A DNA stretch of 64,000 bases from Amoeboaphelidium protococcarum X5. Lineage: Eukaryota; Fungi; Aphelidiomycota. This document shows, one piece after another, positions 1 to 64,000 of this stretch. The translations under genes were made by a program, and so were the position numbers. The first letter of the stretch is position 1. Each line of letters opens with the position of its first letter. The stretch is from assembly GCA_023515725.1 (NCBI GenBank), contig JALDTO010000098.1:28615-92614 (forward strand), read 5' to 3'. The notes under the pieces were generated by a model that was not told the DNA's origin, ran no database searches, and saw nothing but the letters and a program-made list of their open reading frames with translations.

Positions 1-1286
1 CTACTATACAGTCTCCACGTACTGGGCGAAGGCGGCGTTCTTCATACACTTCACCAGAGTATTCTTAGACTCCTAGAATCCTGTAGCATACACACTATAC
101 AATCTCAGCTATTCCGCAAATGAACCAACCAATTACCCGATGCAACTGTACTCATCCCACCCATCAATGACTGATTTGAAATTATTTACAAACTATTTGT
201 GCTTATCAGCAATATCCTCCACATTCATGAAAATTGTGCTGATAATCTCCGGGTCGATACCCATCTCTTTAGCTAGGGAAGACATATGACTATGCTGAGG
301 AGATGGTGCATTACCCGATGAACTGGATGGTGCCAGACTAGGCTGAGATGAGACTTTGTCCACAGAGTAACCGGTAGAAGATGATAAAGAATCCTGAACT
401 CCACACAGTGAACGTAGTGGTTTCAGGAATAGCCTCACCAGTTGATCCAGCTATGTCACATAATTCACTTCTGTAGAGTATAATTCCATCACGACGCGTG
501 TCCTGTGAGGCTAATACTTCTGTGCCAACTTACTGTACTTTTCCACCGCTAAGAGTCCACGCACCTAATGCCTTCTTACGCATGACTGAACCAGAGTAAT
601 ATCTCTCAAAGTACGCAAATACCTCTTTCTCTACAAATACATTCTTACCACACTCTAAATGATAATCACAGCCTTTCGCTACTCGGTAGAATAATTGTCC
701 GTCTACTTAGTCTAAATCGAGGTGGACTTGACAATAACATCTTCCGTGATTATTGATACGGATTTGCCAGTGCTCCAAATAGAATCCACTCCAGGCTTTA
801 AAACAATATCAATCTCGGCAGAATCCATAGCAATGACGACGTTAGAGTACTACCGCCAGTAGCTGAGTAGGATTTACATCTTGTGCCTAGTATCGCATGA
901 TAGTTCAAACAATGGCAAGCTGATCGCGGCATCTCCGCTCTTACGCCATGCAATACCAAAAGAAATATCCTTGATAGATGTAACAGAGAATTTCTAAGCC
1001 ACGCGTCTGTTTCCCTCAACCAGGAGACAGGTGAAGTGAACGGTGCCCTGATCAAGAGCATCGACAACCTTCATCTCTGACACGTCGTCATCAATTCTCT
1101 AGATACAAATCGACACGGCCACAATCTTATTCCAGAATCCAAACAGTCCAGTCGGTCTTTGCAGCATTTTACTTTCAATGCGAAGCACCTACATATAGAG
1201 CGATGAGGGAGTATGAAGTCAATCGATCAATTTTACTTTTAAATGATTTTTACCTCCCCTGAATTCTCTGTAATCGAATCACTCAT
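1..1286 (-). CDS. RhoGEF (DH domain) protein with IQ motifs; 3' end runs off the window; intron 1189-1253
   Basis: With TAR=Gln it is open from ATG 1286. IQ-like motifs AVIIIQSVVRMYLQRKRY and LVQSCVRRHQVR; DH-like RTRVVMELYSTEVNYVTQLDQLVRLFLKPL ... IFMNVEDI ... CIGQLV..LRLYSVY. GT..TGTAG intron keeps the frame. Confidence 0.8.
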
Positions 1287-1882
1287 CTTGGCTCGAGTCA
1301 ATTCAATTTCTCGCGCTTCAGTTGTAAAAGATGGAGATATGCCTTGAAATTAAGATGATGCAATAATTTTTGTAACTGATGCAATATATAAAGGACTGAA
1401 AAAAGTTAAGAATATCACACTCCCAGTTAATTGTAAAGGGATTTAACAACGACAACAATCTTCATCAATCAATAAGCTAAAAATAGACCGCGTCGTTTCA
1501 TCAGGTTGATCTCGCAATTCTTTGGGAAATATGATTCACATGTCATTCTATATAGACTACACTATAGTGTTCAGAACTATCATTTGAGCCATTGTATCTT
1601 AGAACATAACATTACATAGGAATGTCTCAAGAAAATTATGCATTATCTAGATTGAGTGATCTAAAGGGGATGACTCTGCATCGATGACCACGATTTTCAC
1701 ACGCTGTGGTTGTAATCAGTTTCATGATGACTACATTGTGACGACGACACCACTGGTATTATTCAACTATGACTAACCCGTGCTGATATAAGCTCGACAC
1801 ATACCAGATCCCTCTCTTCTTACAATATAACTTTTATAACTTGTATATCTAAAATATATTACACCTACTTTACTATATATCA

Positions 1883-2590
1883 ATGAATATGTTTGGACTT
1901 GGAAAGCATCGTCATTAGAACAAAGAGACAGAGAACGTTCCATTCAACAAGGAGTCGCAGTCACATCATCATGTCAACGCTGCTGAGATTGTGAAGAATC
2001 CTGACAAGGTTGTACAGAGAAAGCATGCTGACATCGTGGTGAATAACAAGGAAGTCCATGAGGTGACCGAAGTCTAGCCAGTGGTTGAGAGACGTCGTGA
2101 GCATGAAATCCACAAGCCTGTCGTTGAGAAGAAGCAGGAGCACATTGTGGCTCCAGAGTAGCATGTCCAGGCTCAGCTGCCTACTCAGCACCGTGAATTC
2201 GCTGCTCCTAAAGCTGATATCACTGGCCAGTTGAATGCTGAAATGCAGAAACATCGCCCTGTGGAACGTGGTGTATCTGTTGATAAGTAGACTGTGGTTA
2301 ACCAACCTCAAATACATGAACACAATTCTGTCAAGGTTGTGGAGGAGATCTAGCCAGTGATTGAGCGTGAAATTGAACAGCACAAGGTGATCCACACTGT
2401 GCAGCCTATCAAGGAGCGTGTCATTGAAACGCCTCAAGTTCTGCCAGTTGAGGTGAGAGAAGTCAAGGGTGGTTAGTTTACCGCTACTGTAACTGATCCT
2501 AATATTGCTGCAGCTGGTCCTGACGACACCACATCATTAGGCACTTCATCTGCAAGCAGTTCCGATCTTGAGCAAGAACGCCGTCTATGA
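1883..2590 (+). CDS. V/E/H/K-rich repetitive protein resembling fungal 'allergen'-type hypothetical proteins (235 aa)
   Basis: ATG 1883 to TGA 2588-2590 with TAR=Gln. Repeated motif EV(T/E)E(V/I)QPV(V/I)ER..E and IHTVQPIKERV. Confidence 0.7.
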
Positions 2591-2787
2591 GTATCCTATA
2601 TCTCTGCTGGATTCAAGGACAAACTGGTGACATCGTGATATCGACAATGTGAACTTTATTAATAAGCGGCCTGTATGAAATATATGAAATTGAAATTTAC
2701 AATATCTGAATCTTTAACTAAACAGTTTTTATTGATCACTTTTATGATCATCCTTATAACAATCCACCACAGCAATGATACATAAGA

Positions 2788-4167
<1,380 letters not shown>

Positions 4168-4260
4168 ACTTGCTATAAACTATACGTAATATATTGCGTA
4201 ATAGGCGATGACACTAGCTTTAACTACAAAGAATGAAAGAATTGTTCCGCTGACTGACTA

Positions 4261-4281
4261 TCTCTGTCTCTCTCTCTCTCT
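4261..4281. repeat. (TC)n microsatellite in the RPT2/APC10 divergent promoter
   Basis: tctctgtctctctctctctct. Confidence 0.7.
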
Positions 4282-4505
4282 TTCAATGGAAGAAACGTGC
4301 AGTGAAATCTCACAGAAGAAGCGACAGCTGAGAAAGTCTTGTCTGACGACTGAATGAACGAACGCGACAAAATTTTTAAACTGTTTCACGCACGAAATAT
4401 TCTCATCATCCGCTGCCTTATACTAACCCCTAAAAAGTGAATTAAAGCTTAGTTTTGTCAATTTCGTTTTATTACTTAGTAATCAACATAGTCTCATAAG
4501 ATAAG

Positions 4506-5276
4506 ATGTTGTCATCGAAAATTGGTGAGATTGAAAGTGCGAATAAGCTGAGTCTGAGATAGTTTGAGAAGGATGTATCTACTAAAGTGTAATGGTCAGT
4601 GAGTTCAGTTAAGGCGGCTTATAATGTTTACAAGTTGATCGATAATGATGTTTCTACGTACTGGCAGTCTGATGGGAACTAGCCTCATGAAATTGTAATT
4701 ACGATGGATCCGCAGGGGAAAATGATTCCTATAAGTAGAGTTTTGATTTATTGCGACTGGAGATTAGATGAGAGCTATTGTCCGCGAGTGATTGTTGTGA
4801 AGGCGGATGGGGTGGAAGTGGAGCGAGTTCAAGTTCCCGGTGATTTAGACGACGAGCAGCGAGACAGTATGGACGCTGATGTTGAAGAGAACGAGCGATG
4901 GTGTGAAGTGGATTTTGGATCATTGTTATAAGATGAAGAAGATTCCATCGATGGTCCATCTACTGCAGATTAAAAATTGTTCAGATGCAACAAGATATCC
5001 TTATCGATTGTTTCAAATCACTAGAATGGAAAAGATTCGCACATTCGGCTGATTAAAGTTTACGCGTCCACTTTGGATGAAACGCGTCAATATGAGGAAG
5101 ATTAAGACTTTCGCATGGTAGATCGGCAAGTTTATCCGTTACAAAGAAATGAACATCCACAGTAGTAGTAGAAGAAATTTACTTAATTGCAAGATTTGCA
5201 GAGACAAGCTGAGGCAGCCCTTGGCACAAGAAAAGGGGAGAGATCATTTGTTGAAAGAATGTCTCTGATTCGCTGA
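4506..5276 (+). CDS. APC10: Anaphase-promoting complex subunit 10 / Doc1 (256 aa)
   Basis: TYWQSDGN[TAG]PH, LDESYCP, NH[TAG]NGKDSHIRLIKVY and the diagnostic C-terminal IR tail (MSLIR-TGA). Confidence 0.93.
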
Positions 5277-5457
5277 TTCTCCATCCCCTGGTCACAATAC
5301 GAGGAGCGGATGTTGTATGAGTGCGGAGGATGTGATAAATGGCTCTTGATATGCTCTTCATTCTCTCTTCTTTCTTCTGTCTATATATCTATTATTTTGT
5401 AAAAATATCTATACTTGTTTCCTAAAAGTTTGCATCCTTACTTATCGTTTCAGAAAG

Positions 5458-6471
5458 ATGATTGTTAGTTATACCTTGATTGCATCTTGCTTGCTCGCTG
5501 CCTCTCTATCTGCCCCAGTGCAAACACCTGATTATGCACCAAAGAATTCGGTCAAAATTGTGCTGGACTGTGCTGCTTATCTGTGCACTAATAATCTGAC
5601 GCTGGCTGACTTGAACAATTCCACTCAGCCAATCTTGCCTAAAGCTGCTTATAACGTTACTGCTCCTGTCTAAAATGGTACCAGTAACAATTCACCTGCT
5701 CCTGTCCATCATGATACCAAAAGTAATTCCACTGCTCCTGTCTAGAATGGCACTGCTTCTGTTATAGTCACCCCGACTGACAATGTCATCCCAGATGTGC
5801 CGCATCAATAACAGCATAATACCACATCCACTATCATTCTGATTCCAAGCTCTACTTCTTCTTCCACCTAGACTCCATCAGCTACTCCAGCTAAGCCAAC
5901 TTTCCTCAGTGTCGGTAACGTGCAAAGCTCTGATCAAGACACTCACACTGGTGGTAGTGGATTTTTCGGTGGAGACTCTGGTGGAGTTGACGCGTCCGGT
6001 AATGGTGTCAACAACAATCTGACAGGCAATGGTTCATAGATTGACAAAGCTGAAGTTGGTAACGCGCTGAATGTGTCGTCTGACGTTAAAACTGGAAATG
6101 GTCGTGGCTGGGGTAGCTCAGGAGGTCAGTCCAATGTGGGTAACTCTATTAACAATAGTGCCACTGGAGCTTAGAACACCACTGTGGGTAGTCTCAATGT
6201 TGGTAATACTATCTCCACATCGTAGGACTCCAATACGGGTAATGCTGGTTCATTTGGTGGCAGCTCTGGATAGATTGAAAATTCAGGTAACGGATAGGAT
6301 AATCACGTCAATCTGGCGCCAGATTAACAGGGCGAAATCAATGGTGCAGTTGGAACGGTCCAAGGCTCCGGCTCATCTACCTCTACCGGTAGCAACGGCG
6401 TGCTCAGTTTTGGCGGCCAGACTGGTTCAGTTAAAGGATCAGGAAATGGTCTCGGAAACACCATCAACTGA
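5458..6471 (+). CDS. Secreted protein: signal peptide, P/T/S linker, four ~48-aa G/S/N-rich repeats (337 aa)
   Basis: MIVSYTLIASCLLAASLSAP signal peptide. Repeats of the form VGN..S....TG..GFFGGDSG....GN. Ends in TGA. Confidence 0.85.
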
Positions 6472-6955
6472 ACACATCATACAAGAGCTTAAAGTAAGTA
6501 TTTCATAGAGATGTTGTGATAGAATGTTAGTAATAAAGAGTTAAAATTGTTTAATCTATAAATCGTAAGTTTCATATTTACTGCAATTCATGGGCAGGCA
6601 TTGTCACGTCTTGTGATTATGCATCGCGCGATATTATATGAACATTTCAATTACTTTTCAATTTATTAATCTCTAGCTAGCATATCACCTGATTTAAATC
6701 AGACAGATGTCTATATTTTTAAAATACGTAGTCTTTGCTAGTACCAGCTATGTCAGAGTCAACTGACTATTGAGTCACGATGGTTTGGTACTCCTTATCA
6801 GCTGAATCGGAGTTGTGATCCAGGAGTCATTTTGATATGCTCCAATAGATTTCTGCTCCAGTCTCTCTTCTTGTCTTTCAACATAACTGATAATTAATTT
6901 GACATAGTTTTAATCTGCTACTATTTGGTAACTATAATAATACCGTGTATTGAAT

Positions 6956-7759
6956 ATGTTAATCAATTCCTTCGCTTTTGCGGTGTGCTCCTGCTTAGTT
7001 GCGCTGGACTCTATCTAGGCTAATCCTATCCCTCAGACTTATGGCGCACAGCCTGCCAATCCAGTGCCAGCACCGGCACCAGTTGCACCTGCCCCATCTG
7101 CTACTTAGCCAAGCGCGCCACCTTAGTAAACACCAGCTGTGGTCCCTCCTGCTCCATCTCTTCCTCAAGCCAAAGCTGAGACTCAGAATATATCCGTTGG
7201 TAATGTGAAGAATGCTCAGCAAGACGCGTCCACTGGTAAATCTGGATTCTTTGGTGGAGACAGTGGTGATGTCAGCAAAGCAGGTAATGCAGTGGGTAAC
7301 AGCTTTACATCCAATGGCTCTACTACTGAGAATGCCGAAGTTGGTAATGTAGCTAATTCCAGCTCCGAGACCAAGACTGGAAATGGGCGTGGCTTTGGTG
7401 ATTCCGGTTCAATGAACTCTGTGGGTAATTCCATCAATAACTCTGCATCAGGTTCATCTGGAGTTGATTTAGGGTCCGTAATTGTTGGTAACTCCATCTC
7501 TACCTCGTAGAAATCGGATACTGGTAAAGGTGGTTTCTTTGGCGGTGACTCTGGAAGCATCAGCAATTCTGGTAACGCGTAGAACAACAACGCAGATTTT
7601 AGTTCTTTTAGCTCTGGCTCTATCGGCTCTGTAAATGCGCAGATTGGTACTGTTAGTGGCTCAAGCTCTGAAATATCTACCGGTAATACTGGCTTCTTTG
7701 GTGGTGGTAGTGGTGAAGTGTCCAACACTGGTAACGGCCTCAACAATAGCATAAATTGA
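6956..7759 (+). CDS. Tandem paralog of the preceding secreted G/S/N-repeat protein (267 aa)
   Basis: Signal-like MLINSFAFAVCSCLVAL, PAPA-rich linker, the same four repeats and the same GNGL.N.IN-TGA ending. Confidence 0.85.
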
Positions 7760-8011
7760 ACGTTAAATGAAACAGAAATATTTGAATTGTGATAATAAAT
7801 AGACGTGGTTTAATTTTTCAATTGATTTTTGTTGAAAAGGTATCGTTGTATCTTGTATTACTGTAACCATTGCTTCTTACTAACTTAGTTCACAAGAATT
7901 GGCAACACTTTATGTCGTTGTAGATCAGCCTGTTTAAGTCATCTCAAATTATAAAGATTCCAAATTTATTAAATATTAAAATGAAAATTAGACAACATTC
8001 TATCAAAGAGA

Positions 8012-9058
8012 TCACAAATTAGTAAAAGGATAAGGTACAATGTACTTGGCATCGACGACGCGTCTGCGGCCGTCATCCTCTTCAAACTGAACAACATAGG
8101 AGTAGCCGCTAGACGTGTTGATATCCAACTTTGGTCCTTCCAAGTATGTCGCTCTATACAGACAAGAAGTGTCCGGGAAGAGGGCGAGAACCACAGCCTG
8201 AGCACTAAACTTCTTCGTACTCTCATCAAGTATGACAATGTTCTTTTCACTTACACGATATCTCTTGCGATACTCAGCGCTAGTCGGATCAGGTTCCGCG
8301 TCTTCAACCTCAAATCTAACTTACTACTACTCACCAGAATTAGTGTAAAAATCGGAATCTTAGGTGGGAGAAAGTTGCTTAATTATTCGAGCCAGAATCC
8401 ATATATCGTCAGCGTTAGACTTATGCGTATTGATCGCCACCATCTAATTAGGCTCCCACTATCCAATGGCATTAACCTTAGTGTCATTTTTACTATCTTG
8501 ATCTAGGCGCCTCTTTTTAATCCGTTCATTACTAGCTGAATTAGGAATCTCTGGCTTCTTGATAGATCCGTGATCTTGGGCATCTTCATCATCTTCACTG
8601 ATATCGCCAAGCAGTAACGCAAGCTGGTTATCAATTGCATTTAGCAACTTATTTTCATCTTACGTCTTTTATATAGCAGAACTGTACAACTTTCTGCACT
8701 TTTTAGAGTACTTGAGTTAATTTTAAATGCCATCGGAGTCTAGCACAGTGCCAGCGGGAGGATACATGATGCCAGGATTTTTGCGCATCTTTGAGTGGAG
8801 CCTGTTCAGTGTAGAGATGTATTCAACAAGCGCAGAGTGACTATCCGATATCTGAGTTAACAATTTCCTTAGCGAGTCATTTCCCTGATTATCTTACTAG
8901 AATTACATACTCTACGGTGACTACTGAGCAGCTGCATTACCTCCACTACCACTACCACCTAGTAAAGACGGATCTATCGTCACTGGAAACAGCGGCTCAG
9001 TATCAGATAAAGTTCGCTTTAATTTATATTGTTGTGCCAGCGGAACTTAATTCGACAT
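8012..9058 (-). CDS. SGF29: SAGA subunit Sgf29 (tandem Tudor) (348 aa)
   Basis: WILARII, FEVEDAEPD, VLALFPDTSCLYRAT, YVVQFEEDD. Frame is continuous from ATG 9058 to TGA 8012 with TAR=Gln. Confidence 0.88.
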
Positions 9059-9686
9059 TGCCCAAATTTACGCCAAGTGTTCAAATACTCAAAATGTTCA
9101 CCAAGATAAGCGGAGATATATACAACACAAAAGGGTTTTGGTAAAGATAAAGATTGAAGGAGAAGAGACGCGTCTCTCGTCAGAGATTATTATGTAAATG
9201 GCTGGCTTTATCTTGAATAATTTGGCGCTTTTTGAAGTAGTTTTGACAAGAAATATATTGTCCACACCAAGAACAAGAACGTAAATTTGCATGTGGAATA
9301 AAGTGTTGATGTCGAACCTGGAGCGAAATACTACCCGACTAGTCTTAATGTGATCCGTACTCATTCATGTCGCAGCATAAGACTACACAAAAAGTTGACC
9401 CTGACCTATGCTTTGATGCGCGTCCTTAGCAACTGATTTATATTTCATTAAATGGTCAGACTAATGCCTCATAATTAATGATTATCTTTCTCTTAATTAC
9501 AGCATATGATACTTGATTAGATCATGCGCCTCTTCTATCCTAATTTCAAACCGAATCTTATTTACTGCCCAGTAAGTCTAAAGCTTTGCTATTTGTGGTA
9601 AAAAATACATATAATTAATGTAATAATTGACTTAAACTATGTAAAAATGCAGTAAATTTCAAAGACAGTGCTTGTGGTCAAATATA

Positions 9687-9747
9687 CAAATGTGTGACAA
9701 TTGTCTCACATGGCTAATCTCAACCTGTGACAATTGTCACACATTTG
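9687..9747. repeat. 61-bp nested-palindrome element, copy 1 (flanked by TA on both sides)
   Basis: CAAATGTGTGACAATTGTCTCACATGGCTAATCTCAACCTGTGACAATTGTCACACATTTG; 19-bp terminal inverted arms, each containing a GACAATTGTC palindrome. Confidence 0.97.
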
Positions 9748-9863
9748 TAAACTATTGATATAAGACTAAAATACAATTTCTCTAAGAAATTTAAAGTACA
9801 TATACTAATTATATGCCTAGCTGAGTACAAAGAAAGTCTTGGTTGAGCAAAGCGCATTGATTA

Positions 9864-9924
9864 AAAATGTTTGACAATTGTCTCACATGGCTAATCTCAA
9901 CCTGTGACAATTGTCACACATTTG
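9864..9924. repeat. 61-bp nested-palindrome element, copy 2
   Basis: 59/61 identical to copy 1, same orientation; flanks GATTA and CA. Confidence 0.97.
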
Positions 9925-10166
9925 CAAGAAGGAGCAGGAAACACTGATAGAGAGATAAGACCCGCAGGCTTTACGCCTAGTTGTCTCCATTATCGATTTA
10001 AAGCACTTTCACCATATTTTCTCCACGTATGGCGGCGACGACAGTGACACAAGCAAAAACTTCACGCGCGTCGGCTTATTACATTTACACCCTGATGGTA
10101 TCGCAAGGCGTGAACCGTTTCAGAATCATCTCATCCTGACAAACTCAATCAACTTCTAATATTGAA

Positions 10167-11858
10167 ATGACACGCTAGTAAGACGCGGCCATAACTATTG
10201 ATGAATCCTCTAAAGAGGATACTGAACTGATAAGTTAATATCTTAATCATCTGACAGTTGAGAGAACTGAATCTGGTATGATAAATTTGCCAAAATTATG
10301 GCAAAAGCTCCCTTCAGCCAAGACTCTGTGGTCACATGACTCTAAATCAAGGAAACTATTTGACAGGTGGAAAAATAGTGAACAAGGAGTGCTTGCAAAG
10401 AAACTAAATAAGATTGAGAATACTTCAGACGTGACAATCGAATTGATCTTGCCTTTTCTGCGTAAGTTGGGAATGGATGAGCCTGTTATCAGTTATGGTG
10501 TGGCGGAGTTCAAAAAGCTGAAACAAGAAACTCAATCTATCACGTCGAGTTCTCGTGTATGCAACAAGGATGTAGTTGAAGGATTAAATCCAAATTCCTA
10601 ATAAAATTCTTCTCTGGCTTCAGAATCCAGTTCTAGTTCAGTTGACACTTCTAGTGCGCCAAAATCTCGTCTTTAGGCATCTTTAACGGATTAAGGTGTT
10701 ATCAAATCGTCGTGTGAAAGTGGTATTCAATAGATTGAGCTGCCTTCCTGTCACGGAGATGAGAGTTTGATATTGCCTTCACATTCCACTGACACTGAAT
10801 ACAAGCTGTCAATTGCCGACAATGCCAATGTACGCAATTACTTGCCAGACGCGTCTTAATTACAGGATGCTAAATGGTTAATTGAGTAAACATTGAGCAA
10901 ACTGCCACAAGTATTGCCAGAGTCTGACTTTCAGAAATTGCTGAAAAAGCCGCCTCATATTGGATCGCAGCGAATTTTGCTGGACAAGGATATTCTCTGG
11001 TAGTTTGGTACTTATTCTGAAGAAGTTTCACCTACGTTGCATGGTATTGTGGCTTGTGTGATGAAGGCTCTGCATCTACCAGTGTACTCTTAGGAAGTTG
11101 GACTGCTTTGCTTTGTTTTCTCTCTTCTATATCCACCAGCCGTTGTTTCAGACCTTGTGACAAGACTTTTAAAAGCCACGGGCGCTTGTGATTTGCCTCA
11201 GTTGCAGGCTGACTGCTTAGTGTTGGAGACTGCTATTGCGCAGATTCCTGGTTGTGGCCACGCCAACTAATTCCATAAAGGCTGGTTAGGCCAGTGTTAT
11301 GTGGTGAACTGGATGGCGTCTTGCTACTACAAGACTCCCCAATCCATCTTTGCCAAGTTGCCTGTGTGGTCTGCCTTTTGCTGCGCAGCGGATCCCAGAC
11401 GCGCGTTCTTGGCAATAACTGTGCTGCACTCGCTGATCGAGTTACCAACTAAGACTTTTGGTGACTTATTGCGCGCTGTATCCATCAAGCCAGGGAATCT
11501 GGTAACTATTGAATAGCTGCGGTCCCCGTTGTTTCTATAAGCAATGGAAATCTGTGATGTTGCCAATCTGAAGCCTGCTTCTCAATCTCTGGATATCTTA
11601 AACTTATTGCAGCGTGGCAATCATACGTGTTTTAAAGTGGATAGTTTAAAGTAACCTCTATAACTCGTCTAATCAAGCACTTTAACTGTGAAAGACATGT
11701 CAAAATGCCATGAATGTGCCGAGGAGAAGATTGCCGAGTGTATGTAGTGTAATTGCGCTTTCTGCTAAGCTCACGCATAATTGCATGCCAATCACGCCAC
11801 AACATTGGAAGACCCTGGCTCAGCTAACAGCTCGATGTCTGCGGCGACTACTCCTTGA
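10167..11858 (+). CDS. Orphan protein (563 aa) with C-terminal B-box-like zinc finger; lies between repeat copies 2 and 3
   Basis: ATG 10167 to TGA 11856-11858 is open only with TAR=Gln. C-terminal CHECAEEKIAECMQCNCAFCQAHAQLH (Cx2Cx7Cx2Cx4Cx2Hx3H). Confidence 0.75.
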
Positions 11859-12161
11859 ATTTGGACACAAGCATGGTCGAATGAAAATTTGTTGTGCTGT
11901 CGAAGCATACAACAATGAACAATGAACAATGAACAAAAAGCTATTATTTGACGACTATTGACTTATTCTTTTCTGTAACTGGATTCAAACAACGGACGCG
12001 TTTATTATTATGTGTTACACTTGGGATGAGGCACCTATAGACGCACTTATCCTCATATGTGCAAAAGGAGCTATTGCTATATATTATTATGTTACCCAAA
12101 GAAGGATTTCTAGATGATATTATGAAATTGAAAAGACGTTTGCTCAAAGGAGAGTCGATTA

Positions 12162-12222
12162 AAAATGTGTGACAATTGTCTCACATGGCTAATCTCAACC
12201 TGTGACAATTGTCACACATTTG
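12162..12222. repeat. 61-bp nested-palindrome element, copy 3
   Basis: 60/61 identical to copy 1, same orientation; shares the GATTA and CA flanks with copy 2. Confidence 0.97.
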
Positions 12223-12514
12223 CACACGAGCTGCCCAAATCAAATTTGGCTCTTTCCTGGTAAAATAATTATTGCAGCACAGTTTAAAACTCGTTCATGA
12301 TAAGATTCTAAATATTAGAAGCTAAAATAATACGCGTGATGGGTGAAAACTCAACGTTGTTTATCACTACTGTACTTTGCTCCTTCTCGTCCTCATTTCC
12401 ATCTTCGTTCGCATCGAATACGACATTCTTTATAGAGTGCAGAAATCATATCAACTTTACTTTTCATCGCCACTGTATCAGAGGATATAATAATATATTG
12501 TCATTTTATTATAT

Positions 12515-13887
<1,373 letters not shown>

Positions 13888-14078
13888 TTCATGTGTGATA
13901 ATAGTATAAAAATGTTCTGATCTGTACTACTGTTACGATGCATGTGTAATACCTTCTCACTATTATCATTGTCTCTCTTTTCTCTTTATCTGATTGATTG
14001 ATTGATTGAATTAATGCAGATCATTTGCAATCTGAATGATTTGATTTGAGATTGAGCGATTGCAACTAATAATTACTG

Positions 14079-14750
14079 ATGATAGATATTATATTACTAT
14101 GGATATGGAGCCTTGTTTTAGCTTTCGTTATAATTTAACACGTGTTTGAGATTGATTTGACATTGGCTGTAAAGTCTATCGTATCATTGTTATAGCCGTC
14201 TGTTGATAATACTCTTGATACCAGAGGGGGCGTCAATGATGCGATTGATAAACTGGAGTTGATGGAATTGACTTAAAAGTATGTTTTGATATTGAGTTAA
14301 AGTTAAGTGGGTGACAAAGTAAATGCTACTGAATTAGCTAAACTTGTGCTGTCATTAGACGCTTTCTAAAAGGCAAAGAATGTTCGTATTTCAGAAAATG
14401 CATTGGATAAAGTTTCTGCCCTTTTCGGCTATGTTAGTGTAAGGCGGTTATCCGATTTGAAGAGAGAAGCTTCCCTCTTAATACGCAAAAGTCGGTATCA
14501 CATACTGCGGCTATTAGCTGCTTTGGAGTAGATGCAAGTTAATGATGGTAGGGATGTGTCTGATGAATAGAGCCAGATCGAGTATTAATATCCGGCGCGA
14601 TTGGATTCGCCGATCAGCATTGCTGATAAAAAGGATTTGGATCACTTTGAGAGTTGTTGCTCAACAAGTGATGACACTTCAGATCAAGCTGATAAGGATT
14701 ATTCCCATTTAAATTTGTATAAAATTGATGACATGAAAATTATAGATTGA
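14079..14750 (+). CDS. Hypothetical protein with N-terminal TM or signal anchor (223 aa)
   Basis: MIDIILLWIWSLVLAFVII...; open to TGA 14748-14750 with TAR=Gln. No family recognised. Confidence 0.55.
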
Positions 14751-14927
14751 TTTTACGTTTTACGAGTTTTACGGGTTTTGTTTGGAGTTCTGCTTTTGAT
14801 GACGATGAACTTTGATGCGCCGTCTAATTGGAGGTGCTCTTCACTTCAAAAGCATAATAACGTACAATATGATCATAATGTACAGGCAAATAAAAATACA
14901 ATAGGCATTAAATGCAAAAAAAAGAAA

Positions 14928-14999
14928 CTCTCCGTCTGGGAATCGAACCCAGCTTACCCGCGTGACAGGCGGGGGTACTAACCAATATACTAACGAAGA
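14928..14999 (-). tRNA. tRNA-Asp(GUC)
   Basis: TCTTCGTTAGTATATTGGTTAGTACCCCCGCCT-GTC-ACGCGGGTAAGCTGGGTTCGATTCCCAGACGGAGAG, 72 nt with A/B boxes, followed by an oligo-T Pol III terminator. Confidence 0.97.
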
Positions 15000-15203
15000 T
15001 TCGCTTTTAGAGCTGATTTGATGAACTGTTTTCGCAAAGCAAGCCATATCCCAATCAATACTCATAAGACTTTCTATCACTCTCTAATATGCTGTTATGC
15101 ATACTTACTACGTAGTTGTAATAGGTATAGCTGGTACAGTAGGTAAATACAGCCACATAGAAAATTAAGTGCAGATATGAAAAACAAAGTTCTGTAATAG
15201 TAG

Positions 15204-16430
15204 TCATTCATTATCATTAGTGTGCTTTCTTTTTAACTGCACACGAGTTTTAACATCATGCTAGCCTGCGCCCTTGGACTCTTACCGCCGCTTCCAGTTG
15301 CGGCGTACTTTATCCATAAACTGAGAGTTGGAAAGACTTTCTATAGACACAGATTCATCAATACTCTTCATGATACGCGGCACAATACTGATATGATTCG
15401 GCGTAGTCTTATCATCTCTGAATCTCATAAACTTCCACTTCTTCTCCCTGGTCTCCCCATCCACTATCACGCGACACTCCACTATCCTCCCATCTGGAGA
15501 ATCTTGCTTAAACTGCTTAATCAATTCTCGATCTTCTTCAGGATCCAGCAGCAATTCTCCATACTCTTCATATCCATCGCCGTTATGACTGAGAATGTCA
15601 AGTTTCCACAGCGGTTTCTTCTACACTCTATCAAAGGATAGCCGGAGTTTAAAGTCTATGCTATTCTGATCAGCAGGCTTCCACTTGAGCATCCCATCAC
15701 ATGTTCTGCCAATTGTATAAGGCGCGTTAACATTGGTAAAAATCAGTCCATCATTCTCATGCCCCAGTCCACTTTCAATTTACTTCATCACGGAGGGGAT
15801 GTCGTACGCAAAGAACATTTGTTTAGCCTCCAGTTGAAGCGATTAATGTGGACTCTTCATATGATCCTTCTGGTACTTTTAATACGGTCTCAATACAAAA
15901 TCCTTCAAGTAGCCAAGACGAGTAGAAAGAGGTCGCTGAGCGAGAACTTTAGTATTGTACATCACACAGTCAAAAGCCAAGTACTTGTAAACCGCTTCAC
16001 CATCAATCTCATGCTACACCAATTCACCATCCAGCAGAGTCTCGTTAATCAACAGTAGCTTATTAGGCTGACTATCATGGCTAGGAAATACCAGTCCGGC
16101 AAGTCCGTACACTTACATTTTTCTATCCAAAAGATACACATCCTATCTGATTACACCTTGCGGAAATTCTTCATTCTATACAAAATTCTGTACAATATAC
16201 ATAAGATAGCGAACACCATCACTCTTTTCACACACATAATAGTCTTCATGTTGCAAGGACTAGAGGTGAGCTTGCAAAAATGAGATAGGTTGAGCACCTG
16301 GAAACTTTCGCAGTCTTTAATCACGATTATCATTTTCATTCAGCCCCAGTAAAAGCGCATTAACATGGCGGATTATTTATTTTGCCACTTTATCTTCCAC
16401 TTGAATAGAGTTTGGTGGGAGATTATTCAT
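15204..16430 (-). CDS. CEG1: mRNA capping guanylyltransferase, fungal-type stand-alone enzyme (408 aa)
   Basis: FPGAQPISF, motif I CEKSDGVRY, HENDGLIFT, LKWKP, WKFMRFRDDK. Confidence 0.93.
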
Positions 16431-16838
16431 AATTTATTATTTAATGACTATATATCGATGAAAAATTGAATAATACTCTGAAAAATATTCAATGAAGAAT
16501 GGAAGCAGGTGATTTGATTAACACAATCCAAAAGATATGCGAAGAAGTCGCCGGCGTAGTTAAGTAAACTTGTATCGAACGATGCAGCACTTGATGAAAA
16601 AGCATATATAGCACGACCAATGAATGAGGACTTGAATAATTTATATCTGTAGATTTCTAAAGAGTTTAGCTTTCACTGTATAGGCTGAACGCGTACCTAA
16701 ACTGATTTGAGAACGTGGAAATTGATTTCTCTTCGCTTTGCCAGAAGTTTCTCACGCGACAACTTTTTAAGAACTGTTACCTGTCTGTCTTTGGTAAACT
16801 CTTTATTGCTATAGCCTAAGGAATATATATAATTTGCA

Positions 16839-17921
16839 ATGGGCCAATTTGTAAGTAAATAGCCCGAATAAGATGGAATAAATGGTCTTCAATAAGCGAA
16901 TAAACTTGTTAAAAGACAAACCATAGGACGTTCTTCTAATGACACTGTGCAAGATTCCAAAGTCTGTGAGATGATGAAACAATTGAGCATTGAACGGCCT
17001 CTTCCTAGAACACCGCCAGCTATGGACAAGAACCTTCCTCCGATTCAAGATTCTCACCCAGATGTATTACATTAGCTGCTAGTCACCATACCTAGTCTGT
17101 CAAGCGCTTTAAAAGTTCACATCTCTGCATCAAACACGGTTGATGATGTTATGCGAATGGTTCTCAGAAGCAAAAAGGTTCGCAATGGCGGTTTACTGAG
17201 CGATCAAGTTGAATTTGTTGCGCAGTGGATCGTATATCCTAAGCAAGCATCTGTAATGTACGGCGACACTCTTAGAGAATCTAGATGCAAGAAGAGATCT
17301 ATACAAGAGTTGAAACTGTCAGGCGAGTAAATACTTTTCCGAGCGATAATGGACGGTTGGACGCGGATGTCTCACTATATCGTAAGTGGGAATTACGTAA
17401 AGCTCAAAATGATTTTGTAAGAGAAGAGCGCGTCTGATCGATATGTGCTTCCAGATGAAGCTATAACTTCTGCGCAACTTCCCTTATGTCCGAAGACTGC
17501 CGTCAAATCTAAAGTCATAAAGAAATAGAAAAGTATGTAACCTTCGAAACGCATATCAAACATATCTGGTAAAATCAATACGCGCTTACATCGACAATCG
17601 CTTGCTCTGTTAAAAAACTAAAAGACTTCAATTTAATCCTACTATAGATTGCTTATTCACTACTAGGGAGAGTAGGACGAGTGTCGGCGAGTGAGTCTGC
17701 ACATAACTGATGATCTGAATGGCTGGTAGTGTCTTCATATGGCTATGCGAAGGTTTAAGCTTTATGATCAAGATCAGTTCGCTATAGTTTGCCGCCAATA
17801 GACTGGCACTGATGTTTAGTAGAGTGTACTAAGCAGCGACACCTAAGTATTACGATTTGTATAATAGCATCCCAACGGCAAGTACTTTGTTATTAAGAAG
17901 AATGCTGCCGGTGATATATGA
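16839..17921 (+). CDS. Hypothetical N-myristoylated protein, possibly with two Ras-association/ubiquitin-like folds (360 aa)
   Basis: Starts MGQFVSK (MGxxxS). LKVHISASNTVDDVMRMVL and RVSLHITDDLNGWQCLHMAMRRFKL are RA-like patterns. Ends in TGA. Confidence 0.6.
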
Positions 17922-18008
17922 CTTTAATTTAATTGGGGTAGTGAGTAGATCTGTAATATATCAAATTGTTTATTATACATTGTCGCAATCTGATAATCAA
18001 ATTCAAGG

Positions 18009-18653
18009 TCATTATTTAATTTACAGCGTAGTATCATCACTCTCTTCATCAGCCTCGTCTGGACATCCACACTGCCAGATCGCCATTGCCTTTGAGCAAT
18101 CAAACTGCTTTTTACCCAATCGAGAGTTGACCTTGTTATGTAATGAACACATGTAATCACTTGCAATCTTCCTACCACCTTTGAAAACTGGTAATCCTAA
18201 ATCTTGCCGCCTCAGTAGAGATCTAAAGTGCTTGGCGCAGTTACCACACGGATAGAGGCGGGATAGGAGTAGAACGAAAACTTCAAACGACAGATAATCC
18301 AAATCACTAGGCTTCTACGGAAATCTAGTCGCCATCGTATGCAATAGTCTCCATGTAGCGCGGCCAAGCTATTCACGTACAGTGCTGTTGCCCATCTCCG
18401 GCATAATGTTGACCATGCTATCCTATACCGTTATATCTTCCTGAAGAATCAACTTTGCCAAATCATTTCTAACTCTTTCCATATTCCGTATCGGACTAAA
18501 AGACGTCAAGTCGCCACTCCTTGAGTAAGGCATAAGATTGGCGGCTGAGGTGAAATCATCACTACTATTAAAGGAAGTGAAGGCGATTAAGGTGAGAATG
18601 AATAGAGCTACGGACAGCAGCAAGAGGATAAACTTTGAATTCCATTTAATCAT
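18009..18653 (-). CDS. ERV2: Erv2-type FAD-linked sulfhydryl oxidase (214 aa)
   Basis: N-terminal TM, LGRATWRLLH, YPCGNCAKHF, CSLHNKVNSRLGKKQFDC, WQCGC tail. Confidence 0.9.
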
Positions 18654-19498
18654 ATTTTGACGATTTTATCGAGATTTTAGTTTATTGAAACAATTGAAAT
18701 AACGTCGAAGCGGTAGTTTGCAGACATAATATTTCAAAAAACTGAATATCATTGCGTTCTGGGTAAGTCACAAAATACAGTTGTTCCCGCCGAGACCGCC
18801 AGCATTTTATGCTCTTCATAGATGGGGCCAAAATTAAGCTTCGTGATCCGCTTTAACAAACAGTCATTAATCTATACAATGCTTTATGCTTTAGATCTAA
18901 TCTAGTCAAATCAGGTATTTTTCGCGCTTGATACAAATTTAACGTGCACAGTGAAATCTGTGCCAGTTGTTTTAATGGCGATTCTCTGGTCACGAAGCTG
19001 GTGCATGCTGCTGATAAAAGAGTGCGCTCAGTAGCTGGTAAGGTCCTTCTGATAAAATAAAATAAAAAATATAAATAGTTGGATACAAAATGATCCGGAA
19101 ATGGTGTTTTAAGTATTTGACAAAGGAGTCCACCGGAACGGTGATTCTCTAGTATTTTACAATTACTGATTGTAAAGTGGCCCGCGTAACAATTTCTACA
19201 TAGTCTCTCAAAGTGCACTTCAGTAAATTCTACAGGCTCGAGCAAACGCGCATTAGAACTGTAGAGACTCATTAAGCACTCAAGTTCAATCAACAAAGGC
19301 ACTAGTTTCAGTTCAGTAGATTCTACAGAAGGCTTAAATGCACTTCAGTGATTCCAGAGAGATATTAACAGATATTTATACTTGAGCTAAAGCACACAAA
19401 AATTTGTAGATACTCAAAATTTCAAAATTTAAACTATAGTAGAATATAAAGCATTCAATAAAATTTCAATTTCTTCAGATAATTAAAATAGATTTATA

Positions 19499-22400
19499 TC
19501 ACTTGGTGTAAACACACATGACCGGTCTCTCAACGCTGAACGCGTAAACACGATCATCAGCACGGAGAATGGTCTGAGGTGGAGGATTGGCACAGACATA
19601 ATGGTGACCAACACTCGAGGTGAGCTCGGTATCAGAACTTTTACGGAATCCTAGAAATGAATTTGCAATCTTCTGTTTGAGGCCCATGCCATTACCATTG
19701 TTTCCCGGAGAGGATGGCTGCTGTGGAGCATGTAAATCAGACATGGCAATCGAGCGACGGTAAAGACCGATTGGGATAGCCTTCTTCTCTTTAGACATGT
19801 GCCCAAACAGTTGCAAATAAGTCTTGCCCGCAAATTGAGGAGGAACTCTCACCAACCATATATGACTATGCTCCAGGCCATCAGCTTGTTTCAACTAATT
19901 CTGGACATGGAAAGTGCCACTATAGATGATGTGTCTCAAGATGGACAGCATGTGAACATTGTAAAAGTTTTGACAAATGATAGAGTCAAGCATATTTTGA
20001 CTATACGTGTGACCAGCCATGAAACATGGACGCAGCAAACTTCGCTTATACTCTGGCGTGTCCTTGGACCATGGTATAGCAGATTCACCAATAAAGTTCA
20101 TATTCTCATAGTGAATAAATTCAGTGATGATGAAAAGATCCTCTTCTCGCGCCATAGCTTCAATATTCAAGACGGTGAGCAGAGACGCAGCGTCAGAAGT
20201 GCGCTCTTCATTCTCAAACTTTCCTTTGCTACAATCAGCAAGCACCACAGCTTTCAGACATCGTTCCACGCCGGCACGTCTCAAATCTTTGCGCACCATT
20301 GGGTTGCCATATATAATGTACACCTCCTCAAATCTCTTCAGCTTATTCAGCTAATGATCGCTAGGCATGATCGGAGTCAAGATCACGATAGGAGTCCACG
20401 AACCGTCACTCCTAAAAGTGGAGTATGGACTCGAATTCGCAATTAGATGTTCGGAGCGCAGAGGAGCTATAAAGTATTCAATATTAAGACTGCAGTTTGG
20501 ATCGCAGACCAGAATATGACCTTGTACATCAGCAGACAGACAATTCTTTTGGGCCATCTCAGGGTCAATTGAATCGACCGTGCCACTTCTCATTCTACCA
20601 TGTTGAGGTGCACCAGTCGGCGGCTGCATCCCTGTGAACCCCATAGCCTGTTAGAAGATTCGAGTCACGAAACTATTTTGCTCCAATAATTTACTAGGAG
20701 TATCGACAACTTCAGTAGGAGCATTAGCATTCTATTGAGATGCTCCCTTGGTCTAAGCTCCCCCAGATTGGAATTACTACGTACTCTCTGCCGCAATATC
20801 TTCAGACTCAACAGGTGCATCATTCTCAAATAACACGGACGGTAGAGCATCCTTATTACCAGTGGCAAGATTAGGGCGATTGCCGAGGAGAGCACCATCT
20901 GTAGGTGCCTATGGAGTGTCATCGTTTTACTCTGAGATGATCTGAGTATTCATCGAAGATGACGAAGCATTCACATTCACGTCAATAGTCACTTCGCTAT
21001 GCATTGATTACTTGCTACTGTTGTTGCTCTTCTTATTCATCTTACTCTTAACCATTGGACTGTCAAAGTTCACCGAGTTCAAACTCATCTGATCAGAGCC
21101 AATGTAGAAGCAGACTTCATTTCCACAGACAACGTAATCAGCGGGGTTGAGATAGAGATCATAATCACCAGCATTTACTTGCCACAAGTCCATCAATTCT
21201 TCAGTAATTTTCAGTCCCAACTTCTTATAGTGAGCCACTTTCTTCTTCTTCTCATAGTAAGACTTGTTCGGTACACCAATGGCAAAAAGCACAACGCCGT
21301 AGTGCTTGAATACGTAATAAGAAACTGAGGCAAAGCGCTTTCCAACCCATTCAGGTTAAACTTGCTGCGGATAAATCTCCTGACCAGCACCATATAAATA
21401 CTCTCTGATCCACTCCTTTTCGATATTTTCATCATCAGCGCCGGTCCTCTTCAAAAGTCTATACGCAGACTTGTCCGTCAAACTGGTAGTCAATAGATGC
21501 ATTAGAGTAGTTAAGCCTGGGCATCTGCAATTCTGAGCCAACATTCCCAACTTAAGTTCATCCGTGCAGACCATAGAATCAGCCAAATAATCAAAATGGC
21601 TCTTATTCTCTGGCATTAACACTTGTACATGCAATTTGATATCCTTCACTGATTTTCTCAAGGCTAACGCACGCATAGCAGTCTTGGCATCATCCTCAGA
21701 TGCATTACTGGTGGCGTATTTACTGCTAAATATGAAGCAAGCTTTCACCTCTTTGATACGAACTTTTTCAAGAGAACGCAAATTCATCACACTTCCTTTT
21801 ACGTACTGTGTCCTATTGATGTACATGGGATTCTCCAGAATCAGCTTCAGCTCTTCAGATGGCTCATTAGGACTCAGAATTACCACATGAGTATTCACAC
21901 TGAGAGGGCCGTGATCAGCACAAAAGAACTCTTTCAGGAAGGTGGATAGAGAACTCAACTCAAAGTCTCCACAGATAAGGACATGATTCTGATTATTCTT
22001 CTTCTTGAAAGAGTGATCATACACAGACTTCTGACCCATGAGACGCAGCAATTCAGCCACACGGGTGGGCACAAATATTGCACCAGTGATGAGAATATAG
22101 AGCACAACAACTCGCGCGAACGGTCCATCAGGCACGATCTGAGATGTATTACCAGAATTGACACTAATAATAGCAAAGTAAAAACTATCGAAAAACGTCA
22201 AATTTCTGACGCCCTAAGACTTGTACGCGACGACATGGACAAAAGCCGCCACAGTCAGTACCAGAAAAAGAATGAATGCCACGAGTCTGATGGCTTTCCT
22301 GGTGATGAGAGACAACTTGAGGATAGAGGTCTTGCTTGGAATTAGCACAGCCATGAGAATGACATGCAGGCGGACAAATCGCAGAGGATAGAAATAAGCG

Positions 22401-23059
22401 AGATACCCAGCACTCATATAACTATGTCTCACATCAGGATTAAAGTAGGACAGTACGACCGGCACAGTGGAGGCAAAGGTGAGCAGAGTGAGAGTAGAAG
22501 TCCATACACGCGCCAAATCCACAGCAATATACAGCTTGGGCAGATACTGAGCCAATAGAACTATTGCTAAAGCAAAATCCATATTCAAGGTCAGAGTAGG
22601 CAAACCACGCTCGTCGTAAGTAGTATTATAGATGTATAACACAATGAACAGGAAACTAATGACGAGATCAACAATTTCCCACAAACGACTAGCAGGCGTA
22701 GAATCCATCTTATATGCCAATCGATGGCGCCATGAGGATTCTTCAACATCAGCCAGAATCAGCTCGTGGTAAATCTTGTTGGGACTGTTCTTGTCGCCAT
22801 CGTCACTGCTGTCGTCTGAGACATTGACCATTGAGGATTCTCCAATTTACTAATGGTGTTCAAATTACTCAAATTCCACCTGATTACCATTTTCCATATT
22901 CTCCAAAAGTGGTAGATGACTGCTGTCAGAGCTCACTGGATGCCTGTAACGGTTGTCATGTATAGGATAGCGTGGGGTAAGCAAGACTGACGCGTATTTA
23001 GCTTTCTACCAAAGTGCTTTCTACGCCTTTTTCTTGTCCTTGCCATTAATACTATCCAT
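19499..23059 (-). CDS. BK/Slo-family ion channel (6TM + two RCK domains) with a non-canonical pore (1186 aa)
   Basis: Six ORF-track fragments share one frame. RCK motifs HVLICG, YVKGSVM, ELKLGMLAQNCRCPG, GHILVC, YIIYGNPM..DLRRAGV, PCFMAG, PIGLYR. Confidence 0.9.
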
Positions 23060-23492
23060 TTCAGTATAATTTCTGATTATTACAGTATCTCAGCGATATT
23101 AAAAAGTTATAAGAAAAATGATAAATATTAGAAATGAATGGAGATGCCAAGTGGCTGAGTTGAGTTTATAATGTTAACAAATCTGGTCGATCTCTCAAAT
23201 GAGCCGCGCTGAAACTGATTGGCTGAAACAAAATTAGATTTTAATGTTCAAGGTGGTTGAAAAGAAGTTCAATGCAGATATATGAAGGTAGAGAATAATA
23301 CAACTCTTGGCAAACATTATGCATGGGAATTGTCAAAGATTGGATGTTTACATGCATAAATTAAGAGTCCATTTGAAAACCGACAGCTTCGTGGTGACGC
23401 GTTTTATTTATCGCTGCTGAAACAAAACGTCTCTCTCTTTAGAATTTTACGGTATTGCCTTACTCAGAAAAACATAATTTCGTAACTATTGT

Positions 23493-24196
23493 ATGAGCAA
23501 CCAAGGCCATAAAAGAGAGTGAGTTTATTCGCTTTGACTTTATTAAATTTCGATTTACCTTAACTTTGTAGATACGGTCCACATTTCAACAGGCTAAGCG
23601 ATGACGGTAATATTGCTCGACTGATGCATGCTATCAATTTCGCAGCGATCAAACACTCGAAGCAGAGGCGAAAAGATCTAGAGTAGACACCGTACATCAA
23701 TCATCCAATTGGCGTAGCTGATACACTTATTAATGTCGGTGGACTTTTAACTGCGTCTGGACCGAGCGATGTCGATGCTATTAGTGCTGTGCTGGCTGCG
23801 ATCTTGCATGACACTGTTGAAGATACAGAGACTACTCTGGATGAGATTAGGGAGGAGTTTGGTGCTAGAGTTTGCAGCATTGTCGCTGAAGTCACAGATG
23901 ATTTGACGCTATCAAAAGCTGAGAGAAAGCAAAAGTAGATTGACTCGGCACCTCTAAAATCCAAAGAGGCTAAATGCGTAAAGCTGGCCGATAAGCTGTA
24001 CAATTTGAGAGATTTGTGTAGACAAGTCCCCGTCGGATGGGATGCATATCGTGTTTAAGAGTACTTTAAATGGAGTGAGAAGGTTGTTGCCGGATGTCGG
24101 GGAACTCTGCATCCTGTTGAAGCGTAGCTTGATCAGTTGTTTTAAAAGGCAACGTTCAAGTATTAAGGACAAGTTTATGAAGCTTTAAAGAAGTGA
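23493..24196 (+). CDS. HDDC3: Mesh1/HDDC3 (p)ppGpp-NADPH HD hydrolase, intron 23519-23571 (216 aa)
   Basis: [52 protein letters not shown]. Confidence 0.92.
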
Positions 24197-24253
24197 TGTC
24201 AAAGTATTTTAAAATAATCATCTCATATCGTTATCTTAAATCATTTTTTATCA

Positions 24254-26044
24254 TCAGTATTTCTTTTAATCATCACTCGGAGCATGAACATACACAATTT
24301 GACAGTTCTCCTCATCATATGCATTGGCAGCTGGCCCTTGAGATGGCGCAGGACTGGGCTTCGATCCTGCCCTCTTGGATTGTGACTGAAACACTTGCTC
24401 CCCCGAGTTCTGAGAATCGCGATTACCATATGATGGAGCAATTTGTGGACTATGTGTGGTTCGACTAGCAAGAGACCCCTTCAAAGGCGAGACATATGCC
24501 GGCGCATTAACTGCAGGCTTAGGAGATGGAGGCTGTGGAGGAATATTCTGCTCTTTAGCAGGAAGAGTAGAGGGGGAAGGAGATGTTAGTACCTCTCTTG
24601 GAACATTATCTGATTGTTTGTCACTCTGAGAGAGGGGATAGGCAGGAGCGTTCACCTGAGCTGGTGGCATTCTTCTGGAGTCCTTAGCGGGAGAGTCATT
24701 TCTGTAACCTACATTGTTGTTGGCTTCAGGCAGATAAGCTGGCGCGTTTGCTTGTGCAGGAGAAGGACCAGTGCCAGATGGTTCACTAGGAGATTAAGAT
24801 TCACTTCCATCAGGTTGACCTTGTTGTGGATAAGCAGGAGAATTTTACGCGGGAGTATCAGAAGAATCAGCATTAGACGCGGGATAAGCAGGCGCGTTCT
24901 AAGTAGAATTAACTGGAGCATTTATACCAGGCTGAGAAGTATCAGAAGGCTCCTTACTAGTCGGCGCACCGGCATTCACAGTGTCAGAAATCTAAGCACC
25001 TGCTTTACCATCCTACCCCATGAGATAATTGTAAATAGCTTTGCCATTATGATTCAATGACCCGTCCTTGTTGAGAAGCACCGGAGAATCTTCCCTAGGA
25101 CCGGTGGCAAAATACGTGTGCAATCCCCATACAAAGAATGTATTACAGTTCGGTGACTCCACACAGGCTTCGATATTCTTCATTGTGATCGGAGTTTAAT
25201 TGGTGGCACAATCTCCTTCGCAATTTACAGAGTATTCAGTAATTTACACCTCCAGTCCAAATTCACCAATTTTCTGAAAGCACTCAAGGAGACGCTCCTT
25301 CGACGGGTTAGTATCAATCGGGTCTTTGAAGACACCCAGATGCTATTGGAATCCAATGCCATCGATCGGAATACCTCTCTCCTTGAAATCTTGCAGCATG
25401 TGAAGCAGAGCAGTGAACTTATTGGGAGTATACAGCGTGTAATCGTTGTAGAATAGCTTTGCAGTCGGACAGGCAGCGCGTGCCGTCTGGAAAGCCAAAC
25501 CAATGTAATCTGGAATCTTGGCCCAGACTTCATTCTTGGTGTTGTAATGCAGAGGATTCTTGTTCACGTCAGCCTGGGAGTCACTGAGTGCCTCATTCAC
25601 CACATCGATACCAATAATATTGTCATAGGAGCAATAGTGCTTCATCACTTGAGTGATATGGTCAACATAGATCTGTTTCAACTACTCGGGAGATTTACTC
25701 TGACAAAAGCCTGGTACCGCAGCTGAGCCCCAGATTAGAGTATGCAGACGCAACTTCATATTGTTGGCGCGGGAGAATTCAGCAGTGGCATCGCACTATT
25801 GATAATTGGGCTAGCCTTGAGCTGGAAGCATCTGCGCCATCTTGCAACTATTCTGATCGACTACACCATTGAAATGCTTACTCAGTATAGCTTCTTCTTT
25901 CTTGTCCCAGGCCTGGACACAGCCCAAATTGATTCCAGCGTGTTGAGCCGCCTCTCTAAGACTCCCTTCCTGAGCGCGTATATTTTGAATGAACGCGCCC
26001 ATCAGCAATAGTACCATTTTTATAGTGCTTAGTTTATTTATCAT
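24254..26044 (-). CDS. Secreted GH10 glycoside hydrolase (xylanase-like) with Pro/Ser-rich NAPAY-repeat tail (596 aa)
   Basis: Signal peptide, LRLHTLIW, IDVVNEA (acid/base Glu), KLFYNDY, PIDGIGFQQH, VQITE (nucleophile Glu), FVWG. Confidence 0.88.
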
Positions 26045-26622
26045 GACTATTGTAAAATTAAACTTATATATACCGTATAGAATTAAGATTGTACAATTCT
26101 AGTGATACTATGGAAACTGAAGAGTAAAGATAATTCTCATCTGGCTTACAATCTTTGTTGTGGTAAGTGTGTGATATCATGGCACATCACATCGTCTGAT
26201 GTTGCATTTTGTGCCACCGATCGGTGAACTCTCCGCTGTTGATAGGCTCCCCAGTGTTACATTGGCAGATCACGCCTGACAAAGGTGCGACACTCAGGTT
26301 GTCTCGCTGGAAACTATTTACTTGGCAAGAGATTTAAGTAAATTGAATAGTTTATATAGATCGTGAAATCTGTACCAGTACCAGATCGCGTTAAACACGA
26401 ATGTCCTGTTATAACGGATGGCATGACTAATGCTGAATGCGCCTTTAATAAGATTGGCACTATAACAAGCACTAGACGCCAGCGCTTACATTCAGTTAAA
26501 ATCAAATGGTAATTTTGTTGAAAAGATTGCAATGTTGAAGTATCAATGTAATTTTTGAGAACAGTCAATTCTGTAAAGGTCAAGCCATATACTTATTAAA
26601 TCTTTAAACTCACCGCGATACT

Positions 26623-29600
26623 TCAAACAGCCATAAAAGACTACATCGCAAATTAACGCACAATACCAAGTCTTTTACCGCTGGTAATGTTAGATGTCGT
26701 GATAGCAGATTGCAAATCTCCCAACAGCTGACCATTTTGACCAAATTGTGCATCTTCTACCATCTGATCCAATAATATCATAATATCATCAACCACAGCG
26801 TCGGACATGAAGCGAAGAGCACCAGCAACATTCAAATCAGACTAAGATTTCAACAATGAACACGTCTTGTTAAGATCACCTAAAAGATCCACGCATTATG
26901 CCATATCAGATGACTTTCTGTTGTAATACTTTTAAACCAACTGCAACTGTTTGTCTTGACCAGCTTTTAAACAGGACTTGTCCTTCAACAATAATTAAGG
27001 AATAACTCTCTGCAAGAATTGCTAACAATTGGACAATATTAATCTCCACAAATATCCCTTTTCAAATAAATAATCAGCGCACATTTACCAATTGCCAGCT
27101 TTAACATAATGAACAAGTGCAAGCAGGAAGTTCTAATTCAATTCCGCATTACACGCAGTCAGCGTATAGAGATATTTCCCATCAATGTTGAGGGATTTAA
27201 AAATTAACGACAACTCAGGATCATCTTCCACAATATGGACACTCTAATCTTCAGAATCGCCTTCAAATGTCAACGTACTTACTGTACGATTAAAATCCTT
27301 CAAGTCCATTTAAACAGAATCAATTTAACCATTAGTAGATACTGATTAGAACGTGTAGTGCTTATTTAACAGCTTATTGATGCACAATTATCTTTCTTTA
27401 GGATCAGATATCTTGCCAGCCACATACAAAGCATACTTCCAATAGCCCATCGATTCCAGGCTCTTGACGTACAACAATGTACATTCATTTTACACTATGT
27501 TGTCTAATAACCCATCGCGATCACATTTACCAAGAACATATAACAGATGCCACAGGAAGGGAATACACTCTTTCTCGTTCATGAAAGTGCGAAATACATC
27601 TTTGTCCGCTGCAACTTGCTTCTAACTAACACTTTAATTATTTCCCATAAACTGACACAGCAGAGTCAATCTCATATCAGGTAGACTAGAATTATACAAA
27701 TCAACGTTAACTTTGGCTCCAATCTTGTTCACATGGCTCAGGAAAGCATCCATTACATCCTAAACATCTGTACCAGGGGATGAAAAATACCAAAAATACA
27801 TTGCAAACAGCAGCTACCATTTCACTTTACCACTGGACATATCATTAGAGCTGACAATAGAATCAAAATCGTTAATCAACAATTGCAGGATCTTAATGAG
27901 ATACTCTGGGGCACTTTTCTTCTATCCATCAAGGCTTTGAATCAATTTCAATTCTTTGTGCAGATCGATTTTGACATCATCCGGTAAGCCAAAGACACCA
28001 TAGACTTATCCAGAGGTGGAATGTGGCTCATCAAGTTATGAAATAATAGATGCCAAATACAAATACTAGTTATCAACAGCCACAGACACGGCTTATCCAA
28101 TTCTTCTACCGACCAATAACCAGAAAATCTTCTCATACTACTCCTCGGTGGAATTCGATAATTTCGAGCTTATAATACTATCCAGCTAATTCTGCAGCCA
28201 CAGCGACAGAGAATTACGGAAGCTGAGAGACTTTAAAGCTTTAATATCTCCAATGGTGGATAGTAACACCTACATCAAAGACCAACATTCCAACTAGAAA
28301 CGCAATTCCTTGCTCAGACCCGCTGGATTAACATCAGTCACTTGGTCAGCATCAAAGCATTTAATCAGTTGCTCCACTAATACTCCAGACTGACTTTCAC
28401 GATCATTATTTACGGTAGTTTTGAGCATATCAACCATCACATCTTCAGAAGTCAACTGACTATTATTATTATTGAGATTGATCCCACCATTCAGATCAAC
28501 ATCACCCAGGTGCTTCTTGTAAGGCGTTAAATTTCTCCTCTAACTAATCTTACCAGTTTAATCCATAGATCTATCACCATAAATAGACACATCAGGATAC
28601 AATTTTTACGCGCCATTTTAAAATGACAAATTCTCCTTCTATAGCGATTGCTGAGCACTATATTACTATTCTACCTGATATTCCTCATCTTCATCGTCGA
28701 GACCATAACGACTAAAATGCTCAACTCTGAATGTCCAAGTGCCAGTTGGTATATCGTAATTTACAAACTCTGTATTCTGCTTATTACGCAACTTGCTGAT
28801 GAACTGCTTCATTCGAGGACTATGGCTTTGCTGAGATGAATCCACACCAGAAGGAACACAGCCATACAATTAAATCTCTGCATTTTAATTCAGCCCATGA
28901 CCAACTGAGTGATTCTTCCACCAAACCTTCTGTGGGGAAGTTGAACCATTCATTGACACACCGGAAGATACAATCTATTCGGGATAAACTTCACAAGCCT
29001 TCTTGGAAAACACGACAACTTCACCAGGAATTCTAGCCAAGTAAGAGCGATTATCATTCACGATAAACTCGGTCAGATCAACAGGCACGAGCCACTTTAT
29101 ACTTCCATACATCTCGTGACTGATAGTAAAATTATGAACAGCTTTCAATTAACTCTCAGGCATTTCCAATAAAACATTCATTGAAGGAGACATTTTATAC
29201 TTGGCAGCCACCGTAAACTATTATGCGGAACCACTAAAAGACTACTAAACCTCAGTACCATTAAAATGACGCTAATTCTGAGGAGGAGAAACCGATCTAA
29301 AATCCAGCTTTCTAGCAGGAGTTGGCCAACTGGCAGAGGACATGTCAGCAGCAGAAGGGAGGATACTATGATCTTCATTTAGACTATGGTCAGCAGTGGT
29401 ATAAGCTCCAGATACGGATGATACTTGATCAACGCCACTCCATGTAACCTTCTTACGTTCAGAAGTTGGAATTCTGACTGGAGTCTCACTGACAAAAGAC
29501 GTGGACGAAGAGGATTAAACACGAGCATCAGGTCTCTTCTTCAAGATGCTATCAGTCAGACCACTACTACCATTGGATGTAAGCGGCATCACAACTACCG

Positions 29601-32205
29601 GCTTCTTTGCAATCTAAGAAGTATCCAAATGCTTAATACTCTTCTTGGCCACAAACTAATCTGCACTATATAAAGCAGATTTTACAACATTTTACTACGG
29701 CTGACTTTGAGTTTGCGACGACGACGTTGGACCAAAACCTCTAACCTTTTGCGTCGATGTAAAAGCTAAAGGACGACCCAATGAGCGCTGCGAAGTAAAC
29801 TAGAGATTGTCAACACGAGGCTTCATTACAGAGGAGGTCAATTGCTTCTTCAAATCTGCAGCCAAAAGTATCTTCTGCTCTTTCACCGGGGACTTTGGAC
29901 GTTCCCCTTATACTTTACTCTTTGGTTCCAGCAGTGATGACACTCCATACGGATTTGTATCAATCGAAGCAGTGAGCGACTATTGCTATTACTGCTGAGA
30001 TCCTTACGTTCCAGAAGTACCCCCAAAATTAAAACTAGTGGTAGACGGCTATCCAAACAACGATCCAGTCTACTAAGTGCCACCAGATGTACTTTATAAT
30101 CCCAATGTGGTACCACTACTTCCTCCAAAGTTAAATGCACCAGTAGTGGTAGTTTGCTGCGGTTACTATTAAGTGCTGGTGTTCTAATTAGATCCACCGA
30201 AATTAAATCCAAATCCAGAGCTAGAACCACCAGTCTGGCCAAAAGTATTGCCAGTCGTAGAGCCAGCTGTACTAGTAGCTCCAGTCTATTGGCCAAATCC
30301 GCTAAACAATCCTCCACCAGTCTAAGATGTACCAGTAGATCCGGCATTCGCAGCAGTGGATGATGGGAACGAGAGTAATCCTGTTGTGGATGGTTACTGC
30401 TGACCGGAGGTGCCAAGGGTGGTGGACAATCCACTACCAAATGCATTAGGCTGCTATAACTATTGCTGATTAGACTACCCAGTACCAAAGCTAAATCCAC
30501 CAAACCCACTAGATTACGCCGGCTGCTGCTATTGTTAAGACCCAGAAGGATTAAACAGTGTCAGGGAAGTAGAAGGTTATTGGGTAGAAGGTTGAGTAGT
30601 TGATGACTGCTAACCAAATCCAGTGCCAAATCCAGACCCAAAGCCACCACTTCCAGTACTTGTAGCAGGCTAAGTAGTTGTTGACCCCACACTACCAAAA
30701 GAAAATGCCGGTTTACTCGTCTACTAGGCATTCGTACCAAATCCACCAAAAGTAGAGGTAGACGGCTATGCCTAAGTGCCAAATGCACTCGTACCACCCG
30801 CACCAAATGCACTGCCAAATCCGGTAGAAGTTGTTTGTTAAGCATTGGCACCTTGCTATCCACCACCGAAAGCACTACCACCACTACTACCAAATAACCC
30901 ACCAGTTTATTATTACTATTACTACGTACCTCCAGTCTGACCAAATAGAGACGTTGTTGTTGCAGGAGCCTAAGTGCCAAAAGCACCAGTAGTTGTACCA
31001 AATCCAGAAGTTGAAGGCTGAGTTGTTAACGCAGATCCAAAACCACCAAAAGTAGATGGGGCAGTGGTAGTTGTAGTCGATACACCAAGACCAAACGCTG
31101 GTTTCTACACATTAGATTACTACTGGCCAAAGAGTCCACCAGTATTAGACGCAGCAGGTTAACCAAATGTGGACGTGGTGGTGGTCTATTGGAAGGTGGA
31201 TGTACCAGACGCGGACTTTTTACCCAACTCATAATCACGCAATCTCAACTCTTCAAAGGACCAATTTCTATACTCTGGCATAATATTGATCGACTGGAAG
31301 TGACTATTAACCACAGACTGCTGACTCTCCTTCTCCAAAGTAACCTGAAACTTGGGATTTCCAGTACCATTATTACTAACATTAGAGGTGGCTTAGGAAG
31401 TGGTACCAGTGCCACCAAAAGTACCAAATCCAGACGTGGTTGAGCTTTATTAGCCAAATCCGCCTGAGGCAGTTTAAGTTGCTCCACCAAACAGAGATCC
31501 GCCAGTATTAGTCCCCGGCTAACCAAAAGCGCTTTAAGCCTACGCAGGTGCACCAAATGCCGTACCACCAGTTCCAAATCCAGAGGTAGTCTATGGTTAC
31601 TGCTACTACTACCCAAAGAGACCAGTCGATACATTAGATGTACTTGGCTAACCAAACAACGATGTCTAAGCAGGCTGCTATTACTGAGCACCAAATGACG
31701 TTCCAAATCCACTAGACCCAGTGCCAAATAGAGATGGCTTTGCTGCTGCAGGTTACTACTAACCAAATCCACCGCTAGTTGACTGCTATTACCCAAAACC
31801 TGTGCTAGTGGTTGTTCCTTGACCAGCAGCTGGTTACCCAAAGAGCGAGGTGGTAGCAGGAGTAGTCGTCGTTGCACCAGCTGCCGGCTATCCAAATGAG
31901 GAGCCAAATCCACCGCTAGTCGTGGCGGCAGCAGGCTACTGACCCCATCCAATCTGCTGAGTAGAACCAGCAGCAGTATTCCCCGCCCCAAATGCTGGCG
32001 TACTACCAAATCCACCAGAAGTCGTATTCGTAGTATTGGCAGCTCCAAATCCAAAGGCTGGCTACTACTATTACTAAGCGGTTCCGCTTCCAAAGGTGAA
32101 TGCAGAACCTTGTTGAGGCTACTAATTCTGATTACCACCAAATAAGCCTCCACCTTACTATTACTACTGACTATTGTTACTATTATTCTGACCAAAACCA
32201 AACAT
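26623..32205 (-). CDS. NUP98: Nup98-Nup96 polyprotein (FG/GLFG repeats, GLEBS, autoprotease) (1860 aa)
   Basis: MFGFGQ start, FG repeats with TAR-coded polyQ, GLEBS YRNWSFEELRLRDY, autocleavage WTFRVEHF|SRYGL, Nup96 helical part. One frame to TGA 26623. Confidence 0.95.
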
Positions 32206-32595
32206 AATTTCCTCTTTATCAATAAATTAAAAGTCACTGTACACAATAAATGTTAAATATGACAACAAGTCAACCAAGGTGAATTGGTTCAAGGAAGAGA
32301 AAAGAGAAAACGTTTTAGGAAAGAAGAACTGGCGAAAGATACAGTAAAAAGGTGAATTTGGATCGAACAGACAGAAATGCAAGAGTGAACGGATCAATGA
32401 TTGAGAGCCAAAGCCGCAGTTAAAGAGGCATAGAGACAGACGGCGACAAGATCACCGTCACCACAATTTCACGTTCAAATAGTAGTAATCTAAACATAGA
32501 GTAAAATAATGAAAGATTGATCAATGTATACTGCTTTTATTAGAAATGATGATTTGATACACTAAAATCAATTCAAATCACCATGCGGAAACTGA

Positions 32596-34428
32596 TCATG
32601 GCAACTTCATGTTCTTCTTCAAGTGCTGCTTGTACTCTTAAATAGTACCAGACCACTTAGTCACGTTCTTGTTATCAACCACCCAAATTTCCTTGGCCAC
32701 CTGGTTAATCAGACGGAAATCGTGAGACACCAGCACCATACCACCACTGAAATTGTTGATTGCATTAGCCAGCGAGTCGATACACTCCATATCCAAGTGA
32801 TTAGTAGGCTCATCCAACAGGAGGATATGTGGATTCTCAAATGCCAAAACTGCAAACACAATTCTGGATCTCTGACCATCTGACAATGTTCCAATCTTGG
32901 CAGTCTGTACAGAACCGCTGATACCATACTTTCCCATCTACTGACGCCACCAGTCGAGTTCATGGTTCAAATGCGCGTATCTCTCTCTCATGAATTCAAG
33001 TACATTCTGATCCATGTTCAGTAACTCTTCAGTGTGCTGATTGTAAGTGGCCAACTTCAAAGAAGAATGACGACCAATTCTACCTTCGACCGGCTGAATT
33101 TTGTCAGTCATCAACTTCAAAAGAGTGGACTTGCCAACACCATTAGCTCCTACAAGAGCAACACGAGAATCCGTGTCAATAGCCAGGTTCAAGTGACGAT
33201 ACAGAGCATTCTCAATCTTTCCATCATAACTAAAGGCGACATCATCAAATGACAACACTGGAGGAGGCAACTTCTCGGCATCATTAAATTAAAAGTTAAA
33301 CTCATGATCCTTCACCACCTTCTCAATAAGACCATCGGCAACCATCTTATCCAAAATTTTTTGACGACTCTTGGCCTGCTTCACCAGATTGGCATAGGTA
33401 CCACAAGAGGCAATGAAAGCCTTAATTGCCTTGATCTCCTCCTACTACTTGTGATACATCTTCATCTGATTAGCCTCCTTCTCTGCACGAGTCTGCAGAT
33501 ACTGATCATAATTACCAGTGTAATAGACCAATTGACCACGCTGCAAGTTCATAATATGAGTACAGACGTTATTCAAAAAGTCTTGAGAGTGAGAAATCAA
33601 GACCAGAATACGGTCGTATTTACTCAAGTACTACTCCAACCACACACAGGATTCCAAATCCAAATGGTTAGTCGGTTCATCCAGCAGGAGGAGCGTAGGT
33701 TTAACAAACAGTGCTTTACCGAGAGATACACGCATTCTCCAACCACCAGACATGTCCTTGGTCTTCTTGTGCACCATCTCACCCTGGAATCCAAGACCAT
33801 ACAAGATGGCACCTGCACGAGCCTCAAAAGTGGATGGATCCATAGCGTCGATACGATCATAAATGTCATCAAGCAGCGGACACTCTGGACCTTCTTCTTC
33901 CATGATACGTTCCATCTCAGCCTCCAATCTCTTGACTTCCTTCTGAGCCTCATACACCACAGCCTCAACACCAGTCATATCAGTCTTTGGATACTCCTCA
34001 TCCACAAGGTAGATATCAACATGATCTGGGATAGGTAGCTCTCTTGCGGCGATAGACTTCAAGAGCGTAGACTTTCCAGATCCATTGTGACCCAGCAGAC
34101 CGTATCTTCTACCAACAGTAAATTCAATCGTGGTGTTTTCAATCAACTTCTTGCCGTAGAATTGCATAGAAAATTGCTCAATTTTAACATCGCGACTACT
34201 TGGGACGGACGCCAATACACCAGTTGTGGTACGCGCAATGTGGCTATTCAAAATCTCTTCCTAACTCTTCTGAGGCTGATCCAAGATACTAGCAGCAGTA
34301 GCAGAGGTATAAGCACCGCTCTTCACAGACAGCGTGGACATTGAATCAGAGATACTATCACTAGACTTTCCATTTTTTGAACCGGCAGTCTTTTTCTTCT
34401 CCTTTGCAGCCTTGGCACTTCTTCCCAT
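32596..34428 (-). CDS. ARB1: ABCF-family ATPase Arb1/ABCF2 (610 aa)
   Basis: [56 protein letters not shown] twice. Confidence 0.95.
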
Positions 34429-34752
34429 ATTTGATGACTAGAATATGAATAAATCGAAATATAAAATAAACTAAAATGTACACGGTACACAGCAACAATT
34501 ACAATAACAGAAAAAGAGAGATTGAGTGAAAGTGACTGCGAATTGATGATGAACCGAAAAGCGGAAAATTCAACAAAGCGGCCGATCGTGTCATTTCAAT
34601 CGATCTCGGAATGGAGCTATGATTGGCCCTTAAAATGACCGTTGTGTCTACTTCAAGACATGGACGGAACATTGTTTATGTTAAGAGACGCGCTAAAAAT
34701 ATGAGAGAAATTCAAATGATTGTGAAACGTTTAAATCTGTTAACTCTTTATT

Positions 34753-35853
34753 TCATTTCATTCCGTTTTAGCTATAGTTGCTCTTCAGTGGACGTGAGAA
34801 TGCTTTATCGAAGCGGATCCTGTTTGGCGATGGCGGCCGATGACGAGTTTCGGCTGCTGATTTGGGCGGTGTCAGTAAAGGAGATTCCAGTTCTAAATTA
34901 TCAAATTCTTCTTTGGACACTACAGTTTTGTTACTATTACCAACGCTGTTATACTAATCGTCGCGACTATTATAGCTATTTAGTGGTTGCATGACAGTTT
35001 ACTGAGTAATAGCGAAATCGCCCATAGTGTAGTCTTTAGTGAGCTTCTTCACCTTCTTGTTCATTGATTTAGCGTATAGACTATTCAATGGAATACCGCG
35101 CTTCAGGCCTCCTCTACTGACCAGGACAACGTACAATATTGCGGCCATTGTCTTGTTAAATAGCTCAATACAGTAAGCGGCAAATCGGAGTGACATGTAC
35201 ACAATAGCCGCCGTCTAGACTTGGTACGAAATGATTGGACGGTAGGCCATTGTTGCGCCATAGTAAGTTGTTACAGCGTACATGATGCACAGCGGAGTCT
35301 TCACCATCACGAAACGAATCCAACCATTACACGCGTAAATCAGCCATCCTAGCAGTTTCTCGGACACTGTAGACTCTTTACTAAGGAAATGCATTAGTAT
35401 AAATTTATGGATTGATGACAGTGCGGTTATTTTATACGCGTTGGTATTGGCCATAATATCTCCGATGGAGAGTTGTCGTCTAGCCAGCAGTCCTTCGCCG
35501 ATAAAATCCATACCGACCTTCAGTATCAGTATCATACTCAAACAGAAGATGACAAGATAGCGCATTGCACCACCGGGAATGGTATAGTCTTGGTCCATAT
35601 TTCCAAATTGAGAATCACCAATGCCATACTTTGGGAATAGAAATAGCAGGACCAAGACTTCAAACGCGAAAAATCCAATCTCCATCATGGTCTTTCCCAA
35701 AATCATTGTTGTATACCAAAAGATACTGGAGGCTTTGAATCTTGATTTATCAGTAATCTCACTAACACGGTCCCAGTCTAGATTTTTGAATTTAATTGGC
35801 ACTACAGAGGCCACATACGTCTCGCTCATATCTCTATCAACGTCTAGCTTCAT
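34753..35853 (-). CDS. Multi-pass membrane protein, probable Kch1/Prm6-like fungal K+ transporter family (366 aa)
   Basis: Several TM segments. The pattern GWIRFVMVKTP and AAILYVVL...NKKVKKL recalls Kch1 (GWIRLLFADGP ... ILY..L...DKRI). Family call is from memory. Confidence 0.55.
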
Positions 35854-36025
35854 TTCTGCGGTCTGACTCCTCTCTAAATAATTTTATAGATGGTAATTTT
35901 ATATCTGATGACAAGGCAAGCAAAAGAGAGATTGAAATCAAAATGACTGATGTTATATAAAACACATGAGCATTGCAACGCTATTGGACGATTCTGTGTG
36001 GTGTGTCACCTCGTGAATATTATGT

Positions 36026-36511
36026 TCAGGTGCTGCTCGTTGATGGCGGCGACTCCAAATCTACTACTTTCTATGATTTGCAACAATTCTCAAGCCAGGA
36101 GCATGTACCATCTTCATAAAATTCCTTCTTCCATATAGGAGTTTAGGCTTTCAGAGTATCGATGATGTACGTTACAGCTTCCATGGCATCAACACGGTGC
36201 GCAGATGATACGGCAATCATTACGCTCGCCTCTCCGATAGGCACAACGCCTAAGCGGTGATGAACTGCAATCGCATATATTTGAGACCATCGCTGAGCTG
36301 CTTCTTCGCAAATCTTTTATAAAGATTTTATCGCCATAGCTTCGTAGCCTTCATATTCTAAATAAGTGACTCGCTTGCCCTTGTGATGATTGCGCGTAGT
36401 CCCAATGAAAGTTGATATGGCGCCAGCTGAATTATTGGACACTTGCGATATAATTTCGATATAATTAATCTGGTTATGGGACACGCATACTCTTATGTTG
36501 GTGCCCGTCAT
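36026..36511 (-). CDS. MOCS2: Molybdopterin synthase catalytic subunit (MoaE/MOCS2B) (161 aa)
   Basis: AGAISTFIGTTRN, LEYEGYEAMA, HRLGVVPIGEASV, SAHR, PIWKKEFY. Confidence 0.93.
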
Positions 36512-36625
36512 ATTATATTTTTGTTATATTCCTAAAAAATTCAGAATGAAGCAACGTGTAATCTGTCGTAATAAATCTTTTCTCTTTATTGTCTCTTTTA
36601 TCACACTAAACATTTGAACGCCGTT

Positions 36626-37534
36626 ATGGAATTTGAAGTTTTTCGCTATATTAATTAGACACAAACTGAATGTGGTGTGTAAAATGAAGATTATTTGAGA
36701 TATGCCTAGTCCTGCACTAATAGGGTGAGAGCATTGAGAAAGCGCTTGGGCCTCATGTAAGGTACCAACAAGACGTTTGTTAAAGTCCCCGTGGAAAACA
36801 GTTTGCAAGCGTTGGCGATAGACGATAGTGATAATGAGTAATTGAAGCAACTACTAATCCTGGGAATTCTGGAATGCGAGCGCTACTGGTCTCGTGGTAT
36901 GTATATCAAGCAAGAGGTGATGAACGTACCGCGTAAACGACACGCTGCCAAGCTGAAGTTTAAGCGTGCCGGACAGTTTGCAGAGAAGCTTGCAGCGGCC
37001 TTTGATCAGGTGAAAGTGCTCAGTTAATCAACTGCCTCTGAACTCAATGTAATATTAAACGAATATGATTTAGAAGTCGCATAATTGTATTGGTGATTCG
37101 CGATTCAATGTAGGCTTATAAAACTTGGTTGGTTGCACTGGGCTTTTTCGAACATGGGAACAAGTACACTGAAGCGCTCCCTGCTCTACAATCTGCATAG
37201 TAAATTTTATCGCTTTAGCTCGGTATACTTATAACATCGTGTTGTGTGTAGAAAACTATTTGAAAAGCTTCTCTCGCGTCCTGGTATTGCATAACGCGAA
37301 CTGATGGATTTCTAGCAGAAAATTGATCAGTTATCGTCACAAATAAGGTACTCCTTGCACAAGATGGACGCGGCTGATGCAATGAATAATCTGCAAGTGG
37401 ACGAGACTGATATAGAAACTGATGAAGATGAAGATTAGACGCGCAGTACAGATGCAGAAGAATCTGGGGAAGTGTAAGAGCAAAAGCCGACGAGCATCAT
37501 TGGAAATATCTTAGGTGGATGGTGGTCTCGTTGA
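36626..37534 (+). CDS. SRP68: Short SRP68 (RNA-binding domain + C-terminal tail only), introns 37049-37113 and 37200-37251 (263 aa)
   Basis: DYLRYAQSCTNRVRALRKRL, ILECERYWSRGM.IK.E...PRKRH...KFKRA, AY..W.....FE, IRY; ends GNILGGWWSR-TGA. Confidence 0.78.
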
Positions 37535-37912
37535 TTTACTACATTGTTGCTTAATGGCGTTGTATGAAAGAGTACCATGTTCATTTTTCTATCATTTTTA
37601 AAATTGCTCTTTCATCACATGAAGCTCAAAGTCGAAGGTCGTATGAAATTGGGATCAACTTAAACTTGATGAGACTCGTGGCGTATGAAGTGCGGTTCAC
37701 TAGGTAAAAAAGTGATTTTTTCAAAACATTATTATTCGTTTCACCATCATCATTCATTGTTCAATGTAATTATTTAAAAGGCAGAGCGAAGCAGAATATT
37801 GAGCACTACTGTATAAGATTGAGTGATCTCTAAGGGATCCAACAGAGCGGTCAATTTGTACTTATAGCCCGAAAGATCAAGCATTAGCCTGGTCTTCTTA
37901 AGGGGACAGACC

Positions 37913-38326
37913 TCAAGCACTTGGAGTTGGTACAGGTCCGGCCGGCGGCCTGTAAGGCCCATATCTTTTGCGCAGATCAGTAACAATTGTATCAATCTGC
38001 TACGGATTGAATCCGATATACTTCGCCACGCGCCTTATTCCATCGTCAGACATCATGCCCCCATCCGGCCGACGATAAATTTTGTGATGATTCATTCTGA
38101 TTAGAAAGGCTTCGTCAGCCCTCAGCCAATCTATTGACCTGCTATGAGACAAGTCCATTTACGCCAACACATCATCAGGAAATAGCAGACCATCGTCATT
38201 CAAGAATTCGGGCTCAATATCTTCAGGAATCAGTCCTTAGCGCTTGATTAGGAGAGGCTCGGTTTTCGTTGGAGACGCAAGAACACCAGCGACACACGCA
38301 ATGATTGATAAGATTTGGATTTACAT
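37913..38326 (-). CDS. Small secreted protein with signal peptide and KR processing site (137 aa)
   Basis: M[TAA]IQILSIIACVAGVLASP..PLLIKR|Q...; ends in TGA. Absent from the standard-code ORF track. Confidence 0.7.
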
Positions 38327-38948
38327 TTCTAGCTTATTTTGAGATCAGACTTATTACTTCTATTTGTAATTCTTAAGGAATTAAATAAAGTAAAAGAAAA
38401 AGAAGAAAGGCAAGATCCTGGATTTATATATCTTATCCTTTGACCGGATATGTAACGCAATGTAGGATGTAACGCGGAAAGCTGATCTCACTATGGGGCA
38501 TGTAACAGCATGCGATGTTGCATGCCATAAATTGCAACGTTGAGTTACGTTGCCTAAGTAAATGTCCAACCATAATAACTTGATCAGTGTCTAGTGATCA
38601 TTTAATACTACGTTATGTAACGCATCAGATTCCACTTTTGGAGCTGCGAGACTGAGTCGATTGCAACTCCATTGATCTGATCAAAGATGCGATAAGAATA
38701 TTACTTTTACGGGCTTATAAGCGGCAAATGAAATACATCTTCAAACTCAATTTTCCTCCATGACGCAACTTTCCGTCAGAAACGTTCTTTTAAACTTCAC
38801 TCACCCGCCATAATGATCATCACATGACAGTCTGTTATTTTCTCACGGGTGATGTTTCTTTTTCTGATGATTGCCTATTGAACGTCACTGATATAACATC
38901 ACTCAAGGTGTTCTTTTAATTATTGCCTGATTTTTTCAGAATTATAAA

Positions 38949-39815
38949 ATGACTTAACTCAAAACGGGGCTGATATCGCTCCCAAATGAGATTCTGTTTC
39001 ATTTGGGAGCGTATTTAGGTGTTGAGGATTTGCGTAATTTGAGTGAGGCTTGTGGCTTTGATTTGGATCGAGTTACATTATGTCATGCTTATATTAACAC
39101 TTATGGTGTTCATGATGTAATCGAGAAGCTAGTTGAATCGTTGTGTGAGGATTAGTAACTATTTGACACAATGTAGCGCCTCTATGATATTGACTTGCAT
39201 GCGTCACAAGACTCGCTGATTGTCGTCGCGTCAGAATGCGGAAATTTGTTTGCCGTCAAATATTTTCTGAAACGTGGCTTGGACATCCACACGCAATTTG
39301 ATGCTGCTGTGCGTTATTCTGCTGCCTGTGGACACCAGGACATTGTACAATATCTGTATGATAATGGCGCGGAGATTTCAGCGTGGAATGATGAGGCATT
39401 GCGTTCTGCTGTGGACAATAATGATTTGGAAATGGTGTCTCTGCTGGTGAAATTAGGTGCAGATATACACGCTCAAGATGATTATGCCCTTCGTGCGTCT
39501 GCTGAACGTGGATAACACTTTCTGGTTGACTGGTTGTGTGACAAGGGAGCTGACTTGCGTGCATGCGATGATTATGCATTGCGTTGGTCTATCCGTAACG
39601 GGCACACTGATGTTGTCAGAATTCTGTTATCACATGGAGCTGTTGCTAAACGTGAAATGCGACAATACGCACAGTCATCAGGCAAGTTTGAGGTGCTGAA
39701 ACTGATCTGCGGCAATCATCGTTCTCGTTGGAGACATTAATAGCAATTATTTACCAACAACTTTGCATTACAAGTCAACTCTATATAATCCACCAGTATT
39801 ATTAGCAATTATTGA
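38949..39815 (+). CDS. F-box + ankyrin repeat protein (288 aa)
   Basis: LISLPNEILFHLGAYLGVEDLRNLSEAC (F-box) followed by about five ankyrin repeats (DYALRASAERG, GADIHA). Confidence 0.85.
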
Positions 39816-40003
39816 ATTTAAATGTATGATATCTTATTAAATGAAATTACCATGTTTGAACTCTTTTATTAAACTCGATGGAGTTTATCCGCATTCTTCT
39901 TCGAGATTGTTAGACTTTCTTCAATCCACGGGGAATTTGATCGCAGTATAATTAAAAATTAAGCTGAAACAATCAGATCTACACCATCAAAATACTTGAT
40001 AAA

Positions 40004-41054
40004 ATGGTGACGGCATTGCTGCAATAAGTTTTGATAAAAGCTAAAAAAGCTGTGGCTCTAGATGAGTAAGGGAATTACAAGGAGGCTCTGACCTTTTATC
40101 GTTCAGTCATTACACAGCTGGAAAGTAATGATCTCATTTAGTCCGCTATAACTGTTGCTGAGAAGTAAAAGATTAATTCGCTGGTAAGTTATTTTATAGT
40201 TGGCTAATTTCTAATGTAATATATCATTTCCCAGTTTGTAGGTGAATAATTATCAATTTCGAATCTCGCTGATATAATAAACTTATCCGCATTATTTGGA
40301 CAAGGTGCCAGACTGGACATTGGACACAGTGTCGGTAAAGAGCAGCAGTAATGCTGTAGATCTTGCCACGTCCAAAGTGGATAAGATTGCTAAAGTGTTA
40401 TATTTGATGCAATTGATTGCAGATTCAATAGTGAAAGGCGCATGGCTGAGTCCATAGTTGTACGTTTGCAGAGATGTTTGGAGTCATCGCCAGAATCTGA
40501 GCCATGGTGAACTCAAATCTTAATCAGCAGAGACAATTCTACTCTGGCTAGACAAGTTGAATGGTCTGGACCTGGATGACACGTCAGCTATGAATAAAGA
40601 ATTGGGCGAGTTTTGCCAGGTGCTGATGGGCATACGTTCGCAGTTTGCAGAGAAGATGAGCTTCATCTCTGAGAGTAAGAGTGCACGTACTATGAAGAAG
40701 TCTACCATTATGAATACACTCGCAAAGCAGGTGGATAAACTCACTGTAAATGCCGCTTAGAATATCACTAATAACAGCCAGAGTAATAATACCAACTATA
40801 AGGAGTAAGGTGAGATAAGTGATGATTATGTCCGCAACCTGTACAAACTTCTGACAGTATCCGCGTTTATGTCCATGTGGAAGCTGCATTTCAACTCTCT
40901 TCCACCTACAGACTCTGTAAAGGCAATAGGCCAACGTATTGATGAAGTTGTAGATTTTTTCAATGAGGTGCTGTGCAGGTACCTGTTGAATGATATCGCG
41001 ATATAGATTAGGGATTACACCACTAACCTGAAGAATATATTTGACGAGTATTGA
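40004..41054 (+). CDS. MIT-domain protein, intron 40184-40241 (330 aa)
   Basis: LIKAKKAVALDEQGNYKEAL..Y (MIT); GAWLSPQLYVCRDVW; frame continues to TGA 41052. Confidence 0.72.
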
Positions 41055-41106
41055 TGATATAAAAGAATTGTAATTTAAATATTGACGATTATACAAAGTA
41101 GTAAGA

Positions 41107-41539
41107 TCAATCCTTCTTCTAAGAGGCAACATTACCAGAACTATCTTCTGAATAAGCCAAGATCACATATCCAATCATCACAATATTAGTCACTGCAACA
41201 GCAGCGATGGCGCCATAAGTTGTATTGCCTACAATTTAGACATTACACAATAATATTAATTTATTTATAAGGCAAATAATTACCCCCAAACATGTATTTA
41301 GTCGTGTAAAAGTATGTTCCAAGAGGCGCAATCAGCATCAGAGCTGTGAACAGAATCAACTTTGCAAACACCGATCTACATAATATAACATAAGTAGTGC
41401 TCTCATAATTTATTGCACTAACAATTGTAATATAAGGTTACCCAGAGACTCTAGATTGAGGGAGTTGGACGCGACTCTAATCAGCAGGCTCTGTTGCCAC
41501 TTATGTCTTGATCCTTTACTTTAACTAGCCTTCGCTCAT
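41107..41539 (-). CDS. VMA21: V-ATPase assembly factor Vma21, introns 41376-41441 and 41229-41283 (103 aa)
   Basis: VFAKLILFTALMLIAPLGTYF...YGAIAAVAVTNIVIGYVILAYSED, with a C-terminal KKD dilysine-like motif. Confidence 0.88.
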
Positions 41540-41795
41540 TATGTTGCTTCGTGACAGTGCAAGAATCTCTCTTCAATTGAAAACGAAGGAGATTTCATCT
41601 AAGGATTTGTAAATACCCCACCAAGAACTAGCTAAAGTGGGAGTCGCAAATTTTTAAATTCAACTATAAGCACGCAAAAAATAAATGCACTCGATTAAAT
41701 TAAATAGATTCATCACCAAAATCTCATTCTATCATATTTCAATCACTTTTAAAGACCATCGATCGACTCTTTAAAGCTAAACCACGCGCCACAGA

Positions 41796-43565
41796 TCAAC
41801 CCAATGGACCGCGATTGACAAACGTCTGACCCGTTCTGATTGAAGTGCCGTACATGGCATTGTTCTCATTGCCAATATAGGTAAATCCTTGAAACTGATC
41901 TTGCACAGAACTAGATAGAGCAGAAGGATTCTCAACAAAAGAGTCAGAAGGCGCCTCGCTAGTGAATTCCTCACTAAAATTTGACGTGTCCATTGCCGAG
42001 GATACTTGCGGTCTAAACGGAGGATTCAACATCTTGCGCTCCAGCTTGTGCCAGTCAACATTACTGAAGAACGGGTGACTCTTGATCTGACCAGGTCCAT
42101 CAAATCCCAGGCGAGCATTGGCATCTCTATTTAACAACTTGCTCAACAAGTCTTTACCAAGCGGAGATACGACTGGACCTTCGCTGCCATCATCACGCGG
42201 GAATCGCAGCGGGTCATTCAAAATTTTGCGATACATTTCATTCGTATTCTCACTATAGAATGGAGGTAGACCGACAATCATCTCATACAACAACACGCCC
42301 AATGTCCACCAATCTACGACTTTGGTGTATCCGTTACCAATAAGAAGCTCTGGAGCGAGATACTCTGGAGTGCCACAGAAAGTATTAGTCTTTTCATCTT
42401 TAGTCATGTTCAACTTACACAATCCAAAATCACACAGTGCGATATGTCCAGTATAGTCCAATAAAATATTCTCCGGCTTCAAATCTCTGTAAATGATGTT
42501 GTACATGTGCAATGTCTCAAGAGCTAGTAGAAGCTCGGCGGCATAGAACTTTGCGCGCTCCTCATGAAAACATCCCTCAGATTGTAGATGATGAAATAAC
42601 TCTCCACCATTGACAAAGGCAAGCACTAGATACAATTTATCAGGACTCTGAAATGAAAACTTGAGATTCACAATAAAAGGAGACTGGATCTTGGCCAGAA
42701 CATTTCTCTCTGCCAGTGTATGCTCAACTTCTGATCTCTCCACAATACTGGCCTTCCTTATGATCTTCATGGCATAAATACGCCCAGTATCCTTCTTGCG
42801 CACCTGCATAACTTTACCGAATGATCCCTTGCCGATCACCTTCATCAGATCGAAATCATCAATGGATAAGGATTTCTTACTAGCCACTACTCTGAATAGC
42901 AATTACACTTGGATCTCACCGGCAATACTTCCATTGGCAGAGATGAGCTGGCACACTTGCTCCTCCGGCTTCTAATCAGTAAACTTTGGTCTCATTCTGC
43001 ATGTTCCCAGAAGCAGAGTCTATTAAGCCGGCTAAATAGGTGCTCTACTTGTCTACTTGCGCGGCTGATTAGATAGGGATGGTGTAGGCATCTTTGGCAT
43101 CTGAGCATTCGTTCTCTAATAAACAGATATCATAACCTCAGCCTCACGGGACACATCAAAATTAGCTCTCTACGACCACTTTGGACTAGTCACACTTCCT
43201 CCTACATAGAGCGATAAAGATAACATATATTAAGTACAAATATTTAATCATAGTATGTATAATAAAAAATACTTACCAGTAGATTCAGCCAAAAATTCAT
43301 TCTTGTCAAAATCAATCACCATATAAGGCATCTAAGTGTTTCCAGCATCAACACTCAGCCCTTGCGCCTCCACGACTCTGACTAACAGAATACCATTCAA
43401 GTTCTTTGGACTAGATGACGACTAGCTCTATTACTACATCTGCTGTTGTTATTGCGCAGGCACCTATTGTGTCTATTACTAAGCACTAGGTCCAGGCTAA
43501 GCACTCACAGGCGCAACAGGCGTTGGTTCAGATACCTTTTTCTTTGGAGTCAACTTTGCAAACAT
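41796..43565 (-). CDS. YPK1: AGC kinase Ypk1/Gad8 with C2 domain, intron 43202-43276 (564 aa)
   Basis: C2-like LVRVVEAQGL..PYMVIDFDKNE, GKGSFGKVMQVRKKDT, TFCGTPEYLAPE, hydrophobic motif FQGFTY. Confidence 0.93.
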
Positions 43566-43913
43566 CCTCTATCCTTTAATCTTACTATTAATAACTTGAT
43601 AATAAACTTATAAGACGAAGGAAAATACGATTATGGAAGAGGTAACCAATTTAAGTCTCCGCTTCTCTCTGTGTAAGAAAGCCCTCAAGTTAAAATTGCG
43701 AGAAGATCAAAAGTTGGACCGTTCGTGGCCCGAAACAGAAAAAGTCAAAGCCGTTTTTTAGTGTGACAGTAGCCTGACAACGCACCGCCTGGCACATTGC
43801 TAATTTTGGTATATTCAGCAGTCTCTACATCGGTAGTTACGGTAACCTTCTGAGCATTTTTTTTGCTTTATAAATTCTTTTTTGTGCATGTGGATGTGCT
43901 AATATAAAAGAAC

Positions 43914-46694
43914 ATGAGTAAATCTTAGTTTATCCAGAGAATCGAGACAAGTTCCGCGGATCTTGAAACTTTGACAGCGGCGAAACAGGCGGCCGTTTCA
44001 GATGATAATAAATAGAACAATGTAGCAGCAGATCTACCATTGCGTGGATCCATGTGGATGTCTGCTAAGAACTGCACGTATCCGCAGACTGTTGATATCT
44101 ACCTTGTGAGTTCCGTGAATGTTAAGCAGATTATCCTATTGTGTCACCATTATATGATCCCGTCAAAGGTGGAGCTACGAATCGGTGACAATATGCAGAA
44201 TCTTCGGCATCTCGGACATGTCACCTTTAATGATAACGAGCGAAATAGCTATGCTTTGAGAGAGCTCAAATCTATTGATGTCAATGCAATTGGTCAAGTC
44301 GTACAGCTGGTGCTTCATCGACCGTATGAGAATGGTAGGAAATTGAATATTGCTGAGCAAGTCGCGTTCATGGATATGGAATTGGTGTGCGAATAAATCG
44401 GCACGTAGAAAGTAGGAGTTAATATTGGTTCTTCTGATGGTCATTAAAGTGATTAAGAATGGTAAAGCTGGCGATAAGCATTGGTAGAACATAAGCAAGC
44501 TCTACTGAAAGAGGAAAATTATGCAGAAGCCAAGTTTTGTAAGCACATATCAGACAGGCTGGATGAATATTTATTGAGTGTCAAGACTTTGACTGATCTG
44601 AAGAGGCGGGCTGTTGCTGAAGAGGATTTTGATAGAGCGGATAGATACAGGATTGATTTGGAGTAGATGCGCGTCATGTTCACCAAATGGATTAATTCGC
44701 AGCCTTACAAACTTGTGAATTCGCGTATAGAGAGAGGAGATAACAATAATGAAGCTTCTGCAGACAGTTAATAGTAATAAAAAAATGCTGATACATCAGG
44801 TCAGAGAGAAGTCACACAGACTTTACCGCAAGTTACGCCTCCTCCGCCAGTAAAAAATGACACTATAACTGCATCTGATAATGTTCAAGTCAATCAGTAG
44901 GCAGTTTCTGAAATTAAAGTTGCAGTTAAAGCCAAGAAATTGTAAAAGAAGCCCACTATTATTAGAAAGACTGTGACGCAAGCTGTTGGATCTGAAGAAA
45001 ATGAGATAAGTGCCCAGTCGCGTCAACTTAATCATCAGGCTGGCTCAAATACCATTTAGCCTATGATTGTAGTTCCTTTTGAATTAAGCCCTCTCACCTT
45101 TAATTAGCTACCTAATATGTCTGCCAATTATCATGAACTTGTGAAAATATTTGGAGAAACTTTCACATAATCCATATTGTCATCTAGCAAAGAGCATGTA
45201 GTATATTGCCTTAAAATCATTTCAGAATAGCTAGAGAAGTGGCTTTTAACAAACGCGTCTAATGCATTGCTCATTCTTAATTCCATACTAATGGTCGTAG
45301 TTCATCTTTTAAATATTGGGAAGGATCCTGAAGTTGTTATAGCTTGTATGCAGATTGTGGAGAGAATAGTTTAGATTGATTCACCAAGTGTTGGAGTTTA
45401 ATATTCCGGTGTTGCATTGTCATTGGTTAAGTACATCTAAGTCGATTAGTATTCGGATATAGTGCGTAGACTGATGCGACTCACTGCTAGTAGAGTTGAC
45501 TATATGGAGCTACTGCATTCAAAGTTGACCAATTAGAGTTCCTAAGCTGTAAAGTACGTGGTGCAGTATCTCAGCGCAATTTAGTATCTTTTGGAGATGG
45601 CCACTATGGAAGATATCAATTTCTAATTAAAAGATTCTTTAATTTTGGTAATAGTTTAGAATCAAATCTCAAGTCGTGATACCTCTGTGGTGTCAACGTG
45701 TGAGCAGATATGCCTATAATTGTTCAAGTTCTTGATTTAGAGATAACATTTGTCGTATACAGAAGCTGAGACTCGGATTTTGGATTCTCTTAAAAATATA
45801 AATCCTTCGCTGCAAAGGTAGATTAAAGATGAGCTGACAGAGGCAAGGATAATGCATACAATTTAGAATACCTTACAAGAGACCAAGTTGAATCCTCAGG
45901 AGGTTGCAGTGGCTTAGAGTAAATCTCTAAAGAAATCACAAGTCTAAGTTGCTGACGGCTCGGCTGATAATAACGATATCCAAAGTGCGAGCGTTCAAAC
46001 TCCTCTGGTTGTTGAGATTCCGTTATCACCTTAAAAGAGTGAGTACTTTACTCCGTCTGAGAGTCCTGCTGCACCTATAATTCGTGCTTAAGAAAGTCAG
46101 TAAATGGTAAACCGCGAATAAGTTGATGTTCCTCCCAGTTAACAAAGCGTTAAGGTTCAATTCAATCCAAGTGTGAATTCAAATTAGAAGCCCGAATCCT
46201 TGAAATCTGATGTCAAAAAGCATCATACTTGCATATTCTGCGAGTAGACAAGCGAGCGATTCAATGAAAAGTACTTGGACTATCATTATCAGAAGGAGTG
46301 CCCAATGCTGACTTCGTGTCGGTATTGTAACATGATTGTAGAAATTTCATCATTAGATCAACATTATAAGCTTGATTGCTCTGAAGGGCATCTGGAGTAG
46401 TGTCCCAAGTGCATGCTGTACATGGATACGCCGCGAATGAAAGTTCATCAGAGGGTGAAAAAATGCAAGATTGCCAAGTTTGGTGATGTCAAATGCTATC
46501 TCTGTGGTCAAGTCATTGGATTAGTGAGTAATAGAGAAAACGCGTTCTACAAGCATCTTATGGTAGATGGATGTCCCAAGGCAGATCGACAACCGCCGTA
46601 ATCGTAATCACCAGGTAACTCTCAATCTGCGCCTAAACGAACCAAGAGTTTTGTATAGAGACTATTCGGAAAGAAGGATGTAAATAAAAGATGA
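43914..46694 (+). CDS. CEP104: Centrosomal/ciliary protein CEP104 (926 aa)
   Basis: N-terminal W.S..NCTYPQ...LLCHHYMIPSKVE...LGHVTFNDNE....RELKSI, coiled coil EEDFDRA, TOG-like helices, C-terminal Zn fingers CIFC..LDYHYQKECPML..C..C. Confidence 0.88.
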
Positions 46695-46732
46695 TAAAAT
46701 TGTAATAGAACTAAGTGCAAGTTATAATAAAG

Positions 46733-47823
46733 TCAAAGCTCTTTCAATAAAACATCATAGTCCAGATCGAAGCGATTTAGATCATTGTCGATTAGACTCG
46801 CCAAATCCTGAGGTATCTTGCCGAACTTCTACACTGTGTTAGATGCCATGGCATAAAGAAACCATCTATTATGCTGACCAATTAAAACTTACCGGAAATG
46901 GCAATCGAATTACTTCAGAGCTCTTTCTGATGTTAGTCTAAGGTCCAACTTTGGGTCGATTACCGGCACGGATTCCAAAACTTTTAACACCCGAGGTTGC
47001 ATTATAGGCAGTCTAATCCAGTAAAGTAATCAAATACATAAACAGTTGAATGCCATTAGACATTTCAACGTGTTCATCACCAAAAGTGTCGGTCGATCCA
47101 AAGATTATAATGGACGCGCCGTTTGGAACATTCTTACAGAGGGCAATGGGCGCTCTTGGTGGATAGACTTTGTCTGGAGTTCGCAGCATAATTTAAATAT
47201 CGTTATCAGATTTCAATATGGACAGCGTACATCCTTCAATGTATGTAAACTCAGACTCAGTGCCATTAAAACGGTCATCAAACTTGCAACGGACATGAGA
47301 CGGCAAATCTATATTCGGCATTTCATCGCCATGCTCATCAGTTATTGCGATTACCAAATCTACACATTAACGTGCATCAAAATTCTGTCAAGTTTAAAGT
47401 AAGTTCACAAAATACCATCATTGACTTTGATCCCGACTTTTGACAACAACCATGAACACAAATTACCGACGCGATTCCCTCTAAACTGCTAGTGAGTAAG
47501 CAGGATAATCTTGCAACCTTGCAGCGAAAGAATCCTAGTCAAAGCTTGCATCTACACATACATTTTAAATCATTTCACTAGTTATTAATGTTATATTACC
47601 TCCGAGTCTTGATACACTCTGCCATCGTCAATTACAATCAGGGCGCCAGATTGAAACTGATTCAACCTGTCGATACTACACGCCTTAATTAGTTCGCTGA
47701 ATAACGGAATACTGATTAACATTACATTTCAATTTGAATGGTTTCCGCTTGTAGTCGCTATAGCAGCAGGTTCAATCTATTAAGCTCCGGCGACTAGTAG
47801 AAAGTGATTGTTTTATTGTACAT
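46733..47823 (-). CDS. IFT52: Divergent, C-terminally truncated IFT52 (GIFT domain); introns 47676-47725, 47552-47599, 47360-47415, 46829-46892 (290 aa)
   Basis: LLSKVGIKVNDD, FTYIEGCTLSI, VYPPRAPI, IIIFGSTDTFGDEH and IPQDLASLID align in order with IFT52 motifs. Four GT..TGTAG introns give an open frame. Confidence 0.7.
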
Positions 47824-48218
47824 TGTGTCGATCAGTTTTAAGATAGTACTGTAGTTGATCCTCACAGAGAACGACTTCAAACATTAAAAAAGATAACGAG
47901 AAGCAACCTCTGTGTTAACTATTGACGGACGAAATCCCGACTTTTCTACGAAGAGGATAATTTAAAATAAAGTAGGAGAAACTAAATCTGTTAATTATTA
48001 GATATCCACCAATTATACTTGACTGAGTTGCATATCACAACAGCAGCGTGGTATTTCAACGCATCGCAAATGGCTTCTTTTAATCGCGCGATCTTGAAAT
48101 TTTCTCTTTGCCTTTTCACTTCTCAAGCTCAGGCGAGAACCGAAGCTTTTATCATTATCATTCTGTGTAAAGTGTATAATTATTGCGATCGCAGTATCAT
48201 TACAAAACATTAGTTAAT

Positions 48219-50468
48219 ATGTCGGCGTAAGAGAATGAACAGAAATTGAGTCAGCTGAGTTTAGATGGCGAATCCTCTCAGTCCAACACGAGTCTTGATG
48301 GAGCTGGCAATGAAAAGTAGGCACGGCAATAACAATAACAATAGTAGAAGAAGGCAAAGAAGTAAAAGAACAAAGTACAAGCGAATGGTACTGGCAGTAA
48401 CGATCCTCTTGAATTAAGCCCTCCGCCAGCTTATATTGATCATCGCGTCTAGATCTTTGAAAAGTTGAAGTAAAAATATGATCAAGATCTTAGTTAAAAG
48501 CTTAGGAACGAGATCAAAATCACTCTACCTGATGGCTCTGTCAAAACTGGTCGATCCTGGGAGACTAGTCCGATGGATGTGGCTAGGGAGATATCAAGTG
48601 GTCTGGCTTAGCGCGTTATCATTGCTAAAGTCAGTGGTGCTTCTTATAGCGGACTTTGGGATTTGTAAAGACCGCTGGAAGAGGATGTTAAATTGGAGCT
48701 ACTGGACTTCGATTCTGGTGATGAGGCCAAGGCTGTCTTCTGGCATTCTAGTGCCCACATTCTCGGCGAGGCTTGCGAACGCCATTATGGATGCCATCTT
48801 TGTATTGGACCGCCTATTGAGGATGGTTTCTACTATGAGATGGGTATGCCTACTGGTGAGGATGGCTAGAAGAAGATGGTGCATCCGTCCGACTACTCTT
48901 CTTTGGAGACGCTGGCGAAGAATATCACTAAAGAGAAGCAGCCGTTTGAGAGACTTGTGCTCAGCAAGGAGGATTTGCTCGAGATGTTTAAGCATAATCC
49001 ATTCAAAGTGCACATCATCAAGGATAAGATTCCTGATGGAACTAGCACGACTGTGTACCGATGCGGTCCGTTGATTGATCTGTGTCGTGGTCCCCATGTA
49101 CCAGATACTTCGCGTGTTAAAGCTTTCAGTGTCAGTAAGGCCTCTGCTTCGTACTTCCTTGGTGATGCTAAGAATGAGTCCCTGTAGCGTATCTATGGTA
49201 TATCGTTCCCTAGTTCAAAGCAGTTGACTGAACATAAGAAGTTCCTTGAAGAGGCTGCCAAGAGAGATCACAGGAAGATTGGTAAAGATTAGGAGCTGTT
49301 CTTCTTTAACGAGCTTTCACCAGGAAGTTGTTTCTTCTTACCTCATGGTGCTAGAATTTACAATACTTTGGTCGAGTTTATTCGTAAAGAGTATCATGAG
49401 CGAGGATTCAAAGAAGTGGTGACGCCCAACATTTTCAATGTGAAGTTATGGGAGACTTCTGGTCATTGGTAGAACTATAGGGAGAATATGTTCTCCTTCG
49501 AAGTGGAGAAGGAGACTTATGCGCTGAAGCCAATGAATTGTCCGTCGCACTGTATTATGTTTTCCCATAGAGATCGTTCGTACAGAGAGCTACCTCTGCG
49601 TCTGGCTGATTTTGGTGTTTTACATCGAAATGAGTTTAGCGGTGCTCTGACTGGTCTGACGCGTGTAAGAAGATTTTAACAGGATGACGCGCACATCTTC
49701 TGTATGCCAGAGTAGATTGAGTAGGAGATGTCTAACTGTATTGACTTTTTAAAGCATGTCTATGGCATCTTTGGCTTTCAGTTCACGCTGAAGTTATCTA
49801 CCAGGCCGGAGAAGTATTTGGGTACTATTGAAAAGTGGCAGCAGGCAGAGAAGATGTTGGAAGAGTCGCTGAACAAGTCTGGCTTCCCTTGGGAGATCAA
49901 TGAAGGTGATGGTGCATTCTATGGACCCAAGATTGATATTACCATCAAAGATGCTTTGAACCGTCGCCATTAATGCGCTACTATGCAGTTGGACTTTTAA
50001 CTGCCAGAGAAGTTTAATTTGTCGTATGTGTCTAATAATCCTGGTGAAGGTAAGGCACAGTGTCGCCCAGTGATCATCCATCGCGCCATCTACGGTTCTG
50101 TGGAGAGACTGATCGCCATTCTGACGGAGAGTTATGCAGGCAAGTGGCCATTCTGGATTAGCCCTCGCCAGTGCACGATTGTCCCTGTTAGTTTAGATAA
50201 TCTTCCATATGCGAATGAAGTCAAGACGCTGTTCCATTCCCATGGCTTGTATGTTGAAGTGGATGACAGTGACAACACACTACCAAAGAAGATTCGTAAT
50301 GCAGAGATAAGTCAGGTGAATTTCATCATTGTAGTCGGTAAAGAGGAGTAGGAGAGTAAGACGTTGAACATCAGACCGAGAGATGCCGAGGTTAAAGGCA
50401 AGTCTGATGTGGTGCCTATTCAGCAAGTCCTGGATATGATGCTCAAGCTAAAGGCTGATAAGAAGTGA
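48219..50468 (+). CDS. THS1: Cytosolic threonyl-tRNA synthetase (749 aa)
   Basis: [39 protein letters not shown][TAA]QDDAH, H[TAA]CATMQLDF[TAA]LP. Confidence 0.98.
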
Positions 50469-50636
50469 GCGGTATTGGTTTAGAACTAAATAATGCATAA
50501 CTTGAAATGATAATGCATCAAATGGAACAAAAGTGGGAGTAGTAGTAGTAATAATAAAGATTCAGTTTATTATAATTGTACCATGTGCGCTTTCACTTTA
50601 TGAAAGCTGGTGGACGACATTCAATTTAAAAATGCG

Positions 50637-51587
50637 TCAATTAACTTCGCCACTAGAAGTTTATTATTATCTCAACTTCAACTTGCCAATACCATCTTGG
50701 AATTCGAGAACCATAATCTCACCTCTATTGTCATCCATCACTTAATCAGAGCTTCTTGTCTAAAGTACTTTTTGGAACAAGAAAAACTTGTCATATTCAT
50801 TAATGATCCATTCAGCCTGTTCCATCAACTGAGCCAGATAACTGTGAGGTAATGAAGCAAGCACCTGAATCCATTAGTCTGCATCAGATAACTTGAGTCT
50901 CCACTAGTCTTTCACAATATCCTTTTACAGACACCCGATAGATTGTGGATAAGTGGAAAGTAGATACTCTGAGCATTTCACACTCAGAACATCAGCTATG
51001 GAATGCAAGTGTTCAGAGTTGAGCATAAAGTCTGACAGCAGCTTAAAGTCATCCAAAGTATCCACGCGAATGTACTATAATGAACAATCTGCCAGTTCTT
51101 AGAGCTCCAAATAGCTAGCGACACTCTGCACCTCCAAAGCAACGCGTAAAGTCATCTCAGACGGAAGTAGAGCTTTGTAAAGCCAATCCACTATAATATT
51201 TTTTACTGCGCTCATAGTGTCACTAACGCCAAGAGGTGGCTCTGAGGATACTGCATGCGCATCAGTAGGAGGCGGGGAGTAGTAATCCAGAACGAGCAGA
51301 GATCTACTATCGCCGTCTCTACTCTCATTCGCCGATAAGTACTTCCTAATGAATGGGGAGCGGGATGCCAGTAATTTATGCATAGGTATACTAAGTCCAT
51401 TCAGGACAAGAGTAAAGTTGGTCCACTATTGCTTGACATAGCCTTCCTCATAGATGTAATTCACAATACTTTCATTGCTTTCCTGAGAAGACTACGCTGG
51501 AGAAGACTGCGACTACTTTTATGGTTGGACTACAGACTTTTACGCTCCCTTACGCTTAGATTACTTGGACTAATTAACTTTTGACAT
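50637..51587 (-). CDS. BTB/POZ protein, germ-cell-less-like N-terminus (316 aa)
   Basis: YIYEEGYV..WTNFTLVLNGLSIPMHKLLASRSPF, IVDWLY, VASYLEL..L. Confidence 0.75.
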
Positions 51588-51952
51588 TTCTATAACTGTC
51601 ATTATTAGGCTCTAATTCAAATTTGCGGTAAATTACGTGCGAACAGTTTTGAGATTCTTTTCAGTGATTTGAAATAGAACGATGCGCCTTTCGCGTTCTG
51701 CAGTTTTGTTTATGGAACTCTTTCTTTCAAATTTCTCTCCCTCTTCTTCTCTGCAGTTGTTGAAAGAACGCGCGTTTGGTAGTTTCTTTCCTTCACTCGT
51801 TTCTATCACTTTGCGCTGTGTAGTTTTCTTGTCGTTGTTATTTTCTGCTTGATGAGTGGCGTTCCTTGTTGACTGAGAGCGCAACAGAACAAAGGAATTA
51901 TTTGCAGTATCTCTGCTAGTAGATTAGTTTAATAATAATACGGTAATTAAAT

Positions 51953-53353
51953 ATGGTGTAAAGTTATAATGATCGAACGGTTGATTTTGTGAGTAATAAT
52001 GCCGGCAGCTCTTTGGAATTGGTTCTACTTCTGTCCATCATGCCACTATCGTCCTATGTTTTAGTTGAAACAATGGGCATAAGATCTTTATCTTTGCAAT
52101 CTCTTTTCTATACTTTGATTATGATATTATTAGTCGGTAGACATTTGTTGTATGGCATATTGGCATGTATTATGTTTATTTTAATTGCTGCGGTGCTGAA
52201 GCTTATTACAACGTTTCGCTATTCTGATACTTAGCTTGATAGTCGGAAAATTGATTTTAATATTAGAACTTCTGTATCTGTATTCAAAGTGTTGATGATG
52301 GTTATGACTGTGTTTTCTATTCTGGCTGTTGATTTTTAGTATTTCAAACGGGTGCATTGTAAGGTTGAGTAGTATGGAATATCATTGATGGATATTGGAG
52401 TCGGTTCATTTGTATTTAGTATGGGATTAACCGCGGTGAAGCCTATTCAATAAAGGTCCTGGTAGTAGGTTCTCAGTAAAATCATGATTACAGCTGGTAT
52501 GGGTATAGTACGGCTGCTTATGGTAAAAGGCTCTGGTTATCATGAGCATGAAACTGAGTATGGACGACATTGGAATTTCTTTTTCACACTTTCTGCTGTA
52601 CAGCTTTGGTCATTTACACTCAGTGCTTCAATTGGGAATACCTACGTTTTAATCAGGCTCATTCTTGGTGTTATTGTCACTGGTGCGCATTAGTATGGAT
52701 TATCGAAAGGATTAGAATCGTACGCGTTTGCTACTGTTGATCGTTCTGTCTCTTTGATCGCTGCCAATAAAGAGGGGATTATTAGTTTACCAGGATACTT
52801 TGCCATTTGTGAATTTGGATGCGCTTTGGGTATATATTTAAATAGTAGACATTAATAGCTGTAGGATATAGAAGAATAATTAGTACATGAGAAGGACAAC
52901 GCCTCGAGATGTGATATTTTACGTTCGCGCCAAATGCGCATAGTATGGAATGTAATGAGTTGGCTCATTACACTATGTGTGACGATGATAGCAACATATA
53001 TACTGGCTTTAAAAAATTAGTCACGATTTCCGTTTAGTAGGCGATCCTGTAATGGAATGTATATTTACGCTACTGTTATTGTGAATTGTTGTGTTGTGTC
53101 TTTGACAATGCTGTCCACGACGTTTATTGGAAAGTCCATCTCGCAAAGTCCACTCGTCACTGGTCTATCAAAACATACTCTGATGATGTTTCTGGTTGCA
53201 AACGTGATGACTGGGATTATCAACAAGTCAATTTAGACGATCGATGCCTCTGATGTCACCTTTGTGCTAGTCATAACCATCTATATGATCATGAATTTTA
53301 ATGTTGGAAACATGTATGATATGATTAAAAATGTTAAACATAAAAGTGATTGA
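51953..53353 (+). CDS. GWT1: GPI inositol acyltransferase Gwt1/PIG-W (466 aa)
   Basis: [58 protein letters not shown]. Confidence 0.93.
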
Positions 53354-53988
53354 TTTAATTACACTGTTCTTTGCCTTTGACTTTGTTATTTCTAAATGCG
53401 CTAGAGTTTCAGTAATAGCAGTACCTCACTCAAGTTAAAGTCTTATTTCGAATACTGTCGCGTTAATACAAGTCTCTTCAAAAGATAGAGTAATGAAAAT
53501 TGTGTCTGTCTACCTCCAAATGCAGTCGAATCAAAAGTATACACAATAATTAACATCACATTAAATGTTTCGAAATCAAACGTTTAAACGTCGATCTCAA
53601 GGTGGTTTTACTTTCAAGTGAACAGAAATGACGATTGATCGTAAATCAATTCAAAAGTATACAAGTACCTAATCGCTTGAACACAACATACAGAGCAGTC
53701 TAAGAAATGGCAATTTACATTCCTCACTTTTTAATTTAATGCGACTTCATTTAAATCTTATCACCATTCATATTTCAAAGGTATGTGAAATCTTTAGCAA
53801 GGGACTTATGTAATCAGAGTTTCAATCATCGGGAAGTTCTCATGCAATCACACCCACCCACACACACACACATTCATGTCTCAAACATCTCGTCCACCTT
53901 CGCCTATATTTCCCGTGAGTACACATTTGTTTACATCACGTTTAATTAATATTTTTGCTGATGTTGAAAGACATATTATATGCTAGAT

Positions 53989-54393
53989 ATGATTGATGGA
54001 GAATAAGAAGATTAGTAAATGTCACGTTCAAGCTAAAAACACGCTCCTTACTTGAGTGAAGAAGAGTAATTAGAGGAAGGAAGAGCATCAAATAGTAAAT
54101 ACATGCTGCCCACGATAAGTTTAGATAATAGCTTTAATAATGGAATCTAAAATGATGCATGTGAAATGTTATTGTCAGTGGAACTGCCAATAGACTAACA
54201 AATGGACATTCCGTACGAAACGCTGACTGGATCGTCCATAGATATAATTCCTTTACAAGAGCCCTGTACAAAGGCGAGTATAGCCACAGCATCTCCCTTA
54301 AATTCAAGTTTCAACACTGCCTTAAAAAGGCTAGAAGGTAAGCCTATTAATGGCCCATTTTAAATTATCTACTATCAACGAGTTTGTGTATGA
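53989..54393 (+). pseudogene. Acidic low-complexity ORF fragment that runs into the transposon remnant
   Basis: About 130 codons open with TAR=Gln (MIDGEQEDQQMSRSSQK...GPFQIIY), ending where composition abruptly shifts to microsatellite-rich DNA. Confidence 0.35.
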
Positions 54394-55120
54394 TGATGAT
54401 TCATGCGCGCGCGCGAGCAGTGTGTGTGTGTGTGTGATTGAGGCGCATTTGTTTGTCGTCGTCGTTCCTGGTTGGGTGGTGTTGATGTTGATGACGGGAG
54501 AACGAGAGAGAAAGGCCTAGAGCGCGCGCGATGTTGACAATGATCATTCAGGCGACGGCGACTACGACGCAAGATCAAGATATTGATCAATTTTTGCGTT
54601 TCAACTATTTCGCGTTGTTTCAACAGCTTTTCGACCGTTGCCTTTTCACTCAACTAATTTTTAGCAATGTCAAAAAAGACAACACCTCAGATATGTAGGC
54701 AGTGGACTGTCCGCCATCTGATATCGCCCGAAAAAGGGAGCTTGCTTGTACTTCAGATGTTCCTCCTACTGATATCCCCTAACAGCACTCCAAGAAGCCT
54801 AAGAAGAATATTAGTATTGTCTGGTACGCATTTGACTAAGAGAAGGCAAAGAGTAGTGGGATGGCAAAATGCTTACTTTGCTCATTTCATAGAGCCTACA
54901 ATATAAGCACCGGAAGTTCGGGATTTATGCTGGATCACTTGAGATCTCAAACACGCCGTTCATTATCATCACCAGCACTAGTACTGTCATTTACGAATGT
55001 TCATAATTTTCGAATTGACTATAGCTCAATGGAGATTAAAACTCATTGTAATTGTGAAATGATTCTTCTTGATTGGATTTTTATCACTGAATACAACATT
55101 GGAATCATCATAGCATAACT
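54373..55120 (+). mobile_element. Degenerate hAT-like DNA transposon remnant (BED zinc finger, frameshifted)
   Basis: KPKKNISIVWYAFD...AKCLLC....NISTGSSGFMLDHLRS(K H after frameshift) is a BED finger. Preceded by (TG)n, (GTC)n and (GC)n runs. No TIRs found and boundaries are approximate. Confidence 0.6.
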
Positions 55121-56462
55121 TAGGCGATATGTAGCGTCGTAATTGCCACGTTTCCAAGATATGCGTGAATATGTAGAGGAACGACAATTTTAGTCGGATC
55201 ACGGCATTACAGTATGTTGTTTCATGTCTTTTGATCTCGACACACGATATATGAATTTGACTGCAGTTACGCTTGTTCTCAACATTAAAAGATATTATCG
55301 CCAGCCTTCGCGAGTATGCTCATACAAGTCAGAGTTCGGAATCCCTACCAATTAAATGATTGTAAAAAATATCCATGAAAATACGATGAGATGCGCATCA
55401 TTGTGCAAACGGACAGATATCGCAGGAGTCATAGGCCGGCACACACATAAATGACTATTCAAGGATGATTGACAACAACGCGGCAAGAATAGAATAAGAT
55501 AAACACCACCTTGTGATCAAAGTGCTCTAAGACATGTTGTATAAACGCGTTCTAGTAAATGATATCGATATTTCAGGCCTATCAAGGGGGGAAGGCTGAT
55601 GTCGGATCGAAGCTATAATGTATGTCGAATATAAGCTGAGATTAAGTAAGTGACAACTGATATATATTTGATATAATTGATCAATGTTTAAAAGAATGAT
55701 CTCGAACGACATACGATTAAATAGATTAACCTTAATGAAGCCCCTTAATCTAACGACTTACGTTCACCACAGAAGCCGTTAGTTCCGAGTTGACGTATAT
55801 CAAAACTAACATGAAACGCAATGCAACTATGTGGACATGATGGCCAAATTACTGAACATCAACAGCTAATTGAATAGCCAAAAAGTCAGCAGGAAGACTT
55901 AGATCTATCAAATCTGCTTTAAGGATTAAGATTATAACTGGGCATACGTTGTCTGAATGACATATGATAACATGTACGTGCCAGGTTTAGTGAACGCCCA
56001 CGAGTGCATATAGAAATTTGTATGCGCATACAGTCATATTTGCATATGCATATAAAGTAAATGGCTTAGACTACTCACCCTGTCTTAAGTCCAGCATACT
56101 TTAGCATTACAATGAATACAGGTACAGTACTGACCGTTACGGTCCTTTAAACAGTCCGAAATCTCAAACAGTAAGGTCATTGTAGAACGCTTGTCTTAAA
56201 TTTGAAGAAAAAGAAACACACATTCTGCGATGACGCTATGTTGAAAGTGATGTTCAAAACGTTTGCCCCTGAACCGAAGTTATCAAGGCGCCACCCCCAC
56301 TGATCTTGATCTTCGAATGATAGACAAAAGCCACACAGCATATACAATTAATATTTTATTGTTCCACTTGATTGATTTAATTCAACACGCCGCGTACTTT
56401 TATATAAGTCTGACATACCCTGCATATATGCGCAAATTATATGAATATGCGTCGATGGGAGT

Positions 56463-57200
56463 TCACTAGGTGCGGCATTCGTCAGGTGAGGGCATGACAG
56501 GCAACGCGTCCATCAATTCAGAACCAACTGAAAAATAAATTCGAAGACAGTTTCGCATCGATACATCGACAGTGTGCGATCTTTTCAAGCCTTTCATCAG
56601 CACAAGTTGATTTTTCCACTGAATACCTTCCAGACTCTCCCACAACAGTTCCTGCAAGATCGGGTCTCCGTGGTCGCCCCAACAAAGCGCCGTGTTCAAC
56701 TCGGATCCCGGAATGATATATATCCTACACGAAAGTCAAAGTCGTTCTGAAGAATATCCTTCAATCGACGTGGGTTATTTGCATACAGATTTCCAGGTGC
56801 GTTCCATCCAGAGAGGTGTTGAAGAAACAAGTGTTTCGCCAACTGCCACAACAGCCACACAGGTAGCAACCGCGGCAGTGAATAGTCGATCGCGAGACAC
56901 GGTCATCGTGCCTTCTTTTACGCAGAATTTGGAGTTCAAGTTGTGACGGGCAAAATCAGATTTGAGGACTGGAGGGAGACTATGCACACGCAAGTGCTCT
57001 AAAAGTTCCTTGCCGGTCGTGACCGTATTCGAGCTGGCTAGGCGCCTAGATTCCACTTCAATATGACACGTTGGTTTATGCGCTTTCCAGTGTCCTGCCT
57101 GACATTCTTTGGAACAGTAGAACACAGTTTCGCAGGCGGCACACCTCTTTCCTGGTTTTTGGCAAATTATACAGCTTGTCTAGGTGCGATTAGAATTCAT
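56463..57200 (-). pseudogene. zf-MYND protein with a putative CheD-like Cys/His domain, frameshifted
   Basis: CIICQKPGKRCAACETVFYCSKECQAGHWKAHKPTC (MYND). TAAVATCVAVV is followed by LFLQHL only in a shifted frame. In-frame TGA near 56736. Confidence 0.6.
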
Positions 57201-57312
57201 TATCAACCATAAACTTTTTTTTCGCGGAATATAGTTGACTTTTGTGCGTTTATTGACAAGCTTATTACACACGCTTTACCTCCTCCTTGTTTCGTTTTAC
57301 GAAAAACTCAAA

Positions 57313-58452
57313 ATGATTTGGGATTGGGATTTGAATTCAATGGTTGTTTTGGCGACAAATCTATTGCCTTTCGTTGGTAGCGTGACTGTGGCTAGTATCT
57401 CTGGAATAGCTCCACGTCTTGGCCCTGGGCGTGCGCTGTCTATCGCTTTCCGGTCCAAAGTCTCTCCATACCGCGGCGAATTATCGGACAGAAAAGAACT
57501 CATTCCACAGCTCATCTCAATGTCAAATTACCGTCGTCAGAATTATGTTGTCGTCACCGGGCCAAAAGGTGTTGGCAAGTCTTGCCTAATTGACACAGCA
57601 TTCCGCAATACGTGTGGCGTTGCTAGAATCAAGGTAGAGGCTGGGAGTGGCGCTGGTACTATTGTTGATGCTGCGCTGCGGGAATTGACCGGGTTAAGCG
57701 GCAGATTCTCGATTGCTAATCCACACGCCAATGCTCGTCGTGTTGTCTTTTGGTATCGGTTGCTGTCGAGAGGAGATTCGCCCATCATTATAATCAACGC
57801 ATCCGCACGACAACCTGGTCAACCCTACGCGAATTTGGCGGCATCGTCGCGAACATTGAATGAGGACTATCAGCTTCGCGTTGTGATTGACGGATCTCCC
57901 GGCGCGTTGGAACCTATGCTATTTCGAACTGGCCGACAGTCAGTATTGGAGATTGGGACGATGGGTCGAGCCATGATAGAAAAGCTTCCTCAGTTGCAGA
58001 CGATGTTGGCATTCGTAACCAGGTTCAATCTCAGTGACGTTGTTTGGAGCGTGTTGGGTGGTATTCCGACGAAGTATGAAGAACTGGACAAGATGATCTC
58101 AAGTGCATTGGATACTGCTCCAGCTTCAGTACAATCAGTCATTGGCGAATATCTCCGTAATCAAGTTTCCCAGGCGATTGATATTGTGAAGGAGGCAAAA
58201 CGCTTGACATCCGATATGTCGCGTATTCTTTCCAAGATGGATCTTAATACGCTCTTGATTATTGATGAAGAGCTCCCGAACGAATGGAAGCGCCCAACGC
58301 CCGACAAGGTGCTGCGCAAAGTCGAGAAGGAAGGGAAATGGGTTTTGGTTCCTTCGACCAATGCTATTGGACTCGTTCTTCGTCATCAACTGACTGAAAA
58401 GCCTACAATGGAGAAACTAATCGAACTTGTCACTAAATAAAGGTGCACATGA
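57313..58452 (+). CDS. P-loop NTPase (AAA+/ATPase_2-like) of unknown function
   Basis: YVVVTGPKGVGKS Walker A, LRVVIDGS. No internal TAR codons. Ends TAA (58438-58440), or TGA (58450-58452) if TAA is read as Gln. Confidence 0.8.
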
Positions 58453-58916
58453 AAATTCGCTATTAAATAATACATACAGTTTATTATACTATAACATTCC
58501 AGATGAGGAAATGAATCATCGAAGTCTTCTTCCTTTCTATTTATCAGATTATGATCAACTCAGATTAATATGGCGCAGGTAAAGTGGCGCGGTATCAACT
58601 CCGGAACACATCACATAGCTATATTGAATGAATAGTGTTCTTAAATTGAGTAAGTAATACATTGATATCATTCAACAGGCATATTTCTTATTCTATCACT
58701 TATAAAAGTTCTGATAAGATGTTGGACGTTGTAAAAGACTAAAGATGATTTGGAGAAAATTCAAGAAGAAAACACGTCTGTAAGGAAATTCTTTCAAGCT
58801 GCGACAATAAAAGAAAGCGTTCAAAGACGAGTCTAAAGCATATATATTAGTGTGTCTATTCAGTATATAACGATATGCCATACACACATTTTAAGCAAAT
58901 AATATCAGTTTTAAGA

Positions 58917-59630
58917 TCATGCTAGAGAATGACGCGTCTTGGAAGAGTATGAACCAGTGAGTCTTTGCGTGGGATTCAACAACCTCTGATAATCTTCAAT
59001 CTGCTCTACATTGCTTGGCACCATAGTAAGCAATGTCAGAACGCAAAACAACTGCACAGTTAATAAAAACAGAAACACCAGAACAATAGATATGATGATT
59101 AGTAGCAAGTTGAGAGCATGTCTAACGATATTAATTGCAGATATAGTATATAGAGCGTTCGAAACATTACATTCTGCTTGTTGGAAAGACTCGACCAACA
59201 GTGATGAAACCAATGCTGTTTCAGATTGTTGCTGATTGGAGGCGACGTCAGAAAGATCACCGAGTTGCGCCACCATTTGTTTCATGCCAAGATCAAATCC
59301 GTCATGGTTTACGTGATGTACTTGGATAAGAATCTCACACAGTATGACGAACGCAAAAAGTAGGAGAAAGGTATTAATTAGCATTCCCAATTTCACGCCT
59401 TGAATTGAGCCTTTTGCAGCCAGATAAATGTACCACATGTTGAACAGTATCAAGAATGCGGCAAAGACTATCAACACGATAATGATTGATTGTGGCACCA
59501 AATTATACAAACCATTCCGATTCACATCGTCCAGTTGAAACGATAGCAACACAATTCCCAGCACTGCCACAACCAACGTGCATATGGAAGTAGCTATCGT
59601 GAGTTTACGCATATTCTTAGCAGACATCAT
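58917..59630 (-). CDS. Four-TM tetraspanin-like membrane protein (237 aa)
   Basis: Three closely spaced TM helices, a large loop, a fourth TM and a short tail; lacks the CCG motif; ends in TGA. Confidence 0.65.
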   Translation of the reverse strand: MMSAKNMRKLTIATSICTLVVAVLGIVLLSFQLDDVNRNGLYNLVPQSIIIVLIVFAAFLILFNMWYIYLAAKGSIQGVKLGMLINTFLLLFAFVILCEILIQVHHVNHDGFDLGMKQMVAQLGDLSDVASNQQQSETALVSSLLVESFQQAECNVSNALYTISAINIVRHALNLLLIIISIVLVFLFLLTVQLFCVLTLLTMVPSNVEQIEDYQRLLNPTQRLTGSYSSKTRHSLA

Positions 59631-59699
59631 AATTAACCTGATACAGTTTAAAGTTGATTGGTGAAGAAAGCGTATCAATTATAAATGAGGCATTGATTT

Positions 59700-59852
59700 A
59701 CGCGTCGTTTCGCATCACTGGCGCGGGTCTCGCCTTCTTCTTTTACGACAATCCGTTCAGTCCAGCGCTAAATCGCGCGATCTCAAAGTTCTCCACTCGA
59801 TCGCCCGTTCTGTTTCAACGTTTCACCGCACGTCTTCCTCTTTACGACGCGT
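59700..59852 (+). promoter_or_regulatory. Possible MCB-like (ACGCGT) cell-cycle elements upstream of POL2
   Basis: ACGCGT at 59700 and 59847 plus TCGCGCGA near 59773. ACGCGT is common elsewhere in the window, so support is weak. Confidence 0.35.
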
Positions 59853-59900
59853 CCTGTTGTTACATATCCATTATAGCAGAACTGGTCTTTTGCTGAAGGT

Positions 59901-62900
59901 ATGTTTGGTATAGTCAAGAAGAAGTAAAAGACTGGCAGTACAAAGTATAATGTTGCTGCCGTCCACTCTGGTAATTAACAAGGATAATGGAAACCAGGAG
60001 GTGCAGCAGAGATGACTTTGACGAAGCTTGAATAAATGTGGAAGGCGATTGAGAGAAGGAATTAGATCGATGCTAAATTGGGCTTTCCTCCTTATGATGG
60101 CAGTGAGAGCAAGTTGGGCTACTTGGTAAATATGTAATATACACTGAACTAGGACTAGTAGCATCCTAATGGTAGAGAAGCTGTTGATTTTTACTTTCTT
60201 TGCCAGGATGGATCCACCTTTAAGACTACCATTGTGGAGAGTCCGTACTTTTTCATCTGCTGTCGCAAAGGCAGAGAGATTGATGTTGAGTCGTACTTGC
60301 GGAGAACTTATGCTCACTTGCTCGAGAAGACTGTCCGCGTTGAGAAGGAAGACTTGGACTTGAACAATCATCTGGTAGGCAATAGGCGTCTTTACTTGAA
60401 GTTGGTGTTCAGGACTGCTGAGGAGCTGTTGGAAGTTCGTCGTGCTCTGATGAGTGTTGTGAATAAGAACAAGTAGAGTAAGAATTCCTATGAGACTTAT
60501 GATGTGGTGAACAATGCTGGTGCTGACAATGATTATGTGGATATTGATGACTCTACTATGCTCGGCAATGGTTCGGTTGAGAGTCTGGATCATATAGTTG
60601 ACATTAGGGAGTATGACATTCCATTTGTTACTAGAGTGGCTATTGATCACGATTATCGAGTCGGTCTTTGGTATAATGTAAGTGAAGACAGTGGTAAAGT
60701 TTACATTGAGCGGCAGCATGACATCCTGATCCCTGCTGATCCGCGAATATTAGCATTTGATATAGAGACCACGAAGGCTCCTTTGAAATTTCCTGATGTT
60801 GCTGTGGACCAAATAATGATGATTTCCTATATGATTGATGGTTAAGGATATCTCATCACCAACAGGGAAATTGTCTCGCAAGATATTGACGATTTTCAGT
60901 ATTCTCCTTCAGATGAATATCAAGGTCCGTTCATTGTATTTAATGAAGAGTCGGAGAAGGAATTGTTGATCAGATTCTATGAGCATATTCGTCAAGTGTA
61001 GCCCCATGTATTTGTCACTTATAATGGCGACTTTTTTGATTGGCCTTTCATTGAGCAAAGGTCCAGGGTTCACGAACTTGATATGTATTAGGAAATTGGG
61101 GTTTCAAAGAATGATCAGGAAGAGTATTGTAGTTCTTATGCATCGCATATGGATTGTCTGAAATGGGTGAAGCGTGATAGTTATCTGCCTGTCGGAAGTC
61201 AAGGTCTTAAGGCTGTCACTAAAGCCAAGCTAGGCTACGATCCGAAAGAGTTGGATCCTGAGCTTATGACTCCATATGCTGCTGAATAACCCACAGTTCT
61301 TGCGGATTATTCCGTGTCTGACGCTGTGGCTACCTACTATTTGTACATGAAGTATGTGCATCCGTTCATATTTTCTCTTTGTATGATTATTCCCCTGAAT
61401 CCGGACGATGTTCTGCGTAAAGGTTCTGGTACACTTTGTGAGATGTTGCTCATGGTTGAGGCTTACAAGGCCAACGTGATTATGCCCAATAAGCACAGAG
61501 AGGAGCACAACAAGCAATTTGGAGGTCATCTTCTCAGTGGCGAGACTTATGTCGGTGGTCACGTGGAAGCTTTGGAGTCTGGAGTATTTAGAAGCGACCT
61601 GCCGTGTCATTTTAAACTTGACCCTGAAAAGTTTTAGGATTTGATTGACGATTTGGACAAAGCTTTGCAGTTCAGTATCGAAGTTGAGTCCTAGATTCCT
61701 CTTGAAGAAGTGACAAACTATGATGATGTTAAAAGTGCGATTTAAGATAAGCTCGAGCAACTTCGTGATGAGCCAGTGAGAATGGAAGGTCCTTTGATTT
61801 ATCATCTAGATGTGGCTGCTATGTATCCGAACATTATTCTTACTAATCGTCTCTAGCCTCCTGCTCTGCTATCTGAGGCTGATTGTGCTGCATGTGATTT
61901 TTATTCACCCGACGCGCAATGTCAGCGTCCCATGAAATGGTCTTGGAGAGGAGAGTATTATCCCGCTGATAGATCGGAGGTTAGTATGGTGAGAAATTAG
62001 TTGGAGAGTGAGCTATTCAAGCCCAAAAAGCCAGAGTTGCCGTGGAGAAAATGGTCTGATTTGACCGAGAGTGAGTAGCAGACTATCTTTAACAAACGTC
62101 TGTCTGATTATTGCCGCAAAATTTACCATAAAGTGAAAGAGGAGCGAGTCATGGAGAAGGAGTCAATTGTCTGCTAAAGAGAGAACTCCTTTTACGTGGA
62201 CACTGTTCGTAAATTCCGTGATCGCCGTTATGAGTACAAGGGAAAGTTGAAGCAATGGAAAGGTAAATAAGATCAAGCCGCGTAGTCTTAAGATGTTCTG
62301 GCTGTTGATGAGGCTAAGAAGATGGTTGTTCTCATGGACTCTCTACAGTTGGCGCACAAGTGTATTTTGAACTCATTCTACGGATATGTGATGCGTAAAG
62401 GCAGTAGATGGTACTCGATGGAGATGGCTGGCATTGTGTGTCTGACAGGTGCGAACATTATTCAGCTGGCTCGTTAAATTGTTGAGAAGATTGGTCGACC
62501 TCTTGAGCTTGATACCGATGGAATTTGGTGTATCTTGCCAAAGAGTTTTCCGGAAGAGTTCAAATTCAATCTCAAGAATGGTAAAGGGATCAAGATCTCT
62601 TATCCGTGTGTTATGTTGAACCATCTTGTTCATGCGTAGTTTACTAATCATCAATATCAGACACTGGTTAATCCTTAGACTTTAGAATATGAGATGTCTT
62701 CAGAGAATTCCATCTTTTTTGAAGTTGATGGTCCCTACCGTGCAATGATTCTACCAGCATCTAAGGAAGAGAATAAGTTGTTGAAGAAGCGATACGCTGT
62801 CTTTAACGATGATGGATCTCTGGCTGAGCTTAAAGGCTTTGAAATTAAGCGCCGTGGTGAACTGAAAATCATCAAAATATTTCAATCTGAAGTGTTCAAG

Positions 62901-64000
62901 TAATTCTTGGAAGGAAGTTCGCTGGCTGAATGCTATGACCACGTTGCTCGTGTAGCCGATAGATGGCTGGATATTTTATTCTCAAAAGGCAGTACTATTT
63001 CGGATGAAGAGCTGATGGAGTATATTTCAGAGAACAGAAGTATGTCCAAGACGCTGGAGGATTATGGTTCTTAAAAATCGACATCTATCAGCACTGCCAA
63101 GAGACTGGCTGAGTTTTTGGGAGACGAAATGGTGAAGGACAAGGGACTTGCTTGTCATTTTGTCATTGCTAATCGTCCTGTTGGCTCTCCTGTGGCTGAA
63201 AGGGCCATTCCTATTGCTATTTTTTAAGCTGAACCGGCAGTGAGAAGACATTATCTGCGCAAATGGCTCAATGACAAGTCTCAGATTGACTTTAATCTTA
63301 GAGACATTTTGGACTGGGGATACTATATTGAGCGTTTGGGTTCAACCGTTTAGAAGCTGATCACTATTCCTGCGGCCATGTAGAATATTCCTAATCCTGT
63401 TGTGCGGCTGCAGCATCCAGATTGGCTTTTGAAGAACAAGAGAAACGGCAAGGATCAGAGATAGGAGAAGCTGACCGATCTGCTCTTTAAAGGAAACTCT
63501 TTGCAGAAGTCTACTCGTGAGATGTTTGATAATTTAAAGGCTAGCAAGTAGCATGGTATTGATATTGAAGATGTTGGAGTGCCGTCGAATCTTCCAGCTG
63601 CAATGAAAAAGGCTCTTAAAAAGACTGAAGATAAGTAGTCTCAACTTTAGCTGCCCAAGGAAATGCCTGACATGGACGAGGACTTCAACGCCTTTGTGAG
63701 TTATCAAAAGATCAAGTGGAAGCTTCAGCGCTTGAGACGAGAAGCTAGACGTTAAGGTGTGAGCAATCCAGACGTAGATGCGCAGTTGAATCAAAATTCT
63801 GTCCAGTAATTTTATGAGAGCAGCTCCAGGAGTCTGTAAACTGGCACTTGGAATATTTTGCAATTTGCTTCTACCGACTCCCCAGGCATTTACACTCTAT
63901 GGACTCTGATTGATGGATATATGCGCAGCGTGTAAGTGCAAATTCCTAAAGTATTCTATGTGAATACCAGATATCCCGATCCTCAGAACAGGTTGCCCAG
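59901..64000 (+). CDS. POL2: DNA polymerase epsilon catalytic subunit (3' end runs off the window)
   Basis: [22 protein letters not shown][TAA][25 protein letters not shown][TAG][20 protein letters not shown]. Confidence 0.98.

Follow-up and report, generated by a model that had tools for sequence, protein, structure and literature searches.

The three 61-bp repeats that surround a gene between SGF29 and VPS4 in Amoeboaphelidium protococcarum X5, a parasite that kills algae, may well belong to a conserved module of gene and binding sites, to which the gene product itself perhaps binds and which homologous recombination has reshaped, a reading that we regard as evenly poised. The copies in the analyzed 64,000-nucleotide stretch (the window) would be local "A-type" members of an old double-dyad family that travels with an aphelid-specific gene family. 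In this model, an element is composed of two near-palindromic sites (core GACA-WT-TGTC) with centers three helical turns apart and a related asymmetric core between them, and it would sit a few hundred bp before the start and/or after the stop of a family gene. The dyads are putative targets of a DNA-binding dimer, for which the product of the adjacent gene is the simplest candidate, and gene and dyads together would constitute a gene-plus-operator module. The number of units would shift through homology-driven recombination, either by deletion between neighbors or by gap repair, in which repeat-spacer-repeat would be copied into a single copy; such recombination between units would give the three copies seen here and the four in strain MP228. 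Because related elements accompany paralogs, the enclosed gene is probably a partner of the repeats and not cargo. We infer the binding of a protein to the dyads, the identity of this protein, and the effect of its binding.

All three copies lie on the plus strand, at 9687–9747 (A1), 9864–9924 (A2), and 12162–12222 (A3), are 59–60/61 identical, and are separated by 116 and 2237 bp, in agreement with the original prediction, and the shuffled window yielded zero matches. A high-identity search of the 23.6-Mb assembly found these three copies and no others, all within 2.5 kb. A1 and A3 differ solely in the first base, and A2 has one private T (ATGTTTGAC). A recent spread at this locus would likewise account for their near-identity. 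As had been noted, 33 bp separate the dyad centers (9693 and 9726), and each inner dyad consists of short arms around a symmetric CAATTG. Inverted arms are present, with a length of 21–24 nt. A1, which is flanked by TA...TA and has arms of 24 nt including the TA, shows a hairpin z-score of -8.6 and is present in MP228 with two core changes. The following 116-bp spacer (9748–9863, plus strand) is single copy in this genome and occurs twice in MP228. A2 is located 243 bp upstream of the ATG of the enclosed gene, while A3 begins 304 bp past its stop codon and ends 297 bp before the VPS4 ATG. The flanks common to A2 and A3 (GATTA before the repeat and CA after it), which the prediction had also recorded, extend the repeat to a 68-bp unit, and no flank homology among the copies aligns past these 68 bp.

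Perfect terminal inverted repeats and the TA...TA flanks of A1 would suit an ordinary tiny Tc1/mariner-type MITE, or a composite of such MITEs, which had been offered as the simpler alternative, and at least 17 DDE_3 transposase remnants are found in the genome. However, there are only three copies and none is dispersed, and beyond background no other sequence in the 23.6 Mb comes within three mismatches of the 19-nt end, leaving no matching terminal inverted repeat. TA is present on both sides only at A1; A2 and A3 lack the right-hand TA (TA...CA) and share their flanks, and the diverged relatives described below are tied to one gene family. An ordinary MITE is therefore unlikely, the least probable of the readings considered here. 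Foldback elements and Stowaway-type MITEs resemble the repeats in being short, in having terminal inverted repeats and a strong hairpin, and in the TA at one copy, whereas the repeats here are undispersed, have no autonomous partner, carry co-copied flanks, and keep to one gene family. When metagenome, viral, and GTDB contigs were scanned for exact occurrences of the 61-bp repeat, no match was obtained. In a search of known RNA families (Rfam, e.g., miRNA precursors), the best score was 27 bits against thresholds of 70–90, with sub-threshold hairpin look-alikes only, and a known RNA family was rejected as below the gathering threshold. A perfect 16-mer at position 90969 of contig C154 lies in an ordinary intergenic region, which has a homeolog as well as a paralogous segment of 448 bp, and a transposon at this site was likewise rejected. 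Near this 16-mer, at a locus unrelated to the window, a 32-bp local duplication created a second dyad.

The earlier view that the repeat is private to this locus holds at high identity, but diverged relatives exist elsewhere. A second A. protococcarum assembly contains them, as does one metagenomic scaffold, and this genome has 12 or more such places, judged from coordinates. Beside other family genes, each of these elements combines two dyads at a distance of 33 bp with a related asymmetric core and follows the orientation of the gene, and the elements form one to three units, 177–190 bp apart, before and/or after it. The element on the metagenomic scaffold (L067, 610–655) is located approximately 400 bp upstream of the start codon of a paralog with 41% identity; it scores 50 in alignment, whereas 1000 shuffles gave at most 39 and 120 kb of real DNA at most 33. 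At three MP228 loci beside 42%-identical paralogs (L068, L069, and L070), the elements score 56–62. The 33-bp dyad spacing and the plus orientation relative to the gene are kept at every locus read, and three loci of this genome have the same pattern as judged by coordinates and strand only. L070 mirrors the window, with two tandem units upstream of the gene and one downstream, and the element is on one side only at L068 and L069. Neither an element nor flanking repeats were found at a further paralog locus (L066), and C154 carries solo arrays, for which no family gene was detected, at 175.4k and 215.9–216.3k. The half-site varies by branch (GTGACA or GGGACA), and the other arm has changed to match in both dyads. 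Of the dyad cells, 90% pair, compared with 12–64% when the partner is slid; covariation amounts to one double-sided change in six sequences, which is not significant upon shuffling. The proteins are only 42% identical, yet the elements are approximately 70% identical, which argues for constraint.

The enclosed gene (10167–11858, plus strand) encodes a 563-aa protein with 21 in-frame TAA/TAG codons, read under a code in which TAR specifies Gln, and a public protein of exactly this length and sequence exists. It had been called an orphan; it belongs instead to a small aphelid-specific family whose members are annotated only as hypothetical proteins. This genome contains four or more of its paralogs, and named ones are present in two A. 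protococcarum assemblies. The protein consists of a structured N-terminal domain (approximately residues 10–120), a helical middle, and a C-terminal Cys/His finger. The assignment of this finger as a B-box was not upheld: it scores below the B-box model threshold, and the twelve matches to PF00643 genome-wide do not include the enclosed gene. Searches with pieces of the protein and with its full length assigned it to no known family, and the full-length protein had zero Pfam matches at E < 0.1. For the N-terminal domain, a KilA-N match fell short of the cut-off (E = 0.068), and the language-model neighbors were KilA-N at 0.91; later profile and fold searches gave no confirmation of this KilA-N/APSES hint. 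The single-sequence fold of the protein was poor. A model of the N-terminal domain built from seven sequences reached a pLDDT of approximately 80 (residues 10–120), and its fold matches none above Z 4.7; fold searches with the enclosed protein (Foldseek, VIA) gave no clear fold, with the best Z below 5. Neither a catalytic domain nor conserved catalytic residues were seen in the family. The neighboring genes, which lie outside the module, are as originally named: SGF29 (8015–9088, minus strand) has a Tudor domain and a homeolog 88–92% identical, and the VPS4-type gene (12519–13950, plus strand) has MIT, AAA, and lid domains and a homeolog 92–94% identical, both having been searched exon- or piece-wise without a joined gene model.

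The original prediction placed the enclosed gene in an integron-like cassette system as imported cargo. The homeologous SGF29–VPS4 interval contains a frameshifted copy of the gene in the same place and orientation, covering residues 216–437, and the best local alignment for a decayed repeat in this interval is no better than those of shuffles. The gene is kept as a pseudogene in a repeat-free homeologous interval, an outcome that the prediction itself had named as refuting it, and the A-type gene has been at one locus since before the split of the two subgenomes. The frameshifted homeolog and the absence of repeats beside it suggest that gene and sites decayed together. The piece that varies between strains is not a gene; it is a 177-bp unit of the 116-bp non-coding spacer plus one repeat. 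The resident gene and this small variable unit do not support imported cargo or the cassette system proposed for it.

The prediction that the copies are recombination-prone direct repeats was borne out, as strains differ by one unit between copies. MP228 has four copies at this locus, with a repeat-spacer-repeat block on either side of the gene. A3 combines the left flank of MP228 copy 3 with the right flank of MP228 copy 4, and these chimeric flanks point to recombination between copies. In the source run, the ratio of spacer to inner-block contig depth is 0.9; it rises to 1.7 in an MP228-type run, where the second spacer copy accounts for the higher value. Presence or absence of the inner block in other strains was considered and rejected because the depth is explained by the MP228-type second spacer and by homeolog contigs on the flanks. 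Unit number differs between strains at every locus compared. The block 9665–12914 is 0–2% diverged from MP228, compared with 4–7% for the left intergenic region; a "young cassette" was not accepted on this basis because the low divergence is unspecific: divergence is a mosaic over all 13.5 kb, and a second block of 3 kb is just as similar.

A difference of exactly one unit between direct sites, together with inverted arms around an asymmetric core, could also result if the repeats were lox/FRT-like sites on which a recombinase encoded elsewhere acts, such as a Crypton tyrosine recombinase. As stated in the prediction, there is no recombinase gene within the window, and the Phage_integrase profile has one weak match in the genome. 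A young Crypton family with a tyrosine-recombinase C-terminus is present in at least 11 identical copies, and four TGTGAC motifs are found at its right end, the outermost listed lying within an 11-mer common to the repeat arm. However, this 11-mer match is not significant, with 122 of 500 shuffles scoring equally well, inverted TGTGAC pairs occur at genome background with no enrichment, and the link between the Crypton and the repeat was not upheld. No excision joints appeared in the Logan contigs; these are built at k = 31, below the 61-bp length of the repeat, and a precise product would create no new word in them. TGTGAC triplets also occur upstream of ordinary genes. The arms of 19–24 bp around 17–23 bp are far from the tyrosine-recombinase norm of 11–13 bp arms around a 6–8 bp crossover region (PMC3212892). 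Moreover, the enclosed gene was not imported, and homologous recombination yields identical products. A recombinase encoded elsewhere is thus also unlikely, ranking just above the MITE. The locus shares inverted arms, an asymmetric core, direct orientation, and the gain or loss of one unit with loxP/FRT/dif and integron attC sites, and it differs from them in its longer arms and core and in its resident gene; no dedicated recombinase was identified for it.

A different form of mobility would make the family gene an unrecognized transposase or recombinase and the double-dyad elements its terminal sites, with movement via a circular or concatemeric intermediate. As the elements are nearly palindromic, direct terminal repeats would also provide perfect 19–22-bp inverted ends. 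Several observations are consistent with such a new mobile element: elements lie on either side of the gene in the window as well as at L070, B-type genes with an identity of 90% or more are present at two unrelated loci plus homeologs, and both the solo arrays and the strain differences in unit number at every compared locus would be expected. L070 also contains a head-to-tail junction of a 2525-bp unit of L069, typical of a circle or tandem intermediate, with the right breakpoint inside the second dyad. However, this junction has a 6-bp microhomology (TCAAAT) that is 63 bp past the element and not within it, L068 and L069 are one-sided, and the family has neither a catalytic domain nor conserved catalytic residues that we could see. 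There are only a few family copies per genome, and the A-type gene has been resident since before the subgenome split. We therefore regard a new mobile element as possible but doubtful. Somewhat more doubtful is its fuller form, an undescribed eukaryotic mobile or self-maintaining module in which a protein without a known catalytic fold would recognize co-evolving paired palindromes at the ends of its own gene and spread via circular or head-to-tail intermediates. The ends of Tc1/mariner elements of the IR/DR type, such as Sleeping Beauty, are terminal repeats of approximately 230 bp with two transposase sites each. The 238-bp repeat-spacer-repeat of MP228, with sites 177 bp apart on both sides of the gene, resembles this arrangement, whereas the modules here are direct instead of inverted, have no DDE transposase by Pfam, show TA on both sides only at A1, and are present in few copies.

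The elements might alternatively be functionless, hairpin-forming, satellite-like units that are gained and lost locally by template switching and unequal recombination, their nearness to the gene family reflecting only the shared descent of duplicated segments. The co-copied flanking bases of A2 and A3, the variation in unit number between strains, the breakpoint within a dyad at L070, and the 32-bp duplication beside the 16-mer at an unrelated locus would all fit this reading. In contrast, the element is kept next to 41–42%-identical genes, also in a different organism, and retains its spacing, core, and orientation, while neutral DNA at the SGF29–VPS4 locus is already unalignable between the homeologs. 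We consider a neutral satellite improbable, less so than the two explanations based on a recombinase elsewhere or a MITE and more so than either form of the mobile element.

In the preferred reading of a gene with its own binding sites, the closest parallels are plasmid Rep/iterons, EBNA1/oriP, papillomavirus E2 sites, and autoregulated repressors, in which genes for DNA-binding proteins lie beside their own arrays of dyad-symmetric sites. The likeness lies in a gene with several palindromic sites paired at a helical-phase distance and in a site sequence that differs between related genes. Unlike in those systems, the sites here are putative, the units are nucleosome-sized (177–190 bp) and chromosomal, they lie on both sides of the gene in strain-variable number, and the protein has no recognized domain. 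If the partnership is true, the 563-aa protein and the 61-bp site with dyads three helical turns apart form a testable pair that exists naturally in two or more specificity variants (half-sites GTGACA and GGGACA), and a family of hypothetical proteins would gain a function. If the mobile-element reading is true instead, the family would represent a new type of transposon. Among the papers that we searched, none dealt with transposable elements or gene regulation in this lineage next to Fungi.

The differences between strains, together with the head-to-tail junction, show how short palindromic repeats reshape loci in a duplicated genome. The repeat-spacer-repeat in one strain and the single repeat in another, with chimeric flanks, are reminiscent of solo-LTR-type collapse or ectopic gene conversion, although the repeats here are only 61 bp long and palindromic. 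Because of this palindromic structure, hairpin-induced breaks may drive the recombination events.

A sequence search of the window places three + strand copies of a 61-bp double palindrome at 9687-9747, 9864-9924, and 12162-12222, exactly the coordinates given in the original prediction. The copies differ mutually at 1-2 of 61 positions and have inverted arms of 21-24 nt, and each contains two dyads on GACAATTGTC that enclose an asymmetric core, with 33 bp between their centres. Folded as a single strand, every copy forms a hairpin with a z-score of about -7 to -9 against shuffles. Copies 2 and 3 additionally share GATTA (5 bases) on the left and CA (2 bases) on the right, giving a 68-bp unit, and flank alignment detected no likeness beyond it. 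Each repeat also begins a mini-ORF with ATG (9690-9752, 9867-9945, and 12165-12260), in which both dyads encode Cys-Asp-Asn-Cys in one frame; these mini-ORFs are probably a by-product of the palindrome.

This version of the repeat (A-type) is present in only three copies in the entire 23.6-Mb source assembly at BLAST sensitivity, and a whole-assembly search for other matches to its 19-nt end with up to 3 mismatches gave none above the control count. Because these searches found no dispersed copies, an ordinary dispersed MITE, initially offered as a simpler alternative, is excluded. Tc1/mariner transposase remnants are present in the source genome. The repeat had no match in metagenome, viral, and prokaryote contig collections.

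The gene enclosed by copies 2 and 3 is a single ORF of 563 codons, open only when TAA/TAG are read as Gln. The genes beside the repeats are SGF29 (- strand, Tudor domain) and a VPS4-type gene (+ strand, MIT, AAA, and lid domains). Only four clusters among 1.8 billion representative proteins match the enclosed protein; KAI3652178.1 (Amoeboaphelidium protococcarum) is a cluster mate, and all named relatives are hypothetical proteins from two A. protococcarum assemblies. The enclosed protein has no Pfam family, it is not reached by the B-box model, and a KilA-N hint is below threshold. Its seven-sequence structure model is confident for residues 10-120 only, with no solved-fold match above Z 4.7. 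Pieces of the gene match at least four paralogs in the source genome at 44-65% identity; hence the description "orphan" does not hold. In the paralog on contig C162, two protein pieces lie 5.6 kb apart (C162:375115-380736) versus approximately 1 kb expected, which suggests an insertion of approximately 4.9 kb within the gene, for which a shortened protein of 453 aa is annotated publicly. Contig depth across 8800-13200 of the window spans a >100-fold range in runs X5-X7, whose label names another organism: it is approximately 5 between genes, 27 over the three repeats as well as the enclosed gene, and 200-700 over VPS4. These runs look like RNA of an infected culture, and if so, the repeats lie within transcripts.

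The published description of A. protococcarum mentions a duplicated genome (PMC10608142). A second SGF29-VPS4 locus is located on contig C244 (88-92% identity to the window for SGF29 and 92-94% for VPS4), and its interval includes, in the same orientation, DNA that matches the middle of the enclosed gene at 72% identity. In a protein-level comparison, residues 216-437 of the enclosed protein are spread over three reading frames there, indicating that this copy is a pseudogene, and no trace of the repeat was found in the interval by alignment. The gene is thus kept, as a pseudogene, at a homeologous locus without repeats, an arrangement that the original prediction itself had listed as refuting its cassette reading; the gene is not imported cargo.

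Related elements lie beside paralogs. Approximately 400 bp upstream of the ATG of a 41%-identical paralog on a metagenomic scaffold (L067), a 46-bp stretch aligns to the element with its orientation kept; its two dyads, each centred on CAATTG, are spaced by 33 bp, and its core is one base off the A-type. The alignment score is 50, whereas 1000 shuffles reached at most 39 and 120 kb of other real sequence at most 33. Three 42%-identical paralogs in strain MP228 (L068, L069, and L070) each have a related element approximately 255 bp past the stop (scores 56-62), and paralog locus L066 has none. The element at the MP228 paralog loci (B-type) has the half-site GGGACA versus GTGACA in the A-type, with the opposite arm altered to match in both dyads and a dyad spacing of 33 bp. 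Pairing in the dyads is 90% versus 12-64% in slid controls, a count that includes one double-sided change only and too few sequences for a test. Upstream of its gene, L070 also has at least two units in tandem at a distance of 190 bp, the same layout as in the window. At least 12 B-type copies (94-100% identity) are present in the source genome. Judged from coordinates only, they lie on the strand of the gene before and after a paralog at C154:122.6-123.9k (one each), after a paralog at C154:301.8-303.1k (two, 189 bp apart), and around a paralog on C162 (two precede it and one follows); at C154:175.4k and C154:215.9-216.3k the units form arrays of two or three, and a diverged copy lies on C164. 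The element strand equals the gene strand in every case, the source-genome loci being judged from coordinates, and wherever a locus could be compared, the two strains have unequal unit numbers.

The spacing, core, and orientation of the element are kept beside genes diverged to approximately 42% identity, while neutral DNA of the SGF29-VPS4 locus is already unalignable between homeologs, and the element is gone where the enclosed gene died on C244. At the sequence level, this points to a putative functional partnership of gene and element, and the same conservation weakens the reading of a selfish, purely structural hairpin repeat. Two dyad-symmetric sites on one helix face would suit a dimeric DNA-binding protein, which may bind the dyads of the element. 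Because the half-site changes between gene branches, the family protein itself is suggested as the putative binder. The rival is a new mobile element with the family gene as its enzyme and the palindromic elements as its ends, consistent with elements on both sides of genes, nearly identical copies of the gene at unrelated loci, solo arrays, and a head-to-tail junction. This junction is found at L070, a second locus reached by the B-type gene. L070 corresponds to L069 3602-6055, with L069 5937-6126 and another partial unit in front of it; a 6-bp microhomology, TCAAAT, links the end of a 2525-bp unit to its start, and the right breakpoint is inside the second dyad, a pattern that marks a circular or tandem intermediate. 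However, the junction is away from the element itself, the element is on one side only at L068 and L069, the family protein lacks a catalytic signature, and the A-type gene is long resident at its locus.

The corresponding locus of MP228 (L065, assembly GCA_023515745.1), reached through an exact-protein look-up, has four copies: one pair, separated by a 116-bp spacer, stands before the gene block, and a second pair, again with a 116-bp spacer, stands after it. The left flank of window copy 3 is found at the third L065 copy, which the spacer follows; the right flank is found at the fourth, which comes after the spacer end. Since these flanks are split between L065 copies 3 and 4, the strains differ by exactly one 177-bp unit (spacer plus repeat). 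Deletion between adjacent repeats would yield this difference; alternatively, a broken third copy could have been gap-repaired on the upstream pair as a template. The two MP228 spacers already have 3 differences in 116 positions (two private to the second), so the four-copy form is not brand new, and it may be older than the three-copy form. With a resident gene and a strain-variable unit of spacer plus repeat, the integron-like cassette reading is not supported. What emerges is a conserved gene-plus-double-palindrome module with a strain-variable unit number, whose mechanism we infer; the papers searched contained no description of one.

The repeat interrupts the contigs of four public runs at the same positions in each, and no joints were reported; the contigs are built from 31-mers, in which a precise product of the 61-bp repeat cannot appear. 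Spacer depth is 1.7-fold in the run with MP228-matching variants (16 differences in the inner block) and 0.9-fold in the source run. Strain divergence is 0-2% from copy 1 to approximately 12914, versus 4-7% in intergenic DNA left of copy 1. A young cassette was rejected as the explanation, because divergence is patchy across 13.5 kb and equal similarity is seen in another 3-kb block; the low divergence is mosaic ancestry. Between 4165 and 17649, compared with L065, the mosaic is strong, and blocks of 0-1% alternate with blocks of 5-17% over distances of a few hundred bases.

There is a small probability that a recombinase encoded elsewhere acts on the repeats. The genome does contain a young Crypton with four TGTGAC motifs at its end, but the 11-mer common to it and the repeat is not significant, and TGTGAC pairs in inverted orientation do not exceed background in the genome. 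This Crypton-type element (L058:1-1577; C146:497217-498793) has at least 10 further copies (99-100% identical), whose flanks start with TAAT-like words. It comprises the part of a tyrosine recombinase ORF that encodes the C-terminus, followed by a 10-bp inverted repeat with a 9-bp spacer; the TGTGAC motifs are co-oriented in the last 80 bp, and the terminal sequence is ...GGGATAATT. A 2767-bp element of another family, with no TGTGAC motif inside, has two inverted copies on C98 (L050:1195-3960 and L052:6720-9486; C98:711194-713959 and 756719-759485), 99.9% identical and approximately 43 kb apart. The 16-bp dyad of the repeat also occurs in an unrelated intergenic region (L008:1469-1516 and L011:1501-1516; C154:90.9k and C162:291.8k), where a 32-bp local duplication in one homeolog has created a degenerate second dyad at a distance of 32 bp; the surrounding 448-bp segment has three occurrences in the genome. 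At L053:1488-1558 and L055:1501-1545 (both reverse strand), three or four TGTGAC motifs in one orientation are clustered directly upstream of ordinary genes; a TATA-like box follows one of the clusters.
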